The notes beneath the pieces were generated by a model. The model was given only the letters and a program-made list of their open reading frames with translations, did not search any database and had not been told where the DNA came from. A stretch of DNA of 39,136 nucleotides from positions 1 through 39,136 of IMG/VR virus record IMGVR_UViG_3300002301_000035; one strand, written 5' to 3'. Position numbers and translations under genes: made by a program. Positions within the stretch are counted from its first letter, which is position 1, and every line of letters starts with the position of its first letter. Shown here piece after piece: positions 1-39,136 of the stretch. Source of the stretch: a virus. Lineage: Duplodnaviria; Caudoviricetes.

Positions 1-1
1 C

Positions 2-874
2 TGATGAATCAATAGTAGCTATCCCACTACCGCTCCAATTTCTAAACACGATTGAAGTGTTCGTGTAAGGGGCGAAGCTCACGCCTGATATAGTTCCGTT
101 GGCCGAGATAGTTCCGTTCGATGTCAAGGTAGTTGCAATAATGTTAGCCATATAGTCATTGTTGTTCAAGTTTCCGAGTCCGTCGAAGAAATAGTCGTTA
201 CCGCTAGAGGCACCTGGCTGAAAATATATATCAGTGTGTTGAGGGGTTCCTCGACCAAAACCGAATAATTCTCCAGCTGTCGCTCCAACTCCAAGTCCAT
301 CAGAAATATAAATATCACCCTCGTTACCACTATTTGTCAAGAAGTTCGCAATATGACCGTTATTCTGTGCATCGGCGAATATGTTAGTCCATGAGGAGTC
401 TGATATATCAGACACAGGGGCACCATAGATGATGTTCGAGCCTCCAGGCTGAATAGAAAGCTGGCCATTATCGATTCCACCACTGCCGTCACCGATTGAC
501 CCATTCACGTCGAGATTGAAAATGGGATTGCTTTCGTTTATACCGACTTCCGTGCCGATGTTATTGTAGAGCTGGCCGCCTGAAAAAGTCCAGTAGTTCG
601 TGCCGCCTCCGCCGCCGCTTCCACCTGTGATACAGCCTCCTGCCGTTGAGGTTGCGAAGCAAGGGGCGGTGATGCCTCCGGTGAAAGTCGATGTTGCTGT
701 TGAAGTGCTTACGACATAAGGAACTTGTATCGGTAAATATTTCAGATTGAAATAGGGATAAGCATACGTTCCAATTGTCGTAGTCGAGAACCACGGAATC
801 GAATATGTTGCAAAGGCCGATGTCGGTATGGCCATCCAAAGTATAAATGATATAAGTGTAAGTATTTTTTTCAT
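2..874 (-). CDS. Tail fibre/adhesin-like protein with N-terminal Sec-type signal peptide (partial, runs off window edge)
   Basis: Not in ORF track because no stop lies in the window. ATG at 874 gives MKKILTLISFILWMAIPTSAFA-TYSIPWF...STSTATSTFTGGITAPCFATSTAGGCITGGSGGGGTNYW...VGINESNPIFNLDVNG, open to base 2; starts 3 nt after the stop of 877..1701. Confidence 0.8.
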   Translation of the reverse strand, partial: MKKILTLISFILWMAIPTSAFATYSIPWFSTTTIGTYAYPYFNLKYLPIQVPYVVSTSTATSTFTGGITAPCFATSTAGGCITGGSGGGGGTNYWTFSGGQLYNNIGTEVGINESNPIFNLDVNGSIGDGSGGIDNGQLSIQPGGSNIIYGAPVSDISDSSWTNIFADAQNNGHIANFLTNSGNEGDIYISDGLGVGATAGELFGFGRGTPQHTDIYFQPGASSGNDYFFDGLGNLNNNDYMANIIATTLTSNGTISANGTISGVSFAPYTNTSIVFRNWSGSGIATIDSS

Positions 875-876
875 GG

Positions 877-1701
877 TTATGCTACAGCAAAAATGCTGCT
901 TGAAGGGCTAAATGATAATGTGGTAGTGACACCACTAAGTGTCCAATTAACTGTTCCATCCTGTTGTACCGCTTGATAGACTATCCCATCGCAACAGATA
1001 GCGTTAGGTGCAGTTTTCCAGGTGAATACAGTTTGATTAAGAGAACCAGTGAGGGGGAGTTGGAAACCTGAACCACCACCACCGATTACTGATAAAGGAT
1101 TCGACGAAGTTCCTGTTCCAGTCAAGGTTGAATCATGGTAAACCTGTGAAAGGCCACCACCATGCCATCTTTGGTCTATCAGTTTAATTCTCCCATCAAC
1201 CCTTTGCATACCGCTTAATATCTCTTTCTTTTCAATCTCTAATTCTTTTTTTGAGACTGCTCCTTTCACATCTTCAACAGTTAGTTTTCTTGAAACTTCT
1301 TTAATGACTTCCGTTCGTTCAATTATCTTGTCTACAACAGGAACATTGATTTGAGAAGCTATTTCTTTCTTATCTTTATTGGTAAGAATATAATTGTCGC
1401 CATCTTTATAGTGAACTCCCTTTATTGGAGTGGACTTTTCAAGCACTGAAGGATATACAGTATTGATAACATAATCCAAAAACATCTGTGCTTCTTGCGG
1501 GGTGAAATAATCCTTACCTTTTACAGGAGAATAACCACTATCTCCTTTCTCACCTTTCAAAGATTGAATCTTATTCACTAAAGCTATAAGGAGCTGTGTA
1601 TTTTCAGATTTCTTCTCTTTTAAGTCTTCCATGTCAAAATACTGCCTCAGTTCAGGGTAGATTGAGATGAGCTTTTGTTTTTGTAAGGGTGTTAGGTTCA
1701 T
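877..1701 (-). CDS. Putative minor tail/virion protein with short collagen-like segment
   Basis: KGEKGDSGYSPVKGKDYFT collagen-like stretch and HDSTLTGTGTSSNPLSV motif; in tail module; ATG overlaps upstream stop. Confidence 0.6.
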   Translation of the reverse strand: MNLTPLQKQKLISIYPELRQYFDMEDLKEKKSENTQLLIALVNKIQSLKGEKGDSGYSPVKGKDYFTPQEAQMFLDYVINTVYPSVLEKSTPIKGVHYKDGDNYILTNKDKKEIASQINVPVVDKIIERTEVIKEVSRKLTVEDVKGAVSKKELEIEKKEILSGMQRVDGRIKLIDQRWHGGGLSQVYHDSTLTGTGTSSNPLSVIGGGGSGFQLPLTGSLNQTVFTWKTAPNAICCDGIVYQAVQQDGTVNWTLSGVTTTLSFSPSSSIFAVA

Positions 1702-3800
1702 TTTAATTTAGTCTTTTGAATCTGCCTATCTGCATCCAATACTTTTACGAAGTCGTTCTTCAAAGCATTGTTAGTTCCCGTTGCATTAGGAAGATTCATT
1801 GCCTCTGCAATCTTTTGAGCTTTAACCATATTCGCTATAGTAGGTTTAGCAATAAAATCTAATATAATAGATCTGTCCCTGTTATCCAATGCTTTTGCTA
1901 TTTTACCAAAGTCTATCATTCCACCCTGTTTATTTGGAGTGTTTTTGATTGATTGAATTATCCCTTGACTTTTAGGTTGTACTGTGATAGGTTTTGAGGA
2001 TGATATTTCTGATTGTTTTACTGGTGACGTGCTTTCTGTGGGCTTGGGAGATGAATTCTCGAACTCGCTAAATATATTCTGAATAGCTCGTTCTGGGCTA
2101 TTGAGATATTTTTGGAATAGTTGTATTCCTTTTATAGCACCACTCACCCCGACATCTACAAAGTTACCCGTAAGCAGTCCTCTTGCTAATTCTGCACCTG
2201 AAGCAATATTGGAGAAATTACCTACTAATCCACTCTTTGCCTGTCTAGCTAATACCTGTACTCTCTTAGCCACATCTGATTCCATTGAAGAAAGTGATCC
2301 GTATTGATTTTTAAGATCCTGATACCCCTCACCAGATATTTTTGAAATAGTGCTATCAAGTCCTGTTCGTAGATTGTTTGCAACAAGAGCGTCAACTCCC
2401 GCTTTTGAAGCAGCCCCATATGTTGGATTTCTATAAAATGCTTTCAAATCATCATTGAAAGATTTCACTAAATCTTGTGCTGTTTGAGTATCCAATGAAC
2501 CAGCAGAAGTCAATCTATCTTTTAATTGTGAAGCATAACTTGCAACTGAAGGGTCTTTTATATTCAATGCCTTATTGTTTATCACATTATCTAATTCTGA
2601 TGTTATGGGTTTTATATCTACTGTTGCACCTGCCCCACCTGCTTGTGTCTGCATATCATTATACTTTTGGAATATCTGTGCCTTTGTCTGTGCTATAGCA
2701 TCTGAAAGCTGTCCCACTGTTTGAGGAGTAGAACCTGATATTTCGTTTCCATCTTCATCGGTTAATTTAAGATTAGGAGCATTATCATGGATTGCTTGTA
2801 AACCCGAAACTACTTTAGTATTTGCTTGTGCGACTTGACCTGCTGTATTTTTACCTGACACGGAAGGTTTTATAGCTTTAGTGTAACTATCTGTTATTGC
2901 TTGTTCATCCAATGATGCTGTCGGAGCAACTTTAGGAGTTATAGGCATTGCTGGTTCACCCATGTTAACTGTATTTGTCGGTTCTGAAACTTTGGAAGAA
3001 TCAGAAACCATACCCTTAAAAGCCCCAGTTGTTTCTGGTGCTATCGCTTCACCTCCTGCACCCATGACAATGTTCAACAGACTACTTAATCCATTGACTA
3101 TCGTAGGATGTTGTGCAACAAGAGAAGAAACAGTGGATTGGATTTTCTGTATCGTTGGAGAGTTCGCCAAATCATTTACTGGCTTACTTGACATGGCTTG
3201 TTGAATAGCAGGAATATCTGAAATTGCATTTGCATTTTGTTTAACAATTCCTTGACTAACAGTAGAAGAAATCGGAGCAAATACGGCACTTATAACATCT
3301 GAAATAGGTCTGGCAATTCCATCAACCAAAAACTTTCCCCCAGCTTTTAGTTGTTCACCAGAAGGTATTACCTTATTTCCTTGATTGATTGTATTCAAAT
3401 CATTTGCGGCATCAGAAATATCTCCACTTAGTTTAGATGGAGTATTAGACCATGTATTCCATATATCTTTACCAATATCGCTAGCAACCGTACCAACTCC
3501 TGTGTTTATTGCGTCTGTATTATTGTCTTGAATTGGCAAACCTGTAGTAGAATCTATATTCTGTCCGCTTGAAGCAGAGGGAGCGGAAGTATTGCCTATC
3601 GCTGAATCATAACTTGCCCATGAATCCGAAGGGGACGAGCTTGGAGAAGATGATCGCATTCCCTGACTCATTTGCTGAAGCTGTTGCTGGGAAAGAGGAG
3701 CGTTGGAAGTAGTGGGAACTGTAGGAGTCAAAGGATTATTACCACCTCCCATTTGAGAAGACATCGAGGAAAGCTGTGTTGGTGATAATGTTATTTGCAT
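1698..3800 (-). CDS. Putative internal virion (DNA ejection) protein
   Basis: 700 aa, Ser/Gln/Ala-rich and helical-looking; position after tail genes typical of podovirus ejection proteins. Confidence 0.55.
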   Translation of the reverse strand: MQITLSPTQLSSMSSQMGGGNNPLTPTVPTTSNAPLSQQQLQQMSQGMRSSSPSSSPSDSWASYDSAIGNTSAPSASSGQNIDSTTGLPIQDNNTDAINTGVGTVASDIGKDIWNTWSNTPSKLSGDISDAANDLNTINQGNKVIPSGEQLKAGGKFLVDGIARPISDVISAVFAPISSTVSQGIVKQNANAISDIPAIQQAMSSKPVNDLANSPTIQKIQSTVSSLVAQHPTIVNGLSSLLNIVMGAGGEAIAPETTGAFKGMVSDSSKVSEPTNTVNMGEPAMPITPKVAPTASLDEQAITDSYTKAIKPSVSGKNTAGQVAQANTKVVSGLQAIHDNAPNLKLTDEDGNEISGSTPQTVGQLSDAIAQTKAQIFQKYNDMQTQAGGAGATVDIKPITSELDNVINNKALNIKDPSVASYASQLKDRLTSAGSLDTQTAQDLVKSFNDDLKAFYRNPTYGAASKAGVDALVANNLRTGLDSTISKISGEGYQDLKNQYGSLSSMESDVAKRVQVLARQAKSGLVGNFSNIASGAELARGLLTGNFVDVGVSGAIKGIQLFQKYLNSPERAIQNIFSEFENSSPKPTESTSPVKQSEISSSKPITVQPKSQGIIQSIKNTPNKQGGMIDFGKIAKALDNRDRSIILDFIAKPTIANMVKAQKIAEAMNLPNATGTNNALKNDFVKVLDADRQIQKTKLK

Positions 3801-3801
3801 A

Positions 3802-5931
3802 TTATTGTTGATTGTATTGGGCTAACTGAAGAGCCTGCGCGGGCGTCAAATTAGGATAAGCAGCTCGGACAGCGGAAAGTTCCTTAGCATTATCTGGTGA
3901 AGCGTTTGTATAAGCTACAGGGTCGGTAAAATTCACTCCAGGAATATCTATGTTATATCCTTGATTCTTAAAGTTCTCAAGAGTAGATAGAGTTTGGGGT
4001 TGGATTATTGTCCCAATATCAGGTTCACTTCCCATTATGTTGGTATATTGTTGTATGAATGTATTTAATTGACCAGAGAAAAGAGTAAGAGTTCCTTGAA
4101 CCATACCTTTTATGGTTCCAGCACCAGCATCAGGATTCAAACTATTACCCCAACTAGCAAGAGAATTTATATCAGTCGCACCAGTTCCTTTGAAGAATTT
4201 TGCCATTTCGTCGGTAAGACCATTCTTTTCTTGTTCCGCTGTAGCTGCGGTTGATTGAACTGATGTATTTCCAAACAATGCTTCAGTTCCTCCTATCGTA
4301 TTCACTACAGCACTATTTATTCCAAAAGGATTAACTGGATATTTAGGAAGTGATGACGAACTGGAAAGAAAGGCGGAAAGGTGAGCAATAACTTTATTAG
4401 CTGAAAGCAATCCCGAACCATACGAACCAGGAGTGTAATTAGCCAAACTTTTCTGCATAGTTAAACGGGCTTGATATTTAGTAGCATCAAAACCACCCTG
4501 ACCATCTGAAAGTGTTGGGTCATATTGTGCAACCATCGCAAGTATTTCTGCTCCCGTAGCGGTTCGAGCTGATGGGGGTTCAATCTTTCCAGTTGAAATA
4601 CCCTGAACTAAAGCTCTCATATTTTGAGGAATTGTCGCCAAATATGCAGCTTGAGAGGCTGGGTCTACGGCACCAGTGTTTGGGTCTGTTGTAACGACAG
4701 GGGCAGTTGCGCCTGTTGTTGGGTCAGTCTGCCCAGCGTTCATTGTTGGATTTCCAACAGGTAGCCCTGTTTGTTTATCGAAAACTTGAGTACCAATTCT
4801 TTGACCAAAAGCATTTTCAACAGGTTCAAAGTCATACTGGCTATTCTTGATGGATGCAGCATCTTGAAATACAGTCTGATTGAATGTTTGTTCTGCTTGT
4901 GCGGCAGTAACAGCAGAATTATATGTGCTCATAACAGCATCATGTAGGTTCTGTATAGAAGTCATTTTCTGTGTCTCATAATCCCTGAACTCATTGTAGG
5001 AATCTGTAACTTCCTGATAGTCCTGTTGTTGGAAACCTAATTCAAGTTTGGCTACTGTAGCGGCTTGTTGGGAAGTTATGTTGAGAAGTTCTCCTGCCGT
5101 AGCGTTGACCATATTTGATACTCCACCAGTTTCAGAAGACAAGGCAGCAGCTTTCAATTGAGATTGTGTAGTCATCTGTTGAAATGCTTGATTTGTAGCG
5201 TCTACGAGAGACTGTTGAGCACCAGAAAGAGGGAAAGAACCACTTTGTATTCCTTGAATAGTAGATTGAAAAGTAGAGTATGCTTGGTCGAGTTGCGTCT
5301 GTGTTTGTGTGGTTTGATTCTGATAGTTTTGGTTCTCTTGACCTGTTGAAATACCATACTGATTTTGAACAGTTTGGTCTCCAATTTGGGCAGGAGTAGT
5401 TGGAGTGCCTCCTTGAGGGGCTGTAGTGCCCGTAGGCGTGTTTTGACCGCTTATAGCACCGATTATGTCATTTGCCGTAGGAGTATTGGTCTGGGGAGAC
5501 ATGTAGAATGTCTGACCTGTTGTTGGATTTGTTGCTTTAACTTCTCCCTGATTACCCGTTTGTGTAGCGGAAGTCGTATATCCAGGGATTACAGGAAGTG
5601 AATTAGCTTGAACCTGTGCCGCTTTTGTGGCTTGAGCGGCCGCATTCATATTCGGTTGTATCTGTGTCTGATAGGTATTTTGAATGGCGTTGTAGTTATC
5701 AGTCGCAGGTTGAGAAGTAACTACGGAATAGTTATTGGCAGGCGCAGAGCTTCCAGTGCTTCCTGAAGTAGTTGGAGAATATGTAGGAGAAGTTGAAGGA
5801 GCTGGTGTCGGAGTGTTTGATACAACAGGCTTATACCCAGCACCTTCGGCCGCCGAAAGTTGTGCAGGAGTTGTAGTAGCGGTTGGTGTCGCTATCATCG
5901 TCCCATTTGAAAGTGTTGGTATAGTTGCCAT
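3802..5931 (-). CDS. Putative internal virion (DNA ejection) protein
   Basis: 709 aa, Thr/Gln/Ala-rich with coiled-coil-like central part; podovirus synteny. Confidence 0.55.
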   Translation of the reverse strand: MATIPTLSNGTMIATPTATTTPAQLSAAEGAGYKPVVSNTPTPAPSTSPTYSPTTSGSTGSSAPANNYSVVTSQPATDNYNAIQNTYQTQIQPNMNAAAQATKAAQVQANSLPVIPGYTTSATQTGNQGEVKATNPTTGQTFYMSPQTNTPTANDIIGAISGQNTPTGTTAPQGGTPTTPAQIGDQTVQNQYGISTGQENQNYQNQTTQTQTQLDQAYSTFQSTIQGIQSGSFPLSGAQQSLVDATNQAFQQMTTQSQLKAAALSSETGGVSNMVNATAGELLNITSQQAATVAKLELGFQQQDYQEVTDSYNEFRDYETQKMTSIQNLHDAVMSTYNSAVTAAQAEQTFNQTVFQDAASIKNSQYDFEPVENAFGQRIGTQVFDKQTGLPVGNPTMNAGQTDPTTGATAPVVTTDPNTGAVDPASQAAYLATIPQNMRALVQGISTGKIEPPSARTATGAEILAMVAQYDPTLSDGQGGFDATKYQARLTMQKSLANYTPGSYGSGLLSANKVIAHLSAFLSSSSSLPKYPVNPFGINSAVVNTIGGTEALFGNTSVQSTAATAEQEKNGLTDEMAKFFKGTGATDINSLASWGNSLNPDAGAGTIKGMVQGTLTLFSGQLNTFIQQYTNIMGSEPDIGTIIQPQTLSTLENFKNQGYNIDIPGVNFTDPVAYTNASPDNAKELSAVRAAYPNLTPAQALQLAQYNQQ

Positions 5932-5933
5932 GA

Positions 5934-7280
5934 TTATTTATAGTATTCTTTGATGATGATTATACCTTGAGTACCACCAGAACCACTCGAACTTCCTGAA
6001 GTTCCGCCTCCTCCGTATGCCCCGTTGTTTCCAAATATACCTGAACCGCCTGAGGACAGTGCCGAACCACTTGTTCCAACTCCATTGCCTCCCGATATAT
6101 TTACAGAACCATTACTTGCTGAACCACCAGAACCTCCTCCTCCGTTATAGGTACCTCCTCCTCCGCCATTAGCAAGAGCTATGATACCCGCCGCTCCAAA
6201 GTTTGTCGGGCCTCCACCACCGCCATTGCTTGAACCTCCACCGCCATTGCCAGCACTCCCAACAACAACAGGAATCGAAGTCGCAAGCGTTGCGTTATAA
6301 AATGCCCTACTATATCCTCCTGCTCCACCTCCTCCTGCGCCATTAGTTGAACCATTACCCCCACCTCCTCCACCGCCTCCTCCCACTGCTTCAATTTCGA
6401 GATATACAGCCCCATAAGGAGGAATATAAGTTCCTGAACCCAAAGTAGTAATTACAGATGTGGTTGGATACTTAAAATTAGGAGAAGTGAGTTGAAAATT
6501 AGTGCCATCAAATACCATTGAAGAAACTTGGCCTAATGTTATATCTCCTGAGGCAAGTGATATATTATAATTTTTTACTATTGGCTTAGCACCGATAGAA
6601 TTTACGTTAAGAGTGACACCAGTTCCATTTGAGACAGGAAACAATACATTCAAATACGAACCTGAAGCAAGCGTAGAAATTGATGAAGCGAGAGAAACCG
6701 TGTAGGCAGTCGGACTTCCTGTGGCTACCGCATAAGGTATTCCAGTATTTTTTATACTTGATACATACAAAGCTGTTCCTGAAGCAAGAATAGAAGGGTC
6801 ATTCGCACCCAGAGCGATAGGATTTGAACCGGTAACAGGTGCTACTGATAATTTGGTGATACCTGCTACTGTATTACTTGCAAATGAAGCACCGGAAGCC
6901 GCAGTAGTATTTACATAGGTGATTATATTTCCATAAAAACCTGCATCGTTTGAGAGAATGAACGTAGAACCCCCTGCATGAGATTTAGCAAGTCCTGAAG
7001 TGACTGTGTATGGATAGTTGAAACCTACGGAAGAAACACCCGTCAAGGTAGCTGTTCCATTGGCATTTTGTGTAACTCCTGTGAATTGTATGGCTTCTTC
7101 TTGTGAACCATTATTTGGTTCAAGAGTTCCATAACACTGAGTACCCAAATCAGCAGTAACGATATTTGTCACTCCGTCAGAGTATTTGAACGATTGAACT
7201 GTGATTGATGTATCTCCTGCTGATTGACCTGCGGCTGAAAGTTGGAAACTCTGTGCTTGGATAAACTGTATAGTTGCCAT
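5934..7280 (-). CDS. Tail fibre/spike-like protein with Gly-rich C-terminal domain
   Basis: Fibre-type motifs (VTLNVNSIGAKPI, GTYIPPYGAVYLEIEAVGGGGGGGGG...GIIIIKEY). Confidence 0.65.
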   Translation of the reverse strand: MATIQFIQAQSFQLSAAGQSAGDTSITVQSFKYSDGVTNIVTADLGTQCYGTLEPNNGSQEEAIQFTGVTQNANGTATLTGVSSVGFNYPYTVTSGLAKSHAGGSTFILSNDAGFYGNIITYVNTTAASGASFASNTVAGITKLSVAPVTGSNPIALGANDPSILASGTALYVSSIKNTGIPYAVATGSPTAYTVSLASSISTLASGSYLNVLFPVSNGTGVTLNVNSIGAKPIVKNYNISLASGDITLGQVSSMVFDGTNFQLTSPNFKYPTTSVITTLGSGTYIPPYGAVYLEIEAVGGGGGGGGGNGSTNGAGGGGAGGYSRAFYNATLATSIPVVVGSAGNGGGGSSNGGGGGPTNFGAAGIIALANGGGGGTYNGGGGSGGSASNGSVNISGGNGVGTSGSALSSGGSGIFGNNGAYGGGGTSGSSSGSGGTQGIIIIKEYYK

Positions 7281-7293
7281 TTTAGTAAAAGTT

Positions 7294-7322
7294 AAGCGTT
7301 CATTTGTAAATAAATTATAACA
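7294..7322 (-). promoter_or_regulatory. Extended -10 promoter (TGtTATAAT) followed by GAACGCTT leader motif
   Basis: Minus strand reads TGTTATAAT at 7322-7314 and GAACGCTT at 7301-7294. Confidence 0.55.
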
Positions 7323-7328
7323 TATCTG

Positions 7329-9305
7329 TTAATTTTGTATATCGGACTCCATTTCACTCGTAGGACTTGCATTATTTCCATAGGATAATATCTCCCATCT
7401 CTGATTAGTTCCTAATGAATAAAACATGGGTTGGTATGCTAGATATGGATAACGCAACGAAGTTAGAATGACAGCGAAATAGGGGGGTAGATTTTGTTGT
7501 TGTGGAAGTGGTAAATCCTCTGCCAATGGGTCTTTACCTAGAGCAAACTTACCCAAAGAGTTATCCAATGTTCCATTCAAAACATAGGAACCAGTACCAC
7601 TCACCATGAGGGTTTCACCTGCAGTTGTTCCTGGGTTTGGTGAACGAAATAGTAATCCTACATTTAGAGTAGTCGGTGAAGTGATATACCCTTCCACAAA
7701 GAACTTATTGAATGACTTTCTCTTTGCCCGAAGGCCAAGTTCTTGGAAAGCAAAGAGGGCAACAGCATTTATAGGATTTCCTGTGTTGTTAGGACTGGAA
7801 GCTCTATCTGAATATCCCGAAAACATCACATACGATTCAAAAGTATTATATGAATGTCCTATCAAGGTATTTCCTACTGCGCAGAAACCCGAAACAGGAA
7901 GATATTGCGGTGCTTCCCAGAAAGGAGTTTTGGGATTAGTCATGTTGTAGATTAAAACTACACCCGATTGAGGTACTGCCACATAGAGCTTCAATTTGAA
8001 ATAAAAACACGAAGCATCAGTGAAATTATAGGTATTCATATCTGCTACGATAGGATACGAAAGATTGGTTATTTGAGGAGTGAGAGTTATGTTATCAACA
8101 CGACCAAGTGAGTTTATGAATGGTTCAAAAGAAAGAAACACAACATCATTGATTATCTTTGTAGTGCAGTATTGAGATTGTGCCGCCTGTTGTGAAGCAG
8201 TTTTAAGCTGTGAAAGCTGTGCAGTCTCATAAGTAATTGTCGTTGAAGTAGTAGAATTTGTTATCGTAGTTTGAACGAACTTAGTCGTATACCATTCATT
8301 CAGTCCAGCAGAAATATACATATCCCCTTCTTGTGGAGAGAACGAATTAACCGAACCAATGGTTTCCAAAGTATCTCCCTCATACTGAATACGAGCAGTA
8401 GATTGAGAATAATCTTTATATGTTCCGGCTTTGGACAAATAGACTAGATTGTTTACCACAGAAGCGACCATGACCTGATTCGTGTCGAGTACTGCTATGA
8501 GGTCGCAAGTAAAACCAGTTGGAGGGGAGATGGAATTAGTGAAGGTATACCCCGAAAAAGCGGATGATACTGGTTGTTGATACACAGGTGAATTGACCAC
8601 AGAACCCGTTGGGTCTGGTGTACCAGAATGAAGAGTAAAAGTCTGACCAGAAATAGAATCATACTGATAAACTACTCCATTGTTTATTATATATCCCGAA
8701 GCATCAAACTTTAATTGTGCAAGGGTTAATGTTCCATTCAAGACTATTGTTCCTGAAGTAACAGATTTGATAGTACCTATTGCCCCTGTCCATTCCCAAA
8801 TATAACCCGTTCTATTTACAAACAAATCCTTTGCCTTTAGATTTGTGGAATCCCAATAGTTTGTGGACTGAAAGTATGTGGAAGTAAGGGAAGTTAAAAG
8901 GTCTAACCAGTAAGTATTTCCAGTAGTTCCAAGTGCCCCAAGAGTATCTACATAACGAATCTGAAGTTTTCCGTCATTCCCAGCAGAAGTAAGATTTCCC
9001 GCACGAAGATGATGAACAAATCCCGTTCCCATTTCCCAATCAGGAAGTGGACGAGTAACGGAAATCACAGAAGAAGAGGAACCATCAATATAATAACCTT
9101 CACGGGAACGAACGCGATTTGTGGTTCCTACTAGAACATCATGTGAACCCGCTACCAAAGTAGTTGGTTTAAGTAGTGAAGTGTCTTCACGAGAACGGTA
9201 TCCTTCAATGAAGTTCTCTACTGTCGTTATTTCCTTGGCCTTGGCCGCGGCAATACGACGGTTCATTGTGAACCCCGTTCCTTTTCCTGAAGATTGTACT
9301 GCCAT
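7329..9305 (-). CDS. Putative tail nozzle / packaged-DNA stabilization protein (P22 gp10 / T7 gp12-like)
   Basis: 658 aa, beta-rich; follows the adaptor gene in podovirus gene order. Confidence 0.55.
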   Translation of the reverse strand: MAVQSSGKGTGFTMNRRIAAAKAKEITTVENFIEGYRSREDTSLLKPTTLVAGSHDVLVGTTNRVRSREGYYIDGSSSSVISVTRPLPDWEMGTGFVHHLRAGNLTSAGNDGKLQIRYVDTLGALGTTGNTYWLDLLTSLTSTYFQSTNYWDSTNLKAKDLFVNRTGYIWEWTGAIGTIKSVTSGTIVLNGTLTLAQLKFDASGYIINNGVVYQYDSISGQTFTLHSGTPDPTGSVVNSPVYQQPVSSAFSGYTFTNSISPPTGFTCDLIAVLDTNQVMVASVVNNLVYLSKAGTYKDYSQSTARIQYEGDTLETIGSVNSFSPQEGDMYISAGLNEWYTTKFVQTTITNSTTSTTITYETAQLSQLKTASQQAAQSQYCTTKIINDVVFLSFEPFINSLGRVDNITLTPQITNLSYPIVADMNTYNFTDASCFYFKLKLYVAVPQSGVVLIYNMTNPKTPFWEAPQYLPVSGFCAVGNTLIGHSYNTFESYVMFSGYSDRASSPNNTGNPINAVALFAFQELGLRAKRKSFNKFFVEGYITSPTTLNVGLLFRSPNPGTTAGETLMVSGTGSYVLNGTLDNSLGKFALGKDPLAEDLPLPQQQNLPPYFAVILTSLRYPYLAYQPMFYSLGTNQRWEILSYGNNASPTSEMESDIQN

Positions 9306-9306
9306 G

Positions 9307-10503
9307 TTACGTTAGACGACGACCCATATACTGATTATACCCACCCTTTGTCGGCGTGTAGTATGCCTGTCTCGACTTTTGAACCTGTGAAGGCTGACGA
9401 GCAGTATATTTTGCTTTAGCGGCATCGTATTCTCCTTTGAAGAAGTTGGCGTCATAAAACAAAGCATCAAGACCTTGCATCTCTTGTGCGGCATAGAAAG
9501 CTAAAGCGTTGAAATACAAATTATACGAATCAGTATCAAGATTTATCAGATTAGAATTATCGGTGACTGTCTCTTGAAAGACACCTGTGTTTGCATTTCT
9601 GTAGAGATACTTTGAATAGTATTCAATCGTTCTATAAAGTCCCATGTTTGAAACGATGTTATCCACACAGACACCCGTGAGATTGGCGGAAACTGTTACT
9701 CCGATGTAAAGATAATTTATTGCTGTGATTACGGGAGTTCCTACAACTGTACAACCAAACCAATCTCCTCGTATAAGATTCCAACCAGTAGCAAAAGCAT
9801 TCCCTTCGTTTGTTTGAGTCAGAACTCTTGAATAGTAATTAGAGGCATCAGAACCTATGCGAATTTCTGTAGAAGTCAATGAAGTTCCAAGTGGGAGGTA
9901 GAGATAGTAAAACCATGAGGCTTGATTGAGTTGAGAACTCATATCAAGTGTGCTGGCAAGAGTCTCTGAAATGTATCCCGTGCCAGTAGTTACGTTAAAA
10001 CACAACGAACCTGAACCCGAAGCATAATTCACATTATTTTCCGTAAGACTAGATGCAGTTCCTCCAGCAGACCAGTTATTCGTATCCTCACATGTGTCTA
10101 ATACAATCCCAGATGGTAGAGAGTTATCATTTACTCGGATAGTCTTGACTTGATTATTCCATTGAATAGTGAAATCTGATGGTGGTGCAATATAGTTTTT
10201 TGAAACATCAAATGGCTGATTGAATGTTTGGGTGATTATCTGACTGGCATCTCTTGTGTATTGAGGAGAGATATCAATGATTCTGTTTCCTTTCAAATCC
10301 ACAGGACAAGCATAATCCCAAATACCTGAATAAAAAGGTGTCGTTGAAAGTGTTTTTCTAACAGTCTCAATCGGGTCTATATCGTTCAACAACATTCTAC
10401 CCGCACGATTATGAAGCCCAAACAAGTTAGGAATTTGGTTTATGGTTAATCCGTGCGTGACCCCTAGAAGGTCACTATTCGCCGTGTTTACGGAGTAGCT
10501 CAT
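9307..10503 (-). CDS. Putative head-tail adaptor protein with inserted beta-sandwich domain
   Basis: Helical N- and C-termini flanking a carbohydrate-binding-like insert; position after MCP. Confidence 0.5.
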   Translation of the reverse strand: MSYSVNTANSDLLGVTHGLTINQIPNLFGLHNRAGRMLLNDIDPIETVRKTLSTTPFYSGIWDYACPVDLKGNRIIDISPQYTRDASQIITQTFNQPFDVSKNYIAPPSDFTIQWNNQVKTIRVNDNSLPSGIVLDTCEDTNNWSAGGTASSLTENNVNYASGSGSLCFNVTTGTGYISETLASTLDMSSQLNQASWFYYLYLPLGTSLTSTEIRIGSDASNYYSRVLTQTNEGNAFATGWNLIRGDWFGCTVVGTPVITAINYLYIGVTVSANLTGVCVDNIVSNMGLYRTIEYYSKYLYRNANTGVFQETVTDNSNLINLDTDSYNLYFNALAFYAAQEMQGLDALFYDANFFKGEYDAAKAKYTARQPSQVQKSRQAYYTPTKGGYNQYMGRRLT

Positions 10504-10509
10504 CGTAGT

Positions 10510-10782
10510 TTATGCTCCGTAGGAAATTGTTATATCAGATGCTCCACCAACTGATACAAACAATCCTGTTGCAAACTCTGCATCATATCTGAAACATGAA
10601 CCTATAACTGGAGAAGCGGCGATAGTGGCTATCTTTGTTCCACCCGTTGCTGTTCCATCATAGAGAACTATGCCCGAAGCGGCTGTAGTGTTTATGACAA
10701 CATTGCGGAGTGTTCCACGTCCCCTTTGAACAAGTTTATCAGAAGCTCCAGCTATGTTTATGAAATTAAACTTTGTAGACAT
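10510..10782 (-). CDS. Small virion structural protein (90 aa)
   Basis: Start moved to ATG 10782 (MSTKFNFINIAG), preceded by A-rich leader; beta-rich sequence. Confidence 0.65.
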   Translation of the reverse strand: MSTKFNFINIAGASDKLVQRGRGTLRNVVINTTAASGIVLYDGTATGGTKIATIAASPVIGSCFRYDAEFATGLFVSVGGASDITISYGA

Positions 10783-10807
10783 TTTGTTTTTATATTGGTT
10801 AATAATG

Positions 10808-10905
10808 ACCATCTCTTTCACCACCTCATTTCCTGACACTGTTCTGCTTCGGAATGATGAACCCTTAGGAAACAGTAAAAACTGGGAAAGTGATGAAAGA
10901 TAGGT
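10808..10905 (-). other. Long imperfect hairpin directly after the major capsid gene
   Basis: TCTTTCATCAC pairs with GTGGTGAAAGA, TTCC with GGAA, ACTGTT with AACAGT; no U-tract. Confidence 0.55.
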
Positions 10906-10910
10906 AACTA

Positions 10911-11861
10911 CTATGCCGTTGCACTTCCAACTGCTCCGATAACTCCAACGTAGTCGATGGCCACAACCTCCTCACGGAAGTTTGCCTGATAGAGATACGT
11001 TCGGTTATTAGAATAACCCCATGGTCGGAGGAAGGTCTCGATACCCTGACGAATGATACGCTTGATACCAGTGTTCCTTGCGAGCAAGAACCATGCTGTA
11101 TCAGAGCCTCCAGTTGCGGCCGAGAGATAAGGATTCGAGAAAACCCTATATCCATAAGCTGAACGGTAGACGTTGATTGCGTTCGTCGAGACATCTCCAG
11201 CAAGAGCAGAGTCTGAAAGTTCCAAAGCGAGCTTTATGAGAGCTGGCGGAACAAGGAGAACCTGCGGTTGCTGACCCTTGACTATGCCATTCTGGTTTGG
11301 CTGAACTGCCAAAGCAACGATAGCGGCGTTGAGGGAAGTCGAGGACAGGACTGTCGAAGCTCCTGAAATCGTGTACAGGTTGTTCGAGTAGAACGCTCCA
11401 TTCAAGAGAGCATGGTTTCCAACAAGAGCAACACCATCGGCGGTGAGCGACGTTGTGAAAGCACCACGGAAAATCTTGAAGGCGTTTGCGTCCATCGAGA
11501 TGCGTGCGTTTTCCGCAAGGTCTCGAACGGTCTCGGCCCAGACCCCATGCATTTGGTCATCGAAGAGATTTTTACTCAGCTCGACGCTTTCTGCAAAATC
11601 TTTAATTTGCGTAGTAATCTTGTTTGCTACTTTCGGAGTAGAAGTCGGGACAGTCTGTGATTCCGAAATAATCGGATACAGGTTCGTGCCACGATAGACT
11701 TCTTCAATGTCGAAAGCTCTATCTGTAGTCTCCTGGCGGAAAATCATTCCGTTCTGGCAGGTCGTCATAACAGGGTTTGAATCCTGATAGTTGAACTCCT
11801 GATAGAACACGGAATCAAGCTCCGTTCGGACTATAGCTAGGTTTTGCTGTTCTGAAAAAAT
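10911..11861 (-). CDS. Major capsid protein (HK97 fold), probable ATT start
   Basis: PQVLLVPPAL, VFSNPYL, DTAWFL motifs of Mu-gpT-like MCPs; frame is open 17 codons upstream of the GTG at 11810 (ATT-FSEQQNLAIVRTELDSVFYQ), bounded by TAA at 11876-11874. Confidence 0.8.
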   Translation of the reverse strand: MFSEQQNLAIVRTELDSVFYQEFNYQDSNPVMTTCQNGMIFRQETTDRAFDIEEVYRGTNLYPIISESQTVPTSTPKVANKITTQIKDFAESVELSKNLFDDQMHGVWAETVRDLAENARISMDANAFKIFRGAFTTSLTADGVALVGNHALLNGAFYSNNLYTISGASTVLSSTSLNAAIVALAVQPNQNGIVKGQQPQVLLVPPALIKLALELSDSALAGDVSTNAINVYRSAYGYRVFSNPYLSAATGGSDTAWFLLARNTGIKRIIRQGIETFLRPWGYSNNRTYLYQANFREEVVAIDYVGVIGAVGSATA

Positions 11862-11946
11862 AATATTTGAGTCTTACTAGATATTTATTCTCTAATAAGA
11901 TTACTGATAATTAAGTTGTTAATAACGTTCTCAATTAGCGTTCTAA

Positions 11947-12537
11947 CTATGTGCGATACGAGAGCTGATTACGGAACGAGAAACGAACCTTACCTGGGAA
12001 CTTTGTGATATCCAATTCCTCAACGATAAGACCTCCTGCTGAAGCGTCTGAAGCGTTGATGTAATACGTTCCACCAAGCTGTGAAGCACCTGTGCCACCA
12101 ATACGGTTGAATGTGGTTCGATAACCGACTGTGCCGTCATAAACTTGCTGATTCGTATTACCCGCTGTTCCAGTTGCGTACGCACCGAAGAACAATGATG
12201 TAGCTTGAGTTGAAATCAAGTACGTCAAAGGTTCATCAATCGGTGTAACTGAAACCTGACCATTCTGGTTGCCGGAAGTCAGTTCATTCGATGTCGTGGC
12301 GGCTACACCGACAATCGGCTGAAATGCTATTGGGCCTGAAGCAATGACTGGGAAGTACGAAGTGGCTGTGCCAGAAGCAAGAGCTACGGCAAAACTACCC
12401 GCACCGGCGGCCTTTGTGACAGGTTCACCAGAAAGGATTTGGGGGACTACTGTAGCGGTTGCTACTTCATAATTTATATCACCAGGATAGCCTGTGCCAT
12501 TATCCTTTGAATAAATCGTTATGTCTCCTAAAGCGAT
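11947..12537 (-). CDS. Putative capsid decoration/cement protein (196 aa), probable ATC start
   Basis: Frame is open 103 codons upstream of the called TTG (ATC-ALGDITIYSKDNGTGYPG...ILSGEPV...IVGVAATTSNE); no in-frame ATG before TAG at 12549-12547; between scaffold and MCP. Confidence 0.7.
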   Translation of the reverse strand: MALGDITIYSKDNGTGYPGDINYEVATATVVPQILSGEPVTKAAGAGSFAVALASGTATSYFPVIASGPIAFQPIVGVAATTSNELTSGNQNGQVSVTPIDEPLTYLISTQATSLFFGAYATGTAGNTNQQVYDGTVGYRTTFNRIGGTGASQLGGTYYINASDASAGGLIVEELDITKFPGKVRFSFRNQLSYRT

Positions 12538-12597
12538 GTTAGTAACCTATTGGTTATGCGTTAGCGCACTTTTGCAATAGGGTATTAAGCCTAATAA

Positions 12598-13143
12598 TTA
12601 TTTAGGCATTTGATTGACCTTGTTCAGATTCTTCTTGAACTCTTCGATTTTCTTGTCATCCCAACCTCTCGCTTTTAATGAAGCTAACTGGTCGTTCGAC
12701 AATACATTATCTACTTTTCCTTCAGGTCGTTCTTGGTTAGAACCTTGACCACTAGAAGTGTTTATCTGACCTCGGTTTTTCAATGCCAAGGTTAGCTCTT
12801 TGTTTTTCTTTGCTAGACTCAAAACGAGAGCATCCTTTTCGGACTGGACTTGTGCCTCACGGGTTTGGAGAAGTCTCTCCTGAACCTTTCGGTCAATCTT
12901 TGCATCCAAATCCTCTTCAGAAGAGTTGTCATCCTCTTCAGGTAGCTTTCCTTTAGCCTTCAACATTCCCTTTCGGTAGTTGTCTTTTTCTTCTCGGACT
13001 TTCGCTATTTCAGCGTCTTTCTTTTGAAGTTCGGCCTCGTAATCTACCTCTGGTTGAGTTTGAGAAGGAGTTTCAACCTTGGTCTCCTGTGGAGTAGCAG
13101 CAACTTCCACTTTTGTTTCAACTGCTGGCTTTGTTTCTGACAT
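12598..13143 (-). CDS. Capsid scaffolding protein
   Basis: Acidic/charged coiled-coil with C-terminal helix, upstream of MCP; ATG 13143 has an A-rich leader, while upstream ATGs sit in hairpins. Confidence 0.7.
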   Translation of the reverse strand: MSETKPAVETKVEVAATPQETKVETPSQTQPEVDYEAELQKKDAEIAKVREEKDNYRKGMLKAKGKLPEEDDNSSEEDLDAKIDRKVQERLLQTREAQVQSEKDALVLSLAKKNKELTLALKNRGQINTSSGQGSNQERPEGKVDNVLSNDQLASLKARGWDDKKIEEFKKNLNKVNQMPK

Positions 13144-13318
13144 GTGTTTTTTAATAGCCTTTACTTCTTGCGAAGAGGGCATTTCGGCTACGCCCATATA
13201 ACTAAAGAAGCACTCATTCTGTGAGTGCTCCTGTGGATTACCTAAGCCAGAACGCTAATTAAGACTTAGGTACTCCGCGGGGGTACCCAAAGTTTAGCGT
13301 TCTTAACTTGTTAAATAG
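13144..13318 (-). ncRNA. Structured 5' leader of the scaffold-capsid operon
   Basis: AGAACGCTAA/TTAGCGTTCT, GGGTAC/GTACCT, TACCTAAG/CTTAGGTA, AGCACTCA/TGAGTGCT and GGGCGT/ATGCCC stems. Confidence 0.5.
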
Positions 13319-13669
13319 CTACTTTTTTTCCTTACTTCTTATAATTTTAACAATAGATGCCAGAATGTCAAGTTCATATAACATTGTCTTACAAGTTTTC
13401 AAGTCTTCAAACGAAGTAGACTTGTTAAAACCCTTGTCCATTGCTTCATTCCTAATTGTCTCCTGAAAAATTGTCCATATCCTTAAACTATCAAACACTT
13501 TTGCTTCTGCAATAAGACTTCGTAATTCAGTTTCTTCAACTTCCTTTCCACCGATAAATAGTTTTCCTTTCTCATGAGTAATTATATCATTTGCATTAAC
13601 AGAACACAACAGATAACTAGTCAATCTGTTGATAACCCTCCATTTTATGTTATTTGCCCATGATTTCAT
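13319..13669 (-). CDS. Hypothetical head-module protein
   Basis: 116 aa ORF overlapping upstream gene between portal and scaffold. Confidence 0.7.
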   Translation of the reverse strand: MKSWANNIKWRVINRLTSYLLCSVNANDIITHEKGKLFIGGKEVEETELRSLIAEAKVFDSLRIWTIFQETIRNEAMDKGFNKSTSFEDLKTCKTMLYELDILASIVKIIRSKEKK

Positions 13670-14111
13670 GTAATGGAATTGTATCTATAGAATCCTTACC
13701 ACGACTTTTAAGAATATAACCATCAATGTACCTTGATAGTTCAACAGCATAGGTAAAATCCTGTATGCTTATATCTTTTAACATTTCTATCAGCTTGAAA
13801 TATCTATCATACTCAATCTTTTGCTTCTCTTCACGAACATTGAAAATCTCCCCGATTCTTTCAACCAAACGTGGAGTTATAGAACCGACAGTAGTTTTCT
13901 TTCGTTCCTCATCAAAGGTGGTATTTATCAAACCGCCTATAGCTTGTAGAAATATCTTACTATACTCGATTGTTTCTTTGGTGCTAACTAGATAAGGGAA
14001 TACCAAATCTTTAATTAAGGAACGGCGGCGTTCTGCATCTTGAACGAGTTGGATATCGCTGACGATTTCTTTCTTGACCTTATTCTTTCTTGGTTTCTTG
14101 AAATTAGGCAT
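13650..14111 (-). CDS. Hypothetical head-module protein
   Basis: 153 aa ORF overlapping both neighbours. Confidence 0.7.
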   Translation of the reverse strand: MPNFKKPRKNKVKKEIVSDIQLVQDAERRRSLIKDLVFPYLVSTKETIEYSKIFLQAIGGLINTTFDEERKKTTVGSITPRLVERIGEIFNVREEKQKIEYDRYFKLIEMLKDISIQDFTYAVELSRYIDGYILKSRGKDSIDTIPLHEIMGK

Positions 14112-14478
14112 TTTTCTTTGAAGGTCTCCCTCTTTTCTTTGGTGTGACTACTACCTGTGGAGGATAAATTACTGGTGGATTAGAAATAACTGTTGGTGTA
14201 ACTACTACAGGAATTGTTTTAGGAGAAAGTTCTTCTTTTACTTTTTCAATAACCTTATCAAACAGTTTATAAAAATCTGTAGAAGTTTCGTTAAGATATG
14301 TTTGCATCTTTTCTACAGTAAGATGTTTGAAGTCTTCATTGGTCGTTCCGTCTGTTTCTATTTTTCCATCATTGACCACTGTATTAGACGAACGTGGAAT
14401 CTTAAAGATACTACGAATACTATATCTCACCTCATCAGACAGTGAGAGCCATGTGTGAATTGAAATTATTGGTTGCAT
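14104..14478 (-). CDS. Hypothetical protein with C-terminal AT-hook-like motif
   Basis: Ends in PKKRGRPSKK. Confidence 0.7.
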   Translation of the reverse strand: MQPIISIHTWLSLSDEVRYSIRSIFKIPRSSNTVVNDGKIETDGTTNEDFKHLTVEKMQTYLNETSTDFYKLFDKVIEKVKEELSPKTIPVVVTPTVISNPPVIYPPQVVVTPKKRGRPSKKNA

Positions 14479-14522
14479 GCGTTCTTTTAATTAGCGTTTA
14501 ATAAAACTTACTATATCACAAA

Positions 14523-14654
14523 CTACTGCTCTAAGCCACCCCTTGTATCATCTGGCACAAGTTTTCCATCCTTTACTTGAGTGGGAACTACTTTGGTGGT
14601 CAATACTCCATTCTTTGTGGTAGTAATTGTCCCCTGTTCTTGTGTCTTTGCCAT
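14523..14654 (-). CDS. Small hypothetical protein (43 aa)
   Basis: MAKTQEQGTITTTKNGVLTTKVVPTQVKDGKLVPDDTRGGLEQ; starts just after stop of 14659..14862; below ORF-track cutoff. Confidence 0.55.
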   Translation of the reverse strand: MAKTQEQGTITTTKNGVLTTKVVPTQVKDGKLVPDDTRGGLEQ

Positions 14655-14658
14655 ATAA

Positions 14659-14862
14659 TTATGAGTTAGAATCCTGAATAAAGTTTGCTCCATAACCCTC
14701 TGTTGGAGTGCCTGCGGTAAAAACTCCAGGATTTGAGTTTCTAAAGTTTATCTTCAATACACCATCTTGAACGATTGGTTCTGATACATAACTGATTGCA
14801 ACAGGAGCAGTCGCATTGTTTTGGTTCTGCATCGCTGTCGTAATTGTCTTACTTAAAGCCAT
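14659..14862 (-). CDS. Small hypothetical (possibly virion) protein
   Basis: 67 aa ORF after portal, AT-rich leader. Confidence 0.65.
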   Translation of the reverse strand: MALSKTITTAMQNQNNATAPVAISYVSEPIVQDGVLKINFRNSNPGVFTAGTPTEGYGANFIQDSNS

Positions 14863-14900
14863 TGTATTGTTTAGTTATTTAATAATAATATAATTATACG

Positions 14901-16985
14901 CTATCTCATGCCTTGTGGCAATGGCATTTTACTCATAGCCGCCAAAGGAGATGCTTGAGAAGGCATATTCTGACCTGGAAGCTGATTCGGTGGCTGTTGA
15001 TAATTGGGTTGTTGTCCATTCTGCTGTCCACCTTGCCCTTGCTGTTGTTGTTGAGGGGGAGCGACATAAACCTCTGGTTGTTTTATATCCTTATATGCTC
15101 CAAGAAGAAAGTCTTTGAAGACCTTATCTTGGTCAGCACGAGGATTTTGGATAGCCCTATCATACAATTCCAATTTCATAACTCTCTCAAGGTCGTCAGA
15201 ACGTGGGTGCATAACATCTGGAGTGACCACTATTTGGTAACAAAGGTCTCGGAATAGTCCTGGATTTACCCTTGCTATTTCCATACCCAATTGATTCTCC
15301 CTCATCTTAATCTTATTGCTGTGAGTAAGCATCTCATCTTGCGTCATTGAATCTGGTATATCGTTGGTAAACTCTATTTTCTTGGATTGTGTTCCTGAAG
15401 AACCTTTGACTAGGAATGTCTTATAAATCAATTCAGGGTCGTCGCTGATTTTATCAGTATCTAATATTGTTAGATATTGAAGGATATCACCAACTCTCAA
15501 TCGACCATACTGCCTGACATACGAGCCAATCATCTGTATGAACAAACCAAGAACTGTATTGGCATTCTGTTCAAGTCGGGATATTTCATAGGCACTTGTA
15601 TCAATACCAGGGGTTTGACCATTCAAAACTGGTTGCTCTGAAGATTCTGAAACAGATGATTCAACCTTAATAAGCGTATCCATTCCAGCTTTAATGTTTC
15701 CTGCTACTTCAATAGGTTGAAGTTTTGAGTTAGGGTCTGAAAGTTGTGTAACTCCACCAGGAATAATAACATCAGAACCTATTGTCTCTGAACCGAAGTT
15801 CACCATAGGCTGGAATATATTGAGATATGTTCCATCTATAATCATCGGATAGAGAGTATTCACAATGTTGGCATCGGACTGCATTTTGAAAGCCAGAGAC
15901 TTTCCATAGAAACACCGACCTTCATCGAGATTCTCATAAAAGAACTTAACAAATGGGTAGAGCTTATCAGTACGAGGATTGGGATTATCACATGTAGTCA
16001 AAAGAACACCATTTACCATGATAAGTTTCAAATCCATCTTCTTGTTCCAATAAATTACTTCCTCACATGATTCAGTTCTCATATTTGAATCATAGACTTC
16101 ATAAAAAGTCTGATTGAGGTCGTTGTAGATTATCTGTACACCAGGTTTAACGTACTTCCAGTTTTCATAATGTCCATATTTTACAGACATCTGGTCATAT
16201 CCATAGACACGCCTCCAAATCAACCACCCTTGTTTTTGAATACTATTTTCATAGAAATTTTCTATATAAAGCTCATCAACTGGAACGGGAGTATCCTTAA
16301 AACCTGACAGGTCTTCATCAAGCATCTTATCTACAATCCACTTACCATCATCACCCTGTTCTTTCTTAACATTTCGGTAAACTTCTCCATATTCTGTGTA
16401 ATAAATTGAAGCGGGATTAAACAAGGCCGCCATAACAGCGTTTAGAGATGTTTCAGAGTATTTAGATTGGTCAGCAGACCATTCAATCAAATCCCTCATA
16501 ACTCTCGCCGCATCTTCTTGAACTTCCGACTGACCGTTATATGAGAAAACCTTGGGGAATATGAGTTGTGCAGTTGCATGAGCCGCAATACTTATGCACT
16601 TATTTCTCACGATAGGACGGATAGCATTACTTCTCCAACCATTTATAACATCTTGTTCAGGCACTTCTCCATTGTTTGGCTGATAAGTGTTAAAAGACAT
16701 TTGGTCTACTGTCATTCGACCAATAACTGACAAATCATTAAACTCCCTACGAGGGGTATACATTGTAAGATATCCTAGGGAGAACTGCCGTATAATCATC
16801 GCACGAATTTCCTTTTCCTCTGGTGTTGGTTGATATTCAGATTGATTGGCTTTCTTTGCTTCTTCTGGTGTCAAGCGTAAATCACACCATTCTCCGTTTC
16901 CAATATGTTCAAGCCATTTTGCTTTTGCTGTTGGTTCTGATGGTGCTTTAGCTTTTAGTTCAGAGGTGCGTCTTATTATACCCAT
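14901..16985 (-). CDS. Portal protein (P22-like, with Gln-rich C-terminal tail)
   Basis: 694 aa; YPFVKF...CFYGKSL and TSAYEISRLEQNA motifs typical of P22-type portals; head module position. Confidence 0.8.
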   Translation of the reverse strand: MGIIRRTSELKAKAPSEPTAKAKWLEHIGNGEWCDLRLTPEEAKKANQSEYQPTPEEKEIRAMIIRQFSLGYLTMYTPRREFNDLSVIGRMTVDQMSFNTYQPNNGEVPEQDVINGWRSNAIRPIVRNKCISIAAHATAQLIFPKVFSYNGQSEVQEDAARVMRDLIEWSADQSKYSETSLNAVMAALFNPASIYYTEYGEVYRNVKKEQGDDGKWIVDKMLDEDLSGFKDTPVPVDELYIENFYENSIQKQGWLIWRRVYGYDQMSVKYGHYENWKYVKPGVQIIYNDLNQTFYEVYDSNMRTESCEEVIYWNKKMDLKLIMVNGVLLTTCDNPNPRTDKLYPFVKFFYENLDEGRCFYGKSLAFKMQSDANIVNTLYPMIIDGTYLNIFQPMVNFGSETIGSDVIIPGGVTQLSDPNSKLQPIEVAGNIKAGMDTLIKVESSVSESSEQPVLNGQTPGIDTSAYEISRLEQNANTVLGLFIQMIGSYVRQYGRLRVGDILQYLTILDTDKISDDPELIYKTFLVKGSSGTQSKKIEFTNDIPDSMTQDEMLTHSNKIKMRENQLGMEIARVNPGLFRDLCYQIVVTPDVMHPRSDDLERVMKLELYDRAIQNPRADQDKVFKDFLLGAYKDIKQPEVYVAPPQQQQQGQGGQQNGQQPNYQQPPNQLPGQNMPSQASPLAAMSKMPLPQGMR

Positions 16986-16997
16986 TAAAATAATTCA

Positions 16998-17057
16998 TAG
17001 CGTTCTGGGTTAGTTATTAGTGAATAAATTATATCACGATATCCTTATATAGTTCAA
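16998..17057 (-). promoter_or_regulatory. Portal promoter TTGAAC-18-TATAAT (extended -10) plus GAACGCTA leader motif
   Basis: TGATATAAT at 17036-17028 overlaps the transketolase stop; GAACGCTA at 17005-16998. Confidence 0.6.
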
Positions 17058-17501
17058 GCCCTCGTAATTATCCTTCAAAATCGTATCTAATTCTTGCGGA
17101 GTTTTCGGTTCAAAAGTTTTCATCCCAATTATATCATTCATGTGCGAAATAGCATAAGGACATTGATGTGTATAGCCTAAATTCGGTGCAGTTTTTGATA
17201 CATCAACTCCCACAATAGTTCCTTTCAATTCCTGATATCCAAAATCGTCTTTAATCTGCTCAAAAGCCCTGTCGACAAGGAAAGGTTCAATGGTATGGAC
17301 GATAGGAATAAATCCTGCCATAGCGAGTCCTGCGGCCATACCTACCATCGACTGTTCACATATTCCTATGTTGTAGCAACGAGTAGGATACTTAGCAAAT
17401 ACATCTTTGAAAGCAAACACGCCAATATCTCCGAGCAATACGACAACTCGTTCGTCTTTATCCATTATTTCTAGTACACTTTTTGGAAACATTTTTCTCA
17501 T
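17034..17501 (-). CDS. Transketolase pyrimidine-binding subunit (lacks C-terminal domain)
   Basis: NIGICEQSMVGMAAGLAMAG, RAFEQIK and GYTHQ motifs; only 155 aa. Confidence 0.9.
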   Translation of the reverse strand: MRKMFPKSVLEIMDKDERVVVLLGDIGVFAFKDVFAKYPTRCYNIGICEQSMVGMAAGLAMAGFIPIVHTIEPFLVDRAFEQIKDDFGYQELKGTIVGVDVSKTAPNLGYTHQCPYAISHMNDIIGMKTFEPKTPQELDTILKDNYEGLNYIRIS

Positions 17502-18199
17502 TGGAGTTGTTTTAAAGCTAACTCATATTCTTCTTTAGTTAGTTTACGATTATGCCAACTATTCTCTTGCATGAAAGGTACGCCGTTGCCTTTAACCGTC
17601 TCGCATACCCACACGATAGGTCTTACTGTATCAATAATTTCAAAAGCCGTTTTCAATCCTGCAATGATATGTCCGTATATTTCATGCGCTTTCCACCCGA
17701 ACATTTCAAACTTTTTATCAAGGCTTATCATTTCTAAAGCACGGTCGCTAGACTTATTTTGGTCTATAATCAAAGTCAGATTATCTAATTTATGATGTGA
17801 GGCGATCAACGCGCTTTCCCATGTCGTCCCTTCGTTCGCCTCGCCGTCACCTATGAGACAAAATACCCTTCCAGCCTCACCTTTTATCTTTTTGGCCATT
17901 GCTAGACCTATAGCCATAGGCAATCCATGTCCTAATGACCCTGTAGAGGCTAGAATTGCCCCACCACGCTTCGGATGTCCTTGAAGTGGCTTCGACCAAT
18001 CTAATAGTCCTTTAGCCTCAAGGACAGCGTATAAAGCCATACAACCATGTCCTTTAGAAAGGATGAACTGGTCGTCTTTGGTCATAACTTTGTCATAAAG
18101 CGTCCAAACAATATCGAGGATGGAAAGAGCCGAAGGAATATGACCCATGCCATCTCTATATGCAATTTCAAGTATTCTTTTAATCAGTATTTTGTTCAT
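17498..18199 (-). CDS. Transketolase N-terminal ThDP-binding subunit
   Basis: GHIPSALS, FILSKGH, GHP, STGSLGHG, GDGEANEG...N and TVKGNG motifs; start refined to ATG 18199. Confidence 0.92.
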   Translation of the reverse strand: MNKILIKRILEIAYRDGMGHIPSALSILDIVWTLYDKVMTKDDQFILSKGHGCMALYAVLEAKGLLDWSKPLQGHPKRGGAILASTGSLGHGLPMAIGLAMAKKIKGEAGRVFCLIGDGEANEGTTWESALIASHHKLDNLTLIIDQNKSSDRALEMISLDKKFEMFGWKAHEIYGHIIAGLKTAFEIIDTVRPIVWVCETVKGNGVPFMQENSWHNRKLTKEEYELALKQLQ

Positions 18200-18365
18200 T
18201 TGGTTTTGCATTCCAACCTTCAGATATTTTTTTTAAATTAGTAGATTTACACTTTGGACATTCTATTGGCCATTCAGCTACTTGAGTCATACCAACAATA
18301 CCAAAAGCAACATTCATTTCTTTTCCACATTCGACACATTTTATTGTTGATTGAATGAAACTCAT
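18180..18365 (-). CDS. Small zinc-ribbon protein
   Basis: CVEC...CPKC; ATG at 18365 overlaps upstream TGA (ATGA). Confidence 0.6.
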   Translation of the reverse strand: MSFIQSTIKCVECGKEMNVAFGIVGMTQVAEWPIECPKCKSTNLKKISEGWNAKPNEQNTD

Positions 18366-18451
18366 TTGGATATGAAATACAAACAAGTGAATATCCATAT
18401 TGATATGGTTGGTCCAAAAATCCATTCTGGTATATCTATATCATATTTCAT
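18362..18451 (-). CDS. 29-aa hydrophobic mini-protein
   Basis: MKYDIDIPEWIFGPTISIWIFTCLYFISK; ATGA overlaps with genes on both sides. Confidence 0.5.
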   Translation of the reverse strand: MKYDIDIPEWIFGPTISIWIFTCLYFISK

Positions 18452-19242
18452 ATTGGTTTCCAACATATAATTGAGTACCCATCTATAAACAAACTTCCTA
18501 TTCCACTTCTTCGTTTTTCTAGTATCTCTATTTTACCATCTTTTTCAAGTTTTTCAAGATAGTCGAGATATCCGTCAAGGTATTTTCTCTTGTGCATATA
18601 CTTTATTGAAAGATAGTCAAGAAGTTTTCGTGAGTCAAGAAGCTCTGGGATAGGTTCGATATGAACGACAACTTTTGGTTTCTGTTTCAATAAGTATTTT
18701 ACAAATGGTTTGAAGTTCTTACCAACCTGTTCAAGCGAAGCAACCGTAAGAATACCTGCGTCCTTACATCCAAAGCTATAATCTGGCTCAAAGAAATCAA
18801 ATACACTTCCCTTAAAACCCATTGCTTTGACAAAATCAACACCCGATTTAGTCCAATCAAGACCACATAAAATAGCATCAGGATTGGCGACTTTCAAATA
18901 ATCCCTTATGACCACCAAGTTATGTCCTATTCCACATCCAAACTCAAATATATAATTAAGATTAGAAAAGTATTTTTTTGTAAGTTCATAAACAAGATGA
19001 TGCAACTGTTCAATCTCCCAATTCTTATCAACTTTGATAAGTCTTCCATTCAATCTGCAAACAGGATATTTTCCAAAATACTTCGGCACTCCATTTCCTG
19101 ATTCAAGATTCTCTCTCCAACCTTTTTCCCACTGCTGTTTTCTGTGTTTGCCAGAATAGGGAATGGAATCATCTAATAAGACTTCAAGAATATGAATGAT
19201 AGCCGCTTCGGTTTCTTTTTTATTGAGATATCGGTATTTCAT
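18448..19242 (-). CDS. Class I SAM-dependent methyltransferase (sugar-cluster type)
   Basis: IFEFGCGIGHN motif I, GLDW, TVASLEQ; probable start MKYRYL at 19242. Confidence 0.8.
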   Translation of the reverse strand: MKYRYLNKKETEAAIIHILEVLLDDSIPYSGKHRKQQWEKGWRENLESGNGVPKYFGKYPVCRLNGRLIKVDKNWEIEQLHHLVYELTKKYFSNLNYIFEFGCGIGHNLVVIRDYLKVANPDAILCGLDWTKSGVDFVKAMGFKGSVFDFFEPDYSFGCKDAGILTVASLEQVGKNFKPFVKYLLKQKPKVVVHIEPIPELLDSRKLLDYLSIKYMHKRKYLDGYLDYLEKLEKDGKIEILEKRRSGIGSLFIDGYSIICWKPI

Positions 19243-19582
19243 CTTTTTCATCATAAGGTTCACTGCACGCTTCAAGCATTATCGTTCCTGCTAGTAATGT
19301 AAATGTATGTATAATTTCTCTTGGAACGAATATACAATCACCTTCAAATATCCACCCTATAAGTTTTCGAGAACGAGGTTCAATTGATTGTAGCATATAT
19401 TTTCCACGGCCTTTGAGAATATAAAACACACTATCGTTGTTCATGTGGTAATGATTTCCAACTATGCTCTTTTGTTTCATTTCCAAAACCTTACAACGCT
19501 TAAAAGGAATGTCCTTAATCCATTCTGTAAGAACTCTTCGTTCGTCTTCATGTTTGGTTATTGGTAGTCCCATTGGTATCAT
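19220..19582 (-). CDS. Cupin-fold sugar epimerase/isomerase (WxcM/FdtA-like)
   Basis: HEDERR, GNHYH...FYILKG and PREIIHTF cupin motifs. Confidence 0.75.
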   Translation of the reverse strand: MIPMGLPITKHEDERRVLTEWIKDIPFKRCKVLEMKQKSIVGNHYHMNNDSVFYILKGRGKYMLQSIEPRSRKLIGWIFEGDCIFVPREIIHTFTLLAGTIMLEACSEPYDEKDEIPISQ

Positions 19583-20592
19583 TGTTTTAATTCTTCATCG
19601 CACATAATTTTTACAAGGTCTTTGAACTTAACCTGTATTTCCCTATTCAATAATTTTTTCATTTTTGAAGCATCTCCAAGAAGTAAATCAACTTCTGCTG
19701 GTCGGAGTAAGTTAGCATCATATTCTACATACTCATGCCAATCTCCCAACCCAACATATTCAAAAGTTTCCTTTACAAACTCTTCAATGGTATGTGTCTC
19801 TCCTGTTGCAACAAGAAAATCCTGTGGCTCTTGTGTGGTAACGAACTCATAAATAATATCCATATATTCTTTAGAATATCCCCAATCTCTTTTAGCTTGA
19901 AGGTTGCCGAGCTTGAGCTTTGATTGTTTGCCATTCTTTATCGCTACAGCGGCTTTGACTATCTTGCGAGTAACGAACAGGTGTCCACGACGTGGTGATT
20001 CATGATTGAATAGGATACCATTATAGATTTTCATCCCATATCCTTCGCGATATGCGCGTCCAAGAGAGAACGCGAATACTTTTGAGCAACCATACGGCGA
20101 ACGAGGATGAAACGGCGTAGTTTCCTTTTGAGGTATCTCTTCGACTTTACCGAACATCTCAGACGAACCTGCCTGATATATCTTTGCTTCAGGACAGAAC
20201 ATCCTGCAAGCCTCTAGGATGCGTCCAAATCCTACTCCCGTGACATCCTCGGTATAGAGTGGAATGTCATATGAAGCTCTAACATCCGATTGAGCAGCAA
20301 GACAAAATACTAAGTCAGGTTTAACTTCACTCACTACTCGATTGATTGAGGTGGCATCAGCCAAATCCATGAGATAAGTCTTTATAGAACTTATGATGGT
20401 ATTCACATTAGACGTGTTAGGCGTAGCAGAACGTCTCATCGTCCCATAAACATCATAGCCTTTCTCGATGAGCAGCTCGACCATGTATGAAGCATCTTGG
20501 CCTGTGATGCCGAATACCAACGCTTTCGGTTTAAGCTCTGATACAAGGGAACCATGTATATCGTCTAACTTTAGAGGTTCATTCTTTTCCAT
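19579..20592 (-). CDS. gmd: GDP-mannose 4,6-dehydratase
   Basis: GITGQD, LAAQSDV, YQAGSSEMFG, PFHPRSPYGCSK, GILFNHESPRRG, FVTRKI, LGNLQAKRDWG, RPAEVDLLLGD; start refined to ATG 20592. Confidence 0.95.
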   Translation of the reverse strand: MEKNEPLKLDDIHGSLVSELKPKALVFGITGQDASYMVELLIEKGYDVYGTMRRSATPNTSNVNTIISSIKTYLMDLADATSINRVVSEVKPDLVFCLAAQSDVRASYDIPLYTEDVTGVGFGRILEACRMFCPEAKIYQAGSSEMFGKVEEIPQKETTPFHPRSPYGCSKVFAFSLGRAYREGYGMKIYNGILFNHESPRRGHLFVTRKIVKAAVAIKNGKQSKLKLGNLQAKRDWGYSKEYMDIIYEFVTTQEPQDFLVATGETHTIEEFVKETFEYVGLGDWHEYVEYDANLLRPAEVDLLLGDASKMKKLLNREIQVKFKDLVKIMCDEELKQ

Positions 20593-21442
20593 ATAGTTGT
20601 TTTTGATAGTTGATAGTTTTCTGAATCCCAATTCCGAAGTCCACAAACTGACGTGGAAATTCGGTTAAAGTCTTAGTTAGGTCTAGTTCAACCGTGTCGG
20701 GCGATCCTTCCAATCGTTTCTTTCCTTCGATAACTTTAGCATGAGTTATGAATCCTACATAGTTAGCGATATCTTTCACAGAAACTTTAGACACGCCGCC
20801 GACATTATAAACGCAGTCTTTTCCATTAAAAAGTATATCAAGCATCATATCCACCGCATCTTCAACGTAGCAATAGGTTCTGATAGCCGAGCCGTCATCG
20901 AGCATTTTAATCTCCTTTTTAGTCAAAGCATCTTCGATAAATTGATTGATGACACGAGTGTCGCCTTTCTTTGTCCCTGGGCCATATGCTAAAGCAAGTC
21001 TAGCAATTTTCACGTCATAGCCTTGTTCTCTATAAGCCATACAGATAGCTTCGCCACAACGCTTGCCTTCGATATAACAGGCACGAGGATGTTGAGGAGT
21101 GGTAGTGCCTATATCAGTTTCTTTGTGAGGACTTGGTGCGCCTGAATAGATTTCAGAGGTGGATATATAAAGAAACTTTCCACCTGGTTTAAGATACTGA
21201 AAAGCTATTTGAACTGCACCTGTATTTATTCTCAATGTTTGAAGTTTATCCTCTGAAAATTTAATCGGTTGACCATAGCCAGAGCCAAAAATAATATAAT
21301 CGAAAGAACCAAGTTTTAGTTCATCACCAAAGTCAACACACTTTACTTTCGTAATCTCAATATCAGGATAATCTCTCTCCAACACTTTACAGATGTTAGA
21401 GCCGACTAGACCGTATGCACCACAAATTAAGATTTTCTTCAT
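20579..21442 (-). CDS. NAD-dependent sugar epimerase/reductase (extended SDR, UXS-like)
   Basis: GAYGLVG, STSEIY, PRACYIEGKR (YxxxK), YGPG, DGSAIRTYCY. Confidence 0.9.
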   Translation of the reverse strand: MKKILICGAYGLVGSNICKVLERDYPDIEITKVKCVDFGDELKLGSFDYIIFGSGYGQPIKFSEDKLQTLRINTGAVQIAFQYLKPGGKFLYISTSEIYSGAPSPHKETDIGTTTPQHPRACYIEGKRCGEAICMAYREQGYDVKIARLALAYGPGTKKGDTRVINQFIEDALTKKEIKMLDDGSAIRTYCYVEDAVDMMLDILFNGKDCVYNVGGVSKVSVKDIANYVGFITHAKVIEGKKRLEGSPDTVELDLTKTLTEFPRQFVDFGIGIQKTINYQKQLYGKE

Positions 21443-23043
21443 TTCTTTAAAGCTTCAGTCCAAAATGTTTTGGCTGAATAAAGTTCTTCTGTTTTCTTTT
21501 GTCCTGACCTTGCGATAGATAAGCGTTCTTCTTCATGCTCTAAATAATACTTTACCTTATCCAGCAAGTCAACCTCAGTTATCCACTCCACATAATCCAC
21601 TCCAGGAGTGTAGAGTTTAGCCAATTCATCTGACTTCTGTTCAAATAGACAAGCACCGCAGCTCATAGCTTCAAACGGCCTGGCATTCACCACACTCATC
21701 CCATGAGCCTTAGAGAAAGATAGGGCAATCTTTGCTTTCTTGTATCCTCCTGCATAGTCAGCAGTCGAGAAATGGTCTCTGCCTTCCGAACCACCGCATA
21801 TTAGGTTTATCTTGTTGCCAAGTAGATACTTCAAATAGAACTGACGTTCTTCACGACCAAGACCATAGGAACCCAAGAAGATAACATCTATGTCTCTCTG
21901 TAAGTTGGGATTGTTGAATATACGAGGGTCTTTGGGGACATGGACATATTTGAAACCTACGGATTCTACTGCGTCCTTGTTTGCCGTACCAAGATTCTTC
22001 CATGTATATGGTTTTACAGTAAGAGCAATATCTCTCTGTTGTTGTGCTTCCAAATCTCCCCAGATGGTTATGATAGGGATTCCGAGAGCATGTAGAACTC
22101 CAAGAGTGTCTGGGTGCATGACAGCAGGGTCAGAGCCGAGAGGTTTGTAGATTATTAAAACTATATAGTCAGGTGCAATGGCATCAATCCTTTCAATCAA
22201 CGCTTGGTCTCCCCTCTTTCCCGTGTGGTAGAAGAACTTATCGAAATGAAACCTGCATACTTCAGCCAGTCCTGTGGATTCAAGAGATGCCCAAATGTTT
22301 CCTTCCCATTCTGATATGCCCATGCGTGGATTGCCTGCGCAGAAATAGTCCCCTATAAACATCACAACAGGCTTGGTGCGATTAAAGGTAGTTCTCTTGA
22401 ACGAAGAATACCTACCATCCTCAAAATAGTTGAAGAGAACGAAAGCATCGGGAATATATTTAACAGCTTCTCCCAATTCTTCCACTACTTTACAAACCAT
22501 CTCTCCATCTCCTACATTTGAAAGACCATAGCGGTAGTCTCGGAGAAACTTTCCCTTCAAGATGAGTTGTTCTCCCCCCACAGACCCTATTTTTATATTC
22601 TTGGGACTCCCAATGAGTTGGTCTATGGAATCTTCCCAATGACCCATTTGATTCTTCCAATCATCCCAAACAACATGGTTTATCTTTCTATCTGAACGCT
22701 TCATGGAAACTATCACAGCATCTGCGTTTATAATCTTCTCAAAGAATCCTTGACCGCTGACGCAGTCGGCTTCTTCAACAGAATCATCATCACAAAGAAT
22801 CATATATTGCGTCTCCATTTCCAGCTTCTTCTCCCCTATGAACTTATTAAACAGCCAGTTGGATTTACAAAGTCCCTCTCTTTCTGGTGGTTTCTCATAC
22901 ATCCTTACCTCAACCCAATCGGGAAATTTGTCTTTTAGCTCCTCGTTATCAATCAAAACAATCCAATTAGCTTTGCCTTTCAAGACATTAGCCATCAATT
23001 CGATGTTTTCTTTTCTTTGAAAGGGAGTTACGACAGTTATCAT
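21439..23043 (-). CDS. Bifunctional glycosyltransferase (GT-A-like N-terminus plus CgeB-like GT-B C-terminus)
   Basis: ITVVTP and ILCDDD in N-half; DIDVIFLGS, RPFEAMSCG and KYYLEHEEERLSIA in C-half. Confidence 0.8.
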   Translation of the reverse strand: MITVVTPFQRKENIELMANVLKGKANWIVLIDNEELKDKFPDWVEVRMYEKPPEREGLCKSNWLFNKFIGEKKLEMETQYMILCDDDSVEEADCVSGQGFFEKIINADAVIVSMKRSDRKINHVVWDDWKNQMGHWEDSIDQLIGSPKNIKIGSVGGEQLILKGKFLRDYRYGLSNVGDGEMVCKVVEELGEAVKYIPDAFVLFNYFEDGRYSSFKRTTFNRTKPVVMFIGDYFCAGNPRMGISEWEGNIWASLESTGLAEVCRFHFDKFFYHTGKRGDQALIERIDAIAPDYIVLIIYKPLGSDPAVMHPDTLGVLHALGIPIITIWGDLEAQQQRDIALTVKPYTWKNLGTANKDAVESVGFKYVHVPKDPRIFNNPNLQRDIDVIFLGSYGLGREERQFYLKYLLGNKINLICGGSEGRDHFSTADYAGGYKKAKIALSFSKAHGMSVVNARPFEAMSCGACLFEQKSDELAKLYTPGVDYVEWITEVDLLDKVKYYLEHEEERLSIARSGQKKTEELYSAKTFWTEALKK

Positions 23044-23047
23044 TTTA

Positions 23048-24286
23048 TTATTTTATCTGTGCCTTATATCCCCTGTTAGCTGACATTCCACTTGGGATGA
23101 ACTGCTTTGCCTTAGACCTTCCCGCAAAGGATTCCTGCATGTAGAGGGCATATCTGATTGCATCGAGTGCATGGTCGTTCTCCTTAATCGGTAATTCATT
23201 TTCATTATGGTCTGGTTTCTTGTCAGGATACCGGTAGGTCTCAAACTCATTGATGAGATTAGTACATGAGAAATGGATATGCAATCTATTGGTCTTAAGA
23301 AGCTCCTGAATGCTTCTAATACCAGCTTCAATATCTTTACTGACCTCTCTCACATTCAATCCCATACGCCTCATCTGGTCTATCCTATCAGGCTCTGCTG
23401 GGTCTGGGTAGTACTTAGTACCTCTATAGCTCTTAGCTATCTCAATAATCTCATCAGTCGTTTTACCGGTCTTGTAGAACTCATTTGTGACCCAATAGTT
23501 TGCATCAGAATCCTTTAGAATGAGATACACAGTGGCAGGATTAGTCCATCCCCAATCAATTGGGACAAGCCTGTCTATGATGTTGAACTGTGCGTCGTTA
23601 TATACATGCCTCACCCTATCAAATCCCTTATAGACCAATCCTTGAGTCTTTCGGAAGTCAGCTAAATACTCCTGAGCAAATTGGTCTTCCTCCAATTCCC
23701 GCTTAGCATCCTCAATCTCACTCTTCTTAACGAATGGATTATCGTAGGAAGTAAAGTGGAAACTCTCATAGTCTCTACCCTTTACAGGGTCTTTATATAG
23801 GTTATACAGGTCATAGAAGTGATTGAATCCTTTTGGGGTGGAGATGAATAGAACAGACCCTTCTCTATCGGTCAGAGTAGGTCTGATGACATTAGACCAA
23901 GAAACATCCCAGTTCCTCATAGAAGCAATCTCATCGAGAACAATGAAGTCAAAAGCCTGACCTCTTAAAGTCTCAACAGACTCCCAACCTCGGAGTGAAA
24001 TAGTGCTCTTTCCCTTATCCGCAGTCTGAACGATAATCTCCAACCTTGTCTCGTTAATCTTCACAGCGATAGGCTTCACAAGTTCAACCAACTGAACCCA
24101 TGCAATATCCCTAGCTTGTTGATAAGTAGGGGCTATGTAAGCAATGTTCATACCCTTACGACTATAAGCCTTACCAGCCATCTCATTGATAGCAAGAACA
24201 GTTTTACCAACTCTTCTACCAGCACAGACAACTCTGAACCTCTTAGTGCTCTTAGCTACCTTGCTTTGACTTGGATGGAATATCAT
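23048..24286 (-). CDS. terL: Terminase large subunit
   Basis: AGRRVGKT Walker A, IAPTYQQA, LRG..FDFIVLDE Walker B, ISTPKG, FAQEY, IDWG and DHALDAIRY nuclease motifs. Confidence 0.95.
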   Translation of the reverse strand: MIFHPSQSKVAKSTKRFRVVCAGRRVGKTVLAINEMAGKAYSRKGMNIAYIAPTYQQARDIAWVQLVELVKPIAVKINETRLEIIVQTADKGKSTISLRGWESVETLRGQAFDFIVLDEIASMRNWDVSWSNVIRPTLTDREGSVLFISTPKGFNHFYDLYNLYKDPVKGRDYESFHFTSYDNPFVKKSEIEDAKRELEEDQFAQEYLADFRKTQGLVYKGFDRVRHVYNDAQFNIIDRLVPIDWGWTNPATVYLILKDSDANYWVTNEFYKTGKTTDEIIEIAKSYRGTKYYPDPAEPDRIDQMRRMGLNVREVSKDIEAGIRSIQELLKTNRLHIHFSCTNLINEFETYRYPDKKPDHNENELPIKENDHALDAIRYALYMQESFAGRSKAKQFIPSGMSANRGYKAQIK

Positions 24287-24452
24287 TGTGTAATAATTTA
24301 TTAAATGGTTTAGTTGAGAGAGGGGATATACAACTTTTCATCATCACGTTTTACCCCGAAGTGGTATACCCTCCACTCTAACATCTAATCTATGTCGTAC
24401 AATATGTATTGTTGGTATGTTCATTCGTTGTCATTGAGCCATAGTCCAATGA

Positions 24453-24875
24453 TTATGAAGGAATTGACTTACTCTCTATTGACTTAATACTATCAACGTT
24501 GTCTGATTGTATACCATTCTTAGACATTACTTCACTGGGAAGAACAAAGACATTGAGTGAAGTTATACCTCCGGATAATAATTGCTTATTTTTCACTAAC
24601 ATATCTAAGCTATAAGCTAATACACGGTAGTCTTCATTATTCTTATCTTTCTTGCTCATAGCAGCCTGTACTTCACTGATCTCATCATCTATTCTATCCA
24701 GTAAAGGCTTAGCTAATTTCTTGTATGTCTTTGTCTTTGTTATCCTTTCAGGATGTAGACTTGTAGATTTTGCATATCCAACATTACGAGCAATTTCACC
24801 CATATTCACAAGTTCGTTGCTTCGTACTTTTTCGGATACTTTATGAGCGAATCTTTGTGCGTTTATTGAACCCAT
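24453..24875 (-). CDS. terS: Terminase small subunit
   Basis: Immediately upstream of terL; HTH-like IARNVGYAKST; helical oligomerisation region. Confidence 0.7.
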   Translation of the reverse strand: MGSINAQRFAHKVSEKVRSNELVNMGEIARNVGYAKSTSLHPERITKTKTYKKLAKPLLDRIDDEISEVQAAMSKKDKNNEDYRVLAYSLDMLVKNKQLLSGGITSLNVFVLPSEVMSKNGIQSDNVDSIKSIESKSIPS

Positions 24876-24890
24876 ATATAAATTATAACT

Positions 24891-24919
24891 ATTATACTTT
24901 GACGATAAAGAGAAAGCAA
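24891..24919 (-). promoter_or_regulatory. Sigma70-type promoter for terS
   Basis: TTGCTT-17-TATAAT on minus strand. Confidence 0.65.
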
Positions 24920-25281
24920 GTCCCCCCGAAGTTTACTCTTTACGTTGTATCGTTTTAATCTACGCTAGTAGACATACAACTATGATTATAGGAATATCCT
25001 ACCATTCGAGATAAGTATAGCAAACACATAACGATCCCCGCAAATACATCAAAAGTGAATATTGTGTGGATAAACGTGCCGCTACAATGCGATTAGAGGC
25101 CTCCATAATCTTTGAGTTGATAAGTATATCGCAGAATATATACCGCTTCATAGTAAGCGTTATAGAGTGTTATAGGCATACTCTACGATATTAAGCCACC
25201 GTTTGCTGTCCATTCATGGCTCTATATAGCCATATTCTTCATTATAAGCCATATTATTATTACAATAAACACAGATAGCCA

Positions 25282-25311
25282 TTGACTTTTGACTATGAAA
25301 CGCCATATACT
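25282..25311 (+). promoter_or_regulatory. Sigma70-type early promoter
   Basis: TTGACT-18-TATACT. Confidence 0.65.
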
Positions 25312-25362
25312 AGTATCAGAGTAAGGTTGATTGAAAACTGAATAGGGGTAAATAAAAAATAT

Positions 25363-25563
25363 ATGTCTAAAAAACAAGAAGCGGTTATCGTAAAGTGTTG
25401 TGAGGATGAAAATGAACACTCTTACCGAGACAATTGTTGGAATTGCGCACCATTTTGGTATCATATTCCGACTTGTCCAACTCATCAGAGAAAATTAAAG
25501 AGCAGTGGATATTGTAAAGATTGCAGAAAGTATTATCAAACAAACGTCGGAATTAGAAAATAA
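25363..25563 (+). CDS. Small Cys/His-rich (zinc-binding) protein
   Basis: CC, CWNC, CPTH and CKDC motifs; A-rich leader. Confidence 0.7.
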   Translation: MSKKQEAVIVKCCEDENEHSYRDNCWNCAPFWYHIPTCPTHQRKLKSSGYCKDCRKYYQTNVGIRK

Positions 25564-25719
25564 ACAAATACCCTATTCAGTTTCCAGCGTATCTCATATC
25601 TCTAATCGGCGATAACACATTGATAGGTGTACATGGTAAAACATGTACAACTACCAGTGTGCTACATAAGTAGCATTTATTAAATAACACACTGGATATG
25701 CTCGTTCATTGAAAATAAA

Positions 25720-26283
25720 ATGAAACACTATAAATTGATTGTTAGCCATGACTTTTCATTATCAAATGAAACGGACGCGGATATACAATCAGATTACTTC
25801 CCTGGAATATGGGCTATTAGTACGCAAAAGCGGGCTATGAAATACGCAAAAGAATTACTCGCGGACGGTGATACGATAACAGTGGATGATTACAATAATC
25901 CACAATATCATACACTAGCTAACAAGTTCATAAAAGAGCTTGGATTGTCTCAAAAGCTCTACGAAGAGCCTAAAGCGTTAGACGTTCAAACTTGCGTTAC
26001 AAATGACAAGCCGTCAAATCTATCTCAATTAAAGAAGTTTTTGACTGTTGGTATGAAAGTCCATGTTAGGAATTACTACGGTGAAACTATGAACGAAAAA
26101 GATACTACAGTGCTAGCCGTTCAAACAAATCAAATTGTGTTTGAAAAGACGCTAGGCAGTGGCATAAAATCATGGTTTGACTTAGGTAAAGCGAGCGAAT
26201 GGATATTCACAAATAACACCGCTCAAAAGTACTACATAGACAACAAAGGTCAAAACAAACTTGGCTATGAAATAGTCTACTAA
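25720..26283 (+). CDS. Hypothetical early protein
   Basis: 187 aa ORF with AAAATAAAATG leader. Confidence 0.75.
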   Translation: MKHYKLIVSHDFSLSNETDADIQSDYFPGIWAISTQKRAMKYAKELLADGDTITVDDYNNPQYHTLANKFIKELGLSQKLYEEPKALDVQTCVTNDKPSNLSQLKKFLTVGMKVHVRNYYGETMNEKDTTVLAVQTNQIVFEKTLGSGIKSWFDLGKASEWIFTNNTAQKYYIDNKGQNKLGYEIVY

Positions 26284-26284
26284 C

Positions 26285-26524
26285 ATGAAACTATACGCCA
26301 CAATCGAAAATGAAAAAGGCAAGCGAGAAGGCATGGGGGGGAATAAACACCTCCGCATCGGTGTTGGAGACGGCAATATACAGCAGTTGGTCGTCATTGT
26401 AGACGCATTGCCGCCAGAAGCTAGCCGAGACAACAAGCCTTGCACCGTTATGCAAGTATGGGGAGACAAAGGAGAGCTATGCGAGAGGATAGTCATTAAA
26501 GGCAAAAGCACAGGCCAAAAATAA
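26285..26524 (+). CDS. Hypothetical early protein
   Basis: 79 aa, starts 1 nt after the previous stop. Confidence 0.7.
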   Translation: MKLYATIENEKGKREGMGGNKHLRIGVGDGNIQQLVVIVDALPPEASRDNKPCTVMQVWGDKGELCERIVIKGKSTGQK

Positions 26525-26537
26525 AGGCCAAAGCAAA

Positions 26538-26568
26538 AGCCGCATCAAACGAGCAGATGCGGTTTTTT
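26538..26568 (+). terminator. Intrinsic terminator (A-tract on the other side, possibly bidirectional)
   Basis: AGCCGCATC-loop-GATGCGGTT followed by T-run. Confidence 0.8.
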
Positions 26569-26618
26569 CGTATAGAGAAAATCCGGTCAATCGTTTTGAA
26601 ATCAACGCATATATGTAT

Positions 26619-26755
26619 GTAAGTAAGCGAGCTATCGCCATTACGCGTAAGCAGGCGAGCTATCGCCAAAGGTCGGGGTCGCTCGAAGTATGGGGTCGCT
26701 AGCAGTATTAGTAAATTATAAACACGGGGTCGCTGTAAGTAAGCCGACTATCGCA
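26619..26755 (+). repeat. Cluster of direct repeats (iteron- or pac-like)
   Basis: GTAAGYARGCGAGCTATCGCCA at 26619 and 26647, variant at 26735; GGGGTCGCT at 26675, 26692, 26726 (and 26929). Confidence 0.8.
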
Positions 26756-26773
26756 GACCTCAATAAAACAAAT

Positions 26774-26947
26774 ATGAAAAACAAACACGCGCAGTCGCTA
26801 GGAAAATTGGGAGGGTTGGCTCGGTCAAAGAAATATACCAAAGAACAGGTAAAAGAAATGCTCAAGCCCGCGCATGATGCGAGGAGATTGGCTTGGGAGA
26901 AGTGGAGGATTGAGCATCCGAAGACTTCGGGGTCGCTGGCTTCATAG
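26774..26947 (+). CDS. Small basic nucleic-acid-binding-like protein
   Basis: MKNKHAQSLGKLGGLARSKKYTKEQ...; ATG 26774 has an A-rich leader, while the longer called start lies in the repeats. Confidence 0.65.
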   Translation: MKNKHAQSLGKLGGLARSKKYTKEQVKEMLKPAHDARRLAWEKWRIEHPKTSGSLAS

Positions 26948-27044
26948 ACTTATATCTACATTTAGAACATACCCATTTCTTCCTATCCTCACTCAGATAG
27001 ATTTGATGTACTTCTTGACGACATGTAAAACATTGGTAAATCAA
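26862..27044 (-). CDS. Possible small zinc-ribbon protein
   Basis: CFTC...CSKC; TTG overlaps glycosyltransferase stop, but it overlaps the convergent + gene by 86 nt. Confidence 0.35.
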   Translation of the reverse strand: MIYQCFTCRQEVHQIYLSEDRKKWVCSKCRYKSMKPATPKSSDAQSSTSPKPISSHHARA

Positions 27045-28078
27045 GTTAAGTATATTTTCTTTAGTGGCTCTAATTGAGTTATTATATCACGATTTTCTTT
27101 AATCCAATCCAAATGAGTTTCTCTAGTAGCTTTTAATCTATCGGGGTTATTTATGAAGTATTCAATATCAGTCTCCCACTCTTCGGTTAAAACCGAGGTT
27201 GGCTCATTTTGATATGCTATAACATCTCCAGCGAGGGCTAAAGCACCTGACAGGGTGTATTCCATGGCTTTACACGCGCTACGATGACGATTAAAGGGCG
27301 TATCTTTCAAAGGGCATAGTCCGATATCAAGTGCCATATTTATCAAGGTAGAGGGGTATATCGTGTAATCCACATAGGGAATCCACTCAAATTGTATTCC
27401 TGCAAGCAGTTTGTCTAATTCTTCTAGTTTCTTGGTGGCTTCTTCGGGTGCGGAATATCTGAAATCCTTATACCAAGATTGATAATCAGATTGTCCAAAT
27501 CCCATTATGAGGAACTTAATATCGTATTTTTTCTGTAATCGCTGTATGACAGGGATAATTTCTATCAAATCTTCTACATGAGTAGCAGATCCGGAGAATC
27601 CTATCCTAAATCCTTCTCGCGTGGGTCTTGGATATGTCCATTCGCTTGGTACATAGCAATTAGGAATGACGGTAATGGGTGCGGTTGTTTTGTTTTTGAG
27701 ATAGGGAATAAACTCTGGCGTGCTTACCGTGATGTGGTCTGCATATTGTAAAGCTAATAGTTGAGATGATTTATCTTTTTTAACTGAATAATAAAATGGA
27801 TTGGTTGGTTCTATAAGTTCTAACGCGTCATCCATATCATAAACAATCTTCTTTCCATTTTCTTTCATATACTTAAATACCCTTTCCATTGAAAAGGGTG
27901 TCGCACCATAAAACTGAAAGGACTTATACAGTTCTATATCGTCTACATCTTCATTCAAATGAATAGCGTGGGTTTTTACTCTATTCCTATCCAACATTTC
28001 CATAGGTTGTTTTATGCGGTACATGTAGCAACCGCTAGATTTATGTTCCCAATACCCTATGATAGCGTTCTTGTCCAT
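27041..28078 (-). CDS. GT-B glycosyltransferase (GT4-like)
   Basis: SGCYMYRI, VYDMDD, ADHITVST, VIPN, RIGFSGSATH, DIGLCPL...FNRHRSACKAMEY. Confidence 0.85.
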   Translation of the reverse strand: MDKNAIIGYWEHKSSGCYMYRIKQPMEMLDRNRVKTHAIHLNEDVDDIELYKSFQFYGATPFSMERVFKYMKENGKKIVYDMDDALELIEPTNPFYYSVKKDKSSQLLALQYADHITVSTPEFIPYLKNKTTAPITVIPNCYVPSEWTYPRPTREGFRIGFSGSATHVEDLIEIIPVIQRLQKKYDIKFLIMGFGQSDYQSWYKDFRYSAPEEATKKLEELDKLLAGIQFEWIPYVDYTIYPSTLINMALDIGLCPLKDTPFNRHRSACKAMEYTLSGALALAGDVIAYQNEPTSVLTEEWETDIEYFINNPDRLKATRETHLDWIKENRDIITQLEPLKKIYLT

Positions 28079-28082
28079 TTAA

Positions 28083-28268
28083 CTATTTTGAATGATTATG
28101 CACTGAAGGATTTTTAAGAGGGATTTTATTTCCTTTTCCCAATGTACCGTCTTTCTTCAGATTCCTGCTTTTTTCAAGCGTGATTTCTTGCATATATTCA
28201 TGCTGTCCGTTTTGTTTTCCTTCTAATTGCATTCTTGCCAATGCGAGGCGGGTGGTTCCTGATGCCAA
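28083..28268 (-). CDS. Small basic hypothetical protein (TTG start)
   Basis: 61 aa ORF in late operon. Confidence 0.55.
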   Translation of the reverse strand: MASGTTRLALARMQLEGKQNGQHEYMQEITLEKSRNLKKDGTLGKGNKIPLKNPSVHNHSK

Positions 28269-28301
28269 TTTATTGTTGAATTAGGTTATGTATTTACTAA
28301 T

Positions 28302-28400
28302 TCAAATTACAGTTAATAATTCTATCTCTTTCACACAATCGCAACAAGTTTCCTCGTCGCAATCCTTTGGTAGTATTTTACCACAACTTTTACATTTCAT
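28302..28400 (-). CDS. 32-aa Cys-rich mini-protein
   Basis: MKCKSCGKILPKDCDEETCCDCVKEIELLTVI; ATG 1 nt after upstream stop. Confidence 0.5.
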   Translation of the reverse strand: MKCKSCGKILPKDCDEETCCDCVKEIELLTVI

Positions 28401-28401
28401 G

Positions 28402-28650
28402 TTATTTCTTGTGAAAATTTGCCTGACCAGGAGCGGCATGGGCAGCTCTAGCCAAATTTCCAATAACTCCTCCAGGCACACCTTTTGCTTTGAGTTGTGC
28501 TGCTCGACCACCCCATCCAAGTTTATTGCTCTTACCATGAAATTTACCTGTCTTCTTTATTTTATTCATAGCCGAAATCATCTCACCTGGCTTTGTTTTA
28601 CCCTTGAGACCTAGTTTCTTCTTGAGTGAACCTGTTTTTGAACCTGCCAT
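28402..28650 (-). CDS. Highly basic Lys/Gly-rich protein (possible DNA-condensing core protein)
   Basis: 82 aa, very Lys-rich with almost no acidic residues; first gene of the late transcript. Confidence 0.7.
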   Translation of the reverse strand: MAGSKTGSLKKKLGLKGKTKPGEMISAMNKIKKTGKFHGKSNKLGWGGRAAQLKAKGVPGGVIGNLARAAHAAPGQANFHKK

Positions 28651-28670
28651 TTTATTAAAATTATTAGTTA

Positions 28671-28738
28671 TAGCGTTCCGTATGATAATTATACCACTTG
28701 TTAAAATACTTGCAACTATATTGACAATTTGCTAGTAT
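28671..28738. promoter_or_regulatory. Divergent promoters sharing one palindromic TTGCAA -35
   Basis: TTGCAA 28710-28715; minus: 16 nt to TGgTATAAT then GAACGCTA; plus: 17 nt to TGcTAGTAT. Confidence 0.55.
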
Positions 28739-28813
28739 ATGTCATTGATTCCTTAATGGATGCTGTTGGCATGGCCATGCCTTTATATTGGCTATTCTAT
28801 AGACTTAAACCAG

Positions 28814-28842
28814 AAGCCCTAATATCGAAGGGCTTTTGTGTT
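28814..28842 (+). terminator. Intrinsic terminator-like hairpin
   Basis: AAGCCCT-loop-AGGGCTT followed by TTGTGTT. Confidence 0.55.
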
Positions 28843-28845
28843 GTA

Positions 28846-28951
28846 TAAAACAAAAAGCCATGCTACGAGGCGAATCGAACATGGCTTTCTGCTACATAGG
28901 GTCGATTCTATGTAAAGTGTCTAGGAATAAAGTGATAGAAAATACCTAGAC
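28846..28951 (-). ncRNA. Candidate ~100 nt three-hairpin sRNA
   Basis: Extended -10 TGcTATACT at 28966-28958; stems GTCTAGG/CCTAGAC and TACATAG/CTATGTA; terminator AAAGCCATG/CATGGCTTT plus U-tract. Confidence 0.5.
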
Positions 28952-28971
28952 AGGAATAGTATAGCATAAAG

Positions 28972-28980
28972 TTATCCACA
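28972..28980 (+). promoter_or_regulatory. Consensus DnaA box
   Basis: TTATCCACA; others at 25065 (reverse), 30044, 30898, 35518. Confidence 0.7.
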
Positions 28981-29135
28981 GGCGATAGTTATTGTGTGTG
29001 CTAGTATTCATACATGCAAGATTAATTGGAGAATGTGTTGAGGATAGGATTACGAAAATGAAGTTGGTAAACTGATGTGGGTATTCTTTTGTTTTGTCAC
29101 TTGGGTTTGCCCACATCATTTTATCCATTTCAATT

Positions 29136-29309
29136 ATGAATACATATAAATGTGAAGAATGTGGTAAGGAAATTGACCCTAAATATGAGGGCATTGAATT
29201 ATGTGCTAAATGTGATGAAAAGAATTGGATTACTGACCCAGTAGAAGTACAGAAAGAAATCCTGAAAGACCCTGTTTTGAAAAATCTTGTTAGCCATAGA
29301 ATTAAATGA
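29136..29309 (+). CDS. Small zinc-finger protein
   Basis: CEEC...CAKC; start refined to ATG 29136. Confidence 0.6.
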   Translation: MNTYKCEECGKEIDPKYEGIELCAKCDEKNWITDPVEVQKEILKDPVLKNLVSHRIK

Positions 29310-29455
29310 GTAAATACAAAAAAGCAAAATCAGGAGAATGGGTACCACAAAAGAAACACATGCTATGGAAATGTTGTGATTGTGGATTGATACATAATGT
29401 CTATTTTAGAATTGGAAAAGAGGGATATTTAGAAGTTAAAATGACACGAAAATGA
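29306..29455 (+). CDS. Small CCDCGLxH-type protein (49 aa)
   Basis: MSKYKKAKSGEWVPQKKHMLWKCCDCGLIH...; ATGA-coupled on both sides. Confidence 0.6.
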   Translation: MSKYKKAKSGEWVPQKKHMLWKCCDCGLIHNVYFRIGKEGYLEVKMTRK

Positions 29456-29955
29456 AAATAGAAAGAAAATGGGCAATGCCTTCAGCACAGACTTTTATAA
29501 TAAAGCCCATTGCTGAATTATTGAAAGAAGAAATAAACACAAATAAGGAGATTTGGCTTGACCCTTTTTCTGGCAGTAACAGTCCAGCACAATATCGTAA
29601 CGATTTGAATGAAGAAGAAAATGCTCAAGACCACGAAGATGCAATTGATTGGCTCAAAAGACATAAAGAAGCTGATGGTATTTTACTTGACCCGCCATAT
29701 TCAAAAAGACAAATATCAGAACATTACAAAGCTAAGGGAATGATAGTAACAGGTTGGCATACTTCATCGGGTTGGACAGCCGCAATTAAAGATGAGACCG
29801 CTAGAATATGTAAGAAGGGCGGAAAAGTAATATGCTTTGGTTGGAGTTCAATGGGATTAGGTAAGTCTAGGGGCTTTAGAATGGAAAGAATACTTCTCGT
29901 TCCTCACGGCGGCGACCATAATGACACTATCGTAACTGTTGAAACTAAGATATAA
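29452..29955 (+). CDS. Small amino-DNA methyltransferase
   Basis: LDPFSG motif I and LLDPPY motif IV. Confidence 0.85.
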   Translation: MKIERKWAMPSAQTFIIKPIAELLKEEINTNKEIWLDPFSGSNSPAQYRNDLNEEENAQDHEDAIDWLKRHKEADGILLDPPYSKRQISEHYKAKGMIVTGWHTSSGWTAAIKDETARICKKGGKVICFGWSSMGLGKSRGFRMERILLVPHGGDHNDTIVTVETKI

Positions 29956-29983
29956 TAAAAAGACTCCTGTGTGGAGTACAAGG

Positions 29984-30006
29984 AGCCGCCCTAAAAAGCG
30001 GCTTTT
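29984..30006 (+). terminator. Intrinsic terminator
   Basis: AGCCGC-loop-GCGGCT followed by TTT. Confidence 0.55.
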
Positions 30007-30043
30007 GCCTTACTCTAAAATAGTCTATTGACACCGAGGAAAG

Positions 30044-30090
30044 TTATCCACACCACACATCTTTACTTTACAATCAAAAGACTATAAACT
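30044..30090 (+). promoter_or_regulatory. DnaA box plus promoter TTTACT-17-TAAACT
   Basis: TTATCCACA 30044-30052, -35 at 30062, -10 at 30085. Confidence 0.55.
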
Positions 30091-30097
30091 AGGATTA

Positions 30098-30216
30098 CAT
30101 GTGGAATGATAATTCAACAAAAGAATATGTGAATGATAGCGCACAGGGTGCAACATTTCGTTCCTTGAACGTTATCATCCACATGATGCCGTAGAAGTCG
30201 CCGCAAGGCGATTTTT
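30098..30216 (+). ncRNA. Structured leader/sRNA ending in an intrinsic terminator
   Basis: CATGTGG.ATGATAA.TTCAA pairs with TTGAA..TTATCAT.CCACATG; terminator AAGTCGCC-GCAA-GGCGATTT-TT. Confidence 0.55.
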
Positions 30217-30428
30217 GCGTTTATAAAATCCTTTCGGTGTCCCACAAGGACAGAGCTTTCAGTTCAAACGCTCTATAAACCAAACTGCAATATGGTGTGT
30301 TCTAAAAGTCCATGCAATGTTTACTCCTAACAACATGGCCTCCCATGAGCACATCATCAACCGAAAGCTCCCGTCTGCCAGCCTGTGAGGGTATGGGAGA
30401 ATAGAGGAGCTATTACAAGATTATTAAA

Positions 30429-30680
30429 ATGAACGAATATATAAATACGAATATAAGCCATATCAGCGTATCAATGCCTGTGATTAAAGAATCAAAAGGT
30501 GCTAGCGAATGGAAGTCTACGATAAAGATGTTTCAAGATGAGATGCCTTCTTTGAAACCTTCTTTCATAGCTTTGAGGATTGCACCTTTCAAGGAAGATA
30601 GGACAGCCATTCACATCCTTTTCAATCAATGCAAACATGCCAGAAACTTTACCAGCTTATTTATTTATAAAACAAAATGA
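30429..30680 (+). CDS. Hypothetical protein
   Basis: 83 aa ORF with A-rich leader. Confidence 0.65.
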   Translation: MNEYINTNISHISVSMPVIKESKGASEWKSTIKMFQDEMPSLKPSFIALRIAPFKEDRTAIHILFNQCKHARNFTSLFIYKTK

Positions 30681-30823
30681 GACAACCTTTAAACTTCATC
30701 TGCACATGCTGGTTCATCATCTCTAAAGGAGATGAGTGTTCCATCTGTCACGATACATACGAAACCATTTGCAAGAGGACGAAAGAAAACAAGGATGTCA
30801 GACGTCATGAAAAGAGCTTCTGA
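30677..30823 (+). CDS. Small Cys-containing protein (48 aa)
   Basis: ATGA overlap; CTC...CSIC. Confidence 0.5.
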   Translation: MRQPLNFICTCWFIISKGDECSICHDTYETICKRTKENKDVRRHEKSF

Positions 30824-30897
30824 AGGCGTTCTAAAATAATAACAAAGTATTGGGCACGAAAAAAGCTATTGGATAAGCCATTAAATAGCTCGTAAAG

Positions 30898-30944
30898 TTA
30901 TCCACAGGTACCCCATTGCAATCTACATATAGTTATACTATACT
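30898..30944 (+). promoter_or_regulatory. DnaA box plus promoter TTGCAA-17-TATACT with palindromic operator
   Basis: TATAGT-TAT-ACTATA at 30928-30942 overlaps the spacer and -10. Confidence 0.7.
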
Positions 30945-30949
30945 CATAC

Positions 30950-31050
30950 TAGCCTCTTTGAAGAAAGTCGGGCGAACATAACAACGATAGGACAGCGCGG
31001 GCTTTCCTTCTCGATAGTTATAAGTACCACGGCTTTCTCCAAGGAGGCTA
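30950..31050 (+). ncRNA. Long rod-like leader hairpin of the main early operon
   Basis: TAGCCTCTTTG.AGAAAGTCG pairs with CGGCTTTCT.CAAGGAGGCTA (about 20 bp) plus inner stems. Confidence 0.6.
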
Positions 31051-31126
31051 ACACCAGAAAGATATTGCGAACATAAGTAGCAACCTCAATCTGATGAAAT
31101 AGGTCGAACTTAACAAAATAAATAAA

Positions 31127-31609
31127 ATGAAATATACAAAGATTTTTTACGGGAACCAATTTGTTACAAAGTTCTATGTCGGTCATCTCACCAAGTGGCA
31201 GAGGTTTTGCAGGAAGTTCGAGAAGTATGCAAAGCGCACAATCGTCATAGGGGGAATATTCACGGCGATCGGCTGGGCATATGTTGGAGGCACTATGACA
31301 AAAATGACGACGGCAGATACTAAAATCATCTATATGCAATCTACCTCAACACCGGCAATGTTGCTTAAAATATGCAAAGCAGAGAGCGGGTTGCGTCAAT
31401 TCGATTCAAATGGCAATGTATTGCGCGGCAAAGTCAATCCAAGCGATATAGGATATTGCCAAATAAATGAGCCTATTTGGAATGATAAAGCACGCAAATT
31501 AGGTTATGATATATACACAGAGCAAGGCAATAAAGACATGGCATTGTGGATATATAATAATTACGGTGATTCGCCTTGGGATAGCTCAAAATCTACATGG
31601 AACAAATAA
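31127..31609 (+). CDS. Membrane-anchored lytic transglycosylase (lysozyme-like, SLT/Rpf-type)
   Basis: TM segment TIVIGGIFTAIGWAYVG, catalytic AES, DIGYCQIN, GDSPW. Confidence 0.75.
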   Translation: MKYTKIFYGNQFVTKFYVGHLTKWQRFCRKFEKYAKRTIVIGGIFTAIGWAYVGGTMTKMTTADTKIIYMQSTSTPAMLLKICKAESGLRQFDSNGNVLRGKVNPSDIGYCQINEPIWNDKARKLGYDIYTEQGNKDMALWIYNNYGDSPWDSSKSTWNK

Positions 31610-31610
31610 C

Positions 31611-31739
31611 ATGACAAACTTCTTCAACGAAATAGAACAGCCATATCAAGAGCCACCTATGTCCACCGAGGACAAAGTATGGCTCGCAATCATTCCAGTC
31701 GCATTGATTGTGCTTTATATCCTAATAAAATCATTATAA
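31611..31739 (+). CDS. Small membrane protein (42 aa)
   Basis: C-terminal TM helix VWLAIIPVALIVLYILI; ATG 31611. Confidence 0.6.
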   Translation: MTNFFNEIEQPYQEPPMSTEDKVWLAIIPVALIVLYILIKSL

Positions 31740-31749
31740 AATCACTAAC

Positions 31750-31953
31750 ATGGAAGCTAAACTAACACCAGCGGATAGAATAACCAATTCCATTCTTTAT
31801 GGAGACCCTAGGGGATATGGATACTCACACCCTACTGGACGAGAGAAGTTTGAGGCTTCTAAAAACATCTTCCCTTACGAAGACGATAAGGAGTATCAGC
31901 AAAAGGTCGATAGCGAGAGGAGTCCGGTAGAATTTACTCATAACGATTTCTAA
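31750..31953 (+). CDS. Hypothetical protein
   Basis: 67 aa ORF in tight operon. Confidence 0.65.
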   Translation: MEAKLTPADRITNSILYGDPRGYGYSHPTGREKFEASKNIFPYEDDKEYQQKVDSERSPVEFTHNDF

Positions 31954-31954
31954 A

Positions 31955-32125
31955 ATGTCATATAACACCGTAGCAGAATTGAAAAAGCATGAAACGCAAT
32001 GTAAGTATCACCACATACCATTCCTTGAGGAAAATAATCATAAGTGCATAGCTCACGATCTGAATTTCCTCTCGAAAAAAGCCTACTTTTATCACTTAAA
32101 AGCAATCAAACATGAAAACGATTGA
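31955..32125 (+). CDS. Small His/Cys-rich protein (56 aa)
   Basis: MSYNTVAELKKHETQCKYHH...CIAH; fills gap in operon. Confidence 0.5.
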   Translation: MSYNTVAELKKHETQCKYHHIPFLEENNHKCIAHDLNFLSKKAYFYHLKAIKHEND

Positions 32126-32372
32126 AGAAATAAAAGGAAATTTAGTAAGTGCAATCGTAAGTAAAAAGATAGAAGCATGTACCGAATTACTTATGAAGTA
32201 TTGCAATCTGAAACCTCAATATGACGGAATGTTTGCCAGAGAGTTATCCTTGAAAATAATCAACGCCATTCAAGACGCAGAAAATACTACAATGGGCGAT
32301 GACATGGTCGATGCTTTAGGGTTCAAAGAGTCCCTAGATATTTTAGACAAGCTAACTATTATAAAAAAATGA
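32112..32372 (+). CDS. Hypothetical protein
   Basis: 86 aa ORF overlapping neighbours. Confidence 0.65.
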   Translation: MKTIEEIKGNLVSAIVSKKIEACTELLMKYCNLKPQYDGMFARELSLKIINAIQDAENTTMGDDMVDALGFKESLDILDKLTIIKK

Positions 32373-32566
32373 GCACAATACCAGAAGCAGAAATAGCAGC
32401 AGCTAAAGCAAATGGACTTATGGAAGTCGATGGTGAGTGGGTAAAGATAACTGGCCATTGCGATTATTGTGGAGAGCCTGTTTCAGAAGGAGACGAACAT
32501 GACATACATGCAGGAGATGAAAGTTTAACCCTCTGTGATGCTTGTTATGACCACGCAACAACATGA
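32369..32566 (+). CDS. Small zinc-finger protein
   Basis: CDYC...CDAC; ATGA overlaps. Confidence 0.65.
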   Translation: MSTIPEAEIAAAKANGLMEVDGEWVKITGHCDYCGEPVSEGDEHDIHAGDESLTLCDACYDHATT

Positions 32567-32763
32567 AAACGATTAACCAAACAATCAGCGAGCTATATCC
32601 TTCCTCGATGAACAATGCAGGCCGCATCATCAGGGGTTGGATAGATACCATGCAGATGAAGCCTTCCGAGAGCTTGAATCAGCAGGTAGAGGCTATCATA
32701 GGCTTCGGGGCAGATTACATGTTAGGTGACGAGGGAAATGAACCGAAAACTTATCAAGAATAA
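32563..32763 (+). CDS. Hypothetical protein
   Basis: 66 aa, ATGA overlap. Confidence 0.6.
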   Translation: MKTINQTISELYPSSMNNAGRIIRGWIDTMQMKPSESLNQQVEAIIGFGADYMLGDEGNEPKTYQE

Positions 32764-32775
32764 TTAAATAATAAA

Positions 32776-33144
32776 ATGACTTTAATAGAATGGTTAGTTT
32801 CAATTGTAATCGTATTGGGGATATTAATGATAATAGTTTTTATTCCACTTACCATGATTAGTGGATTCACATTAACATCAACAAGCGGTGAACATACAGG
32901 ATATGTTACCGCAACCCAACAGACAGGTATTATATGGAAGACATGGGATGTGTATTTCAAGACAAATACCACATCAACTCAGGAAGATGAGTATTGTGTT
33001 GCTGATTCAAATTTGGTTTCTGAATTGCAAGCAGACCAGCAGAACAGCAAACAAATAACCATCCAATTCGCAGAAGGAATGTGGATGATGCCATTATGGA
33101 AATGTTCAGGTTCAGATTCTGCAATAATTACTGGAATAAAATAA
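32776..33144 (+). CDS. Membrane-anchored protein with extracytoplasmic beta domain
   Basis: N-terminal TM helix; GYVTA..TGIIWKTW motif; two Cys. Confidence 0.7.
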   Translation: MTLIEWLVSIVIVLGILMIIVFIPLTMISGFTLTSTSGEHTGYVTATQQTGIIWKTWDVYFKTNTTSTQEDEYCVADSNLVSELQADQQNSKQITIQFAEGMWMMPLWKCSGSDSAIITGIK

Positions 33145-33156
33145 TCAAATAAAATA

Positions 33157-33759
33157 ATGTCTAAAGCGCCATACACCAAAAAAGAATATCCATTAGCTCC
33201 AGCAGGAACCTTCATTGCTCGAGTAGTATCAATCATCGATCTCGGCACACAGAAGACTTCATGGCAGGGAATGGAAAAGGATACTCCGCAAATAAACATT
33301 TCTTTCGAGCTTCCAACGGAACTATATGAGTTCAAGGAAGGCGAATCGAAGAAGCCGTTTGTCATCTCGAACACTTATTCCCACATGATGGGAAAGAAAG
33401 CGAAGTTGCGCCCTATCACCGAAGCAATCTTGGGAGTAGCTTTGAAAGATGAAGAAGCCTACTCATTCGACCACGATGAGCTTATTGGTCTCCCTTGCCA
33501 GCTCACAGTCGTTCACACGGAAAAAGATGGAAACACTTACGCCAACATTGGAGCGATCTCCCCTCTCCTCAAAGGTCTTGCCTGTCCTCCACAAGTCAAT
33601 CCTTCAAAAGTTTTGAGTTTTGAAAAGTGGGATAAGGAGATATTTGATGCACTTCCAAAGTTCCTCAAGGAGAAGATAGTTGCTTCACCTGAATATTCAA
33701 AAATGACAGGAAATACGGTTAAAACCGATATATCAGTCGATGATATACCATTTAACTAG
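33157..33759 (+). CDS. Putative ssDNA-binding/replication protein
   Basis: PAGTFIARVVSIIDLGTQ, YANI and acidic aromatic C-terminus DDIPFN typical of phage SSBs. Confidence 0.65.
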   Translation: MSKAPYTKKEYPLAPAGTFIARVVSIIDLGTQKTSWQGMEKDTPQINISFELPTELYEFKEGESKKPFVISNTYSHMMGKKAKLRPITEAILGVALKDEEAYSFDHDELIGLPCQLTVVHTEKDGNTYANIGAISPLLKGLACPPQVNPSKVLSFEKWDKEIFDALPKFLKEKIVASPEYSKMTGNTVKTDISVDDIPFN

Positions 33760-33818
33760 TCCTGTGAGCCTCTACAAGCCCCGTAGAGGCATGTTTAACC
33801 ACTCACTCGATACTTATC

Positions 33819-34301
33819 ATGTCTGATACTATAAAACTCCTATATGCCCGTATAAAGGATATGTGCATCGTTCCTTCAAACAGGAAAGAGTACGCCACTT
33901 TTCTTGAACAGAACGAAGGAAAGGATATACGGATACAAAGGGTTACGGGGTTGAGAACAGAGAAGCAGAATAATTCTCTCCATTCTTGGTGTAGTCAAGT
34001 GGCTAAAGAATTGAATGAAAAGGGTTTGACTGTTCAAGAGGTATTAAAAAAGACAATCGACCTTGACTGGAATACCTATCGAGTGAAAGACATTCTATGG
34101 AAAAGCGTTCAAGAAGCCTTAACTGGTAAAAAAAGTACTACGCAACTTGATAAGACAAAAGAAATAGATGAGATATGGGAACATCTTAATAGATTTCTCG
34201 GACAAAAATGTGATGGTATTTATGTCCCATTTCCTCACGAAGAAAAGGTCGAAGAAAAGCCTATTGATTATCCTAAAGAAACTTATAATCCAATTTTCTA
34301 A
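33819..34301 (+). CDS. NinB/Orf-like recombination mediator
   Basis: RTEKQNNSLH and STTQLDKT motifs. Confidence 0.5.
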   Translation: MSDTIKLLYARIKDMCIVPSNRKEYATFLEQNEGKDIRIQRVTGLRTEKQNNSLHSWCSQVAKELNEKGLTVQEVLKKTIDLDWNTYRVKDILWKSVQEALTGKKSTTQLDKTKEIDEIWEHLNRFLGQKCDGIYVPFPHEEKVEEKPIDYPKETYNPIF

Positions 34302-34341
34302 AATGAAAAATCTTCACGACATAATACAAAAGAATATGGAA
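34298..34341 (+). repeat. 44-bp direct repeat, copy 1 (copy 2 at 36269-36312)
   Basis: CTAAAATGAAAAATCTTCAC(G/A)ACATAATACAAAAGAATATGGAA, one mismatch. Confidence 0.9.
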
Positions 34342-34875
34342 AATAACACATGTGCAGAGTGTGGACATATAAATGGATTTCACTTGGATGATTGTCAATA
34401 CTATAATAAACCAAAAGTATTAGATGTCTGTTGTGGCCCAAAAGGAATGTGGTTCGATAAGCATGATGAAAGAGCATTATATTTGGATAAACGACGGGAG
34501 ACACATAAAAATGATTATCCGTCGGGATATAAAGAAATGTCTATTAACCCAGATATTATTGGAGATTTTACCGATATAAAGCAAGCAGATAATTCATTCT
34601 ATCTCGTTGTCTTTGACCCACCACATATAGCACAGGACACTGATGGTGAAATAACAAAAAGATATGGGGCATTACGAGGTGATTGGAGGGAAGAGATACG
34701 AAAAGGATTTTCAGAATGTTTCCGTGTATTAAAACCGAATGGTACACTTATATTCAAATGGAATGAGGTACGATTTTCTGTAAAAGAAATACTTAAACTT
34801 ACTGACCAGAAACCTCTATTTGGACATAAAAGTGGAAAGAAAATGCAAACACATTGGATTACTTTTATTAAATAA
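34303..34875 (+). CDS. SAM-dependent DNA methyltransferase (DPPH)
   Basis: VLDVCCG motif I, VVFDPPH, ECFRVLKPNG; start refined to ATG 34303. Confidence 0.85.
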   Translation: MKNLHDIIQKNMENNTCAECGHINGFHLDDCQYYNKPKVLDVCCGPKGMWFDKHDERALYLDKRRETHKNDYPSGYKEMSINPDIIGDFTDIKQADNSFYLVVFDPPHIAQDTDGEITKRYGALRGDWREEIRKGFSECFRVLKPNGTLIFKWNEVRFSVKEILKLTDQKPLFGHKSGKKMQTHWITFIK

Positions 34876-34882
34876 AACTAAA

Positions 34883-35116
34883 ATGAAAAACTCAACACGT
34901 TATGAAATAGTGAAATATCTTGAGACCGAACATAACAATGCTTTTGTCTTTGCTGGAACGATCGCCCGCAAGATACATGAGATGACGGGAACGAAAGAAA
35001 GCCAAGTAGAAAGACGTTTGAGAGAAATGGCGAATGATGGAGTGTTGGAAAAAATATACTCATCGGTCAATGGAAAAGGTCGGTTCGTTTGTTACAAACA
35101 AAAATGCTATGATTAA
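34883..35116 (+). CDS. Winged-HTH DNA-binding protein
   Basis: ESQVERRLREMANDGVLEK helix-wing pattern; ATG 34883. Confidence 0.6.
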   Translation: MKNSTRYEIVKYLETEHNNAFVFAGTIARKIHEMTGTKESQVERRLREMANDGVLEKIYSSVNGKGRFVCYKQKCYD

Positions 35117-35118
35117 AT

Positions 35119-35538
35119 ATCAAACAAACAAGACTAAAAAAGCAAAGCAAACAAAAAATCTCCGTCATTCAGAGAAAGATTTGGGAGTTGTGCCGAGAGA
35201 TTATCAGAAAGAAGTACCCGAATGTGTGCTATACCTGTGGTCGAATGGGTCTTGGAGGTTCGAATTGGCAAACAAGTCATCTTTGGCCGAAGGCTTCTCT
35301 TGGTGCATACCTCAAATACGACTTACGAGTCCTACGACCCTCTTGCTATCATTGCAACATAAATCTGGGCGGAAATGGCGCAGTGTTTTACGAAAGGATG
35401 TTAAAGGAAATCGGCCAAGAAAAAATGGACGAGCTTCAAAAAGACAGGCAAGTGCTAGTTAAAGCATACGACCACTACCTAACCCTCATTCCAAAATATG
35501 AAAAGATACTCCAAGAGTTATCCACACCCCTTACTTGA
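35119..35538 (+). CDS. NinG/Rap-like HNH-type nuclease, probable ATC start
   Basis: CYTC, QTSH, LRPSCYHCN..GGN; frame opens after TGA 35110-35112 as ATC-KQTRLKKQSKQKISVIQRKIWELC. Confidence 0.75.
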   Translation: MKQTRLKKQSKQKISVIQRKIWELCREIIRKKYPNVCYTCGRMGLGGSNWQTSHLWPKASLGAYLKYDLRVLRPSCYHCNINLGGNGAVFYERMLKEIGQEKMDELQKDRQVLVKAYDHYLTLIPKYEKILQELSTPLT

Positions 35539-35562
35539 TATAGTTATACTATATGATACATT
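35518..35562 (+). promoter_or_regulatory. DnaA box plus promoter TTGATA-16-TACATT with the same palindromic operator
   Basis: TATAGT-TAT-ACTATA at 35539-35553. Confidence 0.6.
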
Positions 35563-35568
35563 AAACAC

Positions 35569-35772
35569 ATGAAAGAATTAACAATAACAGAAGCACAAGA
35601 CTTATTCGGCAAGATAGGGAGATATGACTTCCGGCGTTTCTCGAATGGTCGATACGAGAAAGTGAAGTGTGAAGTGGAGATCGTAGGGATAGATAAGCAC
35701 AGCAATATATTAGTACAAGTAGTCAGTTCAGAGCCATTTAAAATTAAATATCCTAGCTTAACACTAAACTAA
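35569..35772 (+). CDS. Hypothetical protein
   Basis: 67 aa ORF after promoter. Confidence 0.65.
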   Translation: MKELTITEAQDLFGKIGRYDFRRFSNGRYEKVKCEVEIVGIDKHSNILVQVVSSEPFKIKYPSLTLN

Positions 35773-35774
35773 CC

Positions 35775-36053
35775 ATGCTCGACTTTAAAATGAAATCAAT
35801 AGAAGCCATCCAAGACATCGTAATGATAGGCTTGATAGTCATATTCTATCTCGTCATACCAGTGGGATTCGTAGTATCGACGACAATCGCGATAAATCTA
35901 TATCATCAATCCTCATTCACTTCTGACATGAAGTACAACGTCGCATTGCCTAAAGGAATATCTCTGCCACAAAATTGTGGCGTCGGACAAGCATCATCGA
36001 AGGCAGAGGCGCAAAAGGTCGCAGATGAGACGGGGTGTCCCGCTTACTACTAA
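35775..36053 (+). CDS. Membrane protein
   Basis: One TM helix and two C-terminal-domain Cys. Confidence 0.65.
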   Translation: MLDFKMKSIEAIQDIVMIGLIVIFYLVIPVGFVVSTTIAINLYHQSSFTSDMKYNVALPKGISLPQNCGVGQASSKAEAQKVADETGCPAYY

Positions 36054-36071
36054 CAATAAAGTAATACTAAA

Positions 36072-36239
36072 ATGAACACAGTAGATAAAAAAGTATCAGA
36101 ATACCTTTACCGAGCAGATGTCATCATTTCGACAAGTGATGTGGCGGCCAAACATGATTTAGGAATCGGCGCACAAATTGAAATTGCCAAAATGATTCAG
36201 CTTGAAGAACTTAATCGTATAGAAATAACTGGCAACTAA
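36072..36239 (+). CDS. Hypothetical protein (55 aa)
   Basis: MNTVDKKVSEYL...IEIAKMIQLEE; CTAAAATG leader. Confidence 0.55.
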   Translation: MNTVDKKVSEYLYRADVIISTSDVAAKHDLGIGAQIEIAKMIQLEELNRIEITGN

Positions 36240-36273
36240 CATGAGCCACTCCCAAACCAAAAAAATAACTAAA

Positions 36274-36591
36274 ATGAAAAATCTTCACAACATAATACAA
36301 AAGAATATGGAATCGTTTGATGAGAAGTTTGGAGAAAACTCTGAACTAGCAAAGTTTCTTACCTTGAAATATGGGACACACATTCATCATGCACCAATGT
36401 TCAATGCCATAAAAGAGCTTTTCCTCTCCTCTCAACTCTCTATCATCCAAGCCATAGATGAATGGGCGGAACAGATGAAGGAAAAATGTCCTGAAGGTTT
36501 TGAACAATGTTTTGAAACACACAAGGAACACAAAGAAGTCCTCTCCGATCTCCACTCATTCCTTAATGAAGCTAAAAATAAACTACAATGA
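36274..36591 (+). CDS. Hypothetical protein (FDEKFG family)
   Basis: Starts in repeat copy 2; similar to 37930..38244. Confidence 0.65.
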   Translation: MKNLHNIIQKNMESFDEKFGENSELAKFLTLKYGTHIHHAPMFNAIKELFLSSQLSIIQAIDEWAEQMKEKCPEGFEQCFETHKEHKEVLSDLHSFLNEAKNKLQ

Positions 36592-36641
36592 AAAAACTAA
36601 ACAAACCATATAGGTATTACCAGATTAAATAATAAAAATGT

Positions 36642-37028
36642 ATGAAAAACATCATCAGAGAGACAGTCAAAGAGATTGAGCAACAGCTTCATGGAACACA
36701 AGAAGGCTTTACTCCTATGGAAGCACAGCTTGTTTATAATGCCCTTGAAGATTTTAAGGCAAAGATTGAGGGTAAAATGGTACGCCCTAAGTTACAAATC
36801 GGTCAAAAACTTTACGCTTGTCTTGGCTGGGATGAGGAGGGTAAAAAGTGGAACAATTTTAGAATTGCGGAGTATGAAGTCGTAGATGGAACAAATAAAA
36901 GGTCGCTTAGATTAAAAGTAATAGAAAAAGGTGGTTATTGGTTTAGCACTGGGTTCAGATACAGTGATATAGGAACTCGTATCTTTCTTAGTGAAGAAGA
37001 AGCTCGCAAAAATCCACTAAAACAATAA
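36642..37028 (+). CDS. Hypothetical protein
   Basis: 128 aa; C-terminal IFLSEEEA motif common in small phage proteins. Confidence 0.7.
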   Translation: MKNIIRETVKEIEQQLHGTQEGFTPMEAQLVYNALEDFKAKIEGKMVRPKLQIGQKLYACLGWDEEGKKWNNFRIAEYEVVDGTNKRSLRLKVIEKGGYWFSTGFRYSDIGTRIFLSEEEARKNPLKQ

Positions 37029-37110
37029 AACTCGCTAATGAATAACCCCCTCCCGTGACAAGAAGATTACAACAATAGAACTTCGGGAGAGACAAGCTCA
37101 TTTCAAAATA

Positions 37111-37228
37111 TCGAGGATAGAAAGGTGAAAATAGCGACACGTCAACATCGCGCGCCTCTGAGAAAGGGTTGATAGAAAGGATGGATAATAGTCGATTCGC
37201 TCCATCATTTTCACCACTCTGTCCTTGA
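37111..37228 (+). ncRNA. Candidate multibranched structured RNA
   Basis: TCGAGGATAGA..GGTGAAAAT pairs with ATTTTCACC..TCTGTCCTTGA; inner GTCAAC/GTTGAT and GATGGA/TCCATC. Confidence 0.55.
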
Positions 37229-37250
37229 ATATAAGTTAATAAATAAAAAC

Positions 37251-37736
37251 ATGGCAGGACACCAAGCATATATGGCAAAATCACAAGTACAATTCACAAA
37301 GGATAATGAATACTACACTCCGAAAGAGTTTGTTGCCCGTTTTGGTCATTTTGATTATGATCCTGCAACCACGAAAGAAAAGGCACAAGAGTTTGGAATT
37401 GTAAATTACGATACGATTGAAACTGATGGCCTTAAAAAAGATTGGCGACAATACAAACGGATATGGATAAACCCTCCTTTCACAAGGAAACATGAGTTCA
37501 TTCAGAAAGCATGGGAGACTTACTTACTGGCAAAGAATGAAATATATATCCTTTTTCCTATTGAGTTTATAACGACAGCAAGATTTCACAACTCTGTAGG
37601 GGGGGGCAAGATATTCGTTCCAAATGGTCGGATAAACTTTGAAAGTGGATTGGGCAAGAAAGGGAAATCGCCCGCTTTCGGAAGTGTTGTGATGAAATTA
37701 CAGGATAAATTTGAAATTGAGTTAGTTAATAAATAA
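37251..37736 (+). CDS. Phage N6-adenine DNA methyltransferase (NPPF)
   Basis: YYTP, FDYDPA, IWINPPF, GRINF motifs. Confidence 0.8.
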   Translation: MAGHQAYMAKSQVQFTKDNEYYTPKEFVARFGHFDYDPATTKEKAQEFGIVNYDTIETDGLKKDWRQYKRIWINPPFTRKHEFIQKAWETYLLAKNEIYILFPIEFITTARFHNSVGGGKIFVPNGRINFESGLGKKGKSPAFGSVVMKLQDKFEIELVNK

Positions 37737-37740
37737 AAAC

Positions 37741-37920
37741 ATGCCATTTAAAGACACAAAAGAAGGTCAAACACATTTCGTCGGAGACGGGTGTAATCCT
37801 GCACACGAAGAAATGGAAGAAAAGGTTCCTCATACTGCCCCAATGAAAAAGTGCGAAAGAAATATCCATTGTGATTATTGTCCTGAATGTTGGAATAAAT
37901 GCCCAATGTGTTGTAATTAA
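37741..37920 (+). CDS. Small Cys-rich protein (59 aa)
   Basis: CDYCPECWNKCPMCCN; fills gap in operon. Confidence 0.55.
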   Translation: MPFKDTKEGQTHFVGDGCNPAHEEMEEKVPHTAPMKKCERNIHCDYCPECWNKCPMCCN

Positions 37921-37929
37921 AATAATCCC

Positions 37930-38244
37930 ATGCCCACCCTCATACAAAAACAAAGAGAATTATTTGATGAAAAGTTTGGAGTCAACGAAACCACAAACTA
38001 TTGGAAAGGGTTTGCGGTTGAAATCAAATCCTTCCTCACCACCTGCCTCATCGAGCACTATGAAGAGGATATACGGGAGTTGGAGGGGAAGAAAGATAAT
38101 AAATTGTATGGATTTCCTTTCATTATTTCCGAAAAAGTAAACTTGACCGTGTATGAAAAGAAGATGTTTTTAGATGGCTTCAACTCCGCCCTCGACCTCG
38201 CCATCTCCCTATTACAAGATAAAATTAAGGAATTAAGGAAATGA
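37930..38244 (+). CDS. Hypothetical protein (FDEKFG family)
   Basis: FDEKFG...IKSFL...GFNSAL. Confidence 0.65.
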   Translation: MPTLIQKQRELFDEKFGVNETTNYWKGFAVEIKSFLTTCLIEHYEEDIRELEGKKDNKLYGFPFIISEKVNLTVYEKKMFLDGFNSALDLAISLLQDKIKELRK

Positions 38245-38408
38245 AAAAAGAATTAAATAGTAAAAAAGGAAAAGACGAATATATCCATTTCTATTGGGGT
38301 AAAAAGAATGTGGATTTGTTATGGAATGATTTTTTTGCTGGATTAAGCATGGAACAAGAAAAGGATTGTATAAAATTATTTGTAAAGAAATATAAAAAAA
38401 TACTATGA
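38241..38408 (+). CDS. Hypothetical protein (55 aa)
   Basis: ATGA-coupled on both sides. Confidence 0.55.
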   Translation: MKKELNSKKGKDEYIHFYWGKKNVDLLWNDFFAGLSMEQEKDCIKLFVKKYKKIL

Positions 38409-38959
38409 AAAAATATCAAATAATTTATGCCGACCCGCCATGGCAACAATCAAAAGGTGGAAAGAAATCTGTCCGAAAAAACTCATCAGGTGAGGAATTG
38501 GACTATCCTGTAATTTCTTTGGAAGAAATAAAAGACATTTTGTTCAAAGTAAGATTACTATATGCTGATAGTCCTCATTGTTTCTTTGTATGGACTATTG
38601 ATAAGTATTTACATGAGACAGAGGAAATGATGACTTCAAAAGGCTACAAGCTCCATGCTCGAATGATTTGGAATAAAGTTACAGGAATCCCTGCGGCCTT
38701 TACAATCCGCTTCGGACACGAATATCTTTTATGGTTCTATACACCAACACTCATAAAGATAGCAGAATCTGAAAGGGGAAAAATACATTCTGTATTCACG
38801 GAGCAAGTAAAAAGACATTCTCAAAAACCAGAAATCGCTTATCAGATTATTGAAAGGATGTATCCCAATACCAACAAGCTGGAATTATTTGCCCGCACAA
38901 AAAGAGATGGTTGGGATGTTTGGGGTAATGAAGTAAAATCAGATATAAAACTACTATGA
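38405..38959 (+). CDS. MT-A70 family adenine methyltransferase
   Basis: IIYADPPW, IWNK, HSQKPE, LELFAR, GWDVWGNE. Confidence 0.92.
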   Translation: MKKYQIIYADPPWQQSKGGKKSVRKNSSGEELDYPVISLEEIKDILFKVRLLYADSPHCFFVWTIDKYLHETEEMMTSKGYKLHARMIWNKVTGIPAAFTIRFGHEYLLWFYTPTLIKIAESERGKIHSVFTEQVKRHSQKPEIAYQIIERMYPNTNKLELFARTKRDGWDVWGNEVKSDIKLL

Positions 38960-39027
38960 CCAACCTACAACATATAAAAATCCACGTTGTTTTTATACAT
39001 TCAATGATTAAGATATAATTAACTAAC

Positions 39028-39135
39028 ATGACTAACCTACAAAAAATAAAGCAGAAGCAGAAAAGCTGCAAACACAATGGCGGAAAATGCTATTGGAATA
39101 TCCTGCCAGGTGCTAAATGTCTGAAATGTGGAAAG
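39028..39135 (+). CDS. Small Cys-rich protein (partial)
   Basis: MTNLQKIKQKQKSCKH...CLKCGK, runs off the window. Confidence 0.45.
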   Translation, partial: MTNLQKIKQKQKSCKHNGGKCYWNILPGAKCLKCGK

Positions 39136-39136
39136 G

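Follow-up and report, generated by a model that had tools for sequence, protein, structure and literature searches.

In the bacterial infC gene, IF3 exerts autoregulation through an AUU or AUC start codon, and in E. coli the factor treats UUG as canonical (PMC5499595). In the split initiation of T4 gene 25/38, a stem that brings back a workable distance is required for efficient initiation (PMC3014915), and the T4 mobA/bypass system shows a translation trick that was kept after the nuclease was lost (10.1101/2022.08.31.505936). Herein, we analysed a 39-kb phage contig (39,136 nt; the whole stretch is called the window) with terminase, head and tail genes on the minus strand, in which two adjacent head genes likely start at ATC and ATT, each shortly after a predicted hairpin. 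The features concerned are as follows.

12598..13143, minus strand: upstream gene, likely the scaffold gene by position and composition; its stop lies 60 nt before the ATC
12546..12581, minus strand: two-part hairpin predicted by folding, 8 nt before the ATC
12535..12537, minus strand: ATC, likely start codon of the decoration gene; aligns with Met1 of homologues, with A at -3 and -6
11947..12537, minus strand: likely decoration (cement) gene, 196 aa, without Pfam or PHROG match
11872..11900, minus strand: 10-bp hairpin predicted by folding, 10 nt before the ATT; likely the collapsed base of an HNH-cassette stem
11859..11861, minus strand: ATT, likely start codon of the major capsid protein (MCP) gene; aligns with Met1 of homologues, with A at -3 and -6
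10911..11861, minus strand: MCP gene, 316 aa; PF25209, PF10124 and PHROG 371

The 316-aa product can be assigned firmly from its sequence as an HK97-fold MCP of the Phage_capsid_4/Mu gpT-like type, with matches to PF25209 (Phage_capsid_4, 50.2 bits; cut-off 27), PF10124 (Mu-like gpT, 39.7 bits; cut-off 20.1) and PHROG 371 (major head protein). The 196-aa product is likely a capsid decoration protein, a working name that we took from its predicted structure (pLDDT 60). Foldseek with this model returned nothing at E<=0.001. The top ten rows of a VIA structural comparison were all phage capsid entries, and the best row, 5wk1_X, the TW1 capsid-stabilising protein, had a Z score of 6.2, below the caution line of 8, with an rmsd of 4.0 for 127 aligned residues. 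Because this capsid-chain match spans residues 7-189, the first 103 codons are likely part of the fold. No family match was obtained for the likely scaffold gene.

Several other features of the window were recorded. For the likely scaffold gene, the probable start is ATG 13143 (MSETK) and not 13197. Before this ATG (13143-13196 on the minus strand), a conserved element common to the window and two relatives (L093:750 and L097:232) contains two overlapping pairings, possibly a pseudoknot or a branched stem, and ends about 11 nt before the ATG. A further hairpin lies at 13206-13232 (z -2.82). Directly after the MCP stop, a long stem at 10818-10896 on the minus strand matched the Rfam CyVA-1 RNA weakly (34.2 bits, with a gathering score of 41.4; E 3.8e-5), and ATG 10782, rather than the called GTG 10839, is the probable start of the next gene. 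Two nucleotide-sugar epimerase genes, one glycosyltransferase gene and three DNA methyltransferase genes are also present (19579-23043, 27041-28078, 29452-29955, 34168-34875 and 38405-38959).

A preliminary description of the window had proposed the ATC and ATT starts from the reading frames, and the frames are as it claimed. In the decoration frame, a TAG (12549-12547) is followed by three codons and then by ATC (12537-12535) and ALGDITIY. The 103 codons 5' of the called TTG contain no ATG, the first ATG, GTG or TTG being that TTG at codon 104, with one CTG at codon 86. In the MCP frame, a TAA (11876-11874) is followed by GAC TCA AAT ATT and then by ATT (11861-11859) and FSEQQNL, and the first GTG and the first ATG are codons 18 and 32. 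The MCP frame thus has two ATT codons in tandem, and the second was chosen by homology and by its A-6/A-3 context. Starts at the ATC and this ATT would explain a systematic annotation error, in which 7 of the 11 members of the window's MCP cluster were called from codon 18 or 32 and the decoration gene was called at half its length.

Both codons align with the first Met of homologues. Among 120 MCP homologues, 107 begin with MF or MW, nearly all at the ATT position, 3 begin with L or V at that position and 10 were called further in. Among 120 decoration homologues, 106 begin with MAL or MAQ, nearly all at the ATC position, and 7 begin with LAL. Compared with the sister phage L082, MCP codons 2-17 carry 6 synonymous differences and 1 non-synonymous difference, and decoration codons 2-103 carry 27 and 9, so that the N-terminal extensions are conserved with mostly synonymous changes; of the decoration changes that could be assigned to the lineage of the window, 5 are synonymous and 5 non-synonymous. 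Taken together, the ATC (12537) and ATT (11861) are likely initiation codons at conserved codon 1. Two other origins of the reading frames were considered and rejected. For splicing or editing back to ATG, no intron match was found, and the positions at which the four codons of this family deviate from ATG are not the same. For ribosomes reading on out of the upstream gene, the decoration gene is in frame, but TAA and TAG stand between the two, and homologues start where the ATC lies.

The preliminary description had also named assembly error and a decayed prophage as ways in which the two codons could be false; an artefact, be it sequencing error, a decayed phage or true starts lying downstream, is extremely improbable and largely refuted. 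The ATC is present in contigs from four other runs (X3, X5, X7 and X12), including runs of other years and studies, and the ATT with its hairpin in contigs from two (X3 and X4), so assembly error is unlikely; this support comes from contigs rather than reads, and the source and runs X3 and X4 may stem from a single campaign. The frames are intact, the extensions carry the synonymous excess over L082 given above, ATC also starts the decoration gene in two further phages (L093 and L175), and the structural match of the decoration protein begins at residue 7. Hairpin-less ATG alleles were seen in runs X4, X6 and X8. Only 5-13% of the words were found in three RNA runs.

The stems proposed in the preliminary description lie at the positions it gave. 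The outer stem of the decoration hairpin pairs 12581-12575 with 12552-12546 (7 bp) and leaves an 8-nt spacer to the ATC; within it, an A-rich internal loop separates an inner stem of 5 bp (12569-12565/12560-12556). The MCP stem pairs 11900-11891 with 11881-11872 and leaves a 10-nt spacer to the ATT. The absence of a Shine-Dalgarno (SD) sequence was likewise borne out, with no GGAG or GAGG before either codon, as in the genome at large, and none was seen 5' of either stem. Taken singly, the two hairpins are only moderately above chance: 10 of 200 shuffles were as good as the decoration hairpin (z -1.64) and 2 of 200 as good as the MCP hairpin (z -2.65). Helix energy averaged -6.8 over the short non-ATG leaders (n=18), versus -1.9 +/- 0.5 after shuffling. 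The pairing probability of the MCP stem stayed at 1.0 when coding sequence was added, and that of the decoration outer stem was 1.0, 0.14, 0.39 and 0.84 with 0, 15, 30 and 60 nt of coding sequence. The decoration hairpins of relatives have an equal span (34-37 nt) with different complementary arms, the outer stems staying complementary through many changes, and in many of them the A-rich internal loop and the inner stem are kept. Without the hairpin, the decoration leader would measure 15-29 nt (12 short leaders), versus 20-24 nt in three of four hairpin-less relatives. No consensus structure emerged when RNAalifold was given a MAFFT alignment (A3) of 13 among the 16 close-clade leaders with a hairpin, an Rfam scan of both window hairpins returned nothing, and no group I intron (RF00028) reached the gathering score in window positions 10500-13600.

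We then took a census of the two starts across loci L001-L184, counting non-redundant starts with an aligned N-terminus and sufficient DNA 5' of the codon. Rows interrupted by introns or lying at contig edges were left out, the decoration starts of L084 and L137 were added by hand, and the window, as L081, contributes one row to each gene. For distant homologues, the closest in-frame ATG was taken as the start, a choice that biases the census towards ATG. The MCP starts (n=124) comprised 118 ATG, 5 TTG and 1 ATT, and the decoration starts (n=74) comprised 58 ATG, 12 TTG, 3 ATC and 1 GTG. Most relatives have ATG, and 22 starts do not (17 TTG, 3 ATC, 1 GTG and 1 ATT). That relatives keep an ATH codon together with the hairpin was not borne out: ATH occurs at only 1 of the 124 MCP and 3 of the 74 decoration starts, and most non-ATG relatives have TTG.

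What does recur is the stem. A helix was defined as ungapped, of at least 5 bp and ending 5-12 nt before the codon, with a longer search span for the four HNH-bearing loci. With a limit of -2 kcal, such a helix precedes 22/22 non-ATG starts versus 74/176 ATG starts; at -4 kcal the counts are 20/22 versus 47/176, under a stricter whole-fold rule 18/22 versus 21/176, and within the close clade 20/20 versus 8/20. In both genes, the near-cognate starts thus accompany a stem ending about 7-10 nt upstream, as the preliminary description had supposed from the window. Because all non-ATG starts but also many ATG starts have a helix, a non-ATG start in either gene comes close to requiring the stem, which by itself does not suffice. 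The sequence context also differs, with A at -6 in 22/22 non-ATG starts versus 61% of ATG starts and A at -3 in 21/22 versus 55%, and GGAG or GAGG was found at -15..-4 in none of the 198 census starts. The rows of the census are related, each gene's tree requiring 6 state changes. Supported independent pairs numbered three for the decoration gene (1.9 versus 0.2, p 0.5) and four for the MCP gene (3.6 versus 0.0, p 0.125); they lie mostly in the expected direction and, being too few, fall short of significance. The start states are scattered: near-sisters differ, and so can both genes within a single phage. In the sister with 95% MCP identity, the MCP gene has ATG without a hairpin and the decoration gene has GTG.

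A wider search added few relatives: the named phage collection gave only 3 distant matches, IMG/VR gave one more close relative (L175), and a motif scan for further ones gave none. Non-ATG starts (GTG, TTG and possibly ATA) also occur in a few homologues of window genes 9307-10503 (L012, L090, L093, L134 and L175) and 5934-7280 (L125, L134 and L150). In L166, an integrated relative, a long gap proved to be a decoration gene split by a frameshift and not an insertion.

The window itself has no HNH gene at these leaders, and some relatives do. A whole HNH ORF lies in the leaders of L086, L144 and L137 and a fragment in that of L084 (PF01844 above the cut-off), filling the 570-596-nt gap before the MCP gene in L086 and L144 and the 516-nt gap before the decoration gene in L137. 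All four loci start with TTG. Around the HNH genes, folding predicts a long-range stem whose end lies 7-10 nt before the TTG, and the HNH-bearing leaders show a promoter-like motif, read by eye. In L084, L086 and L137, the 3' arm of the stem consists of the last codons of the HNH gene itself. L084 is the L086 cassette with its middle deleted and its stem kept. The stem spans before the MCP gene form a decay series of 518, 180, then 49, 46, 37 and, in the window, 29 nt, which connects the cassette with the window's MCP hairpin, and the basal stems of the window, L084 and L086 all end at -10. The window and L084 have 6 of 9 letters of the 5' arm in common, with three paired changes. In a shuffle test of arm likeness to the window, L084 was matched by 1 of 1000 shuffles, L083 by 5, L087 by 8 and L092 by 297, values that are inflated, since both compared sequences are hairpins, for which the test did not control. 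The enclosing duplex beat its shuffles in three of the four TTG cassettes (0, 0 and 5 of 200 as good). As a control, an enclosing duplex was also found in 2 of 14 HNH genes that precede ATG genes, and all 14 of these keep ATG. HNH genes directly 3' of the MCP gene, with an enclosing duplex and an ATG at the next gene, were observed at L028:5289-5790 and L020:5405-5780.

Related nucleases occur in introns. Group I introns, most with HNH genes, lie within the first 7-19 MCP codons of distant relatives. RF00028 matched 6 of 11 loci scanned, all with intron-interrupted MCP genes, and had no match in the cassettes of L084, L086 and L144. The intron HNHs group beside the MCP-cassette HNHs (SH-aLRT 88) in a quick tree of a short alignment, in which one unrelated long row also falls among them. 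Since related HNHs sit in introns of these first codons, a homing target at the MCP 5' end is suggested. The intron loci L018, L023, L026, L053, L122 and L157 have the intron about 300-1000 nt before the MCP match, and the MCP genes of L098 and L175/L178 are also interrupted near codon 102.

Considering the observed codon position, stem geometry, A-3/A-6 context, four HNH leaders with TTG and a deletion derivative that keeps its stem, we propose that the hairpins are relics of HNH homing cassettes and that the stem now likely props up a weak codon, a reading that we judge evenly balanced between true and false. For the MCP hairpin the relic origin has direct support; for the decoration hairpin it would follow by analogy with L137. 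We infer the steps at the ribosome and those of nuclease specificity. An HNH cassette would insert 7-10 nt before the start, in an A/U-rich ribosome-binding region without SD, and its ends would pair, so that the cassette is looped out of that region. It would bring, or select for, a near-cognate start codon, which could shield the allele from its own nuclease; the start codon suggests itself as such an immunity site because it alone in the conserved 5' end can change without altering the protein. Alternatively, the weak codon may block early capsid synthesis from HNH-promoter transcripts that have no 5' arm. The nuclease would later be lost and the stem retained. With its optimal A-6/A-3 spacer, the kept stem could bring the two parts of the leader together again and set the register at the 30S mRNA exit, and so placed it might raise initiation at the weak codon. 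The ATH codons would be further near-cognate states tolerated by this arrangement, which would need no phage factor.

Several observations count against the relic origin. A hairpin-less contig from X7 crosses the MCP start, and in L091 and L092 a hairpin stands before ATG. Once coding sequence is added, an alternative fold competes with the outer decoration stem of the window, and the decoration stems of L083 and L096 had pairing probabilities of at most 0.27 in every context tried. For the L144 duplex, 55 of 200 shuffles were as good. Among 20 loci, none was found to have the close-clade decoration hairpin in an HNH-bearing form. Among 78 homologues of the gene at 9307-10503, 5 start with GTG or TTG, and 4 of these have no helix at -4 kcal.

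The host bears on how such codons would be read, and it is probably a member of the Patescibacteria. Six of 14 GTDB matches lie in Patescibacteria-labelled genomes, and an MCP homologue and a 16S gene occur together on one contig. These Patescibacteria-linked relatives are only 32-46% identical, and the two best matches lie in Pseudomonadales- and Rhodoferax-labelled bins. In a class-wide search for hosts, only the centre genome itself matched among 401 genomes. Among the 40 ATG genes of the window, SD occurs in 1, A-3 in 27 and A-6 in 31; in the ribosomal-protein operons of 32 genomes of one candidate order, SD occurs in 5 of 548 genes, A-3 in 59% and A-6 in 63%. Bacteroidota share this SD-poor, A-3/A-6 signature, so it cannot fix the host as Patescibacteria. 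A U/A-rich motif often lies 15-20 nt before the ATG starts of the phages. A general rule of relaxed starts in the candidate hosts was considered and not seen, 548 of the 572 ribosomal-protein-operon starts being ATG and most of the other 24 belonging to families with variable N-termini; a helix precedes 119 of the 548 genes. Of two 16S genes from candidate host bins, one has the anti-SD, and one, with its 3' end at L189 (G003), is without CCTCCT and has an A/U-rich tail. This agrees with a report in which about half of Parcubacteria are described as being without CCTCCT, with h26 conserved (PMC9297842). IF3 was found in all 41 genomes searched. In 30 genomes of one Patescibacteria order (L224-L253), infC has no in-frame ATG in 26 and a TTG in 17, -7/-8 codons from the conserved Asn, the usual start place, which suggests from the gene sequences that UUG serves as the autoregulatory infC codon in that order. 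Since IF3 was found in every genome searched and infC is mostly without ATG, start-codon discrimination probably exists in these hosts.

Helices stand before many ATG starts as well, so the stem may be older than the HNH gene. It may be a general initiation enhancer that serves strongly expressed head genes where the host has no SD, for example by occupying the position of an SD helix on the 30S platform. It would relax the start codon, and its loop would be a safe site that the HNH gene later invaded. Stems 5-12 nt upstream are indeed common before ATG, at 32 of 52 scaffold and 26 of 58 decoration starts (the latter at -4 kcal), stems of differing sequence end at an equal distance, and the 16S genes without CCTCCT fit a ribosome of this kind. 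We still regard this order of events as unlikely, because in distant clades only HNH-bearing loci (L144 and L137) were found to be non-ATG, the 3' arm in three cassettes is the HNH gene's own end, and host ribosomal-protein genes are nearly all ATG with or without a helix.

The preliminary description had raised the possibility of a regulatory gate, in which a weak codon and a hairpin tie capsid synthesis to low IF3 or to a hairpin-binding phage activator. AUU and AUC are the targets of IF3 autoregulation (PMC5499595), the infC genes of the likely host group are mostly without ATG, and the internal loop and inner stem of the decoration hairpin persist in many relatives. Against these points, most relatives, including the 95%-identical sister MCP without a hairpin, have ATG, the state varies between near-sisters and between both genes of one phage, the hairpins range from a 19-nt simple stem to branched forms in which a common operator is not evident, and TTG, the commonest non-ATG state here, is IF3-canonical in E. 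coli (PMC5499595), so a gate seems quite improbable. Dosage or drift, with the ATH codons as weaker alleles that are tolerated or tune head-protein ratios and the hairpins as bystanders at the closest distance that the ribosome permits, would account for the helix-free GTG and TTG starts of the gene at 9307-10503 and for the equal numbers of synonymous and non-synonymous decoration changes in the window's lineage, and an output of AUU/AUC of about 5% of that of AUG is given for one case (PMC5499595). It is very unlikely in view of the helix at every one of the 22 non-ATG starts, their near-perfect A-6/A-3 context and the outer stems that remain complementary despite many changes.

If the relic reading is true, a selfish gene can occupy the ribosome-binding region and leave a structure-dependent non-AUG start on the most abundant phage proteins. 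A bolder form of it, which we put forward tentatively and consider rather doubtful, would add a fourth route to a harmless homing endonuclease, after introns, inteins and bypass: the element would sit in the ribosome-binding region inside a 500-nt stem, the AUG would be rewritten for self-immunity, and the stem base would act in cis like an SD helix on anti-SD-less Patescibacteria ribosomes, making AUU and AUC efficient despite IF3. The relatives offer a natural allelic series (ATG without a stem, ATG with a stem, TTG, GTG, ATC or ATT with a stem, and a stem with a whole or broken HNH gene), which suits tests of how ribosomes choose starts without SD, a question that arises for Patescibacteria.

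Among known systems, plant pararetroviruses use ribosome shunting with an AUU start at the landing site. The arrangement here has the same order of stop codon, short spacer, stem and non-AUG start just past the stem, but the scanning ribosomes of that system are eukaryotic. The codons AUU and AUC are identical to those of infC (PMC5499595); unlike infC as described there, the products are capsid proteins, a feedback loop is not evident and the codon is not conserved among relatives. Like group I intron and free-standing homing, both collaborative and intronless (PMC3984707), the cassettes have related HNHs in MCP introns. Unlike group I introns, L084, L086 and L144 carry no RF00028, and splicing cannot yield ATG from four codons by one rule. 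In the open-access literature, judged by titles and abstract openings, we found no paper describing this arrangement.

The nearest likenesses are both in T4. As in mobA with the gene 60 bypass (10.1101/2022.08.31.505936; PMC3014915), a free-standing HNH gene is combined with an insertion-tolerating RNA element, and the nuclease is progressively lost with the RNA element kept; the insert there guards against self-nicking, for which we propose a parallel in the cassettes. An HNH gene, an RNA element and nuclease-less derivatives, which together mark a mobile cassette, were found in relatives L086, L144, L137 and L084. Unlike mobA/bypass, the insertion lies in the leader 7-10 nt before codon 1 and leaves the frames uninterrupted, there are no take-off or landing codons, no nascent peptide and no topoisomerase coding gap, the whole HNH gene lies inside the stem, and the start codon is changed. 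As in gene 25/38, the predicted stems lie just before the codons, at 8 and 10 nt, and their removal gives a normal leader length. Unlike that system as described, no SD lies 5' of the stem, ATT, ATC, TTG or GTG replaces AUG, some 500 nt that include an endonuclease gene can lie within the stem, and the function of the stem is predicted. By analogy, then, the arrangement resembles a cross of T4 gene 25/38 and mobA/bypass and stands outside both, with no SD and no coding gap.
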